Shown piece after piece: positions 1 to 64,000 of a stretch of 64,000 nucleotides of DNA; the stretch's first letter is position 1, and every line of letters begins with the position of its first letter. The position numbers and the translations under genes were made by a program. The stretch is taken from assembly GCA_023920165.1 (NCBI GenBank), contig CP089276.1:1612001-1676000 (forward strand), read 5' to 3'. The DNA is from Curvularia clavata. Lineage: Eukaryota. Below the pieces are notes generated by a model. The model had not been told where the DNA came from. It saw only the letters and a program-made list of their open reading frames with translations, and searched no databases.

Positions 1-532
1 GTGCGGTTTGCTTAGGAATGGCTTTCTTGTACTTGCTCCGCTTTTGCACGCGCGCCTTGGGGTCTTGCACACCACCGAAGCTTCCTTGGTGGCCCCCTCG
101 ACCAAAGCCGTGCCCCCGGAAGCCTGGTAAATCCTTTTCTGTGAAGACATATGTGTTCCCTAGCAGTGTGTCGGTGGCTGGTGCAGGGTCTAGCTGGAAG
201 GCGGACGGCAGATTCGACTTTGCACGCCAGCGGTCGTTGAGAAAGATGCGCATCGGCTTTGTTTTGTCGATGCCGCTCGTTGTCGCGAAACCGTAAACCT
301 CTCCGATTTGTATTTGATCGTTGTCATTGCCATCAGCAAGGTCCTCCCACTTGGAAACAGCCTCATATAGCCACGGTGGGATACGCGTAAGCCATATGTC
401 TTTCTCTGGACCATCCTTATTCATGATCATCTCGCCAGTGTCTTCATAGAACTCGTCGTCCATGAAGCCGCCGCCCGGTGTCGATGCGTCTGGGTCCATT
501 TTGACGTCAGGATCCGCTTTTATGCCGTTCAT
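1..532 (-). CDS. TFG2: Transcription initiation factor TFIIF beta subunit (RAP30), 5' part; runs off window start
   Basis: Not in the ORF track. Hand translation from ATG at 532: MNGIKADPDVKMDPD...DEFYEDTGE...IWLTRIPPWLY...NTYVFTEKDLPGF...YKKAIPKQTA, typical of the fungal TFIIF-beta N-terminal domain. Confidence 0.85.
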   Translation of the reverse strand, partial: MNGIKADPDVKMDPDASTPGGGFMDDEFYEDTGEMIMNKDGPEKDIWLTRIPPWLYEAVSKWEDLADGNDNDQIQIGEVYGFATTSGIDKTKPMRIFLNDRWRAKSNLPSAFQLDPAPATDTLLGNTYVFTEKDLPGFRGHGFGRGGHQGSFGGVQDPKARVQKRSKYKKAIPKQTA

Positions 533-1128
533 GGCGACGAGTAGAAGCTGAACAGTGGGAGGATAAAGTCGTGGGTCAAATACGTGCGATGGAGGCAGTG
601 AGGTGTAGATGGGATGATGAAAGGCAGCAGGCCGCCCATGGTTAGCTCGTTCCTGGCGCGCGCGCGCATTAGCGTGCCAAGATCGTTATCGATAATACAG
701 AGTCGAGCACTCTCACCACAACTAGCGACACCAGAAAATGGCGACCTAGTAAAGGAGCTGTTTTCAAAAGTAGCTGTAGCTGTCAGAGTCATTTGTTAAT
801 TAATACGCTCTTAATACTCACGTCTTTAATTTTGAAAGTAACTGTACTTGTGACAGATGTTTATTCATGTTGATGGCATGTCTTTGTAGTGAGCTTGTCT
901 TGACGTTTCGGTTTTAGCCTCGCGCTTGCCCCAGCTGCCCCACGTCTGCTGCCTGCCACCTCTATCGCAGGCGTCATCTTGATCTTCTCTCGCAATACGA
1001 GTGCTGTCAACAAACACATTCCTTTGTCCTTCCATGTACTTTGAACCAGAGCCGGTGTATTGACGACTATCCACACCCCTAACGGCGCTAATCCATCACA
1101 ATTGATTACGCTTGCCCCTCCCCAAGCC

Positions 1129-2382
1129 ATGGCCTCGCAAGCTGTCACCACTGCTTTACAGCAGATCGAGACAGCACCCATTAGCGAAAAGCCCTCCCAG
1201 TATACCGCTCTTCTCCAACAGATTATTGAGTCATCGACCAATGTGGCTGTCGACCTCAAAGCATATGCACAAACTCTCCTCGACGATTCGCTCGGCATAG
1301 TGGTGCTTAGACCACTTCTTGCTACCTTCGTGGACGCTTTCCGGACACTCAAGGATCCAGATGCTAAGATAGAGATTGGAGAAACTGTCATCACACTCCT
1401 GCAATCCAAGGGTGCAGGGCAGTATGAAGAGCAGGACACGCAGATCAAGCAAGCACTGGCGGATGCTTTCGAAGAAAATGAGGACTACAGGCGGTCTGCG
1501 CAGACACTCGCTACCATCAACCTAGAGTCCACCCAGAAGTCTGTCACTCCCGATGAAAAGGCCAAGGTATGGATCCGGATAGTGCGGTGCTATTTGGAAG
1601 AGGACGACCCGACAAGCGCGTACACCCATCTCAACAAGATCAAAAACATTATTTTCAGTGTCCAGGATAAGGCTACCAAAGTCATGTTCCACCTTAGCCA
1701 AGCCCGAATACTTGACTCGCAGCGTTCATTCCTCGACGCTGCACAAGCGTACTATGGCATAAGTAATGAGCCAATGGTGGACAGTGAAGAACGAGATGGG
1801 TTCCTTGGAAGGGCCATCATCTGCACTGTCCTCGCGCCAGCAGGTCCTCAGCGAGGGAAGATGTTGGCCAAACTGTACAAAGACGACCGAGCTAGTTCCG
1901 CTGATGACTTCCCAATCTTGGAAAAGATCTTTTTGAACCGTCTGCTCACACCTGCCGAGATCAAAGCTTTCTCTGCTAAACTCGATCCCCACCACCTCGC
2001 ACGGGGCTCGGATGGCTTGACAGTGCTGGACAAGGCTATTCTCGAACACAATCTGGTCGGTGCCTCAAAGCTCTACAACAACATTGGGTTCGACCAGCTT
2101 GGCGAGCTGCTCGGCATTGATGCAGAAAAGGCAGAAGACTACGCGGCCAAGATGCTGGAGCAAGGTCGTCTTGCTGGATACATTGATCAAATTGATCGTT
2201 ATGTCTTCTTCGAGGGAGAAGCTAGTGGCGAGCGAAAGACAGGCCATGCAGAGCGAGTAGTGGGTAAGGAGCTGCGCAAATGGGACGCCAACGTCACGGG
2301 ACTAGCAGAGGAGGTGGAGAAGGTCACTTCAATGATTCAGAATCAACACCCAGACTTTTACGCGGCACAGGTGGTACACTAG
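1129..2382 (+). CDS. CSN4: COP9 signalosome subunit 4 (PCI domain), intronless
   Basis: ORF 1060..2382, first ATG 1129 (MASQAV). Motifs ICTVLAPAGPQR, LYKDDR, LEHNLVGASKLYNNIGFDQLGELLGI...GYIDQID. Confidence 0.93.
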   Translation: MASQAVTTALQQIETAPISEKPSQYTALLQQIIESSTNVAVDLKAYAQTLLDDSLGIVVLRPLLATFVDAFRTLKDPDAKIEIGETVITLLQSKGAGQYEEQDTQIKQALADAFEENEDYRRSAQTLATINLESTQKSVTPDEKAKVWIRIVRCYLEEDDPTSAYTHLNKIKNIIFSVQDKATKVMFHLSQARILDSQRSFLDAAQAYYGISNEPMVDSEERDGFLGRAIICTVLAPAGPQRGKMLAKLYKDDRASSADDFPILEKIFLNRLLTPAEIKAFSAKLDPHHLARGSDGLTVLDKAILEHNLVGASKLYNNIGFDQLGELLGIDAEKAEDYAAKMLEQGRLAGYIDQIDRYVFFEGEASGERKTGHAERVVGKELRKWDANVTGLAEEVEKVTSMIQNQHPDFYAAQVVH

Positions 2383-2588
2383 AAAACGAAAATCCAAACA
2401 GTAGTAAGATTGGTCAGGAATAGTTGAAGCATGATTGGCGTACGGAATCACTTATACCCATATGTATACACAGAACGTGCTATCGAGACTTAATGAGTGA
2501 GAATATCAGATGCGTTCTTGTTCTCAAAAACACAAGACCAGTTTCCGCATTCCTACTACTACTTTCACTGTGGGCAAAAAAAGGGCAA

Positions 2589-2825
2589 AAAACCAAGCCA
2601 TCAAACTTTATCAAGCCGTCGACTCATCTGTGCCTCCGTTGCCCGACGTCTGTCTTCCGGATCGAACACTGTTGAGAATCAAACTCTAGTTCTACGGCCG
2701 ACAGACGCTCCCCTAGCGAGCAACCCAGTTCTAGTCATAGTGCTAACCACTATGGAACTATTATTGCTAGGGGACCCACCCAGTGAAGTAAGACGAGTGA
2801 CGCTTGATAGAAAGACGAGGGTTTT
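2589..2825 (-). ncRNA. Putative structured non-coding RNA (long rod closing two hairpins), family unassigned
   Basis: Nested complementary segments 2609-2616/2802-2809, 2622-2629/2791-2798, 2647-2654/2700-2707, 2709-2717/2766-2774, 2736-2742/2748-2754; T6 and T7 tracts follow on the minus strand. Strand is tentative. Confidence 0.4.
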
Positions 2826-3377
2826 ACATATATATATATACTCAAAGAGATATGCTGGCTGGTAGCGGCGGTGGTGAAGAGGTGGGCTTGTTTGTTTGCT
2901 TGTTTGTGTTTGACGTCCGCATAATAACCTTCTATAGGGCACGCGGATGGACGAAGCCTAGGGTTTACAAAAGTGACTCACTGTCCAGTTAAGCCTACGA
3001 TCGATATAGGGGTGTGCGGTTTGTCTAATCATTATCTTGCCGCTCTTGCTTTGATCAGGTGGTACTTTTCGCCATGTCTTGGGTAGCTCATGTATGCAAC
3101 ATGTGTGCCTCGTGATCCTACACCTGCCTTTTTATCTGTGCACTGTCTTGCCTTGTTTTGGAATCTCATTTCCGATTGTTTCATTTGTTTTCAGCATTTG
3201 CTACACCACTGACCTTGGCAGTCTCTTAGTTGAATATCCCGATTTGTTCCCATTGAGTTGGTTACTATGCATTCTCCTGGGTTTAGTATCAACACATAAT
3301 ATACAATCAAGGACTCGTCATTAGGGCGTTGCAACGTGGCGCCTTTCAACGGACAACGAAACCCTTCGCCCACACCA

Positions 3378-4121
3378 CTATTGTACACTTTTTTCTCCGC
3401 CCTCTTGCGCCAGAATTGCCTCATACTCCTCCAGACTCGTAACATCTAAATCACTGATCTTCAAAACCGTGTAGTGGTGTTTGCTCTTGACATGCTTGAC
3501 GTGTCTCCGCCGCCTCTTTGTCTTCTCCTCGACTCGCAATGGCTCGCTCTCGACGCCCACAACCCGTGCTCTGCAGGTGAACAACCGCTCATCCAAGTAG
3601 TATACCTTCTTCCCTTGTTCAGAAGTTCCCTTCACCGCCTCTGGGGCTTTCAACGTGTAGTCTCGTGATCCAATGTGCGTGGCGCGGTTGAGACGCAGGA
3701 TATCGCCAGGCTGTACGTTTGGCATTTGGAATGGGAGGCGCAGGGTATCGCCGCGGGTGAGAAGGTAGGGTCTTCCATGCAGATGTACAGTTATGTAGTG
3801 TGCTGGTTGTGTCTGTAGAAGTGGGAGGAGGGTTCGGATGGAGGGCGTAAGGGTCTTGGAGACAATATCTGAGCGGGCATGTGGTGATGCTTTGATAGGA
3901 GTAGCGGGCTTGGTTGCGTGTTCTGGCAATGGCTGAGGTGCCTTGGAGCGCTCCTTGGCCTCCTGTGATATGCGGTGGCCGGATTGGATGAGCGGCTCTG
4001 GTGTATTTGATGTGTCGAGGTTGTGCGATACTGTCGTTATTCCTGCGCGGAAAATCGCCGGCTGAATTATTGGTCTCGACTCTAATAGGACGCTCCGTGC
4101 AGTGCGAGCAAGCAGCGCCAT
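3378..4121 (-). CDS. MRPL49: Mitochondrial ribosomal protein bL21m
   Basis: 247-aa ORF with Arg/Ala-rich presequence-like N-terminus and L21 domain (YITVHLHGRPYLLTRGD...IGSRDYTLK...EEKTKRRRRHVKHVKSKHHYTVLKI). Confidence 0.88.
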   Translation of the reverse strand: MALLARTARSVLLESRPIIQPAIFRAGITTVSHNLDTSNTPEPLIQSGHRISQEAKERSKAPQPLPEHATKPATPIKASPHARSDIVSKTLTPSIRTLLPLLQTQPAHYITVHLHGRPYLLTRGDTLRLPFQMPNVQPGDILRLNRATHIGSRDYTLKAPEAVKGTSEQGKKVYYLDERLFTCRARVVGVESEPLRVEEKTKRRRRHVKHVKSKHHYTVLKISDLDVTSLEEYEAILAQEGGEKSVQ

Positions 4122-4349
4122 TTTTGCGTCTTGAGCGAGTCACAATGGCTGCAAGAGTGCTGGGGGATTGGATAGATTCTTGGTGGTTGCGGAGGTCCGC
4201 TGTTGAAGATTCCCGCATGGCGGCGCGCTAGTGGGGGCTAGCGTCGAACTTTTTGGAGGCAAGTTGCGCTCGCTGTTGTAGGGCGGCTTAACTCCACTCC
4301 ACTCCACTCTACCCTACCCTTCGACAGCCAGCACAGAGAGGTAGTTACC

Positions 4350-5580
4350 ATGCCTCAGAACGAGTATATCGAGCGCTTTACGAAGCAGTACGTCCATGCC
4401 CACCGCCCATGCCGCCACCTCGCCTGTCCGTTGGCGCTAGCGCATCGCAAATATCGACGCTGCACCACCTGGCAAACGAAGCATCTGGCTAACAGCTCCA
4501 TCCTAGGCACGGAAAGCGCTTCGATCACGATGAGCGCCAACGTAAGAAGGAGGCTCGTGAGGGTCACAATGCATCCAAGAAGGCCCAGAATCTGCGTGGA
4601 TTGAGGGCGAAGCAATATGCCGAGAAGCGCAGAAAGGAGAAGATTCAGATGAAGCAGAAGATTCGCGCCCACGAGCAGCGGAACGTCAAGTCGAACGAGG
4701 CTCCCGAGCCCGCTACCGAGGCGCTGCCTTCCTACCTTTTGGACCGCTCCAACGAAAAGAATGCCAAGGCTTTGTCTTCAGCCATTAAGCAGAAGCGTTA
4801 GTCAACCATACGGATCAACTGCACGCATGTGCTGACACTATGCGTAGGAAACGAAAAGGCTGCCAGGTTCTCTGTGCCGCTCCCCAAGGTCAAGGGTATC
4901 TCTGAGGAAGAGGTAAGGCACCTTATTGTACTAGACAAATGGCCGACATGCGCTGACTTTGTACCAATCTAGATGTTCAGCGTCGTCAAGACGGGTAAGA
5001 AGACAAAGAAGAAGTCTTGGAAGAGGATGATCACCAAGCCAACCTTTGTTGGTCCCGGCTTCACTCGTCGACCTGTCAAATACGAGGTTTGTAATTATAA
5101 CTTGACGCACAAGATGCACACTAACACTGGTTCCAGCGCTTCATCAGGCCCATGGGATTGCGTTACAAGAAGGCAAACGTCACGCACCCTGAACTTAACG
5201 TGACGGTCCAGCTGCCTATTATGTATGCATTTCAACCCGCATGAAAAACTGACAATATGCTAACAGCCACATAGTTCGGTTAAGAAGAACCCACAGCAAC
5301 CATTGTATACTCAGTTGGGTGTCGTATGTCTCATCAGCCTCTTTTCTACAAGCCACATGATACTAACGGAAAACAGTTGACTAAGGGTACCATCATCGAA
5401 GTAAATGTTTCTGAACTCGGTCTCGTGACGGCTGGAGGAAAGGTTGTCTGGGGTCGCTACGCTCAGTACGTTGACGTTCCTATTAAGATTTGCCATGCGT
5501 CGAAGACTAACACATTCACTCGCAGAATTACCAACAACCCCGAAAACGACGGCTGCCTGAACGCCGTTCTGCTCGTCTAA
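4350..5580 (+). CDS. NSA2: Ribosome biogenesis protein Nsa2, about 7 introns
   Basis: MPQNEYIE...[10 protein letters not shown]...[25 protein letters not shown]...[50 protein letters not shown] introns with CTAAC/CTGAC branch sites join the frames. Confidence 0.96.
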
Positions 5581-6366
5581 GCTTTGCTCGAACGCAAAAA
5601 TGTGCATTTGACGGCGTTGAGGGTTTGGTCCTGTCACATGATTCGAAGGCGTTGAGGCGATCACACGTACACACAAGATCTTTTGGAAGATATAGGAAAA
5701 CTTGCCAGGACGAAGAGGTCGATGATGCAGGGTGTAGAAAAAGAAAAGGAAACAAGGAAATCAGAAAAGAAATGCTAATTCTTGCCATGGGAGAAGAAGA
5801 ATGATGATGATACCATAGCTGAAACAACGTAGACGCTCCAACGCAACTAGCACATCATTGAGTACAATGAAGAAGGATTATGAAAGACCACTTTGTTACT
5901 AAGAAGAAAATACAAGCGCACTTGCAACTTCACTCGTACTCGTATGAACACATACAAAAAGTGCCAAGCCAAAGACGGTGTCTACATTTCTCCGCTTGTA
6001 CGAAGAAAAGCACTCACAACAAAAAAAAGTCTATACAAACACTCGTATTTGCAACAGGATAAAAAAACATAAGAATCAAATGCTTAGTGCACGCTCATGC
6101 TCATCATGGTATCATCCCACACATTTCCCTATCCTTTCTTTGTGCAAAGCTACCTGCCCTTCCCAGCTTTGCTACAATTCGAATAAAAACAACAACGTAC
6201 AAAAAGAATGCGAATACCATATGGATTAGCAACAGTGAGAAGAAAAGAGGAAGAAAAAAAGTGTGTGCAGTGGAAGAAAAAGAGGTGTGGAAAGATGGTG
6301 AGGAAGGGTCCTGCTCCGACCACCCACCCTTTTCCAATCCCAAAAGAACATCTACAGTGACAAACG

Positions 6367-8393
6367 TCACACAACAACACTGCTCAAATCGACATTACGT
6401 CTGCGGCGCGCAACCTCACCGGCTGTGGCTCTGCCGCCGCCTGTCCGCAGCAACGCATCGTCGTCGACCCAATCCGTCGTAATGTCATCCCAAACAGCGT
6501 GGTCAAGAGACTTCCTTCTCGCCGTCCTATCCGCCCACCCCGCACGCTCAAGTTCGATGATTCCACCGAAGCGCTTCTCGCCGTTTGCCACGAAAAGAGA
6601 CTGACCGTCAGGCGTGAAGGCAGCGCCACCAATAGGACCAAAAAAATCAAAGACTTGTTTCGAGTCCCAGGTCTGCGCGTTGATGACGTTGACGTAGTCG
6701 TCTGCTTCAGCGGCAACGAGGACGCGGGGGCCGGAACCCAGAGGCGAGAAATGCAGGGAGCGAGGAACGGCGAGTTCGCTTTTCATGACGGCGAGGGGAT
6801 CGCGCCAGGAGCGGGCGTCCCATACGACAATGGTGGAGTCCTGTGCTGCGGTCGCGACGTGGATGCCGTCGTCGGCCCATGCGCAGGCAAAGGCGTCGTC
6901 GGCGTGCGTGTTGAGAGTCTCGAATGCTTGGCCTGTTTCGGCGTTTGTGATGAGGGTTTCTTGGAAATCACCGACTACGACGCGCATTCGGCCGTTGGGG
7001 GAAGTGGCGGAGCAGTTGACAGCTGCGGAGTAGACGAACGTGTTGGTGAATGTATTCGTGGCGCAGTCTAGAATACGGAGGTGGTGGTCGTTTGAACAGA
7101 GGGCGGCCTGGGGGGAATAGGTCTGCCGTGAAGAGAAGAGATGCATATGGTTGACAATCCGGGATTTGGTGTCTGTGGAAAAGTCTGTGGTCCGGCCAAA
7201 AGTACATGGAGATCCGTATGTCGAGGATAGGTCGGTGATGGAGTACTCGCCTTCGAAAGCACCAGCCACCAAGACATTGTCCTGAGAAGCAATAGTCGTC
7301 ACCGAGCCGTCGAGAGCTATGCGCTTGCTGAGGTCTACAATGACATCCGCAGGGGTTCCTTCGGCATCTGTACGGTACACACGATGGCCATAGGCGTAGT
7401 AGATGTCATTGCGAGACGTGACTGTCAACACGTTCCGCAATTGGAAGTGAGGAACGAATATGCGGGGAGCGGTGTTGATTCTTGCAAACTTGAAGAAGGC
7501 GTCTGTATTGGGCGTAGGAGCTATACTCTGGAACGTGTTAGGCAAGATCATGAGACAGTAAAGAGCTCTGGTACCTTTCGCACTTGCTTCAAACCAGGCG
7601 ACAGCTTTGCGCTCTCAAACTCAAATCGTGCCTTTCGTACAGCCGAGCGCATTGTCTTGCGCACCTCCCAGTCAATACCTTGGAAGTCAAAGCGGTCGCA
7701 TCGGAGGTCATTCTGGGTGATGGCCTTGGGAACATGGATAAGGTCTAGGCCAGGCACGATCGCCTTGTCAGGGTTGAAGTAATGGTGGAAGTAGGAGGTG
7801 ATGGGGCAGAATGCACCCTTGTCCTGGATACTCAAGTGTGGTTCGTTGAGTGTGGGTGGCGGCTCAAGTGCAGGGTCTCCACTGGACAGATGGTTCATGA
7901 AGACCGGGGGCACAGGTACGTGGGTGGCGGACGTGTGATGAGGCGTGCTGGATGCGTCGAATATGTCGAAGGGGTGGTATGCGACGTAGGCGGGGTGGGC
8001 TTGGGATATGAAATCTTGCATGTGCATGTCGACTGCCATGTCTTCCGGGTCCTGCTCTTGCCCTAGGCCACCCGTCTCGTGCGACTGAAATGGCATGGCT
8101 TCCTCCATGAATTGCTGGTAGTCTGCTAGCGATATCCCTCCGCTCTCGTCATCGTCGTCATCGTCGTCGTCGTCTTGGGCGTCTTCTCCAGCCGTGGCGA
8201 CGTCGTCGGCATGGTCAGCATGGCCGGTGAGCGAACTGTTGTCGGACAGAGTCGCGAGGGTCACAGCAGCGGCCAGGGCGTCGGGCGAGTGAGGACAGTC
8301 ACCAGGGGCTGGGTGGGCGTGCGGCGGCGTTGTTGCATCTGTCGTGGTGAAGTGTGGCGCGGTCCAGTCGTCGTGGGCGTGCGTGCTGGCCAT
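6367..8393 (-). CDS. WD40-repeat protein (DUF2415-type) with acidic N-terminus, one intron ~7529-7575
   Basis: ORF 7548..8612 (ATG 8393, D-FQGIDW motif) spliced to ORF 6367..7551 (HFQLRNVL, AVNCSATSPNGRMRVVVGD, HADDAFACAWADDGIHVATAAQDSTIVVWDAR). Confidence 0.8.
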
Positions 8394-9486
8394 CGACGCC
8401 CGCTGTCGGCGAGATCGCCAGCGTCGCGGGGCCGCCCAGGCAGTGATATGGGGAGGTGGTGCTGTCGTCGGGGGGGCGCTGCGGCGCAACGGCGGAGGTA
8501 TATACAGACGCTCAAGGGTGTGTGTGTGGGAGACCGAGAGGGAGGCGACTAGGCCGAAGCATACCTGAAGCTCGGCACAGTCAGAAGTGCCAGAGGGAAG
8601 ATAACGAGCCAATGTATGCCCACGGGTTAATACCGTTGCTCCGCGGCCTGGACTAGAGCTGCCCTACCCCAGCCAAAAGTGTGGGGTTGCCAGGACGCTG
8701 CTGTCTGCCATCCATGCATGCATGCATGCATGCACAATTATCGTATCCTCAATACTCTCCTCCACCCCGCAGCCCTCTCCCCATGCTACATGTTCGCTCA
8801 GGCAGGGCCCAGTAGTCGCCGACGTGCCCCGCGAACCGTCGTACAACACGCATGGCACTGCCAACACGGCTGCCGTTCACGAGCCAGAGCCCAGACAACG
8901 AGAATGCAGTGTCCACTGCCCGTCGCACAGCCATACACGCACGCCGCCCGCCCTCTTGTCAGGCCTCTTTTGGGATACAGAAGAGCGACGCCACCACCGC
9001 TGTCAAACGGTCGCACGGCTAAAGTTCCCAACATATCAAGACGCTTTGGTACAAAGAGAAGGGTGCTGGCAGTCCACGACAGAAAGCCACCACACGGCGT
9101 CTGACAGGGCCGTCCAAACGGCCTTTATAGACTCGAAACCACGAAACCCACCCGACACAATGAATGCGACAACAAAAATCGTATTGGAAAACACCTCGTC
9201 ATGGCGACTGTTTGTATTTTGGTAAAAGCTGACATTGCGCGGGTTCAGCGTATGTATATTACTTACTACTAATATGTAGGGTCTCTTGACTGCAGAAACG
9301 CAAAGTGGGAATCTTCAAAAAATCAACAACAACGACGATATTCCCCTGAACAATCATACACATGGCGCGGATAAGAATAACCCTCCAGACAATGCAGCAG
9401 GCAACGTGGTACAAATATGCACTTTTCCCTTGCTCACTGCGTCGGCTACGCAGCGGCCACTTCCTTCGCTACATGACGCTACTAAA

Positions 9487-12400
9487 TCAATTGTCATAGT
9501 ACTGGTCGTACCCCTGCTGCTGCTGATGCTGTGCCCATCCGCCAGCCGAAGTCGCCGCTGGTGTTTTGAGTCTCCGCTCTGTACTCATTGTTAGTGACGG
9601 CATCATCCCAAAAACCTGTGTGTACCTTACCTGCTTCAAAATCGCGCCACCTGCGCATCGTAATCTTGCTGCTGTCGAACTCGCCTTCGTACTCCAAGCC
9701 AGCCTTTTTGGTCGTTTCGCCGGCCGTCTTTCGTGTGTCACCCCAGCTGAAGTCGTCAAACTTCCAGAATGCATATGTTGGGAGAACAAAATTCCAAACG
9801 GGCAGTGACAGCAGGTAGACAAACATCCAGGCAACGTAGGACCAGCGGTGCGCAGTAATAATGATGAGAACTGCAGGTAAACCAAGAATGAGCGCTAGAA
9901 GTATCAGAGGAATGACGGGCGCCGCAGTGTGAAGAACAGCGGCTTTGATAGAAATGGCGACTAGGCGTGGTTAGCAGAGCAAAGGATGGACAGGGAAAAC
10001 GTGAAAGCTTACTGAGGTAAAATGTGAAGGCGATGGCGGCGGGTAGGACCAGAGTGCCAATCAGCTCGATGAAGACGACAAACTGCATACTGAAGCAGAA
10101 AGTACCACACAAGTCGCGTACCAGTACCAACTCCATTAGGTTGTGGACAGTACTATTGATCCATCGTCTACGTTGGGACAACAAGACCTTGAACTCATCC
10201 GGTACCGTGGTTTTGCAGACAGCCTGAGGCACAAAGACCTGTTTGCGCTTGGGGAAGGTCTTGAGCATGAGGGTTGACAGGTAACGATCCTCACCCAACA
10301 ACAACAGATTCTTCTTGTGCAGTGTGTCCACCACATTCTCCGAGTAGTGCTCGACAACATCGGGGTTGGCGAGAATGGGAACCCAGTAGTTCTGACCGCC
10401 CTTGGGTGCCTTGATGCGGTACATGCAGAAACATCCCGGTAGACAAGTAACACCACCAAAGACGGACTCGAAGGACTTGGCCAGATGGTGGGAGATGAAG
10501 TACTCAAACACCTGAATCATGGAGACCCACGAATCACGCTTGTTGGCAATCTTGGTCTCACCGCAGAGTCCCATGATGTCCGGGTCCTTTACCATGGCGG
10601 AGATCATGTGAGTCAAACTGTCGGGGAAGACCTTGGTGTCGGCGTCTACCATGAGCACTATCTCATAAAAGTCGGGAGAGATGCCAGTGATTTTCCAGAT
10701 ACCGTTGAACATTTCAAACTCGAGTTCGGTCATGCGCTCGTCGAACATTACCTTTTGCAAAAACGACATGAGAATGATTTGACTGTCTCGCTTTCCACGG
10801 TTACCGGGCTTTGACTTTTTGGCTTCATCGGGGGTACCGCACTTGACAACCAGCATCATGGGGACGCGTTGCTGCTTCGAAACAGGGATACGAGTGGTCT
10901 CGCCATAGTCATAGAAGCCCGAGTAGATCTTGGCCATGTTGTGGCGCTTGGAACCACTGGCGACGGCGACATACGAATAGGCCTGAACTTCGTGAGGCAA
11001 GACTGCGTGATCCTTCATCATGCCAAGACAGACTTCGGGTGTTGTCATGTCTTCTCCGTGACCCTTGATCATACCGTCGCAAATAACGAGGATTAGCTTG
11101 TGGCTGTTGGGGTAATCGGTCGTGGCAATGGAATCAAGTGTAGTTCGCAGACCTTCGGGACCTTCAGAGTAAGCAGTGACCAAGCAAATAGTGTGAGCCA
11201 AGGGGTATCCAAATGGCTGCCACTCGGGAGGAGGCTGGGGTACGACGGCCTCGTGAGTAAATCCTGAGGGTCCTGAGCCTTCGATGCTGGAATGGCGGTT
11301 GGTTTCAGTGGTGCCGGAGAAGTACATGTCAGACTCCTGTGAGTTGATTTGGGTGCTGTTTTTGCCGTCGACGGTGAGAGAACCGCTGGCATTCAGTTGT
11401 CTGTACATGGGGCCAGAGGATCCAAGCAGACGAGAGGCGGCGCTTTGACTCGTCATGGTGGTCGGTGGAGCACGGGTCTTGGTGTTCTTATCAACAGAGT
11501 ACGGGCTGGTGAACCTGGATGTGGCCGGCAAGAAACTGCCGCGTTTGGCGGTGCGATCGGAGCCGGAGACCGACTCCAAGAGCTTTGGTGGTGGGCGGTA
11601 GATGTCGTCACTCCATTCTTCAATCTGCTGCTTTCGTTTTTTCGAGTCGACTGGGCCCAGAGATGTCTTTGTGGCAGCAAACTTCTTACTGATGAACCAC
11701 TGGAAAATCAAGGCGAGGATGAACTTTGCTACGACAACGGCCAAAATGAAGACTAGCGAGACATAGAGAACCACCTTGGAGGCGATGCAGCCAATGCTTT
11801 CAGTGTCGATGGAGCCGACTTTGATGATTTCGGTAAAGCATCGCGCAACCTGCTTCTCGTAGCTTGAAGAGAATGCGCGCGTGACATCTACACCGCGAAC
11901 AGCCGGGTTTTGGCGGATCTCGTCGAAGATGGGTGGGATCTCAACCTGCGTGCGGTTGAACCAATCAAGCAAGTTCAAGTCGAGCACATCACCACCCCAG
12001 ACCATGAGGTTTCTGGATGTGTTGCGAATGTCTTCCCAGGTGAAGTAGACATCACCAGCGTCCTTCAGGCCGTAGTATGCCTTGCGAGCCGCGTCTGAAG
12101 TGTGGCACATGTAACCATTGTACTCGAGAAATGTCGTATTGGGCTTGGAAGAACCGTCCTGGTTGAAGAGGCGGCATGGGAAATACCAGGCCATGTCTCC
12201 GCCTTCAGTCGAGGGGATGCCGGAGTTTGGCTTTTCCTTGATGAGTCCCTTGCAGGCGCCATTGACATTTTGGAAGAGGAAACTGGCATCTTGACCGCCG
12301 TGCTTCTCGGGAAGGTCAAAGAGAACATTGGCGTTGTTGGGAATGCCACGGGCGCGGGGATGTTTGGACTCGGCAAGATCAAAGGCTTCGCCGTGGATGA

Positions 12401-13226
12401 TGAGGTAGCCGCCTCCAACCTCGTTGGTCCTGAGGCGGACGGAGCCGCCTGAGGGACACACTGTCTCGGTAAAGCCAAAAGTCAGGTATCCGACAAAGGT
12501 GCATATGAGCATGATGATGCTGACGAGTCCGACCTTTTCTCGCCAAGCACGCTGTTGGGCTTTTTGCGGCTTTCCGAAACACTTGAGGACAGCATTGGGG
12601 CACCAAAAGGTGATGATGGCGCAGTAGACGTTCCACAGACTAGGTGGCCGCAGCTTGTCTTGCTCTTTCTGGCGCTGTCTCTGGCGGGCCTCCATGGTCT
12701 GGCTTCGTGTTAACTTTCGCTGGACGCGTGGCTCAACGTCGTCGTCGAGCGGAGCCTCTTTGTCGTTGTAGCCGCCGCCAGAAGCGTTGCGGAGGTGCGG
12801 GGGCTTGAGGTCGGTGCTGTCGGAGCTCACGGTCTCGGATTCCATATGGTCTTCGAGAATCGGGTCATTGCCCGTTGTCGATGGATGGACATCCATACGC
12901 TGCGCATGCTTGCGATAGTGGTAATTGGGGTGACTTGGATCCATCCGCTGGCGCTCCGGCCTGATCAGACTGCGCTTCCTGCCCAAGGCGGGCCCAGATG
13001 CGCTGGGCTGGCCCCGCATGACGGGGTCGCGTTCCATGGGAATTGGAGCGTCGGGAGTTGGCATTGGGCGTGAATGGGCGGTGGCATGGCTCTTGCTGTT
13101 TGTGCGGTCGTGTGAGCGCGAGCTCTCGACGTCAGAGGTTCGGCGGCGGCGGGTCTGCGAGGATCGATGTGAATGCCGTCGCTCCCGCCGGGGAGACGAG
13201 GGTTCCGGTCGCTGGGGCATGGACAT
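9487..13226 (-). CDS. Class IV chitin synthase (yeast Chs3-like), introns ~9961-10012 and ~9579-9630
   Basis: Catalytic motifs [46 protein letters not shown]-terminal motif and no myosin motor indicate class IV. Splicing gives C-terminus ...GYDQYYDN*. Confidence 0.95.
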
Positions 13227-15160
13227 GGTGTAGGTGTTAGGGCGCAGGCCCGGCAGCTGTTACACAGTACGACTGCGACTGCGAGTGCAACTGCGGGGGC
13301 GCGTATCGGCGCCTAAAAGAATAGACGCAGCGGGCCTACGAGGCTGGCCAGCTGTGTTGTTTGCGATGGTCTCTCTCGGGGTGCAGGGGTGGGCGGTGGC
13401 GGGAGGTGAGCAAAAGAGAGGCCACACAAGCAATGGGGGTCAGCGAGCGGTGGGAGCGGTGGAGCAGGCCCAGGCAGGAACGAGCGGATCGTCAAAAGCG
13501 AGGGTGTGGGCGAGAGAGGTATACAGGCAGCGAGAGACGGTCAAGCGAAGGACGAGGAGCGAAAAGCGTGCTGCCCTGGGCCGGCGGTGTTGCGAGGTCA
13601 ACAGCACCCTGGAGGATGGGGCCGTGGAGGCGGCCCCCCTGCCACCTCGCCCCCATGCGCGAATCGCACGGCGAGCCTTGGGCTATTTTCAGCCCTGTTC
13701 CCCCAGCTACTACTCCTGTTTGTTGATGGCCCCGTCTCCCCTGCCCAGCGCCGTAAGGGCGTGCACTGAGCCGTCGCGAGACGGCGTCCAAAGACTGCCC
13801 CCCAGGCCGCCCGCCACAGGCCGTCCGTGCCCCTGCAGGAGTCGAGCAAAAAAGTCTTCCTACATTGGGCGTTGGATGCTGCTCGACCAGGCGACCATTG
13901 TCACGACCGGCTGGTGCAATGCCATCGTATTCCTTGTACACACGGAGACGGAGGACATGGCCGGCGAGACCACGTGCCGGCCACGGGATTGGCTCTTTGG
14001 GCCGAGCCGGCGCCTGACCAATGGCGCTTCGCCTCGTCTATTGACCCGCCTCAATTAACAACTCGTACTCGTCAACTATTCTGTACACTTGGTGCACGCA
14101 TCGGGGCTCTTTGCATCGATGATGCCATTTTAGGTGCTGACAGCAAACCCACATCCGTCCACTCTCCGCAGTATTGGTATCCACGCCGACAACACGGCCG
14201 TGGCGTTCACTACGCGCTCAGGCGCTCAATATGGCTGCAGATTGCTCAGCACTCGATGGGTGCTTAAGGGGGTCCTGAGTGGAGGGGCTTGCCCTACTCG
14301 TCAACCTTCAGCTGTCGTTTTGGTGACACACGATTCACACCATATCCCCTCACTGCACAGGCCTGTATGGACTGGACCTGCAGAGCGCCACCTCTGCTGA
14401 TGGGCGTCCATGCACCAAACTGAATCCTCCCCTGCTGCAGACCTCAGCTTTCTCCGCGTCTGCTCAACGCGCATGGCCGAGTCTAGTCTTTGCCCCTATA
14501 GCACTCTCGGGTTTCAAGGTCACACACCACCCTCGCTTGCTGAGCAAGCCGTGCCCTGCCGCCTGGCCTGCTCGTCCGTAAGTGCCGGCCCAAGCAAGCT
14601 CCTTCACGACGTGGGGCTTCTTTAAGACATCAATTGCCACCTCGTGCTGCAGTCCTGTGATTTTTTTTTCTTTCCTCTCTGCAAAAAAGTCAGACCTCGC
14701 CTGCCGAAACACGCTTCCACGCTCTCCTCTCTCCCAGGACCGTGTTCAGGGTCCGAGGCTGTCAAGAAGCGTGAAATAACTGGACCCTGGAAATTCCGCT
14801 TGCGTGTCCACGGGTGAGTCTAACCGCCCCCCGGGCCCGTCCTGAGGATCCTCTTCTTGCCCCAGGGTTCTACGGTTGTGCACCCTATGCAGGCGCATAG
14901 GGCCTGCGAATCCCTTGTTTAACTGCTACACCGCATGCCAGGCACTGACAGACACTTGCAGCACAGCCGGACCACCTGCCACCCACGGTTTCCTGCTGCC
15001 TGTGCCTGTGCCGACTGCCTGATCGCCAATCCCTCAAAGACCCGCTTAAGGAAACCACTTTAGAGCCCCGCCGCTACACCGAGTCAGTGCCTCGAGGTGG
15101 CCATAACACTATCTCCAGACATCTGACGAAGGGGGGGCAAATCTGAGCAATTTCGAGGCC

Positions 15161-17270
15161 ATGTCCGCACCCGCTTCATCTCCGCCCTCGAGACCTCTGC
15201 CATCTCTTCCGCTCCATGAGGAGCCCTACACCGCTCAACATCCCAGTGTGAACCAACCACCCACTAGTCTCCCCTACCGCAAACCCGTTCCCCAAAATAC
15301 TACCCAAAGCCCTTCTCTCCCTTCTTTCAACTTTGACCACCGCCATGAGCCAGTGACCGAGGGGCGCGATTCAAGAGAGTCTGGTTCTTCCTTGACCCAA
15401 AGCTCTAGCGGCCATTCTAGAACATCGTCCAGAGAAACACCAGAAACACCCGGCAACAGGTATTCGGCCGACGCTATTCCACCCGCACAGAGCATCCCTT
15501 ACAGGCCGCAGCATATGAGCAACAGCGCCTACGCTGCTCGTTTTTCTCACATTGCCGAAATGGACGTTGCAAACACCCAGGAAGAGCTGGAAAATGCATA
15601 CACCACCACGGATCAATACCAGCCCGGCCAGTACCCTCAGCACCCCACCCCGCCTCCACGGGCGCATTCCCCTCGCGAAGCCACCCAGTCGCCGGCTTCT
15701 GGTTCGCAGCGTTCCTCCAATGATCACAGTATTCGCCATGGCCGTGTACGCAGTTATGGCCAAGAGGGGCCATTACAGGTTCCGCGCTCCACAGTTCCCA
15801 GGCCCAGTTCTGCCTATACTCTAGGTTCCGAACTCAACGTACGGGGCCGTACAGACTCACCCCGACTGTCCGTCGCCGGCATGTCGCCCAATGGATCCCC
15901 CAATCCGTACGCCCGCCAAGTTTCCTCTTCTCGCCGCTCACCAGATGTCCGACCGGAATCTTCCTACATTGACTTGACCAATCTCCCATATAACCAACAG
16001 ATTGCACCTGTAGCCAACTTTGGCAACTCAGGACTTCGAGGTGCTGTAGGACAGAATGCATCTCTGCTCGATGAGAAGAAGACGCTGGAGATGTACCGAG
16101 CCAACGTCAAGAAAACCCAAGACAGTTCGGTTCAGTACGAGTTTGCTCTGTTCATGATCCAAGTTGCCCGCGAGGTCATGGCGAACGAAGGCATGAGCAA
16201 CGACCACGGTATGTCTTCTGCAGATTTGTTGAAGGAAGCACGCCAGATTCTCCAAAAACTGGCCGACCGCAGCTATCCATTTGCACAGTACTATCTCGCA
16301 GATGGATATGCCTCTGGTCTGTTCAATAAAGACAAGCCTGACCACGATCGGGCCTTTCCATTGTTTGTTGCTGCCAGTAAGCACGGCCATGCCGAGTCAG
16401 GATTTCGTGCTGCCCTTTGCTACGAGTTTGGCTGGGGTTGTCGTAAAGATTACGCAAAAGCTGTCCAGTTCTACCGTGCTGCAGCATCCAAAAACCATCC
16501 TGGAGCTGCTACCCGCTTGGGAAAAGCCTGCCTGACTGGTGATATGGGTCTTCAGAACAAGTACCGAGAAGGTGTCAAGTGGCTCAAGCGAGCCTCCGAA
16601 TCAGCTGACTTCCAGTACAACGTCGCACCCTACGAGCTGGGTCTGTTGCACGAGACGGGCTACGGCGACGACATCTTCAAGGACGAGGTGTACGCGGTGC
16701 AGCTTTTCACGCAAGCAGCAGAGCTGGGCCACCCGCTGGCCGCTTTGAAGCTTGGAGAAGCTTACGAACACGGCTTGTTGAGATGTCCCAAAGATGCTGC
16801 ACTCTCTGTCCATTACTACAACTGCGCTGCTCAGGCCGATATTCCTGAGGCCATGATGAACCTTTGCGCTTGGTATATGGTTGGTGCTGAGCCAGTCCTG
16901 GAGAAGGACGAGAACGAGGCCTACGAATGGGCTAAGAAGGCCGCTGAGCATGGTAAGTGCAACTGACTGCTCCACATGTAGCTTCCGACTAATAAATACA
17001 GGTCTTCCCAAGGCCGAGTATGCATGTGGATACTTTACGGAAATGGGCATTGGCTGTCGGAGAGACCCTCTGGAAGCTAACGTGTGGTACGTCAAGGCTG
17101 CAGACTCCGGGGACGAAAGAGCAAAGCAACGCCTTGCCATCATTCAAGCTGCAGCATCGGGACAACCAACTCCTCTCTCGCCAACAAACAATCTCGAAAA
17201 GAACAACAAACTGCGAAAAGACAAAGGCGGAAAAGACAAGGACAAGGACGAAAACTGTATTGTAATGTGA
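15161..17270 (+). CDS. Chitin synthase activator (Chs4/Skt5-like, Sel1 repeats, C-terminal CAAX), intron ~16953-17001
   Basis: Sel1 repeats (AQYYLADGY, AALCYEFGWGC, AMMNLCAWYMVGAEP, AEYACGYFTEMGIG), LEMYRANVKK motif and prenylation box CIVM*. Confidence 0.92.
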
Positions 17271-18215
17271 AGCATCCGAGTGCTTCATGATGCATCTGTG
17301 GCCCGCTTTCCTATACCCGGGTTGCATACTTTTTTTTTTATTTTCTTTCTTTCCATTGCATGCATTGGAGTGTTTCGCTATGATCAAGATACGCTTAAAT
17401 GTTTTAATAGGGGGCCGCGGATCTATGGTGTTTGGTGCATGGCCTACTGCATTTGGATCTGAGAGTCAAAAATACCCTACCAGTCTTGGCGGGAACCGGT
17501 TCAGTTTTGTTTCGCAAATGCATTCTAGGAGTACCTGCATGTTCAAGAGATATTCAAGACAGAAATAGAAAGGCTATTGACTCTTCACCGCGGGTGCTAC
17601 CGGCTTTGTTTGCCATGTGGTGTCGCATCTCGTGACGGTGTGCTAAAACCGCCGATTGGCCAATGGCTTCTATCGTCTTACGTAGTGTTGAACCACAACA
17701 TCATCACCAGCCGTTTTCTGGTCTGCATGCCATGACACTGTCAAGCATCTTCGTTCCCGTGGTACGCAACAGAGACCTCCTGTCTCTCAGTGATCGCCTC
17801 CAGCATTTCTAGGACGGGAAGACCAACGCCCAGGTAAAGGGCGTGCAGCAAATATGTATGATAAGACTGATAGTCTGCTTAGCGCACGCCTTTTGTGGAG
17901 TCGCTTGGTGTCGCTCTCCCCAGCCCGTGGCTAGCCGCTACCAAAACCATAGGTAGTCATGCAATGAGCGGCTCCATGTCTCCACAGGCACGCGTCGGAT
18001 TACATGTAGGGCGCAACATGACCGGCTAGTACTTGACCCCGACCGGATGTTTTTAACGCTCCATGGTCCCATGATATTTAAACCACACTTTTACATTTTC
18101 TCGCCCTGATACACGAAAAACCACTGGGGAGTAAACCGAGCCAGGATATACACGATAAGATCATTACGACCTACGGCTGAAACACTGGAACCTAAAACCC
18201 AAAGCATCGTACACA

Positions 18216-19902
18216 ATGTCGCCATCTGCAGTAGAGGTATCCGCCACCTCGGACACATCCGGAGTCACAATTCCCAATCCTCTAAGTGCGCCCATACACA
18301 GCAATGAAATGCCTGCAAGGAGAAAGAAGACCAGTGCAGCACAATGGGGCGTAGCAGCACCTTCTGACACAGCAAACTTCCGGCTGAAGTCTCACGATCA
18401 TAAGCCAAAAGCTAAATCATGGCGTTGTATGTTTTGAAAACCGATGACGTTCTATAGACACGGTGGCTGACTTGACGCCAGACCTCATGACTAGCGAGGC
18501 CATCACCCGCAAAGGCAACTCTCTGAAGGAGGCAGCAAAGTTTCTCAGTACTCCAGGCATTATCTCGCTCGGGGGTGGTCTGCCATCCAGCGAGTACTTT
18601 CCGTTTGAAGAGCTTTCGATCAAGGTGCCCAAGGTTGGACACTTCTCCGAGGCAGAAACCAGGGAGTCAGGGGTGATTGTAACTGCCGGAAAACATGATC
18701 TCGCCGAGAACAAGTCCATTTTTGATATTGCTACTGCATTCAACTATGGTCAAGGCTCAGGCTCAGCACAATTGCTGCGGTTCATGACCGAGCACACGGA
18801 ACTTGTGCATGATCCGCCTTATGAAGACTGGAGATGCACAATGACGGTTGGAAGCACATCTGCCACCGACATGGTGCTCCGAATGCTTGCAAGGCCCGGA
18901 GACATGGTTCTTTCTGAGGAGTACACATTTTCCGCCTTTGTGGAAACTGCCAGGCCAATGGGTGTCCGTGTGTGTGGTGTGCCGGTCGACAGCGAAGGCC
19001 TCATACCCGCAGAGATGGACAAAATACTCTCAAACTGGGATCCTGCCGCCCGAGGAGCTCGCAAGCCACATCTCCTCTACACAGTGCCCACCGGACAGAA
19101 TCCAACTGGAGCAACATCGAGCGCCGAGCGACGCCGAGAACTCTACAAAGTCTGTCAGAAACACGACATTCACATCATCGAGGACGAGCCATACTACTTC
19201 CTCCAAATGCAACCTTACACAGGCCCCAATGCGCCCGATGTCCCACCGCCCTCTTCCCATGCCGAATTCATCAAATCCCTCGTTCCCAGCTACCTCTCCA
19301 TGGACACGGACGGCCGTGTCATCCGGATGGACTCCTTTTCCAAAGTGATCGCTCCCGGGTCCCGAATCGGCTGGATCACGGCGCCCGCCGAAGTCATCGA
19401 GCGCTATTCCAAGCACGCCGACGTCTCGACGCAGAACCCGGCTGGCATGTCTCAACTCATTTTATTCAAGCTGCTCGACGAGCACTGGGGCCACGCCGGC
19501 TACCTTGACTGGCTCATCCACATTCGCATGCAATACACGCAGCGCCGCGACATCATCCTCGCCGCATGCGCAAAGTACCTTCCTCAACAAGTCATGTCGT
19601 GGAAACCCCCAATGGCTGGCATGTTCCATTGGATGCAAGTGGATTTCCGGCAGCATCCTGCCTACCCGGAGAAGAGCATCGAGAGCATCGAGGAAAGTAT
19701 CTTTATGCGCGTTATTGACCATGGCGCGTTGGTGATGCGGGGCAGCTGGTTCTACGCGGATGCCGAGGAAGAGCATAACACGCTGTTTTTTAGGGCAACG
19801 TATGCGGCTGCACCGGGGGAGAAGATTGAAGAGGGTATTAGGAGATTGGGGGAGGCAGTGAGAGAGGAGTTTGGACTGGGAGAGTATGCCAAGGAGGGTT
19901 GA
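18216..19902 (+). CDS. ARO8: Aromatic amino acid / 2-aminoadipate aminotransferase (PLP class I), intron ~18427-18481
   Basis: ISLGGGLP, YTVPTGQNPTG, IIEDEPYYFLQM, DSFSKVIAPGSRIGW (PLP lysine). Confidence 0.88.
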
Positions 19903-20277
19903 GGGTGAAGTTTTGGTGGCGTGTTGTTGCGCACTGGTCGCAATAGAGAGAAATACAAGTGAGAGTCCTTGAATGTGCACAATAAAGCCTTCTTGAGAAT
20001 ATTCTGTACAAACGTTGGATAGTCTGTAGAAACGTCGAATCAATGTTTTCCTTTGTTTTCCATTTTGCCGTTGATACTCTTACACATATCTGTAATCCGG
20101 TGTACATGAAGCCTTCTTATGTCTGCACCCATGCTTCATTCAGGCAATCAATCCTAACGCCCTCTCGTCCAAAGCTGTGTTCATCCCGCATTCCTAATCC
20201 ACTCCTCCAAACGTCCCATATCTCCTATCTTCCTTCCCGCTCCTTTTCAGTACATCTGCCAAACCTTCCCACTTCTC

Positions 20278-20790
20278 TTAATTGATAAAGTTGACGCAGA
20301 AAAAATGAAGCAGCAAGCTCCCAAAAACGAAGTCTGCAAACGCCCGCTCATGTGAAATGTTCTCAAAATGCGCCTTGTTCTCTTGGTTGGTTTGTATGCG
20401 AAGTGAGGCTGTGAGCACGAATTGGCCGACGGTAGCACTGAAGCCAGAGAGGAAGGCGTTAAAAGGCTATTGCATTAAATCAATTAGCATACTTTGTTTC
20501 CATCTGTATGTTTGGAAGAAAGGAGAATGGATGAAAGGGCGGTGGTGTGAGTATAGATATCGGTGCAGACGTACAAAGTTACCAACCAGCACCACATACG
20601 CGAATTGCAGTGCGCCGACGACAACGAGGAAAGCTAGAAAGACATCCAGGAGCTTTGTTCGCTGGGGTGTCTTGGAAACGTATTTGGACCAGATGTCTTG
20701 GGTGATTGCGGCCGCGCTGGTGTTGTTGGAGGGTTTGCTGGCGCGCGAGGGTGCGGGTGAGGCGGACGCGGTGCGTTGTTTTGGTGCCAT
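20278..20790 (-). CDS. OST2: Oligosaccharyltransferase subunit Ost2/DAD1, one intron
   Basis: Exon 1 TPQRTKLLDVFLAFLVVVGALQFAYVVLVGNF; exon 2 PFNAFLSGFSATVGQFVLTASLRIQ...ERAFADFVFGSLLLHFFCVNFIN*. Confidence 0.95.
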
Positions 20791-21115
20791 GACTATGATT
20801 TTGCTTATTTCCAGATGGGAAGGAGAGGTTTGTCGGGAAATCGAAGGGGTGGGTTGGGCAATTGAGTGTGTGCGGTCGTGGTGAGCTTGAGGCCAGATGT
20901 TACGTGGTTGGCCCGAGCTGAGGGCGCGGGAGGATTACGACGAGGGAAGCTTCGGTGTTCGGATGTCCGCTTTCCCCCGCAAAACAGTTCGCATCATTTA
21001 CGTGAGCAACATAGCTTACGCTTGGATTTTTTTTATATCTTCCATCTGCTGAGAAGACTTTGCTGTTTCTTTTCATCTCGAATATCTACGTCGGATTTGT
21101 TTATACGAAGCAATT

Positions 21116-21583
21116 ATGGTAAGTAGATGTTTCCGCGACTGGTTCGGCGCTATACACGAGTCAGGACTTAGTAGAGAGAACACACGCTGATGAAGATGTA
21201 GAGCTCCATCGGAAACATTGCTCTTATCCTCGGTGCCCTCACCGCTGGAGGCGGTATCACCGGATACGTGAGAACTGGATCTGTGCCTTCAATCGCGGCT
21301 GGTTGCACCGTCGGCTTACTGGTACGTTCTCCTGCTTGTACTATGACCTCACTCTTCCAAGCACCCGTCTAAACATTCGTAACAGTACATGCTCGGCGGC
21401 TACCGTGTCAACAACCGTGCTCCTTATGGTGTCGAGCTGGCTCTTCTTGCCTCTGTCATCTTGGCGGGTTCTTCCATTCCACGCGCCATTAAGTCTGGAA
21501 AGCCGCTGCCTATTGGACTGAGTATTCTGGCAACTTTTGGTCTTTGGACGTTTGGCAATGCGTTTATGAACAAGCGCGCTTAG
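21116..21583 (+). CDS. TMEM14 (UPF0136) small membrane protein, two introns; first coding exon is only ATG
   Basis: ATG|GTAAGT at 21116; spliced MSSIGNIALILGALTAGGGITGYVRTGSVPSIAAG...YGVELALLASVILAGSSIPRAIKSGKPLP. Confidence 0.85.
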
Positions 21584-22469
21584 GAGGGTAATATTTGGTT
21601 GAAAACGGCAAGAAACTAGAGACTTTCGAATGGATCTTTTTTATTCCAGATGCGATCTGTGTCGGTTGTTCAGCAAGTGAGATGAGGCTTGTAATGCCTC
21701 GGCAACGTTTACCTCTGTTACAGTATACTGACATTCAGGTATCAGGCGCTCCATGTGAGCTGGAGTTTCAAGTTTATGAAGACGCTGCAAAGACATTGAC
21801 ATCCTGATAGGTTCCCCACAACCCGTGTATACCAGGGATCTCCGGCTTATATGGAAGAATGCAACCTCCACCACATAAACGTCCAACTACCACCGAGGAA
21901 CGCCCCCACCTATTCATCCTGGCACTGTCTCGCGTGCCAACTGCCGTCTTCATCTATGTCCTTGGAAAGCTTGGCATAACTCAGAGGCACCACATGGGCG
22001 AACATCCACCATCGCAAGTATAGCTCCGATCAAGCTAAGGACTTAAATCATCAAAATTGATGGCTCTTGGCTTGCACTATGCCACTGTGCCACTTTCAAA
22101 GGCCAACAGCCACCAATGAAGCCATCTTCCTATCACCACACTTAGGCTGAAACCTATCCATACTGCTCAAAGGCCCCATCTTAGAGAGCCTTGTCAGGCT
22201 AGCTTGCCATGATAGCAGTCCCGGGAGCAAAGCTTGATTGGTTGAAGTAATTTACCATGATCCTTCAACATATTCATCCACTGTATACATGAAGAATGAT
22301 AGGAAACTGCAGATGAAAAACGTAGAAGGCCGGTTTGGTGTAGCTCGTGGCCTCCTGTTTGCCAGCTCGATCACTTAAATAAGCTATATAAACAGTTGGT
22401 AGAGGCCTGGTTAGCACCAGCCATTGGCCCTCAGTAACGCACCGAATATTTGCGGAAAATTCATTCAGC

Positions 22470-24587
22470 ATGCGATACGCTCACACTTTCACAGGTATTG
22501 CAGCACTGGTTGGGTGCAGTAAGTAGAATGGGCTCCAAACGTTGAGTTTTGTTGACGTCGAGACAGCCCTTGCTCAAGGTGAGGCTCAGTCTACAGTTGT
22601 CTACGATGCGGAAACGAAAATCAGCTATTCTTCGTACACGGAACCACAGACAGGAATGACTTTTGGTGTTGCTCTCCCAAAAAATGTGAAAGATCCATAC
22701 GATGCAATTGTCAGGATTACAGCTCCCGTCGCCAGCAAGTGGGTGGGCTTCTCATGGGGAGGGAACATGGTTTGGAATCCACTGAGCGTCGCCTGGCCAA
22801 ACGGACGTTCTGGAGTGGTATCTGCGCGGTTCGCGTTGTAAGTCTTCAGTTAAGTCATAGGCCACGATAATGTTCGCTGATATAGGGCAGTGGTATTGGT
22901 CTTCCCCTTGGATACGATGGAGCTGAGCACACATATCTTAAAGGGACCAAGACAAACGCTACGCACTGGACAGTCAATGCTCTCTGTAAAGGATGTACTG
23001 GGTGGCAAAACAGCGAAGACGCACGCTATTCTCTCAACGGAACCGGAGTGACAGAGTTTGCCTGGGCCTACGGTGTTTCTGCAGTTGAAGATCCAGTCCG
23101 CAACGACTCAGCCTTCAATGTGCACCAAGCCTGGGGGAAATGGATTCACAATCTCGACGCTGCGCGTATCGATAATTTTGAGTCTCTAGTCCAGGCCAAC
23201 TTGTTGACAGCACCAACAGCCAGTCCATCCACTGACTCGACTACAGTCTTAACAAGTATCGTGCAGTCCACGTCTGCAACCGCAAGGCCAACCGCTGCTG
23301 CCATCCCCACTTCTTGCCCTAGTGCTGGGAGCCCTGCGTTTCAGGGTAATCTAGCAGCAGGATGGAGGGCGACCAAGATTGCTGGAGGAATGACTAGTCC
23401 ACGAAGCATCCAGTTCGACAATGCAGGCAACATGCTTGTCGTACAGTCCGGAAAGGGTATATCGTACCACAAAATGGGAGCAGATGGCTGTGTCACATCG
23501 ACAAAGATGTTGATATCGCAGAACAATCTCAACCACGGGATAGCATTGAGCCACGATGGCAAAACACTTTATGCCAGTTCCATGACTCAAGTCTACGCTT
23601 GGCCATACGACGCCGCTGCCGGTACCCTCGGAACCCGGACGACTGTCATCACGGGCATGTATAACGGTGGCTCGCATCTTACGCGAACTCTGGCTATTGC
23701 ACCCCAGAACTCAACCCTGTTGATAGTATCACATGGATCCAACGCGAATATCGACCAAGCTACATCGGACCCAAAGACAGGGCGTGCCATCATTAAGGTC
23801 TTTAATCTGGCGAGTGTCCCCAATGGGGGATATAATTACGCCACTGCTGGTTACAACGCTGGTTACGGGCAGCGCAACGAGGTCGGCATCTGCTTCGACA
23901 GCAGCAACATGTGCGTGTTTGCCTAGAAAATACACTCTGTAATTTGATCACTGACCAAGAAACAGGCTATGGGGCGTAGAAAATAGTGCCGACCAGCTCA
24001 CTCGCAACGGAAAGGACGTCCACAATGACAATCCGGGCGAAAAAATACACTACATGGGCGATGTGACTAAGCCCAACAACGCCTGGTACGGCTATCCATC
24101 GTGCTTCACTGTCTGGAAGTCCAGCGACTTCACCGACAAAACATTCAAAGTCGGCGACTGGTTCACACAAACCCCCACTAGCACCATGAACGATGATACC
24201 TGCAAGCAAAACGCTACTCCACCCAAGTTAACCTTGCAACCGCACTCCGCACCCATCGACTGCAAGTTCGACGCCACCAGCTCCGCAATGTACATTACAT
24301 ACCATGGCAGCTGGAATCGGCAGCCTGTTACAGGGTTCAAGCTTGTGGCTGTAAAGTTCACGCGCGGCGCTGATGGGAATTACGTACCCGTGGAGCCGCT
24401 AAATAGCACGACTGCGGCACAGGACGTTTTTTACAACCCAGCGGTGGAGAAGTGTCAGGGGAATGGACCTGGATATAGTTCTGGGTGCTTTAGGCCGGCG
24501 GGGTTGGCGTGGGATGCGGTGGGGAGACTGTATATGACGTCGGATACGTCGAGTAATGGAGAAATCTGGGTATTGGGACAATCGTAG
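22470..24587 (+). CDS. Secreted AA8 cytochrome b domain + AA12 PQQ-dependent sugar dehydrogenase, three introns
   Basis: Signal peptide (MRYAHTFTGIAALVGCTLA); CDH-type cytochrome motifs WVGFSWGGNM, LCKGCTGW, FNVH; Ser/Thr linker; AA12 motifs PRSIQFD, LNHGIALS, HLTRTL, RNEVG, WGVENSAD, DNPGE, HSAP, HGSWNR. Confidence 0.85.
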
Positions 24588-24920
24588 GGTAGGGATAGGG
24601 ATGTAGGTTTCGGATAATGTAGAGGGGACGTGAAGGGTTGTCTTTGTAGGTCTAGGCTGGTTTGTGTACATTTATGTCGTTCCAAATATCATGGTTTCAT
24701 TACTCGACTACATATGTATGTACTCGTGTTCGTGGTTTTGTCCTCGGAAATGATAAAGACTTTCAACGAGAGAACTTCAAAAACACCCTTTCAATGGGTT
24801 TCATTGTTTGTCAAACCTAAAAGGATGTTCTGGGGGATTCCATACCATCGTGGGCGTACTTCATCCACACCCGCTGCTCCTGGTCTCAAAGACTATACCC
24901 ATCATAGGCTACAACAACGA

Positions 24921-26382
24921 TTACTTTGCCTTCCGATAGATATCGCCCGTCCGCCTAATCTCCTCCTCTTCATCTCTCCCTCTACCTTCCGCCTCCAGCT
25001 TCCTAACCAGAGGCAACACCTCTTTACCAAACCTCTCAATATCCTCATCATAATGCAGATGCGCCGTAAGCACCAAATCAACGCCCAAGCTCTTCAATAG
25101 CAAAATGCGATCTGCAATCTGCTCCTTTGTACCAATCAACTTGGTCTTGAAACCGTCGTTGTACTGAACCAAGTCCTCAAACTTGCTATTCGCCCACATG
25201 CCCTTCTTGTTGCTCGTACTGGCACCAGCCTGTTGCACCGCGTCGCGAAATGCTTCAACGGCCTCGACATCGGCTTTCCCCTGGATCTCCTGCAACACGC
25301 GGATAGCTTCTTCCTCGGTGTCGCGGACAATAACGAAGCCATTGACGGCAAAGCGAACTTCACCTTCGCGCCCGGCTTTCCTCGCGCGTTCTTTCACGTC
25401 TGCAATTTGCTCGCGGAAACCGTCGAGGTCGTTGCCGTTCATGAAGTACCAGTCGCTGACTTCAGCGCCGTTTTTGCGCGCATCGTCACTGTTACCGCCT
25501 TGGAAGATTTCTGGATGGGGTTTTTGGACAGGCTTGGGGGCGAGCTTGTAGTCGCGGAATTGGTACTGGTGGCAAGGTCAGTCAATTAAACCATCTCCTC
25601 AAGTATGTTTCGTTGCGTCTGCTGGGTAAGAGTTGCACGTACAAAATCGCCGCCGAAAGTAAAGCCTTTTTCATCGGCAGTCCAGATGCCCTTGAGGGCG
25701 CGAATGAACTCGTTGGAACGTCTATAGCGCTCAGCGTGTTCCAGCCACCACTGCCCAATACTCGTGAATTCGCTTTTGTTCCAGCCAGAAACGATGTTCA
25801 CAGCGATGCGTCCGTTGGAGTAGTTATCGATACTAGCAATCTGTTTTGCTGCAACAGTGGGATTCCACGGCCCGGGAAGGATAGCAGCAATAAGTTTGAG
25901 GCGCTCGGTGCTATGAAGTAGCGCCTGGGAGAAGGAAACACTCTCGTGCTGATTTTCGGCACCGTATGATGCAGTGAAGCGGATTTGCGTGAGTGCATAC
26001 TCAAATCCGTATGCTTCGGCTGTCTGAGCATATCGCACATTGGATTTCAAGTCCCAGTTCGTCTTTTGGGCTATCTTGGATACGACGAGACCGCCCGAAA
26101 CATTTGGGACCCAGTAGCTGTATCCTCACAAGGTTAGGTGTGTGCGGTTGTGGAGGTGTTCAATGGGGGCTACCCACGCAAACAATACACGATCAGGATC
26201 CTGGTTCAGATCCAATGGCTTTGCGGGCGTATAGCCGTCTGTTGCTCCATTGGTATGCCCATTGGTGCCATTTGTACTGCTGCTCTCTACTTCTATCGAG
26301 GAAATGGTCAGCCATACGGTTTTGAAAGGATTGCGATTTCCTGTAAAACAGTACCTGTCCTTTGTCTCTTACGCGGCGACAT
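24921..26382 (-). CDS. SfnG-like luciferase-family flavin monooxygenase (putative dimethylsulfone monooxygenase), three introns
   Basis: Spliced protein contains FAYWVPNVSGGLVVSKI, GFEYALTQIRFTASYGAENQHESVSFSQALL, IAAILPGPW, PEIFQGG, DLVQYNDGFKTKLIGT, which I recognise as bacterial SfnG signatures. ATG 26382 (MSPRKRQRT). Confidence 0.85.
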
Positions 26383-26516
26383 GTCGGTTTGGAAAATAGT
26401 GCGTGATACGAGCTTGGTTAGAACATTGGACGCCAGAGACGTCTTGTAGTACGATACAGTACGATCTTGGCCGTGACTACAAGATGGTCAAGCAGATGTG
26501 CGCATAATAAGCGTAA

Positions 26517-26526
26517 ATTGCGTGAT
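26517..26526 (-). promoter_or_regulatory. ATCACGCAAT element ~135 nt upstream of the sfnG-like ATG; candidate MetR/CYS-3-type bZIP site
   Basis: Identical 10-mer in the same gene-relative orientation at 28660-28669 upstream of the dszC-like gene. Confidence 0.5.
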
Positions 26527-27253
26527 ATGTGACCATACCTGAGACTTGCGGGGTTGACGAGGATCCAACTAGGTGGTGAACTAGACTTCAGGTCCGAAGA
26601 GAGATCTACCGCTGACGATCCTGGCCTAATCTGCTAGTCGGATTTACCCTGCAAACTTAATAATTTCCCGTCATGGGTGGGGGTTTTAGTACTACAGCCT
26701 CCGGTAGTTCTACGGTCCGCCCACTGTAAATGGCTGATATTTAGTTACAAAGCCATACGATAGGTCCGTATCTGCATAGCCGGGGGGATCTGAGGGCTCC
26801 TCTTGTTACTCTTCTCAGCTCAATATGAGACCTATCTACGATTATTTCCCATGACACTTGGTAACTGATAGCGGAGATAATTCGGGAAACTAGAACGCGT
26901 GGGTCTGCATGTTCTTCAGTGACATGCTTGAGCAAGCTATACTCTGGGTCATAGTGCAGAAGTCTTGCTCAAATGGTATCTTCCTCGGAACGTGAGGTTA
27001 TATTGGTTCTATTGTGATAGTGGATAGTCCCTACACCAGGAATAAAGCCGAAGCACGCCATTCATCTTCACTTAGTCGTGACGACTACAGGCGTGCGGCA
27101 TACTCTCATGTCGATCCTTGAGTGTCGCGTCAATTGGCCGTTTAGTTTACTCCAGTACAAAAGGGCACAGATCGAGTCAGTGGATCTCATGAATGTCTTT
27201 CCTGCGCATAGATAATCATGCCTAGCTCTTCGACAATCGACCTCAAGAACAAA

Positions 27254-28215
27254 ATGAGTGCTGCAACTAGCGATGTGGAGAAGCAAACCGTCAACGAGAT
27301 TCCTGTCGTGTCAGTTGGAGCTCGAAAGACCTTGGGCGCTGGAGTGAGTAATGATGACCGAAACATACACGATTTCGCTAAGGTGTGAAGACAGCACTTC
27401 CTATCGGAGTCTTCGCGACGACCTTGACCACGTTGTCGTTCAGCTTAATGGAGTGGCGAGGAGTTACCATAAACAATGTCTTCATAGCCAATTTTTTCTT
27501 CGCGGCGGCTTTCGGCAAGTGACAAGCGTAGACAATGCCCAGGAGACGTGACTGATTTTATACTAGGCCTCTTGATTACTGCACAGTGGGAGCTCTCTGT
27601 GGGCAACGGCTTCGCCTATACAGTCTTCAGTGCCTTTGGCATGTAGAGCCTCACTGCTGCTAGGGATGACCAGCTAACTCGAGGCTAGGTCTGTTCTATG
27701 CTGGCTATGGTGCGATTCTGACGCCTGCCTTTGGGGTTGTGGCGGCCTACGGAGATAACGTGACGGAATTGAACAACGCTCTCGGCTTTTTTATGATCAG
27801 TGAGTTGCTCAAGTCTGTCGATAAGCTACAGCACCGCTAAATATGGCGTAGTGTGGACGGTTTTCAATTTGGTGTTCCTCGTCGCCTCATTGCCGACAAA
27901 CTTGGTCTACATTCTCATTTTCTTTTTCGTTGAGCTTGGGTTTCTTTTCGTCGCGGCTTCTTATTTTGCTGTGGCAGATGGACACCCTGCTGCTTCGACT
28001 GCTCTGAAGAAAGCCGGCGGTGTTTTCTGCTTTTTGTCTGGATTAACTGGTGAATATCTCTCCTCCGCGAATTTCATACGAATCATATACTGACTTCGTA
28101 CACTACTCTTCTAGGCTGGTATCTGGAATTCGCCTTATTGCTGAATGATTCTATTGTTGAGCTACCTCTCTGCGACACTTCAAGGTTCTTCGCGAAGAGC
28201 AGAAAGCGGGAATAA
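27254..28215 (+). CDS. GPR1/FUN34/YaaH (Ady2/SatP) family small-anion transporter, five introns (two GC-AG)
   Basis: Spliced product MSAATSDVEKQ...TALPIGVFATTLTTLSFSLMEWRGV...AQWELSVGNGFAYTVFSAFGLFYAGYG...NNALGFFMIMWTVFN...KAGGVFCFLSGLTGWY...; six hydrophobic segments. Confidence 0.82.
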
Positions 28216-28659
28216 GCGGCAAGCAGCGTTGGGCTCACATTGGAGTACCAGGAGGTATCTCGGAGGCGCACAGTCTTCCGGAAACTGTGATGGGCTGTGG
28301 AGAGTCGGGGTGAGGATGATGCGATTGAGGGGTTGGATGGCGAACGCGGTTCGGGTTGTGGTGAGCTTTTGATGTCAAGTTATAGTCTCTTTTAAGGTAG
28401 CACAACCACAAAGATCCTGGTGTTCGTCGCTGCACGGATCGGCACGTTTCATTTTCGTTGTCCAGAGTTGGAGATTGGTGTAACGCTACGGGGCTGATGG
28501 TCTGCCGCAGTCGCGCTACTAGCTGCATCTCGGCAGACAACTCGACTGTCATCCGTACAGCATCGGAGGTATATCCTTGTCGGCACCCCTCCATTCTGAT
28601 AGTCATTATGTGCTGTTCCAGTGGACCGCAGCCGCGCAAATGGCTTTGGAAGAAATGCA

Positions 28660-28669
28660 ATCACGCAAT
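28660..28669 (+). promoter_or_regulatory. ATCACGCAAT element ~120 nt upstream of the dszC-like ATG, followed by TATAAA at 28719
   Basis: Exact copy of the sfnG-like promoter 10-mer. Confidence 0.5.
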
Positions 28670-28788
28670 AAGCTGAGTATATCGTATCATTTACAGTCTT
28701 TCTCGGCGAGATTGTAGATATAAAGTCGCATCGGAACGTGGAGGACATGGGCGACTAACGAGACGACATCAACACTTTATAGAGGTGC

Positions 28789-30271
28789 ATGATGGCTATC
28801 AACAACGGCGCTAACGGAACCAATGGTCAATCGGGGAATGCGCAGAACGTCAACTTCAGAGATCCCTCTGTCTATGCTGAGTACGAGAAGAAGTGGTCAT
28901 CGATTCCGGAAGACGAAGCGGGCTGGCTCCAGCGCGCTCAAGATGTCGCTGATGTTCTTGCAATTGATGCCGTTGTGCGAGACCAAGAGAACATGTCCCC
29001 GCGAGCTGAAGTAGCTCTACTCAAACACTCTGGGCTTCTCAAGGTTCTTGGTCCAAAGCAGTACGGTGGTGGTGGCCAACCGTGGAGCGTTGGTAAGTTC
29101 TCGACAAACAAAATTCAATCGGAGACATACTGACTCTCAACAAGGCTACAAGGCGATTCGGAAAGTAGCTGAAGCAGACGGGTATGCTCACTGTCCTGCT
29201 CTCGTACTCGTGTACTAACTTCTGTAGTTCAATTGGCATGCTGCTCGGCTACCACCTTCTCTGGTCAACCACAGCAAACGTCGTGGGCTCACCAGAGCAA
29301 GCCGATCGCATCCAAAAGCTCATAATCGAGAACAATTACTTCATCGGTGGCGCCGTCAACCCTCGTGACAGTGACTTGTCAATCAAATCCGACGGCGACA
29401 ATATTGTCTTCAACGGATTTAAATTTTTCAACACAGGTGGTGTTGTTTCCGACCTTACTGTTCTCGAGGGTGTCTTTGAAGGCACTGGACACCATATTTT
29501 CGCTTTTGCAAAGACCGACCAGCCTGGTATTCAGTTTGGGCATGATTGGAACAACATCGGTCTCCGCTTGACAGAGTCTGGGAGCGTCAGGATCTCCGAT
29601 GTGAGCGTGCCTTGGGTCGATGCCCTAGGCTGGAACCTCGAGAAGAAAGAACCAGATCCGCGCGTGCTGCAGATACCCTTTGCTACGCTACTTCTCCCGA
29701 CTATTCAGCTTGTCTTTAGTAATTTCTACCTTGGTATTGCCCTTGGGGCGCAGCAATACGCAGCAAGATATACACTGAAGGGCACCCGGGCATGGCCTTT
29801 TGGTGGCGATGTAAGCACAGTACTGGCATTCTAGTAATGCTGCTAACGCGTTACTAGAACAAGGAGAAGGCGACAGATGAGTTCTATATCCTTGAACGTT
29901 ATGGCAATTTCCATGCCCACCTTCGTGCCGCCACTGCTCTAGCAGACCGCACGGGCAAAGAAGTCGATGCCATCTACCAAAAATACGGAGGTGATTTGGA
30001 CAGTCGCACCAAGCTGACGGCACGTGAGCGAGGTGAGTTGGCGGAGTGGATCGCAAGCATCAAGGTCGTCGCAACAGATACTGGCCTGCGGGTTACTTCG
30101 GGAGTGTTTGAGGTTACAGGCGCAAAGGCGACGAGTCAAAAGGTAGGCCTGGATCGGTTTTGGAGGGATATTAGGACGCACACGCTGCACGATCCTGTCG
30201 CCTACAAGAACCGCGAGTTGGGCAGATTCGAATTGTTGGGCGAGGTTCCAGAACCTACCTGGTACACCTAG
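28789..30271 (+). CDS. Acyl-CoA-dehydrogenase-fold flavin monooxygenase of the DszC/SfnB/MsuC sulfur-acquisition group, three introns
   Basis: EVALLKHSGLL, ADGSIGMLLGYHLLW, NGFKFFNTG, DWNNIGLRLTESGSV, GLDRFWRDIRTHTLHDPVAYK, C-terminal PTWYT. Confidence 0.85.
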
Positions 30272-31950
30272 TTAGGCTGTATCGATGCATTATGGTTGTT
30301 TTGTTGTCTTCCGCCGTCTTTGCGACCGCTTGAAGCAAGAGGGGTTGCGCTGAATCTAGACGGCTCTCACTAAAGCCACACTCAACGATACTTTTAGACT
30401 GTCGATCATGGAATCATGACTGAGCTCTAGCCGTCTCCACTCCTCTCGGTATTGCTGATGCAAATGATGTGCAATGTCTCGGCAATATTTAGAGTTTAGT
30501 GGCCATGCTAGCAATTCATGAGAAATGCTTCAGCGAATTGGTGTGTATCCCGCAATAGGGTGACGCATTCGTGTATACCTAAACCTTGATACCAAAACAA
30601 ATGCTGCCTCCGCAATCGTCATCGGGGATAGGGATTCTTGGGCGCGCACGCTCAGGGTCGAATGGCCACAGGGTCATCGATTGGAATCGAAACATTGACG
30701 CCTCCCCATCTGTTACTGAGGGTGCTGCTAGAGATTGCGGCCCGAGCCAATGCGATAAGGCGAGGCCCTCGTGGTCAAGCTTTGGTGGGGTCGACCCAGT
30801 AGTGGAATGACGGAGGGGACAAAAGAGCGGGTATCGGCATAGCTGTGGCTGATTGCCTGCTGGCATGCGATGCCCAGGGATGCGGTGTGCCTGAAAGAAC
30901 TTGTTCTTTTGCATAACGATCGTCGATGTCAGCTTTTCTGTAGCTGATTGTACATTCCTCTGGATTGGCGAGGGTCACCGTACGTGACGCAGCGGCCAGG
31001 CGAACCGGTTTTGTGTACTATATGCAAGACTCTGGGCAGATGAATGTGGGACGGTAGTTGAGCCTGCTGGATGGATTTCAGGCAAAATCCCATGGGCCAG
31101 GCCAAAGTGCATAGGCAGGGAATGGCAACTAGGGCCGGTTTCACCCGGCCGAAGCGCAGTGGGCATGACGGCCATCGTCCTGTCTACTGCTGTGACTCGG
31201 CGAGCGTGGTCGCCAGGGCGCGACTGGTGGATGCAAGAGCATGACTGATGGTTTCACATGACAGGTCGAAGAGTTTTTCCAAGCAACGGAGCGATGCTTG
31301 TCAGCACGCCTGGCCGCAAGGAGTAGTACATCGACGTATGAGGATAGAGAGCATAGGATGTGTCAGCGGATACGGAGGGTCGCGGAAGCCACCTGCAGTG
31401 TGAGGCTTTTTTGCACAAGTGTTATCCAGGGCGCCGTCCGCTGCTCTCGGACACGACTCTTCGCCCGCTCGTCTCTTCCCAATTGCTGTTGTTGTCGCTG
31501 TCGTCGTTGTCGGTGTCCGCGGACGTCTTGGCAGGCTCTTTAACAGACACGAGTTCGCAGTCTAGAAGGCGCCATTGGCAGGCACGGCTACGTCACGCTT
31601 GCGCACGGATTGCGCTTTCCTCGGATCGGTTCTAACGCGCTGCCGCGGTAGGTGCGGACCAACCTGGTCGCTCCCACGGGCGCTCACGTCATAGGAAATT
31701 CATTCTCCGTCTCCGTGCCAGTTGCGCCGTGGCTCCGGCCAGCTGCTATACTTCAGCTTCGGGTCTGCCCTGCCTCCCGGGCTAGTCTCTCTCACGACAA
31801 TTTTGTTTTTTTCCTTTTGCCCTCCGCTTGACCCTCGAGAACCCGTGATCCTCTCGCTCTGCCACCAACTCCCCCGCGTCGGCTTGCCCCACCTTGCGCC
31901 TAGGTAGTCTAACCACGCACAACGGGCACAGCTCTCGCACCATCTCAACA

Positions 31951-34900
31951 ATGGGTTCCCTCAAGAAAGCGCTAGACAAGCTCAAGCCGGGCCACAGCGG
32001 CTCCGCCTCAGACGACGACAAGAGCGGCGTCAAGTCGCCAACCACGCCCAATGGCAGGGGCCTTTCCCCCGCTGGTACTCCGCGCTCCTCCGTCACCCTG
32101 CCTACTGGCCGTGCCAGTGGTGACTTCAAGCGCAATGAAGCCTCGTCTCCTACCGAGAGCAGAACCAGCTTCGACCACCAGCCCCGCAACTCCCTTAGCG
32201 GCATCCTCCACCGCCGAACAGAGAGCCCTGGCCGCTCCGCCAAGGCAAACTCCCACCAGCGCTCCAGCTCTCTTTCCGCCCATAGTCCTATGCGCGCGGT
32301 CAAGGAAAAGCTACACATTGGAAACGACTCGAGTGACGACGATACCCCCCTCAACCGCGATGGCGAGCCCATGTCTCGCGGACAACTGCGCAAGCATGAG
32401 AAACAGGCCCAGCAGGAAGAGCGGTACAAGCAGAATCGTGAAAAGGAACAAGAGCTGGAGCGCCGCAGGAAGGAAATGGAGCATCAGGCTTTGGCTGAGC
32501 TCACGCCAGAGCAGAGGGCCAAGTACGGTGTCATCCCTCCCAACAGCTACGCCGGCGAGTGGAAACACGAGCCGCGTCACAAAATCCAGGATTTTTCTGC
32601 AAAGGATGTCGGCAAGGAGGTTGTCTTCCGCGCCCGCATTCACCATCTCAGGAAGATGAGCTCCAAGTTTGTCTTTTTGATGTTCCGACAGCAGCTCGCC
32701 ACCATCCAAGGCGTCCTCTTGGAGCACGGCGACATCTCCAAATACATGCTGTACTGGGCCGAGCACCTGGACGCAGAGACAGTAGTCATTGTCAGAGGTA
32801 TCCTACAGGAGCCCAAGGCTAAGCAGGGTGAGGTCCTCGGTGCCACCATCCATGATGTCGAGGTTTCGGTCCACGCCTTGCACGTCGAAGCCTCAGTGAC
32901 AGAACACCTCCCTTTTAATGTCAACGAAGCTGAGGTGTCCCAAGCCGAGGTCGACGCCGAAGTCGCCAAACTGGCCGAGGAAGAGCGTAAAGAAGGGCAT
33001 ACCCGAGTCAAGATTGCAGACAGGACTCGTCTCAACAACCGCGTAATCGACCTAAGAACGACTGCCTCGCAAGGTATCTTCCGCATCCAGTCTGGTATCT
33101 GCAGACTCTTCCGTGAACATCTGGATTCAGAGGGCTTCATCGAAATCCACACTCCTAAGCTGCAAGGTGGTGCAACAGAGTCTGGCGCCAGTGTTTTCAA
33201 GATTGACTACTTCGGCCGTGGCGCATTCTTGGCTCAGAGCCCCCAATTGGCCAAGCAGATGGCCATCTCTGCGGATTTTGGCAGGGTGTACGAGATTGGT
33301 GCCGTGTTCCGTGCTGAAAACAGTAACACCTACCGACACTTGACCGAGTACACTGGCCTCGATCTGGAGATGCAGATTGACGAACATTACCACGAGGTCT
33401 TGCGTGTGCTGGATCGCACGTTCAAGGCTATTTTCAAGGGCATCTACGAGCAGTACCGCCCTGAGATCGAGGTCATCAAGAAGCACTTCCCGCACGAGGA
33501 TTTGGTCTGGCTTGATGAAACCCCCATCATTCCATTCGCTGAAGGTGTTCGTATGCTGAATGAGTCTGGATGGAGGGATGACGATGGAAACGAGCTTGAT
33601 GAGAATGAGGACCTGGGAACCAGGGATGAGGTCCAGCTTGGTCGTGTCATCAAGCAGAAGCTAGGCACCGACTACTACGTCTTGGACAAATTCCCTGCAA
33701 ACGCCCGCCCCTTCTATGCCATGAACGACCCCAACAACCCCAAACTCACAAATTCGTTTGATATCTTCTGTCGAGGTCAAGAAATTCTCAGTGGCGGTCA
33801 GCGTATTCACGACGCTGACATGTTGCTGGAGAAGATGCGCAAGCTCAAGATTGACCCTAGCTCCATGGAAGAGTACATTCAGGCCTTCCAATGGGGTGCA
33901 CCCCCTCACGGTGGAGGTGGTATCGGTCTGGAGCGTATTCTCATGTTGATGATGGGTCTTGGAAACATTCGTCATGCTTCCATGTTCCCCCGCGACCCAA
34001 AGAGTTTACCGGAGAAGCCGGTTGTCAAACAACTGCGTCATCCTGAAGCAAGCACTATGCACCCTCCATGGGAAGGACAAGACCGCGCTCTTGCCAAGAT
34101 GGACTTCCAGCCAATCGAAAAGCTCATTGCCAACTACGGAGATGCCACCAACACATCCTGGTTGGAGCCTCGCACTGAGATTTGGCGAGATGAAACTACC
34201 GGTGCGGCTGTTGGCTTCGTGCCCCAGGATGGCTTCGCCATCACTGTTGGTGACCCTCTGTGCCACGAGTCCCAGTACCTCAAGACCATGTCTGCTTATC
34301 TCAAATACATCAAAAAGGAACGCAACCTCAAGCCGCTCTGGCTGCTTGTAGGATCCGCAGTCGAGGAGGTCCTGGCGACCAAGTTCAACTGGCGCACATT
34401 CTCTGTTACCGGAGAGCAGCGCGTCGACCCTGCACACAACCCCGCCGAGAAGGACTCGGACGTACAGCGCAAGATCCGACACGCTGAGAAGGAAGGTGTT
34501 AAGATCACTGACTATGCCCTTGGCTCGCCACCACCAAAGGATGTCAAGCAAAAGGTTGATGCTCGTGTCGAGGACTGGCTGAAGAACCGCAAGGGCAAGC
34601 AGGTTCATTTGACCAACATCCACCCGTGGCAGGATGAGGAGCATCGCCAGTACCACGTCGCGACTACACCGGATGGTACCATTGTTGCGTTTGTGACCAT
34701 GGCCCAGTTGTCGCCAGACCATGGCTGGCAAGTCAAGTATTCTCTCGACTTCCCAGGCGCACCGAGCGGCTCAATCGAGCAGATTGTCACTCACGCTCTC
34801 AAGCAGGTCGCAGCAAGCGGCGCTACGACCGTCACCTTTGGTGGTGGTGCTAGCTCCAAGTTCAGTCCTGGACACAACGTCAAGGGTACCCGTGTCAAGG

Positions 34901-35082
34901 TCCTCAGCCGTGCATATCACGCAATCGCAACAGAGCTTAAGCTCACCAACAAAACAGAGTTCCGTGAGAAGTTGGGTGCGACGGACGACCCGAGTTACAT
35001 CTGTTACCCGCCTCACGGGCTGGGCCCTATGGCAGTCAAGGCCATCCTGAATTTTTTCTCGGATGACGAAGACAACAACTAG
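31951..35082 (+). CDS. erdS: Aspartyl-tRNA synthetase fused to a DUF2156 aminoacyl-tRNA transferase: ergosteryl-3beta-O-L-aspartate synthase
   Basis: Intronless. Disordered N-terminus, AspRS (FIEIHTPKL, LAQSPQLAKQ, VFRAENSNTYRHLTEYTGLDLEM, PPHGGGGIGLER, FPRDPK), then ~330-aa domain (IANYGDATNTSW, AITVGDPLC, WQVKYSLDFPGAPSG, TFGGG, FREKLG). Confidence 0.92.
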   Translation: MGSLKKALDKLKPGHSGSASDDDKSGVKSPTTPNGRGLSPAGTPRSSVTLPTGRASGDFKRNEASSPTESRTSFDHQPRNSLSGILHRRTESPGRSAKANSHQRSSSLSAHSPMRAVKEKLHIGNDSSDDDTPLNRDGEPMSRGQLRKHEKQAQQEERYKQNREKEQELERRRKEMEHQALAELTPEQRAKYGVIPPNSYAGEWKHEPRHKIQDFSAKDVGKEVVFRARIHHLRKMSSKFVFLMFRQQLATIQGVLLEHGDISKYMLYWAEHLDAETVVIVRGILQEPKAKQGEVLGATIHDVEVSVHALHVEASVTEHLPFNVNEAEVSQAEVDAEVAKLAEEERKEGHTRVKIADRTRLNNRVIDLRTTASQGIFRIQSGICRLFREHLDSEGFIEIHTPKLQGGATESGASVFKIDYFGRGAFLAQSPQLAKQMAISADFGRVYEIGAVFRAENSNTYRHLTEYTGLDLEMQIDEHYHEVLRVLDRTFKAIFKGIYEQYRPEIEVIKKHFPHEDLVWLDETPIIPFAEGVRMLNESGWRDDDGNELDENEDLGTRDEVQLGRVIKQKLGTDYYVLDKFPANARPFYAMNDPNNPKLTNSFDIFCRGQEILSGGQRIHDADMLLEKMRKLKIDPSSMEEYIQAFQWGAPPHGGGGIGLERILMLMMGLGNIRHASMFPRDPKSLPEKPVVKQLRHPEASTMHPPWEGQDRALAKMDFQPIEKLIANYGDATNTSWLEPRTEIWRDETTGAAVGFVPQDGFAITVGDPLCHESQYLKTMSAYLKYIKKERNLKPLWLLVGSAVEEVLATKFNWRTFSVTGEQRVDPAHNPAEKDSDVQRKIRHAEKEGVKITDYALGSPPPKDVKQKVDARVEDWLKNRKGKQVHLTNIHPWQDEEHRQYHVATTPDGTIVAFVTMAQLSPDHGWQVKYSLDFPGAPSGSIEQIVTHALKQVAASGATTVTFGGGASSKFSPGHNVKGTRVKVLSRAYHAIATELKLTNKTEFREKLGATDDPSYICYPPHGLGPMAVKAILNFFSDDEDNN

Positions 35083-36279
35083 GTAAGCATTGTGGTGGAG
35101 AGTACACGCGTTATGGTAAAGGGAAACGGAGGGATGATTTGCAGGCATGATACCACTAGGCGTTTTGCTGTCAGCAGTGCAGGCAGTCATAATACCTATC
35201 TGACTGAGTCGAGTAACTTTTGTAGTTGAAGACATTTCTACGTAGACAGGCTTGGTTTCTTAATCTAATACCCCTTTGAAACGTGGTGCTTTTCAATGCA
35301 CGTGATGATGATGCTGCTGTTGCGCCCCGTTGAAGGAAGAATCGCGACGCAGCACGGGCCCCAGCCTCACTAAAGTTACCAAAGCACTCCAAATCTGCTT
35401 ACCTTGCATGTCTGGAGATCCACGATAACATAATAAGTTCTATCAAAAAAAACTAGTTGTCTCTTCGCACTCTCCCAAAATATCTAAAATTATCTTTGAA
35501 AATTCGAGTACAAAGCACGATACACGTGGTATGATTAATATAAAGTGCAAGACATTTTTGCGTTTCGATCACTCCGTATTCTTTCAACAGGGCGGCTGGC
35601 AAGGCAAGGGCTTTGATTCGCCAAGCATGGGTACGTTTTTGCGCAGTTCCCGAAGCGCGGGGTCGCACGACACATGCATGCGGCGTAAGATATGCCGGGA
35701 CGTTTGTACCATGCCGTTTTCCGTCTTGAAGTCCCATGCCCCATAATGCAACCTGCCCTGTTGATCTCTCACGCATTTTTCTCGGACAACAGCACGTGCA
35801 ATCGGCTGCTGGACAGCCCAGTGACGCCTCCCGACGACGATAGAGCCAACGCGGGGAATACTCGGCGCACTAGAGAAAGGCGGGGTCGTACTGCTTAGCT
35901 TACAGGTTGTTCGGAGCAATGACACGGCTAAGTAAGGAGGATACTGAAGCTACCTGATTGGCTACATAACGATTCAGCACGGCAGGTCTAACGTCTGTCC
36001 GTCGCCTGGTCCATATCGGAAACCGTGTCGCGACGAGTCCCACCGTCCAACTCTCCGTGGAGATTATGATGGAGAACAAGCAGTGCTGGCGAATATAAGG
36101 ATGGCAGGGTCTACCTCAGACCAGAAAACAAGAGCAGCGGGTTCGTCTTGATTGAACAACACCTGATCGCAAGATTCACCGATCTCGGTACGCGTGAAGA
36201 GGAGCCCTGGCCTGGCAAACGATTCCCTTTACCTCTTTATCTTGGCCCACGCCCAGATTCTGTTCTCTCGTCGCCCACA

Positions 36280-37839
36280 ATGTTTTTGACTTCACTTCTC
36301 TTGACACCTTACACCATCCTCCTTCTGCCAGTTCTTTTCTATCTGCTCCCCTACCTTCGCAACTGGCAGATCCGCGACATTCCGGCACCTTTCCCTGCCG
36401 CATGGACCAACCTCTGGCTGCTTTACCAGTGCCGCCGAGGAAGACGCTTCCTTGCAGTGCATGAAGCACATAAGAAGCTTGGAAAGCTTGTCCGGATCCA
36501 GCCGAACCACGTCAGCATCGCCGATGCTGATGCTATTACCCAAGTCTACGGCCATGGCAATGGGTTCTTGAAGAGCGACTACTATGACGCCTTCGTATCG
36601 ATTCGGAGAGGGCTGTTCAACACACGGGACCGTGCTGAGCACACCAGGAAGAGGAAGACGGTTGCTCATACCTTCTCCGCCAAGAGCGTGCTGCAATTTG
36701 AGCAATATATCCACCACAATCTGCAAGAACTGCAAAATCAGTGGGACCGTCGAGCAGATAGCGTCAAAGGATCATGGTACGAAATGGATGCACTGCACTG
36801 GTTCAACTATCTCGCATTCGATGTCATTGGTGACCTGGCCTTTGGAGAGCCATTTGGCATGTTGAAGAAGGGCCGTGACGAAGCAGAGGTTGCCAGGGGA
36901 GGGAAGATTACGTATGCACCGGCCATCGAGGTATTGAACCGAAGGGGAGAAGTCAGCGGGTATGTTCGATTATCGGCTATGGTGCCTGACCGACATGAAC
37001 TGACATGATACAGAACCGTTGGAATTTTCCCTGCCATCAAGCCGTATGCCAAATACATTCCTGATCCTTTCTTTGCCCAAGGCATGAAAGCCATTGAGAA
37101 TCTCGCTGGAATCGCCATCGCTCGTGTTAACGCTCGTCTTGAGAAGCCATCCGACCGAGTAGACCTACTCGCCCGATTGATGGAAGGCCGTGACGAAACC
37201 GGCAACAAACTCGGCCGTGAAGAGCTCACCGCGGAAGCCTTGACCCAGCTGATTGCTGGCTCGGATACTACTTCGAATACCGCCTGCGCCCTCCTCTACC
37301 ACTGCCTCCAACACCCTGAAGTGGTCAAAAAACTGCAGAACGAGCTGGACGCTGCGCTACCAGACCCCGACGCCGTACCCAGCTATGCCCAAGTCAAAGA
37401 TCTCCCATACGTCGACGCCGTGATTAAGGAGACCATGCGCATCCACAGCACTTCCTCACTCGGTCTCCCACGCCTCATCCCCCCTGGCCCCGGTATCACC
37501 ATCCTCGGCCACCACTTCCCTCAAGGCACCGTCCTCTCTGTACCCGCATACACAATCCACCACTCAACCGAGATCTGGGGACCAGACGCCGATACCTTCC
37601 GCCCTGAGCGATGGGAGAAAATCACCGACCGGCAAAAGGCCGCTTTCATCCCCTTTAGCTATGGTCCACGAGCTTGCGTAGGCAGGAATGTGGCGGAGAT
37701 GGAGTTGGCGCTGATCGTTTCGACGGTGTTTAGGCGTTACGAGTTTGAGCTCAGGCAGGGTGAGATGGAGACTAGGGAGGGATTCCTGAGGAAGCCGCTT
37801 GCACTCGAGGTGGGTATGCGAAAGAGGAGTTTTGCGTGA
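36280..37839 (+). CDS. Cytochrome P450, CYP53 family (benzoate 4-hydroxylase), intron 36960-37013
   Basis: GLFNTRDRAEHTRKRK, IEVLNRRGEVS, AEALTQLIAGSDTTSN, ETMRIHSTSSLGLPR, PERW, heme motif FSYGPRACVG. Confidence 0.9.
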
Positions 37840-38684
37840 GGCGGTGTTGGTTTTCTTCCTTCCTGGGCGGATAGTTGTGGAGAAGGAGTTTCTGTAATGC
37901 TTCTGAGAGGTTGAGAAAAGTATCAGACCTCTATGTCTGGGGTTTTGTTGAAAGCACAGTTGATAAAGAAGAATATGTGTAGAATATAACTTTATTTTTC
38001 ATCTTTTTCGTGGGACTAGTGTCTGCTAGGTGGAGCATTGAACTGTGATTGTGACAATACTATAACATGACACACAATATATATACCCTAGAGCGTGCGT
38101 ACTGACTTCAATGGAAGACGGAAACTATGCTTTTATAGACGAACCGACGAGTACGATTGTGACATTAATCTGGTTTATTTTGGAAAAGCACGTTTCTGTG
38201 GAATAACATTCTGTCGTATTCTTCAGGTTCATAGGCTGTAGTGGACAATTAGTGGGCGTTGAAGCGAAGAAATATTCGATCTGTTAGTTTTCGAGATGGA
38301 GAACTTGAAGTATATGCGATTGGCCTGAAGAAAGAGCGACTTAGTATGTCTAAAAGACACATGATCTCTGACGAGAATCTCTACTCGACACATGCGAATG
38401 CTCGTGACACCTGAATTTGGAGCCCAGCTGATCAATCTAATGTGTGTCGTGTGTCGCTGTGGAGCCGTGACGTCGGGCAAGTGAAGCGCGAAGCCTCGCG
38501 CGCTAGCCTAGTGAGTGCGCACTGGCCACCGAACTTAGCGTCCATAGTCGCGATACTCTCCAACAACGCGCATGGCAGATCCGGGCATCCACTCAACCCA
38601 CGACGGCAACCCACGACCCATCGCCCCTCGCCACTCGCCAACGCGGCCGCAAAATTGGGAGCAGGACTGCCTGCGCCGCCCATC

Positions 38685-41600
38685 ATGGCGCCCCTCGAGC
38701 TCGCCGACGCAATGGACGACGCCTCGTCGGGCGACTCTTTCACCCTGCTGAAGCAGCAGCTCGAGCTTGACTTCAGCTTTGCACCGCGCCGCGTCAAGGG
38801 CCTTACCACACTCGATATCCAACCCGACAAAGCCCAGTTGCGGGAGATTACCCTACATTGCCGACAACTCCGACCCACGAGCATACGTATCCAAGGAGAG
38901 AAGGCCGCCTTCAGCTACTCGAACCTGCACCAACGCCTGACGCTCTATCCTGGCACCGGCCTGGAGCAGTATCACTTCGTCAAGCAGCGCATCGCGCGAC
39001 ACACCTCAGGTGCCGAGGACGAGCTGATCATCACGGTACCGGACAAAGTCAAGATCCGGGAGGTGAAGCCCTCAGAGGCTGGCATGACGGATGATGCACA
39101 TGGGACCTTTTACGCGCCTCTGAAACTCGAGATCGAATACGTGCTGGACGATTTCCGGGACGCGCTTCACTTTGTCGGTGTCGAGGATGGAGACGCTCGC
39201 TTCCCGCATGCCTACACGCGAAACTCGTCTTTTCCTGGTACAGCATCTTGTCTGTTTCCATGCATAGATGATGGCGAGACGAGGTGTATCTTTGAGGTCT
39301 CTATTCGCTACCCGCGCACGCTAGGAGATGCTCTCGCCAAGCCCCTGCCGCCGAATACAAACTCCTTGGGTGATAGGGCCGAGAAAGCTGACAGCGTCAT
39401 GTTGGACGCAGACGATGATCAAGCTGATTTGTCGGAGGAAGAAAAGGCTATGGAAATGCAGGTTATTTGCTCGGGCACTCTGACCGACGATGTGAGTCTC
39501 TGCGCTGGTCTGTTACGTATAAACTCCTAACGTCTACAGATTCTCGATCCTGCTGATCCTACGCGAAAGACCGCGAGCTTCTCTTGTGATACTCCCGTTC
39601 TTCCACAGCATATCGGTTTCGTCATCGGTCCCTTTGAACACATCGATCTCTCCGAATATCGTGACACCCTTGATGACGAACGCTTGGGTGAGAACGCTAT
39701 CAAGGTCCACGCTTTCTGCTTGCCGGGCAAGGAAAATGAGGTTCGAAATAGCGCCATGATGCTTGCCCGAGCTCTCGATACCTTCACTGAGCGCTTTCAG
39801 AGCTATGCATTCGGTAATTCGTACAAACTCGCATTTGTAGACGACCTGGACTGCGATACTGCACACACAGCCTCTTTCTCCATCTGCAGCTCGCGGCTAC
39901 TGTTCCCGGAGACCGTTTGGGAGCCGCTCGAGCACACCACCAGAGTGCTGGTGCATGCCGTAGCTAGCCAATGGATAGGTGTTGATGTCATTGCCCACAG
40001 CATGGAAGACTATTGGATCATCGTTGGTGGCTCGTGGTTCATGGCCGAGCTCTACCTTAAAGAGCTATTCGGCCGCAACGACTGGCGCTTCAGGCAAAAG
40101 TTGATGGTGGACAAGGTCATTTACATGGATCGGAAGCGTCCCTCGCTACAGCAACTCGGAGACCACATGCAGCTTGATCCTCGCGAAGTTGAGTTTATGG
40201 AGCTGAAATCGCTCATGGTCCTCTCTATATTGCACAACCGCCTGGTAAAACAGAGTGGCAAGAATGGTGTTGACAGATGCCTGTACCGAATGCTCTTCAA
40301 CGCTCGTCAAGGAAAATACCCCAACGGCGCAGTTACCACCGACGACTTCCTCGACATCTGTGAGAAAGTGGGCCACCAAAAGTTGGAGTCCTTTTTCCAG
40401 CAGTGGATCGTGGGCTCAGGATGCCCCACATTCCACTGCGTCCCATCCTTCAACAAAAAGAAGCAAGTTGTGCAGCTTACCATCAAACAGCTCCAGGCCG
40501 ACTCGTCCATCACAACCATTGAGAATGGCCTTGCGGCAGATGACTTTATGCGAGAAGCAAAAGAGAAATCTCGTGACTTGCGGTCGGCAACAGGGTATCC
40601 CACTTTTGTAGGCCCAATGACTATAAGGATCCACGAGGCCGACGGAACTCCCTACGAACATATCGTTGACATTAATTCGAACAACGTCAAAGTTGAGATT
40701 CCGTACAACACGAAATACAAGCGACTTAAGAGAAATCGATTAAACAAAGAGCGTATGGCTGCCGCAGCAGGCCTTGATGCCTCCGGTGAGACGCAAGAAG
40801 ATGTCACCTTTTACATGTTGGGAGACCTGTTCACTTCGCCCCAGGAGCACGAAGAGTGGCGATTGGACGACTGGCCACCGGAAGATGAAGCTAAGCAGGA
40901 AGGAGAAGCATATGAGTGGATCCGTATCGATGCAGACTTCGAATGGATTTGCCGGACTAACATTGAAGATATGCCCTCGTATATGTATGTCTCACAGCTG
41001 CAACAAGACAAGGATGTTGTTGCACAGGCAGAATCGATACAATTCCTTGCCAACAAAGAGGGCCACCCGTTGATCTCCACCTTCCTGGTCAAAACTCTGA
41101 TGGATAATCGATATTTTCACGGTATTCGGACTATGGCTGCCATGGTCCTCGCCCAGAGTGCGCTCAAGCGGACCCAGTGGGTCGGGCTCTTCCATCTGAA
41201 AAAGGCTTTCCGGGAGCTATTCTGCTTGCCAAACTCGCCAATGACTCGATCAAACGACTTTTCTGACCGTAGCATGTACCTCATACAGTGCGCGATCCCC
41301 AGAGCAATTGCTAAGATCAAGGGCGAAGATGGGAGGTCACCACTGGAGGCCAAGCGATTCTTGTTGGATCTTGTGCGTTACAACGACAACCGTGGGAATG
41401 ATTACAGTGATGATCATTACATCGCCACACTGATGCGCTGTCTTGCGGAGACTCTGACCAAGACAAACGCAAACTCCGAGCTCAGCCACGAAGAATGGGC
41501 CCAGGAGCAAGACTTTACCAGCAAGGCTCTCGGAGAGCTTACTCGCCATCAGAGGCTTGATGAATGGATTCCTACATACCAGAACGTGTACACAACTACA

Positions 41601-43325
41601 GCGCTTGACTGTGCGTTTAAGCTGGTTACGAGCCGAGTCACGCCTTTCAAGCCTACAGAGTTTTTGCAGTATGCACAACTAGGGAATGCAGACAATGTAC
41701 GCCTAAAAGCGTGGGAATGCCTTGTTCGGCTGGGCATGTTTCGCAAGGATTCAGTCATGAGGTTTCTCGTTCACGAAATTCGATCCGACCCTTCGCCGTA
41801 CTTCCGAAAGCAAATGCTGCGCATTCTCGGCCTTGCTATCGGTCAAGTGGCTACCGGAGATGTCTGGGCACCAGAGAAGGCTGCTGAGACGGCAGCGGAC
41901 ACACTTGTGGTTGAAAATGAAGCAAGCAACGCTGAACGCGCGTCTGCTCTCGCCCGCCAGAACCTTAACGGTGCTTTGAGAGGATTGAAGAGCGACTTGC
42001 AAGGCCACCAGACTTTACGTTCAGTACTGGAGGAAGCACTCAAATCCAAAACATTGTCCACCAACGATATGACTGAGATTTTGGACATTTGCGACATGAT
42101 CTTCGACAACCAAAAGGTCAACAAACTACCAGTGAAACTGGCCCTTCCGCGGTACTGGACGGTAACACATGTTGGAAAGGCAGTTCTGCGATTCAAGCAG
42201 ACCAACAAATTTCGAACCACGCCTAAGCGGCCTCTGGTTGCCCCTGCTCCTGTTTCTGCTGCTGCCCCAGCCCCAGCTCTTCCAACTGCCCCGCCTCTTC
42301 CTCTGCGGGAGCCTGTCCCTCCAACAGCGAAACCACCTGGTCAGCCTAAGCTGTCGCTAAAGATTGGTGGATTGTTGAAGAACAAGAGCGCTTCATCTCC
42401 ACCAACAGCTGTCGACGCGCCGACAGCCAAAGCGCGAAGCCAGTCCATCGTATTTTCACCTACAATCCACCATTCCCCGTCTCCTATTTCTCATTCAACC
42501 AAGCCATCTCCCGCGCCACAGCCACAGCCACAGGCGCAGTCGCAGCTATCTCAGCCTGCAGCCACGTCTGCTCCTACCTCTGCTCAACCAGATTCTCGAG
42601 CTTCGACACCCGAGATACCATTGATGCAGCAACCTATCAAGAAGGCTGCCACGCCAGCGGCGACACCGAAAGCAGGCACTCCAGCACCAGTATCAGCCAC
42701 TGCTTCGACTGCGGGTTCCGTTCCAGCACCAAAGCCAGTCAACAAGACTCCAGTTCCGCCACCAAAGGCTCCCGCATCAGGTTCTACGTCTACTTCTTTC
42801 CAAGGAAAGCCAGCGGTTACCACGGTCAAAATTCCAAAGTCTGTCGCTACACCTCCTGCTATCTCGTCGCCCGTGCCTCTGCCAGCTCCTAAACTCAAGA
42901 TCAAGACCAAGACTGCCAATGGCGCAACCGTGACGTCTAGACCATCGAGCGCAGCGCCCTCGCCACGTCCCAGCGTCGCACCTTCGCCTCGTCCGAGCGT
43001 TGCCCCTTCAGCTCGCCCTGCTGCATCGGGAGCCGTTGCCAGGCCAGTCATCAAGCAGAAGAGAAGCAAGATTGTCAAGTTGCGGCTTGCACCTCGTCTC
43101 CTCGCACGTTTCGCTGGCGATAACAAGAAGCGCAAGCTGATTGTAGGAAACGGTGACGACGAAAGGCCGGTGAAGAGGCAGAGTCTTGAAACAGGCAGTC
43201 ATCTGAATGGAAATGGCGCCGGCAAGAGCGGGCTGGTCAGCGTGGAACGAGGAGGCGCTGAGAAGCCGCGGCTTGTGGTCAAGATGAAGGTTGGAAAGGG
43301 CAAGCTGCCTGTGAACCGGAAGTAA
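38685..43325 (+). CDS. TAF2: TFIID subunit Taf2 (aminopeptidase-like fold) with long Pro/Ala/Ser-rich tail, intron ~39492-39539
   Basis: FPCIDD, PQHIGFVIGPFE, GPMTIRIHEADGTPYEH, EIPYNTKYKRLKR, EWIRIDADFEWIC, SQLQQDKDVVAQ, YNDNRGNDYSD. Confidence 0.93.
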
Positions 43326-44381
43326 CGAAGGGAGAAGTTTGTGATTACCGACGAGGAAGAAGAGATGGAGTCGGATAGACACGACAATCATGGCAGAGGA
43401 CGGAGAGGACGAGACACAAAAACAAACAAAAGAGAACATCGGGAAGAAACATGCATTTCATGGTGTTATCATGGTTATAGGGTACCTCCGTCTCTCTTGT
43501 TTTCTCCTTTCTCATCGCTGGGGTAATCCTCGGATGAAGATAAAGGGAAAAAATGGAGAAGATGGTAATTTTTTTTTCGAACGGATATCGAAACGGAAGA
43601 GGAATTCATCACACAGGGGAAAAAAAGGGGGATGGGTGGAAATGGGAAACTAACACAGCATTCAGCGACGGCGTTTTATACTGTATGGCTTTTTTTTATT
43701 TTATTTGATAGCAGAAAGGCTTACACAGATGTGCATGTGTATGTGCAATATGGGCCTTTTTTTTTTCTCTTCTTTTTCACCAGTCGTTAGTCGGTCGGGA
43801 TATTAGGTGGATATACCCTCTTCTCTTTATTCAGGGCCTTTTTTTTAAAAGCTTCTACTGAGAGCCTTTTCTAGATCAGACAAATGTTAGTATGACATAG
43901 TCTGATATGTAGTTGTAAGAATGAGAGTGGAGATGGCAGTGAAATGAACTGAAGGTTTAAAAAATTTAAGATTTTCATCAATGTTGTGCTGTAGAGTGGC
44001 TGTAGAGTGGCGTGTGCTTACTCTAATGTGTTTTGCCTGTGAGTGAAGATGGTGACGAAGGCACAGAGAGATGGTGGGCATCAGTGATATGTTGTGCACA
44101 GAAAAGAAAAAGTCTTTGTATTGAGGCATGCCAAGGCACAAGGTACTCCTGCTTCTCTTTTCACCCTCTGCCCTCCCCCTCGTGCGCTAGTCAAGGCAGA
44201 CGAGCCAGTCGTAGGCCTATTGCTTCCTAGCTTCTTGAGGATGAACTCCTAGTGATCCTAGCCGGTTGGAAAGCGAAGATACAAGAAGAACAAGCCAGTC
44301 TATGATTGCAAGGAGATTATACATTCAAGGGCGAAAAAAGGTGGGATAAGAAACTAAAACAGAATGATCCTCCCAGGGTAT

Positions 44382-46071
44382 TTATCCGCTCCAAAGCAAT
44401 TGTCTAACAGAACGTACACTAGAATGTAATAGGGACTCTTGAGCAGGGGCGGGTTGGGGCGTATTTGTTGCTTTTGTGTTTTCAGATACAGACGGTGCTG
44501 TGCTTGTTGCTGTCGTCGTAACGGCAGTCGTTGTTGGCGATGTCTGCGGAGTGGTGGTAGCCATAGCAGGCGGAGTAACACGCCCTTTGTCGCTTGTATT
44601 CAACGTCGCAAAATGGGTTGCTTTGGGTATATTGGACTTGTTACCTAAGCTCGCAGACACGCGTTTCCTCTTGTTCTTGGATCCGGGTGGACGGCCCCTC
44701 TTTCTTGGCGCTGAGAAGAACAAAACTTAGTGGTTAGACGGGGGAGAATGGTTTGATGGCCTCACCATTTGTCCCAGCTGGGGCTACTGGTGCAGGCTCA
44801 AGCTTGGTCACTGCTGCAGCTGCGTCATTTGAAAGGACATCCTTGGTGTTGATGGTGACGGTGACGGTGACGTTTTCACTTTCGTTTTCTTCGGCTACAC
44901 CAGATAAGGTCTTGAGGTCTGTGGATGGCAGGGAATCATCGGCCCTTTCGATGACCTTGCCGCACATCAGACATGATACGTCCACGTCCATGTCGCGCTG
45001 TCGCGTCTTGTCTTCCGAAAGGCGGTTGTCGGTGATGGTGAGGCGCACTTTGCCAGTGTCAGAGGCGCTCAGCTTTGCGTCAAAGCGAAGCTCTGGACCC
45101 AAGTTGCCATTTGCTTTTGCGTGCTTGTTGTTCTTCTTCAGTGGGGGAGACGTGGCCTGATATGCTTCCGACACGTTCCGAACGGCTTCTTGCTCGAGGC
45201 AACGCGCATGGAGCCACTCTGAGCAATGTGAACACTGGACCAGCAGCTCGTCCGGGTTGATGGGTTGCTTGTCAACGCAGTATTTTTTCAGCGCCTATAG
45301 ATTGATCAGTATTAATAATGTATAGGGGGAACGTGGGGTTCTTACACTGAACGGGTGGAGCCTTTTGGTGATGTCGTAGCTTTGCCTGAAGAAAAGTTGG
45401 TCTGCTGGCAGTGGGAGGTTATCTGGGTCGTCATTCCAATGTACAGTGTCTGCGAGGGACTGGACGGTCACGGCTTCGATGACGTCCATGTGATTGCTGA
45501 CGATGACCTCACTACTGCCGTGGTGTGGTTGCCGGCCACCTGGCAGGTCCTCTGGGCGATATACCCAAAAGACTCTGAGGAAGACGTGAGAAGAGTCGCC
45601 GGCGCGAATCTCGAGGATCTTTGCCAGCCAGCCCTCTACTGCGTTGGGCGGATTTTTGACGTCGGGCTCTTCGCTGCTCTTTACGAAGACTATCTGGCCC
45701 ACCTGGAACTCCTCGCTGTTTATGGTGAATTTCCGATAGCGACTGGTGCTTTCCCAGTGTAGCGCGGGCGAAATCTTGACGTGGACTGGACTGAGCTCTG
45801 TTTGGGGAAAGGGGTTCGACTGTACGACGTTTGCATCGAGTGGCGCATCCTGGCCGGGGTACTTTGGGGGTTTGCCTGGGGTGGCCGTCTTGTGCTTGTT
45901 GGCAGCAGCATTACGCAGCTTCTTCTGTGCTTTTGCATTTACAGCGGTGACGGTGAAGCCGTGGAAGTCTTGTATGGTGGACCAATCGAGTTTTGGCTTT
46001 TTGGCGACGAGATCATTTGGGCAGTCGGAGTGGGATGGAGGATCATGGGTAGCTTTGCGTTTGCGCGCCAT
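44382..46071 (-). CDS. BAH-PHD chromatin reader (EPR-1/BP1/EBS-like) with C-terminal AT-hook; introns ~45295-45345 and 44711-44765
   Basis: BAH: WLAKILEIRAGDSSHVFLRVFWVYRPEDLPGGRQPHHG..EVIVSNHMDVI; after intron 1 split PHD YCVDKQPINPD..VQCSHCSEWLHARC...VSCLMC; after intron 2 PRKRGRPPGSKNK. Confidence 0.8.
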
Positions 46072-47296
46072 GGTGGGGGTTTGGGAAGTAAAGTAAGGGC
46101 GGAAGGTAGGGCGGGAGGAACTTGGGGCCGAAGATGGGCGCGGGCTGGACTAGGTGGTCAATTGGGTTTGTGCGCGGTGGCAAAGCGCGCTACACGGATG
46201 GTGGCATGGAACCTGGGCGGCGACACAAGCGTGAGCAGAGTGAGGTCGACTGCAGGGCGTGAGCAGACGCGTTGTTTCAAAGTGGAGCTCCCCCAACGCG
46301 TTTGTCAGAGGGTACCGGAGGCGTGGGTCGCTAGCCGACGTGACAGGTCACGTGGGTTGGCGTTGGCGTTGGCGTTGGCTCAAGATGGGCAGCGCCAACT
46401 CGGAGCCATGGCATTTGGAACAGGATATTTGGCCAAGCCAGCGGCTGGCTAGATGACGTGAAGACATGCACGCCTACCGAGCGAGTTGGCAGACGGCGGC
46501 GGCCGAGCCGGAGTTTGGCAGCGGGTGGTCCGGGGAGCGGCGGCAGTGTTGTGGGCGTGGTGATTTGTGCATGGCCGTGTGGTGTGGTGGGCAGAGGACA
46601 GGAATGTACAAGTAGATAAGACGGGGGCGCTGGGGCTCTGCACCATCAGCAGAGGACGCGTGTGGGCTGGCCGAAGAATACCCCAGATTTGGCGCGCCCG
46701 GGAGCCGGCCGTTGTTGCTGCTAGCACGGGAAAACAAATACACGGCGTCGGCGTCGTCGTCGTCGTCGTCGTACATGGCCAAGGTGCACTGCCACAACAG
46801 CATCATCATGACCCAGCGAGCATGCCTGGCCGCGCACAAGTGCCAGCTTAGTCCAGCACGGGCGTGCCGTGGGCTGGAATACGGCATTAGGCCAATGAAT
46901 AAGCGTGCGCTGGCCACTACACTCGTCGGCCCACGCCCTCCATTGGGAGGCGGCCATGTTTGGAAGCCCGCCAAGATGAGCCCGTGAGAGGCTGCCGTTG
47001 TGTCGTGCCAAACGCCGCCGCTGCCGTGTAAAGAGCGCGCGCAGCCAAAAAAAGAAAACCCACCACCAATACCCCATACGCAACAAAGAGAAGAGAGCAC
47101 TGGGTCCTTGTCCGACTCACGGCGCCCTCTTTCGCCGATCGCTGAACCCTTCCGCGTCATAGCCTAGTGATCCCTGCCCATGCGCCCAGAAATTCCTCCA
47201 CAACTAACTAAGTCCAAGACGACCGCGCTGCTCCGGTATAGGCACTACATCTACCGCTCCTCTGCTCCTTCCTCCTCCTGCTGCTATCCTTTTTTG

Positions 47297-47332
47297 CGCC
47301 CTCGCCCTCGCCCTCGCCCTCGCCCTCGCCCT
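47297..47332. repeat. (CGCCCT)6 hexanucleotide microsatellite upstream of the CAF120-like ATG
   Basis: Six exact tandem copies read directly. Confidence 0.9.
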
Positions 47333-47533
47333 GTCCCCGTCGCTCGTTCCCGTCCTCGCGCCTCTGTTGCCGCCGCCGTGCACACTCCTCGACTGAGCCG
47401 TGTCTCCCTGGCTCGCGCTCCTGGGTCACTACCACCGACACCACGCGCACCCTGAAAGCACCTGCATTGCCCTCCCGCAGCCGGGCCATCCTTCTACCCT
47501 GATACCCCCAAAGCCCTCTCGCTCGTCGCTGCC

Positions 47534-50500
47534 ATGGGTCGTCCAAAGAGAGGTAAATACTGCACCCACATCCTCCCCCGTCTCTGCGCCTGCACCTGCA
47601 TCTGTCCATGCTGTCGCCAGCCCAACAAACAGTAGCTAATGTTGCGCCCTCTTCGCCCATCTACAGTCCTCTCCTTCATGTCACAATGGGGTGGCGGCAT
47701 ACCAAACCACTCGCACAAAAACCCCTCTTCGGCTGGTCCCTCCCCAGGCTCCATGTCGCCCGCCGCTCCACTTTCCCCTTCTACCAGGCAACCCGCTGCC
47801 TCACCTAGTCTCGCCCAGTCTGCCACCGCCCTCGAAGCCTACAACAATGAGCGCCCACCCTCTCGGACGGCTGGCCGCGAGCGCAGCGACTCTCGAGCCT
47901 CGGTACGGCCCATGTCCATGATCCAGACATACCAGCCTCCAGTAATGGAAGTGAGCCACGACACACTGCCCGAGCTCCAGCGCATCTTCATGTTCCTCAA
48001 TAGCCATTCCAACAAGCTCTACCAGGAGGGCTACTTTCTTAAGTTTCACGATACCGATTCTCGTACGTCAACGTCTTCCTCCCATCCTGTTGACGTTTTG
48101 ATACTGACTGATGCAGGTGGCCGTCCCGCCGCAGATCGGAGATGGCAAGAATACTTTGTCCAGCTTGTAGGCACCATTCTCTCGCTGTGGGATGCCAGTG
48201 CACTCGACCAAGCTGGCGGAGAGGGTGAGGTGATACCCACCTTCATCAATCTCACAGATGCCGCTATTCACATGGTGATTTCCATTCCTATTCTTGTCCA
48301 CGCACCACATGACTAACCATAGTCAGATTCCCTCCATGACCCTCAAAGACGGCAAGAAGCTCGACAACATCCTCAGCGTGTCCACGGCTGCCAGCAACAA
48401 GTACCTCTTCCATTTCGACTCGTATCATGCCCTCACTCAGTGGACCGCCGGCATTCGCCTGGCCATGTTTGAGCACACCACACTCTCCGAGGCATACACT
48501 GGCGCATTGATTGCAGGAAAGGGCAAATCTCTCAACAACATCCGCGTGCTGCTAGACCGGCAATGCGCAAAGTACGAAGACTGGGTCCGCGTGCGCTTTG
48601 GAGCAGGTACTCCATGGCGCCGTTGCTGGTGCGTCGTGTCGCCACCGGACGAAAAAGAGTGGATGAAGTTGCAGAAGCTGCAAAAGAAGGGCAGTGCTTA
48701 CGAGCGACCGCCTGTCCTCAAAGGCGACATCAAATTCTACGACACCAAAAAAGTCACCAAGAAAACAAAGGCCATTGCCACTGTCAAGGATGCATACTCC
48801 TGCTATGCCATCTACCCACAATCGAAACCCCTCATCGACCAGTCCACCTTGGTCAAGATTGAGGGCAAGATCACGGTACACTCAACTCCGGAAAACACGA
48901 CCGAAGGCTTCGTCTTTGTTCTGCCAGAATCGCGACCCGCCATTTCGGGCTTCGAAATCATGCTCCAGTTTCTTTTCCCCGTCTTTGATACTTTCTCGCT
49001 CTACGGGCGACCCAAGAAGCTCATTGCCGACGTCCTTGACACCCGTGGATTGATGTTTGCCATGCCGTCGGACCGCCGTTACGGATACTTGGAGATGTGG
49101 GACGTTGTGGGTTTGATCAATTCCGAGGGCAGCGACAAATGGTCAGAGCGTCAGTGGAGAAAGCAGCTCAAAGACCTCACATCGACCCGCATGATGGACT
49201 CAGGCTCTGACGCAGGCTCCATTCGCAACAGGGCCAGCCGCAGGAACACGGTGGGTCGAGCCGGCTTCACTCCTCGCGGCTTACGTTTCGAGGATCATGG
49301 CTCCATTCGCTCAAGCCCATCCACGCGCCAGTCGTCACCAACAAGGAGGGCGCATCAGGATTTTGAAGTGCAAGCCCCGCGCCGCGTGGGAACTGCACCG
49401 GCTGTCGCAGACCCATCTGGCACACCGCGTCATCAACGCTCCATATCGGAGCAAGTCAACGGTCGCGGCCAAATTACGCCATCCAGATTTGTGCCTGATC
49501 AAGCATCGATCGAGGATGAGAATCCGCCCACGCCGCCTGAACATCGTATATTCAACGAGACTCCCCAGAACGGGACTCCCCAGAATGGTGCCGTACAGCC
49601 ATATGACAGCTCCGATTACGATGAAAGCCCGTCAAGGGAGCCACGCGATTTGCCATCGCTTCCCACGGACCTGGCCGCCCCGCCTCAGGGCTATGTTGAT
49701 CTCCCTCCGACCCAGGAGCATGCCGCTTACCAGAAGCCACCTATTCGACCCAATATTCCCGTAACGAAGCCGAACCCAGCTGTCGACTCTGCCACATTGC
49801 AACAGATGGCGGATGCTGTACACGCGCCATTGCAACCCGGTGTCGCTGCTTGGAGAGGCCAGGAGACTATCCACAGCAGGCGAAGTGGTGACTACGGTGA
49901 CCAGGGACAGGCCATGACCCTGGGTGTAAACTCAAGGCCGCCTCCAACAAACCAAAACTCCGGCAATCGTCTATCCACCATTCCTGCATCGCCTTACATT
50001 GAGCATTCAGAGTTCGTCGACCCCCAAAGTACTTACCAGCCGGTTGCTCCGCCTGTTCCAGAACATAGTGAGTTGCCGCAGCGGTCTGAAAGCCAAGAGC
50101 TTCCTTTCCGCCCGCATCCTGAAAACGGCAGCATCCCACGCAAACCAGTGCCAGGTCCGTCTCCCCTCGCCTCGCAAGAGGATGACACCCTCTCGACCAA
50201 AAGCTCAAGACTCGACAGTTTACAGAATGACGTGATTGACCCCGAAGCACTTGATGCTCTCAACGCGGCGCAGGCAACGTTGGCCCGTCGGCCAAGCATG
50301 TCGAGCAGTCATTACGAAGATGATGCTGTTTCTACATCCACACCAGACTACGCTAGCATTACTGAAGAGGAGTCCCGGCCTCTCCCACGCGCGCTCCCCC
50401 AAAGGCGTGAGGACCGCCCCAGGAGTGGCGTATTGACATTCGTTGGCGACCCTAACGTGAAGGGCCCTGCTGACCAAGACCCACACGGATACAAATCTAT

Positions 50501-51719
50501 ACTAGACCCAGCCCAAACACCAGCTGAGGTACCAAGCATTGACTTTGGACCAACCTATGCTTTGGACTTCAACGACAAGCGTCCGAGCACTAGCGGGACC
50601 ATGACACAGATGCTCCATGACGGGGGTGCCTCGCGGTCCAAAGAAAATCTTGCGACAATTCCAAACGAGCAAAAAAGGGCTTCGTACATTTCTGGAGCTA
50701 GTGGACCCCACTCCCCACAGGTGAACGACTCACGACAAGTGCCCTGGCAGCCGGCGATGCCCTCGACCCACCAGTCAGACAAACAAAAGCTGGACCCTCA
50801 AGATTGGGTAATGCATCGTGCTTCCATGCAGCAGCCTAAGATGTATGGGCATGGGAGGAGCAAGTCACACACGCCTCCGCCTTTCAGTCGCACTCACTCT
50901 GGAGATTGGAGCCAAGCCCAGCGTCCTGTCCAGGAGGCTACAGGAATTGTTCGCACTCCCAGTCGCCCGTTGAGCTGCGGAGCTGAAACACTACTTGAAC
51001 AACGTCCCACGACGCTGTCAGCGAGGGAACAAGAACAGGTGGCACGTATGACAAACACGCCCCTCCTTGATCTCTCACAAACCCCCAAGAAGCTGCAGAA
51101 GGAGCCTCCTTCGGGGCTGACAGGGCTTATTGACAGCCGCGAAAAGGAAAGGGCTGCTTCGAAGGCCAGCCGCCAGAGTTACTCATCGGCTATGCAGGTC
51201 GAGATCGACAGACGCATCTTGCAGAACCAGCAGCGACAAATCATGGAAGCCCAGCAGCGCCAGCAGCAGTTGATGATGCAGCAACAATTGCAGCAACAGC
51301 AGTTCGCCATAGCACAAAGCACTTATGCCCCAAGCATGATGGGAACGCCAAGCGGCATGGGAACACCAAGTGTCATGGGTGCTCCTAGCATGATGGGCAC
51401 CCCCAGTGTTATGGGCATGCCAACCGGTCCCGGAACGCCATCAAACGTATCTGTCATGGGTTACTCTACACCAAACCAGATGATGTATCAACAGCAATAT
51501 TTCCCACAACAGGCATCGACACCATACATGCAAGTTCCTGGTGCCTGGACCACACCAACGGGGCAGATGTCCCAAGGACAATACTTTCCTCAGCAGGGTC
51601 ATGGCAACATGGGCCAGCAGCAACAGGCACCGACACAGGCCTACGGTGCAAGCTTTGACCAGGCCCAAGAGGCAGCGAGGCATTCGTACCACCAGCAGCA
51701 AGGCCATTTCCGACGATGA
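47534..51719 (+). CDS. PH-domain protein of the Skg3/Caf120 family, about three introns
   Basis: Exon 1 ATG 47534 spliced to give MGRPKRVLSFMSQ; LNSHSNKLYQEGYFLK, LVGTILSLWDA, PTFINLTDA, WTAGIRLAMFE, YTGALIAGKG, VRVRFGAGTPWRRCWCVV; long low-complexity tail. Confidence 0.82.
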
Positions 51720-52486
51720 ACCAATCCCGATCCATAAAAGCAATTGAAAGCCTCTAGGCTCGATTCTAATCATAATATTCCAATTGGATAGACAGACACC
51801 ATTGATTGTATATTTTTCCCCTTCTTTTGTTTTCTTTTGTCATACATTCAGCGCATACCATCATGGTCTCAATGCATATAGGAGTTTGCGTTTGGATAGA
51901 AAATTTGCATAGGGAAACGGGAGCGGATGGGATTTACTTTGTTCCTCTTAGACTGCATCTACCTTTCCTATCGTCTCTCCTTTGTTGTCTAATATGGGCT
52001 ACTCTTGTGCTCGTTATCGAAAATACACATTATTTACTTTTTTGCATCTAGCTTATCCAATGACGTAATGGTGCATGGTGAGCTATGGACTTGAGTTTTT
52101 TTGTTCCAACCTCGCCTGGCATAGTCGATTGGAGTGAAGAGCGGAAAACAACGGAGAATATCAACAAAAGAAGGCCCTACTGCAAGCTTTATAGCACCGA
52201 GCAGTGACACTTGTGACCAAGGCTACAAGAGAGATGGTGGGGGCGGGGTCAGCATTTGAATTCGATCTACAAGCCAATACTTGCAAGATACCTCGGGACC
52301 AACGTGCGGGGCCAGAACGTGCGTGTCCCTCTTTCTCTCTCTTCTGCTGAAAAAAAAAGAGCAACCCATGGATAGCTACTGGTTTACCCCTCCATTTTGC
52401 CCAGCTTCCGGCCCGAAGGAATGCTCAGCACCTCCTCTCTAGGCACCGAAAGCGCTCCTTCCCCGTCCTGCCTCAGATTGAAACCC

Positions 52487-52798
52487 TTAAGCACTTCCAA
52501 CAACACCGCCGTGGACCAAGACGGGAGGCTCCGTGTAGTAATTCTTCAAATCATCCATAAGCTCCTTGACACCGGGATCCTGCATCCCTTTGCCAAATGC
52601 CTCGTGGCTCTCCCAATCCATGACAAGCGAGTAGAGGTAAGGTCCGTCGGCATTGAGCTCAGTCAAGACCCAGGATTTCATACCGTGCTTTTTCCAGATT
52701 TTTTCGCACAGAGGCATGTGTGAGTTAATGTAGTATTCTTTGTTGAAGGTCGAACCCTCTTTGCGTGGGTAGAGGATGATGACGTTTGCGCCGGCCAT
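52487..52798 (-). CDS. EthD-like dimeric alpha/beta-barrel protein
   Basis: 103 aa; VIILYP...FNKEYYINSHMPL...W...ELMDDLKNYYTEPPV pattern. Confidence 0.8.
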   Translation of the reverse strand: MAGANVIILYPRKEGSTFNKEYYINSHMPLCEKIWKKHGMKSWVLTELNADGPYLYSLVMDWESHEAFGKGMQDPGVKELMDDLKNYYTEPPVLVHGGVVGSA

Positions 52799-54086
52799 TG
52801 CGATTGTGATTGTGTGTGTGTATGTGTGGATTGATAGCTAGAAGAGGTTGGAACTGATGGATGTTTGTTTTTTTGGAGGATTACACTTAATCATTTATAC
52901 CTTGGTCCGTCGGTCCCACTACGTCACCCCACTTTACCCACCTTTCTTGGTGCATGACTTTCGTACAGCCATGTACCCGGTCTTACTTTGTAAGTCTTAC
53001 TTTCCGGCTGAAATCGGAGACACGGACTTATCAACACCTTGGCAGGCTTATGTCTACTCTGGACGATTAGTCGGATTACAAGACACGGGGAAATGGTTGA
53101 CCCGAGATGATGACAATCGACACCTCTGACTATGAGGATGGGACGATGGTGTGTGAGGTGTTGCCGAGGATTACGGGAAAATTGTTGACCTGGTAATGGA
53201 GAAGACAGCGGAATCGTCGACCCGAAGTAAGCACTAGCTAATGGACTTAATGCTACGGTTTATGTTATTTCCCATGATTTTCCAGTTGTTGACTATGTAC
53301 AAAGGCGATTCCACGTACCCGCGATACTTGAGAGGGAATCGCATTTGAATCCCCAAGTCAACCTATCCTGCTGGTCGTATGCCCAGTCAAACATTCGAAA
53401 GCAGGCAACTACACAGCTCTGGAACGCTACTGTTTACCAGTTTGCACTCGGTTTTATTTCATTTTATCCTGCTTTGTGGCTCGCCTGCGGCGAATGGCCC
53501 ATGATACGTATCACCAAAAAGAACGGCAGGCCGCCCTTCAGAGAAAATATTTCGTTTATGTCCTGTAGGTGTTCCATCTAAATTTACCACCAGTAATCTA
53601 CACCAAGCTAGCTTGCCTCTTCCTGGATGCCATGTCATCCCCCAGAAGAGCAAAACCAGTGCCCGTATCCAAGTATCCTTCCCATTGCCCATTCTACACA
53701 AGTACATTCGCAAGACGCCTCGTTTGTCCTTGCTTAGACAAAAACGGGCCTATGACACAAAACAGATGAACAATCCAAGTAGCATTAAACAAGACAGTTC
53801 AACTTATCTACTTCCCACAAAAATATACCACGAATAAAAACAACGTTCAAGCACCTTCAAGATGACTAAAAGAGGTGTATCTCCCTCCAAAAGACGCTGA
53901 CAATCTCAGCGCAGAAACCGGACCAACACCGTAAGAGATCTAACCAATAACAACAAGGCCATGAAAATGGCAAGGAAGAGACCAAGGCTGACATGCAGAA
54001 GACGGAATCCAACCCCCCGCTAAAAGACAGACATTAAAAGAAAGGATGAGTGCTTGGCAGATGTGAATGAAATATCAAAAGACACG

Positions 54087-56165
54087 CTAGTGCGCCCAAC
54101 TACCCCTTCTTACTGCAGCACCATGGCAAGAGCTTGTGAGCTCTTCTTCCGCCGACATGTTGGGGTGCTGCCGCGCCCACTCCTTGATATAGATGCGCAA
54201 TGCACGCCAACGCATGCAAGTCTCCTCAGTAATCTCAGTGTCCTTCAAGTTGCCGTCTTTGCCAAGTCTAATGTAGCCGCGGGACGAGGCAAGGTGGTCG
54301 TCTTGCCTCAACTCAGAAATAGGAATGTTGGAAATCTTAGAGAGCTCCTCGTCAAACGGACGAGCCATGGATGGATAACCGAGCGATAGGTAGTTGTATA
54401 CCTGAGTCACAAAGTCGTCGCCAAACTCCTCTTCGATTGATTGCTCGACAGCGAGCTTCTCATCAATTCCTGCAATGTCGGATGACCCGAATGTTGCACC
54501 CGAGCTAGACGCTGGAGGAGTGGGTGGCAGCAGACTGGTAGAAGGCGTTGGGCAAGGTGACATTGGATTTGGTTTGTCGGCATGGGGTGTCAAAAGACCA
54601 GTCGGCCCACGTGGAGACTTGTCGCCGCCGTTGACGCAGAACCCACCCCACAAGCCATGAGTACTGGAAGCGCGGCTGTTGGCATTAGACCACAGCGATG
54701 GTGTAGTGCTTGTTTGCCTTCCGTTGCCTTGGCCACACCACAGACTCTCTCCTTTCTCAGAGGCGGCTTTGGACTGCTCGGAGAGATAGCACATGGCTGT
54801 ACGGACTGCATCGCACCCTTGAGTAGGATCGAAACGCGATGGCTCAGGAGATTCGCAGCGTGGGAACTTGATGTCTTGACCAAGCATAGGAGGGCGAGCT
54901 TCCCGCCGTTGTCGCTCGAGTTCAGGATCCCTGCGTTCCTTTGCAAACTTCCTGGCCGTAGCAGCGTCGATGAAGCCTACCGGGTTACCAAAAGGATTGA
55001 AAGCAGGCTTCATGTGCTCTGTGGCCTTTGGATTCTCTTTCCGGGCATTCTGCTCTGCTTGATATTTCCGCATGGCTTCCAGCTCCCAGTTAACCACAGT
55101 AAAAGAGGGCTTTCGCTCTGGCTCTGGCTGCGGCTTGGCCTCTGTAATAGATGGCTCCGATTCTTCTGTATCACGATCTACGTAATGGCTTACTGGCTCG
55201 TGGAAATCGCTATTTGGAAATGCTGCCAATGCTTGTTCTCGAAGTTGTTTCTCGGCAGCCTTTGCAGCCAACTCTAGCAGATATCCGCCAGAAGTACCAT
55301 CGGCGCTTTCTCGTCGCCGGGTAGCTTCCTTGTACATGAAGGAGTGGTCAGGCTTGTATGGAGGAGATTCCGTGGGCGATGGCGGGCTTGATGCTTCAGA
55401 CTCTGAGGATTCAATAGGGTCCAGGTCTGGCACACGAAACGAATGCTGTGAAGAGCTGAAATATGATCGCCGCCTGCCCAGTGGTGAAGCGTTCCGTTGA
55501 ATCTCTAAGAATAGGGGATTTGATGATAAATCATATACTGGGGTGTTGACTGGTGGGGTTGGTGGTATTCCGAGTATTCGTGCTTTCCGGGCACTCATGA
55601 CTGAGTCTGGGCTCGCTTCTGTCTTGTCCTGAGGATGCAGCACAGGCTCGTCGTCACCGGCTCTGCGGTGTCTCTGAGCTGTCTCAATCAGCTGCGGCCT
55701 AAATCTCTTCACAGGGGGCTTTCTCGGTGCTGTTTCCAATGGATTGGTTTTGAATTTATCAGTTGGTGATGTTTGCTCTGCCCAGTCACGAGCAAACCTT
55801 TGACGGCTGCTTCTAGTGCTGGTTTCTATTGGCTGAGGAGCGAAGCGTCGATTTGTCCTGGTGGTGGTTTCGACAGGCTGGGGTGCAAATCTTCGGTTTC
55901 CCTTGGAACTTATGGTGGTTGTCTCAATGGGCTCAGGTACAAACCTCCGGCTCAATTTGGAGCTTGACGTCGTTGTTTCAAAAGGTTCAGGCGCAAACCT
56001 GCGCCTGGCTTTGGAACTAGAGGTCGTCGTCTCAATAGGCTGTGGCGCAAATCTTCGCGGCTTGGGTGCCTCTACATGCTCTTCCTTGGTTTTGTCCTTG
56101 GAAGATGAAACCGTGGTTTCAATGGGCTCCGGCTTGAAGCGCCTTGGGGGAGCCGCAGTTGCCAT
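54087..56165 (-). CDS. Uncharacterised 692-aa protein with N-terminal RRFxPxPIETT repeats
   Basis: Long intronless ORF; ordered-looking C-terminal region (FVTQVYNYLSLGYPSMARPFDEELSKIS...RWRALRIYIKEW) ending RRGSWAH. Confidence 0.8.
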   Translation of the reverse strand: MATAAPPRRFKPEPIETTVSSSKDKTKEEHVEAPKPRRFAPQPIETTTSSSKARRRFAPEPFETTTSSSKLSRRFVPEPIETTTISSKGNRRFAPQPVETTTRTNRRFAPQPIETSTRSSRQRFARDWAEQTSPTDKFKTNPLETAPRKPPVKRFRPQLIETAQRHRRAGDDEPVLHPQDKTEASPDSVMSARKARILGIPPTPPVNTPVYDLSSNPLFLEIQRNASPLGRRRSYFSSSQHSFRVPDLDPIESSESEASSPPSPTESPPYKPDHSFMYKEATRRRESADGTSGGYLLELAAKAAEKQLREQALAAFPNSDFHEPVSHYVDRDTEESEPSITEAKPQPEPERKPSFTVVNWELEAMRKYQAEQNARKENPKATEHMKPAFNPFGNPVGFIDAATARKFAKERRDPELERQRREARPPMLGQDIKFPRCESPEPSRFDPTQGCDAVRTAMCYLSEQSKAASEKGESLWCGQGNGRQTSTTPSLWSNANSRASSTHGLWGGFCVNGGDKSPRGPTGLLTPHADKPNPMSPCPTPSTSLLPPTPPASSSGATFGSSDIAGIDEKLAVEQSIEEEFGDDFVTQVYNYLSLGYPSMARPFDEELSKISNIPISELRQDDHLASSRGYIRLGKDGNLKDTEITEETCMRWRALRIYIKEWARQHPNMSAEEELTSSCHGAAVRRGSWAH

Positions 56166-58212
56166 TTTACTAGCGTGGTCTAAGTCCGGGCAAATGGCCT
56201 TTTATCCTTTCCCTGTGTAGAATATAGTTTATGTACTGCTGGTAGTAGACTGCCAATAACAGCAAGACGATACGGGCGTCCGGATAGACTAACAACGAAT
56301 GGATGTGTATCTCTGTTGCGGATGCGCACGCGAGCGGGGAAATGGGTCGGGATTTTCCGGGAGCATGCAGATGCGTATGATGGATGTTGGGGAAGACGAT
56401 CAAGTCCTTTGTGTTGGGAGTTTCAGATGCAAGCACATGCAAGCCCAGCGGCCCTCGGGTGGTGGCAGCGTTTCCAGGTGCAGCAGGAGGCAATACGTCT
56501 TGTGATTATGGTTTTGTACCCGGCGCTCGGCTCGTGGGTAGTGTAGAGTTCAAGGGTATGCGTGTAGACTTGGGAAACGTCAGTCGCGTGCACATGGGTG
56601 TTGGTGGAGGATGCATGTGATAGACTCACCGTACCCCGTACCTCAATTCCCACACGGCCAGGGGTTTGTCAAAGTGCGAAAAGCGTGAGGCGGAGGCTCT
56701 GGCGGGCAACATGTGAAATGGTACAGCGCCGAGTCGAAGGTTAGGGGTGGTGGTGATGGTGGCCGCGGTGCAGGATGACGTATGGAGGGTGGAGCGAGTC
56801 GTGGTGGCAGTCCGACGACCGCGCGGGGGTTCGCGAATTTTGCTGGACTGGAGAGGATTGACGGCCGGGGCGTGGAGTGGAGGATATATGAGGGCAGCGG
56901 TACTACGGCAGTGCTAGGACCCTGGGCAAGTGGAGGAGGCGCGTCGAATTGACGAGATGGTGATTCCTGTTGGGTCCAGAAGAGCGCTCCGACCAAGTCT
57001 CGACCGTTGCGCCTCCTCTTCATGCCCGATAGCAGGCGATGGCGCTGCGATAAATTTGGTATATCAATGCACGCTGCACTGTCGCTCACAGCACTACCAC
57101 GTCGCCGTCGCACTCTTTGCGGCTTTTGCAGCCCTTTCAGCCCCGTCCCAAAAAAGCAAGCCCAGCGCCCCAGCGGTCCGGCCGTGTCGTCTACCCGATA
57201 GCAGCCCACAGAGTGCTGGCTGTGGGCGTATCGTGCTGGCGAGTCAGCTCAACAGTCAGCTCGCTCGACGTCTCCCGGCGCCCCAATTCGTCTAGCACTG
57301 CGCGCCGCGCAGACGGAGAACAGCCGTGTGGGTCGCTGGCTCGGCCAGGCAATTCCATGTCGACAACGAGGCCATGGGTCGGGGTGACATTGGTGACTGG
57401 GGGATCGACAGATGACATTGCTGCAACTGCAGTTGGCCCATCTCCACGACGCCACGCCCTCCCACGAATGACCGCTGGGCCTCACATGCCCGCCAGACCT
57501 CATGGGCATGCCGCCAGAGAAAGTCGTCGCCAAGCACGCGTCATGGTGCGTGGACTCGACTAAGTTGCTCTCAATGCTCATGCCAGCATCGGAAGACGTC
57601 TCACCAGCTCACGCAACGCACGGGCAGATTCTTTGTCCACGATAGTATATACACGCTGGCAGCCGCAAGAAAAAATGCCTCTAAACGCTCGCAGGGCGAT
57701 CAGAGCATCCGCGGCCGCCCAGGGGACAAATGCATGCTTCCGCCGCCCAGGACGGCTGTCCATGCCGTCAGGGAGCCCAAGCCACGGTTACAGCATTATA
57801 ACGACATTAGGCGCGGCATCCAATGGGCCTTTCGGGAAAAGTCGGAGCCCTCAAGCGACATCCACAGCCCAGCAACATCCACATTGCCCTACCGGGTGTG
57901 ACATCTACAACGGGACATTCCTCCCCCTGTTGCATCTGCTTACAGCTCCCGCCAGCCCTGTCACAACCATTTCCATTATATTAGTATCGCATGCAGTCAT
58001 CCCGTCTTTCCAGAACTCGTCCTTCTTGCGCGCAACCTCACGTGCCCTCTTTCCTTTGCACAACTTGGAAAACCGGGTGTCAATTTGTACTAAGAAATAC
58101 AAGCAAATTCCATACCAAGCTTCGACCCAAACGTTTAGGCGACGCGGCTAGCTATTCCCCGAAAGAAGCAATGCCGAAGAAATAACAAACTCCCTGAAAT
58201 ACCAAACTCGGT

Positions 58213-58914
58213 TCAGCCATGACCTAACACGCTGCGAAAACTGGGCGGTGAAACATTTCTATATGCAGGGGCGTACTCTCTTGCCAGCTGTTCCATCATG
58301 TACGATAACCGAGAACGATCCGGGACAACCAGATGGGATGCCGGGTCCCCTCTACAGTCCTCATATTGCGGACTGAGCCGCAATGGCGTTTGCAGAAAAT
58401 AATATTCAATAGGCAATGGAGAGGCTACCGGCATGATTATCCATGGAATGGGCGAAAGGCTGCGAGCGCTTCCATTTGTAGGAACTGGCGTATGGTTCCC
58501 CGACGAATTTGGCTCCACCACCGTGCTGAGAGACGTATCCTCAGACTCCTCCTGGGACGATGACAACTGGAGGCCCGTGCCATCCGAAGCGGCTGTGCGG
58601 GAACTCAGCAGCGATGTGCTAAGATCTTCAGATTCTTGACTATCTTCATTCTGCGTCTCTGAATCTGAAGGCACGTTCTCATCGTCGCCAACGGCTGTCT
58701 CCTCGTCACTCTCGGCCCCACCACCCTTCTCTTTCTTACAGCCATACCCGCAGTCATATCCACAGTTCCTCGCATTGTACTGAGGCGGCCTGTCCGGGTC
58801 CGGAGACAGTGTCCTCATGTTCGTTTGATTGGGCAAATCGTTGCCTTCTTCCCGCTCATACATGACGGGCGAATGCAGCAAGTCCGTGACTAGCGCCATG
58901 TCAGCATCAATCAT
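58213..58914 (-). CDS. Hypothetical acidic Ser/Glu-rich protein; start uncertain
   Basis: 233-aa ORF, no recognisable domain; GTAAGT donor at 58980 suggests an upstream intron. Confidence 0.4.
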   Translation of the reverse strand: MIDADMALVTDLLHSPVMYEREEGNDLPNQTNMRTLSPDPDRPPQYNARNCGYDCGYGCKKEKGGGAESDEETAVGDDENVPSDSETQNEDSQESEDLSTSLLSSRTAASDGTGLQLSSSQEESEDTSLSTVVEPNSSGNHTPVPTNGSARSLSPIPWIIMPVASPLPIEYYFLQTPLRLSPQYEDCRGDPASHLVVPDRSRLSYMMEQLAREYAPAYRNVSPPSFRSVLGHG

Positions 58915-60324
58915 TCACAAAAGGCACCTATACGGCAATTGCACACAAGTCACATCCACTCAAAGGAAGACACGACTTACCTAGACAGCTAGGGTATAAA
59001 CAAGCATAAACATGGACCAAGGTATATATGCAATGATGCTTGCAAAAAGCTACAAGATGAAAAAAGCAATGGCTCCAAGATGGCAGGGATGTTACAAGCT
59101 AATGTTACAGGGTGGGCTCTTCCGCAAAGTTCGGCTGCGAAAAAGAGAATACAAAAACACAATTGCAGCGAAACATAGCGCCCTTAAAACCTTCCGTGTG
59201 AGCAAGGGGATCATCCCCCATTAGCCGTCAAAGACGACTTCATTGACGGCAGCACTCGTAGTCGCCACCATAGACAAACGACACGTCGCTTTTCCCCTCA
59301 CCAGTGTCAAGTGATTCACCGGGAAGGGCTTTTGGCAACCTATCAGTGGATGGTCCCCTCAATATCATCTCAATCAGCAACGTCACAAGCAGGGCCAAAA
59401 CAACTTGCTTCTCTTCTCTTCTCTTGCCCTCTTCTGTCAAGTCCACCTACACTTCAGCTCCGTTGTCGGCGAGAGTATCTTCCCTCTATTCGAATCGTGA
59501 GTAGCCTGCACTACCCACAGGGTAGAGGCTACATCAGGAAATGCTGGCCGAAGGTAAGCGGTCAGGCCAGCCAGCCCAGCTCCTGAAATCGGTGCCATTG
59601 ATGTCTCAGAAACCTATGATCTTGTCGCGTCCGTATCGTGTCAACGCTTATTCGAGCTGACCGGTGGTTGCCTTGTTTGCCTACAAACTGAGCGGGGTAA
59701 ACGTCCTGTCGGTCACCACATGCGTGCACTTCCTTCGCTCCAATGACAGGGGCACTGTTACCTTTCCTTTGAGCAGCATTGGCTGCCTCGTTTTCGAAGA
59801 ACGTTATGTGCTGCTAAAAGCATGTCAAGAAATGGTCTAAGTTTATGTGATGGAGCGGCATACTCATGCTAAGATCATCACGTGATTGATTTTATATGCC
59901 GTCCTCCCTACTCCGCACCAATGACATCGCAGTAAGGTAACTGTGCTTGTTTGTCTTGTAGAACTTGGATCACCGCTTGTATCCGATTCCGCTGCTCAGC
60001 CGAAGTCATGGCACCACTATGATGGAGGCACTCCGATTGATCTATTTTTGAACTTTTTTTGGGGGTTGCTTGGTTTCTCTTTCCAATCGTTCTCCTATCC
60101 TTCTTTCCTCTTCGCCCTTCTGACTCTCTATCATGCAGGTCACATGTAGAACGAGGTATGTCTCTCCCTCAAAACAGCTGCGTCCCCCAAAACTTCCTAC
60201 CATTCAAAATAAACACGAAGGATATCTCCCGAGGTTTTATTTACCACGCCACGAAACTTATTCGCACGCTCACAACAACTGCCACCTGTTAAAAAGCCCT
60301 TCTCTCCATCCGAAGCCCGTTCTC

Positions 60325-61403
60325 TCATTTGTTATGCCAGAGCAACGTCCGCAGCGAATCCCATTCGTCCGACTGCACATAACTGTATCTTTGTTAGCCA
60401 AAAGCCCATGCAACAAGGAAACCAGGGACCCAAGAACGAAAGGAAGAACCCACATATAGCTCATACTACTCCTCAGACTGCTCTGTACGCTCTCGGGATG
60501 CCACCTGAAGATGTACATGACCAGGGCCCAGCTCAAACTGGCAAAAGCCGGCCACCCATTCCGCACCAACGTCTTCCTCAAATCTCCATTTCCAAATAGC
60601 TCCCACCCACTTCCGCCGCTGTGGTGATGGTGATGATGCTTGGCTCCCGCCGCACCGTTGGCGAGTTGTTGTCTGGGCTGCACCGCCAATTTGGCCAATG
60701 CCAAGCACACACGTGCAGCGACGTAGATGACGATCTGCTGCGATACCGAGTTGTGTATTGTGCGGCCGAAGACGGTGTAACCGCCGAGGAGACCCGCGAG
60801 AAACGAGTCGTATTGCCGCTCCTTGCCCGTGGGCGACGTGTGGCGGAGGAAGAGCATGGTCGCTTTGTATACGAGGGCGAAGAGGCCGAGGTTGCGCGCG
60901 TGTTGCCGCGTCGCTTTGTACACGAGCATGCATTTTGAGCGGAAACTATTGGGAAGAGCGGATTAGCCGTCGCACAGAGATATACGTAGAACGGATCGCG
61001 GGGTCGTAAGTATCGACGTGTGAGGAGGATGGTGCGGTAAGAAGAGGGCTGGTTGATTTACCTTCCTGATCTGAAGAGAAAGATCATCCTGTTAAATACG
61101 ATTAGCCATGTCTTGTCTTGTTACTGAAAATGCCCGCGCGAGAATACATACACCAGTGCGTGCGGAAACCGCACTTTACTCCCATACACAATGCCATTCC
61201 TGACACCTTTGACCAGGGTCAGAACGTCATGGTACTTTGGATCTAGCACTATCTTCTCAAGCGCAGCCTATCGCACCAAGTAATTCGTCAGCATAAAGTG
61301 CTAGAAACGGGTATTGACATATGGGAGCCGGGGAGTTGGGCATTTCCATGCGCGGGTTTCGCAGCGACAGTAGACATACGTGGAGTGCTTGGAGTTGGTC
61401 CAT
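60325..61403 (-). CDS. Peroxisomal membrane protein 4 (PXMP4/PMP24, Tim17 family), multi-exon
   Basis: MDQLQALH|AALEKIVLDPKYHDVLTLVKGVRNGIVYGSKVRFPHALV...ATRQHARNL...FLAGLLGGYTVFG...QQIVIYV...WPAFASLSW...SLRSSMSYIYVQSDEWDSLRTLLWHNK*. Confidence 0.9.
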
Positions 61404-62149
61404 GTTGGCAGCTTGTATATGACTACTCTTTTCGACTCAAAGGTGCAGACAGAGAGTATCGAAGGGGCGTGTGTACGTCTGTCTGTGATGGGACCAAAGC
61501 GCCGGCGAGCGATATCCAGGTGACGATGCGAACAAGCCTCGGTCCAGCGCGCGTCGGTTGCGATGACGTCGAGTGCGCCGCTGCTATCTTGCGACGTTGC
61601 GGTAATTCTCAGGGAGCGAAAGGAAGGGTACTGGGTTAGAAGTCAGTCCTGAGAGCGTCTGTACTACAAGGCTGGTATGGCAAGTAGTTGTAGACGGTGC
61701 TTGCACGGGAAACGTACCCTGAACGTGAAGGGTCGCATTCGCGTGGTACTGCTGGCATGCGTATCCTCGGCTCGCGTACATTGCCGGTCGGGCATGCCCA
61801 TCTCCACATTGGACCGTCGTTTCGGGCTAGGCCACGATTGGAGTAGGGCAGGGATCATGGGGGGTTGTGCTTTCACATGTGAGGGCTCGTGCAGACAGTG
61901 GTTGACATGTGCTTCTGCTGCTTGTCATTGTACATGCCAAAGCTACAAGTTTATGATGGCTCAGGCTGTCATAAGCACAAAAATCATGATTCTATAAGCT
62001 GGATATAAGACTACTATCATACCTCTAAACCGGGCGCCTCAAATCTATGCTTCTTTTTCTCACAAACGCCCTTCAACCCCAGTACCTATGCTTCGCATCT
62101 GCGTTGTCCATCTGCATTTCGTGCTCCAACAATGTTTCTGCAAAGTTAC

Positions 62150-63230
62150 TCAGGCCCGGCTGGGCCATCGTTTCTTCAGCTCTTCGTATACGGTGAAGAT
62201 AAACGCAGAACTGGGAATCGATCTTGCGACAGTGATGCCGCATCCGCGATACATTCCCTTGATGCCTGACTGTTTCCAAAGCACCTTTCCTACTGCCGTG
62301 AAAGTCGATTTCCCGCCAGTCAGCTGCTTGACGTCTTCTGTCTGCATCCTTGACTTGATTGTGTCGGCAGGAAAGAACATGAAGTTGTATGCGGCGCCAG
62401 CAACTGACCCAGAAGCCATGCGCTGCCACACAAGGAGATCCTCATCTTTAGCTGATCCGCTGGTTCCCTTGAAGAAGATTTTCATGCCTTCGTATCCACC
62501 AAACCACGCGGCTCCACCTCCTGTTTCTCGAATCAAGGTTCCGAATTGGCCATGCCAGTAGCCCATGAAACCCTGATGGCGATATATGGATGCAATGACT
62601 CCTGAGATTGTTGGAGCGGCAACCGTATGGTTAGGTGCTGTGACAGGGACTTGCATTTTGCACTTGACAAGTTCAATGGGAGTAAGAAATAACGATGTAA
62701 TGGCTCCAGCAATCATGCCAGAAAGTAGCATGCCTGAGTAGGGCAGATCCCTTTCAGGGTCTCTTTTCAATTCAGGATATATGCCTGAGGCTTTGAGAGC
62801 GTCTCCTGCAATGCGATACTGTAGACCACATCAGCTTGGAACGCAGGGTCTGGATAAACTAACGACTTACACTGAAGAACAGGGTGCTGGATTCTACTGC
62901 AGCTCCTACCAGAGGCGCACTGATACCTCTGTATATGCCTAGCAATCCGTCTTGCCGTATTGATTTCTTGAAGCAGTCCAACGGCCCAGCGTATCGGAGC
63001 GGTATGGTGTCTGGTTGTGACTGTAGACGGACCTTGACCGTGTCGAAGGGATACTCAATGTACTTGCCCACAACACCGGCTACCGATCCACACAGGATAT
63101 CTTTCAGGGCTTCTTCTCCGCTGCCACTTGCCTGCGTTGCAGCAGGGCCCCGTACTTCATCCATGAGAATTGCGTTGGGCAGCCCGCCTCTTCCCCCCAC
63201 TACGCCCACGGCACTCTTATGTGCTTCCAT
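62150..63230 (-). CDS. ORT1: Mitochondrial carrier, ornithine transporter type (Ort1/ARG-13), intron ~62819-62870
   Basis: Three carrier signatures [45 protein letters not shown] matches the ornithine carrier subfamily. Confidence 0.82.
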
Positions 63231-63906
63231 CAACCTCTGGTATGTTTGGGTATAATTGTTTTCGTATAGGACGGTCAAAGTATGCTGTGAGGGAGCAAGG
63301 GCATGTTTGGGTACCCAGAGTCGTGGGCGGTGAGAGGCGCGAAGATGACAGTTATGAAGTAGCGCTCATATCAAGGGGCGAAACGCGACGACAGTTTTCT
63401 GCGATTGCGAGCGGAGGGAGGCCAGGAAGTGAGGCAGCACGAAGAAAGTCGGACGGGAGAAGGCAGCGGGCCGTGGGTGCGCGACTATAGATGAATTCAA
63501 TTACACGACTCTGACGCCCAACGTGATACAAATCGAGAAAGGCTTTTCCCTAGCCCCGAAAAAAATCTTCAGGGCATCATCAACGAGGGATTATGGTTCG
63601 CATCAGGGGGCACAAAGCCCAGCGAGTCCGAGCATGCCGTGGACTAGACTGCGGGCGCAACGAACTCCAGACACCCCCCTCGACAAGTCCGCAGGGCGTC
63701 TTCTGCGCTTTTTCTGACAATCTTATCAGATCAGATGGAAGCATCACAACCTGTCACTGCACAAGCCACCCCGCTTTCGGCAAGCGGACCCTTGCTAAGG
63801 AATGCGAGCTATCGATATCGGCTAAACTTTTCTCGCGCCGCCGGGGTCGACAAGTTTGGCGCAGACGGACGATCCTGATGCAACAGGCTTGCGCAACACC
63901 ACAAAC

Positions 63907-63979
63907 ATGTCCAACTCGGTAGTAGTCGAGGCGCCACCTGCAACGGAGTCAGTGCCCGTCAAGGGCATGAAGAAGAACG
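63907..63979 (+). CDS. CGR1: rRNA-processing protein Cgr1, first exon (gene runs off window end)
   Basis: MSNSVVVEAPPATESVPVKGMKKNG|GTATGC; KGM(R/K)KNG is the typical Cgr1 N-terminal motif. Only 24 codons visible. Confidence 0.55.
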
Positions 63980-64000
63980 GTATGCGCGGTACCAGCGCTG

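Follow-up and report, generated by a model that had tools for sequence, protein, structure and literature searches.

Can a filamentous fungus draw sulfur from dimethylsulfone and related methyl-sulfur compounds by means of linked genes, and if so, in what order would their products act? The question is raised by three adjacent genes in Curvularia clavata (contig CP089276.1), which lie in a stretch of 64,000 nucleotides, hereinafter the window. A sequence-only reading of the window had taken them for a sulfur-scavenging module in which an SfnG-like monooxygenase and an MsuC-type enzyme catalyse consecutive steps. Our literature search found no paper describing this fungal cluster. On the evidence below, we think it probable that the genes form a module, induced by sulfur starvation, for releasing sulfur from small methyl-sulfur compounds.

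A transcribed three-gene cluster conserved across fungi

We established the structure, transcription, conservation and residue identities of the cluster, which comprises the following genes:

24921..26382, minus strand: sfnG (gene 1), predicted FMNH2-dependent dimethylsulfone monooxygenase of the luciferase-like fold, supported by TIGR04021, a structure match and RNA introns
26382-26355, 26292-26178, 26117-25643 and 25565-24921, minus strand: the four sfnG exons, encoding 420 aa with no internal stop
27254..28215, plus strand: transporter (gene 2), GPR1/FUN34/YaaH family (AceTr), PF01184, with divergent signature and pore
27254-27343, 27391-27514, 27567-27638, 27689-27799, 27852-28049 and 28115-28215, plus strand: the six transporter exons, encoding 231 aa
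28789..30271, plus strand: gene 3, a monooxygenase of the acyl-CoA-dehydrogenase fold (group D), with four exons, 444-445 aa and RNA-supported introns

This confirmed the module as real and conserved in the layout first proposed, with coordinates and orientation in agreement. Each of the three genes is intact, and RNA shows that each is spliced: the three introns of sfnG and the three of gene 3 are each joined in RNA contigs, while three of the five transporter introns are joined directly and a fourth is implied by a loose end, with spliced transporter RNA present in runs X9 and X11. An 80-nt first intron for sfnG was dropped, as the RNA shows one of 62 nt; an upstream ATG at 27218 provides an alternative transporter start (243 aa). 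The flanking genes, a TrAA12/CDH-cytochrome gene and an aspartyl-tRNA synthetase fusion, were not found at any of 80 related loci and so lie outside the unit. Chance does not account for the linkage, because the searches used recovered one copy each of sfnG and gene 3 in the 32-Mb genome, just 2.4 kb apart, and because their linkage recurs across fungal classes.

We then counted synteny over 79 of the 80 loci, excluding one (L116) that is probably non-fungal and of low identity; after de-duplication, 25 fungal contig groups reached 4 kb or more upstream of gene 3 and were informative. At least one partner accompanies gene 3 in 16 of these groups, in line with the earlier proposal of a scavenging module co-located in relatives: most commonly the transporter (12/25), followed by sfnG (10) and a reductase considered below (5). 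Both sfnG and the transporter are kept in six groups, four of the ten loci with sfnG have no transporter, and in nine groups no partner was found. Locus tags of SfnG and gene 3 are one to three genes apart in five of the six species where both tags are visible; they are far apart in Piccolia and adjoining in Exophiala (g9836/g9837; PMC11778650).

Gene 1 retains the substrate cage of SfnG

The SfnG model TIGR04021 (equivalog cut-off 383) matches the two large exons of gene 1 with 263 and 296 bits, and an orthologue 88% identical to it (P0002) scores 565 bits, above that cut-off. For the same exons the best structure match is SfnG itself (8t0u; E 2e-69 and 5e-64). Of the residues that bind dimethylsulfone in SfnG (W11, Q53, R55, Y60, W121, F267, W285, Y296 and N297; PMC11588060), all nine are kept in gene 1, and each is kept in 116-120 of 120 fungal homologues. 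Profile and residues together identify gene 1, as far as sequence can, as a true SfnG, bearing out its original assignment; its fully kept aromatic cage fits a very small sulfone.

The flavin site differs slightly: among the FMN phosphate and ribityl contacts (H136, Y140, S188, S189 and N284), three of five are identical to Pseudomonas SfnG, the exceptions being S188N and N284M. Both substitutions occur in all 120 fungal and all 11 actinobacterial SfnG proteins and in none of seven proteobacterial ones, to which fungal SfnG is 60-66% identical. In this light one may ask whether a single actinobacterial operon supplied both enzymes together. Such a transfer is supported on the side of gene 3 (see below); a single operon transfer overall is not shown, and the sfnG half is not supported, since in the tree the fungi group with proteobacteria, though the branch is short and the root distant. 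Support values in that tree shift on re-rooting.

Gene 3 belongs to a distinct group D clade

Gene 3 has the acyl-CoA-dehydrogenase fold and the C-terminal H-x-x-H motif of group D. Its best full-length structure match is DszC (232 bits), followed by MsuC (222) and TdsC (218). Comparison with family models, which the sequence-only reading had recommended, upheld SfnG for gene 1 and disqualified both candidates for gene 3: an orthologue (P0121) scores 265 bits on the DszC model NF043015, below the cut-off of 850, and the SfnB model TIGR04022 gives 216 bits against 431, with SfnB in a separate clade and SfnB-like proteins only 25-30% identical. The closest group D matches in one A. baumannii record, used in place of the named Dms1-3 sequences, are 25-32% identical, which argues against close Dms1-3 orthology. 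Gene 3 instead groups with an uncharacterised actinobacterial clade (FastTree support 0.999-1.0; 50-55% identity), in which sfnG adjoins in 14 of 22 loci, versus 2 of 14 for relatives that are 31-42% identical.

The proposal of gene 3 as an MsuC that follows SfnG fails as a statement of orthology: on the MsuC structure (6u76, P. fluorescens) it scores 222 bits, versus 530 for a true MsuC orthologue, which falls in another clade. As a functional analogue, gene 3 could still convert the methanesulfinate made by SfnG to methanesulfonate. MsuC 6u76 is among its top structure matches and the best one for exon 3, MsuC also leads by a small margin (241 versus 227 bits) for the sister protein from Saccharopolyspora, and group D enzymes are promiscuous. 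Against this stand the separate clade of true MsuC and the properties of MsuC itself, which has a kcat of 0.006 per s and whose deletion in Acinetobacter leaves growth unaffected (PMC13352529); we regard such a role as unlikely. Gene 3 lies equally far from DszC and from MsuC, so that its place in a pathway is not readable from sequence. By analogy with the promiscuous group D enzymes of Acinetobacter, which oxidise both DMS and DMSO to DMSO2 (PMC13352529), it more likely acts upstream of SfnG, converting DMS or DMSO to DMSO2.

The same fold is seen in Rhodococcus DszC and Paenibacillus TdsC; unlike in those systems, dszA and dszB are not beside gene 3. In the DszC numbering, gene 3 has M for H92, T for S163 and G for N129, and it keeps the C-terminal histidines and tryptophan of the DszC flavin site; our literature search found no paper on the catalytic roles of DszC residues. 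The altered pocket at the N129 and H92 positions would suit a wider sulfide, sulfoxide and sulfone scavenging or detoxifying unit, acting on larger plant or microbial thioethers (e.g., methionine- or glucosinolate-derived) with DMSO2 as a minor substrate. So would the nine groups with gene 3 alone and the contigs L101 and L115, where sfnG is absent and an NtaA/DszA-type gene takes its place beside gene 3. The SfnG cage, however, fits a very small sulfone, and induction tracks sulfur starvation, not toxin (see below), making this wider unit quite improbable next to a route for small methyl-sulfur compounds.

A divergent AceTr transporter

Gene 2 shares PF01184 and the motif layout of the AceTr family (Ato1/Ady2, Gpr1, AcpA and SatP). 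One exon scores 39 bits on PF01184 (cut-off 25); on the NCBIfam acetate-transporter profile one exon reaches 20.8 bits and a relative 31.6, both under the cut-off of 50. Just two of the seven residues of the NPAPLGL signature are identical, and all three pore-constriction residues are changed, to T/F/V for F/Y/L, in a register to yeast numbering inferred via a canonical paralogue. The replacements recur in related loci (V in 18/18, F in 14/15 covered, T in 15/15 covered). Judged by these residues, the transporter is a distinct AceTr subfamily with altered signature and pore. An acidic residue beside the pore was discarded as a special trait, since the canonical paralogue has one too. In yeast Ato1, smaller residues at the constriction sites let larger anions through (PMC8379382), and the widened pore may, with somewhat less than even confidence, move methanesulfinate or methanesulfonate.

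Were only the two enzymes functionally paired, the transporter would be an ordinary acetate/formate channel, either a mere long-term neighbour or an exporter of formate derived from the released formaldehyde. Consistent with this are the sfnG loci that lack it, a Neurospora gene pair with no transporter between its members, and the presence of about six PF01184 loci in the genome. Its standing as the gene found most often alongside gene 3, when other flanks are never kept, its altered signature and pore, and Fusarium and Bisporella gene models in which it and gene 3 are merged into one render this account highly improbable.

A reductase gene present in relatives, and partners in trans

In many relatives the module holds an additional gene, for a LovC-like reductase, which the sequence-only reading had missed and which is absent here. 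It is often fused to sfnG (22 of the 120 top homologues) and is also found paired with a DszA-type enzyme. It has been lost at this locus; a remnant between sfnG and the transporter was sought and rejected, since in a related locus (L077) the reductase part matches nothing in the window at the DNA level and both its flanks do match. A LovC-like paralogue lies elsewhere in the genome, beside the only other luciferase-like monooxygenase. In its predicted fold (pLDDT 90.6) the reductase resembles LovC and quinone oxidoreductases, a result neutral on flavin reduction; we regard the protein as a candidate flavin reductase.

The first interpretation had placed an FMN reductase and MsuD in trans. The domains PF03358 and PF01613 have no match inside the window; ordinary FMN-reductase family genes are present in the genome and weigh against our main reading. 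MsuD in trans is not supported, as genome searches found no SsuD/MsuD; they recovered 24 TauD matches. In the annotated Neurospora sheets no gene bears the label 'FMN', a weak negative given that annotation may hide one.

Probable sulfur control and a putative antisense RNA

The intergenic regions carry the following elements, with CYS-3 motifs taken from PMC8550094:

26493..26559, divergent promoter: conserved non-coding block, shared at 75-81% identity by 4 of the 11 related loci compared
26517-26526, minus strand: CYS-3-like site ATCACGCAAT, inside the 26493..26559 block, matching the CYS-3 motif at 9 of 10 positions
27041..27089, upstream of the transporter: conserved non-coding block, shared at 79% identity by 2 of the 11 loci; its CYS-3-like core (27055) varies
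28232..28368, between the transporter and gene 3: conserved non-coding block, 77-82% identity in 5 of 11 loci
28337, minus strand: CGCCAT half-site inside the 28232..28368 block
28660..28669, plus strand: second ATCACGCAAT site, 120 bp before the gene 3 start, outside the conserved blocks

The 10-letter CYS-3 motif occurs four times in the window (1.59 expected; 10 of 100 shuffles reach four), and across loci the full motif shows no significant enrichment (7/39 upstream versus 2/38, p=0.15). The core RCGCMAT, picked after viewing the window, is present in the 800 bp preceding gene 3 at 33 of 39 loci, versus 16 of 38 downstream (p=1.3e-4).

A parallel comes from Neurospora crassa, where NCU10015 (mox-7) and NCU10016 form a divergent pair with one common CYS-3 peak and carry the same annotation names as the homologues here; orthology rests on those names and the layout, and, unlike in the present cluster, no transporter lies between them. 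When sulfur is withheld, NCU10016 climbs to 84-260 FPKM from a level of about 0, at which it remains in cys-3 mutants; counts for NCU10015 are merged with a neighbouring gene. The co-induction under sulfur starvation put forward earlier as a check is thus seen in apparent Neurospora orthologues, and since it follows starvation and not toxin, it counts against a detoxification unit. The source names mox-7 an alkanesulfonate monooxygenase and, in its available part, proposes no cluster or DMSO2 route.

A further transcript covers the locus:

24682..31046, minus strand: long RNA cover, antisense to the transporter and gene 3 and running into or overlapping the sfnG mRNA

It was found in two RNA studies, in runs X4 and X2 alone, with its own intron (28094-28038, GT..AG with a branch point); strand was assigned from intron polarity, and contigs cannot prove a single molecule. 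In X4 the depth is 31-46 over the cluster against 0-4 on the left neighbour, and all seven fully spanned plus-strand introns are retained. If it is one 6.4-kb RNA, starting beside the tRNA-synthetase promoter, it might silence the cluster in this lineage.

A proposed route and its relation to bacterial systems

In the route that we propose, a CYS-3/MetR-type factor would turn the genes on. The group D enzyme, with FMNH2 and O2, would oxidise dimethyl sulfide or DMSO to dimethylsulfone, like DszC and Dms1-3, a step to which we give an even chance. From the identity of its active site, SfnG very probably converts dimethylsulfone to methanesulfinate and formaldehyde. Methanesulfinate could pass to methanesulfonate with no dedicated enzyme or through a minor reaction of the gene 3 product. 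Sulfite would be released by TauD/Jlp1-type dioxygenases encoded outside the cluster, invoked because SsuD/MsuD was not found. Reduced flavin would come in trans, with the LovC-like paralogue beside the other luciferase-like monooxygenase as its best, still doubtful, source.

The Pseudomonas/Acinetobacter DMS-DMSO2 pathway (Dms1-3, SfnG with SfnF/MsuE, MsuC, MsuD/SsuD) resembles the fungal system in its SfnG orthologue with intact substrate cage, an adjoining group D monooxygenase and, probably, control by sulfur starvation. Unlike it, the fungal genes have introns, their group D enzyme is in neither the MsuC nor the SfnB clade, an AceTr channel replaces ABC transporters, and a LovC-like reductase stands beside or is fused to SfnG in relatives. 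Linked MsuE/SsuE is absent, as is SsuD/MsuD from our genome searches, and the cluster accordingly lacks the linked FMN reductase and methanesulfonate monooxygenase of a complete bacterial sfn/msu set. Also related are actinobacterial sfnG-group D operons, of which our literature search found no characterisation, in Saccharopolyspora (L120) and Streptomyces (L131 and L132: sfnG, group D, ssuE-like, sfnB-like and luciferase-like genes). They contain the sister clade of gene 3 and share with the fungi the N188 and M284 residues of SfnG; unlike the Streptomyces operons, the fungal cluster contains no FMN reductase.

Taken jointly, filamentous fungi would run a complete DMS-to-sulfite route that came from bacteria, with DMS and DMSO oxygenated by an uncharacterised group D clade. 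In it, a LovC-like medium-chain reductase has replaced SsuE/MsuE as a new flavin reductase and a re-tuned acetate channel carries organosulfur anions, with the cluster here possibly RNA-silenced; that every part of this holds together is rather unlikely. According to a 2018 review, neither the FMNH2-dependent monooxygenases of fungi nor their reductases had been characterised, and the sulfinate step was unshown in fungi (PMC5857272); a recent survey of the DMS-DMSO2 pathway covered bacterial genomes and not fungi (PMC13352529). The cluster supplies named genes for testing these fungal steps, Neurospora included. If the proposed route is true, fungi of soil, lichens and plants would be a sink for DMS, DMSO and DMSO2. 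The route would also give a widespread group D clade its first activity, the AceTr channel a non-carboxylate role and biochemistry what may be a new class of flavin reductase.

Gene content and identity of SfnG

The cluster, in C3:1612001-1676000 (the window) of the 32.4-Mb genome, is real, transcribed and conserved, and comprises three genes (window positions):

24921-26382, minus strand: sfnG
27254-28215, plus strand: GPR1/FUN34/YaaH (AceTr, PF01184) transporter
28789-30271, plus strand: flavin monooxygenase of group D, having the acyl-CoA-dehydrogenase fold, hereinafter gene 3

The closest matches to the cluster proteins come from Pleosporales, all three translations lack internal stops, and RNA contigs directly confirm three introns in sfnG, three in gene 3 and three of five in the transporter. 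In searches of this genome sfnG and gene 3 were each single-copy, with two PF00296 loci in total and about six PF01184 loci. To the left (22500-24587), a cellobiose-dehydrogenase cytochrome domain is joined to a TrAA12-like PQQ domain; it is not retained next to the cluster in relatives.

By sequence, the first gene is an sfnG, as the sequence-only reading had proposed: two of its exons score 263 and 296 bits against TIGR04021 (cut-off 383 bits) and below 80 bits against the SsuD and RutA models, and its product is identical to the SfnG structure 8t0u at 9/9 substrate-binding and 7/7 oxygen-pocket residues (as listed in excerpts of PMC11588060). Each of those nine substrate-binding residues is kept in 116–120 of the best 120 fungal homologues, some of which automatic annotation already labels SfnG, while S188N and N284M are common to all fungal and 11/11 actinobacterial SfnG tested. 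The short first exon (26355-26382) encodes a basic K-R-Q-R stretch resembling a nuclear-localization signal; among the best 120 listed, 13 stand-alone homologues (Pleosporaceae, Helotiales) have comparable N-termini, and a like stretch lies close to the N-terminus of several LovC-like reductases (see below).

Gene 3 belongs to a group D clade shared with actinobacteria

Gene 3 had been read as an MsuC-like enzyme acting after SfnG. Its 88% identical orthologue P0121 scored 265 bits on the DszC model (cut-off 850) and 216 bits on the SfnB model (cut-off 431), and structure comparison gave 232, 222 and 218 bits for DszC, MsuC and TdsC, respectively. A bacterial gene from an msuE-sfnG region scored 530 bits for MsuC and sits apart from gene 3 in the tree; the 222 versus 530 bits and the different placement rule out an MsuC orthologue. 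Gene 3 instead represents a separate group D clade, in which its nearest bacterial relatives, actinobacterial proteins of 50–55% identity, group with the fungal proteins in two trees (support 1.0 and 0.999). Such matches turned up in 3 of 301 genomes sampled phylum-wide and in 17 of 251 belonging to one order. Within the flanks examined, sfnG directly adjoins 14/22 of these relatives, and it is adjacent to 2/14 more distant ones; in two Streptomyces operons, genes for an ssuE-like reductase and an sfnB-like protein come next. Because three Acinetobacter group D enzymes convert DMS oxidatively into DMSO and DMSO2, and its MsuC is slow and dispensable (excerpts of PMC13352529), the better inference, with about an even chance of being right, is that gene 3 acts upstream of SfnG. 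Of the two consecutive steps originally proposed, the one predicted for SfnG stands, whereas gene 3 is more likely to precede than to follow it.

The transporter and the last step

The transporter has a divergent signature (AceTr motifs as defined in excerpts of PMC13316224), with T/F/V replacing F/Y/L at the constriction in the whole cluster-linked subfamily. Yeast Ato1 variants F98A and L219V accept a broader range that includes larger anions, and Y155F is tolerated (excerpts of PMC8379382); by analogy, methanesulfinate or methanesulfonate would be a plausible cargo. Our search of the C. clavata genome found no SsuD/MsuD, and it gave 24 TauD matches. Excerpts of PMC5857272 describe fungal sulfonate desulfurization by Jlp1-type dioxygenases and treat fungal FMNH2-dependent monooxygenases as uncharacterized.

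Synteny and a lost reductase

One metagenome scan returned 80 related loci, 79 of which were used and grouped into 59 sets; 25 sets were informative, their sequence reaching 4 kb or more upstream of gene 3. Among these, sfnG was present in 10, the transporter in 12 and a medium-chain reductase in 5, with at least one partner in 16, sfnG plus transporter in 6, and none in 9. All four genes occur together in four sets (L077, L086, L102, L105). L077 is about 91% identical to C. clavata yet carries four genes, and comparison with it revealed no reductase remnant in the C. clavata cluster, so the gene disappeared from this lineage recently, leaving no trace. By eye, locus tags are 1–3 genes apart in Kalmusia, Hymenoscyphus, a Mollisiaceae, Drepanopeziza and Alyxoria, Piccolia being the exception; a table in the excerpted PMC11778650 gives Exophiala SfnG as g9837 and a DszC-like protein as g9836, without comment there.

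The reductase is also found as an N-terminal domain in 22 of the best 120 SfnG homologues above 375 aa in length, some on contigs scarcely exceeding the coding sequence (2654 nt for 835 aa), as would suit genuine fused transcripts; in Bogoriella the two genes are neighbors. This LovC-like family has no zinc ligands, retains the LovC lysine and shows an invariant motif of its own. Its closest C. clavata match (46–51% identical) lies 0.9 Mb from the cluster, transcribed divergently from the one remaining luciferase-like gene of the genome:

L037:4919-8363 and L038:242-3674 (pieces of C. clavata; G000:C3 ~2.545-2.553 Mb): second organosulfur cluster, with an NtaA/DszA-type monooxygenase, LovC-like reductase, membrane protein and flavin monooxygenase

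This gene order is identical to that of Neurospora NCU05888-05885, all CYS-3-bound and induced >100-fold (excerpts of PMC8550094). Retrotransposon integrase-like frames lie just past the second C. clavata cluster (L037:398-1609). Being linked to two distinct FMNH2-dependent oxygenases, in the place of the SsuE of the Streptomyces operons, the LovC-like reductase is a reasonable candidate for supplying reduced flavin; it might instead reduce aldehyde products. Ordinary FMN-reductase family genes are present elsewhere in the genome. At G000:C1:2065626-2070084 a PF01613 flavin-reductase domain lies in an 803-codon frame ~3 kb from a TauD gene, and this gene is a possible trans-acting reductase.

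Sulfur regulation

In Neurospora, NCU10015 (mox-7) and NCU10016 are the presumed orthologues of sfnG and gene 3, from names common to many matches and the divergent layout. According to excerpts of PMC8550094, one CYS-3 peak is common to both genes, lying 311 and 580 bp from their respective starts; when sulfur is withheld, NCU10016 climbs from ~0 to 260, 84 and 187 FPKM and NCU10015 (counts merged with its neighbor) from 27 to 247, 124 and 190 FPKM. In cys-3 mutants both genes fail to rise, and without sulfur NCU10014 and NCU10012 stay unchanged. This induction favors the sulfur role first suggested, to the extent that the orthology holds. In the window, CYS-3-like cores occur in three non-coding blocks that are conserved, and also ahead of gene 3. 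Among relatives the short core is upstream of gene 3 in 33/39 loci versus 16/38 downstream (p=1.3 × 10–4), and the full motif there shows no enrichment (p=0.15).

A probable long minus-strand RNA

Contigs of runs X4 and X2, from two studies and with RNA status assigned by automatic guess, cover ~24700-31046, intergenic stretches included, at depths of 31–46 and 7–15, respectively; the left neighbor has 0–4 and 0, a contrast that speaks against DNA. In X4, plus-strand introns are retained in 7/7 fully spanned cases and sfnG introns removed in 3/3, and in both runs a minus-strand intron (28038-28094) is removed. The donor of this intron is the transporter's branch-point sequence read as its reverse complement; the site may therefore be spliced in antisense RNA by chance. 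Runs X9 and X11 show the plus-strand genes in spliced form and have no cover over the sfnG-transporter gap. The long cover stops ~430 bp short of a highly expressed tRNA-synthetase transcript; since this neighbor is absent from all related loci examined, the RNA may be a local side product of a bidirectional promoter. Contig cover carries no strand, single-molecule or growth-condition information, and a repressive role for the RNA is hypothetical. The neighbor (31849-35082; depth 633–1057 in X4 and X2) joins an aspartyl-tRNA synthetase to an MprF/DUF2156-like domain and resembles the known ergosteryl-aspartate synthase ErdS.

Significance

We found no published account of this cluster or test of a fungal SfnG, in a search mostly outside the subscription literature; excerpts of PMC7441637 and PMC10455693 contained nothing specific to it. 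This analysis adds the transporter subfamily, the non-MsuC placement of gene 3 with an actinobacterial sister operon, the recent reductase loss and the long RNA. The best interpretation of the cluster is a fungal module, of predicted enzyme activities, that would scavenge sulfur from dimethylsulfone-type compounds.
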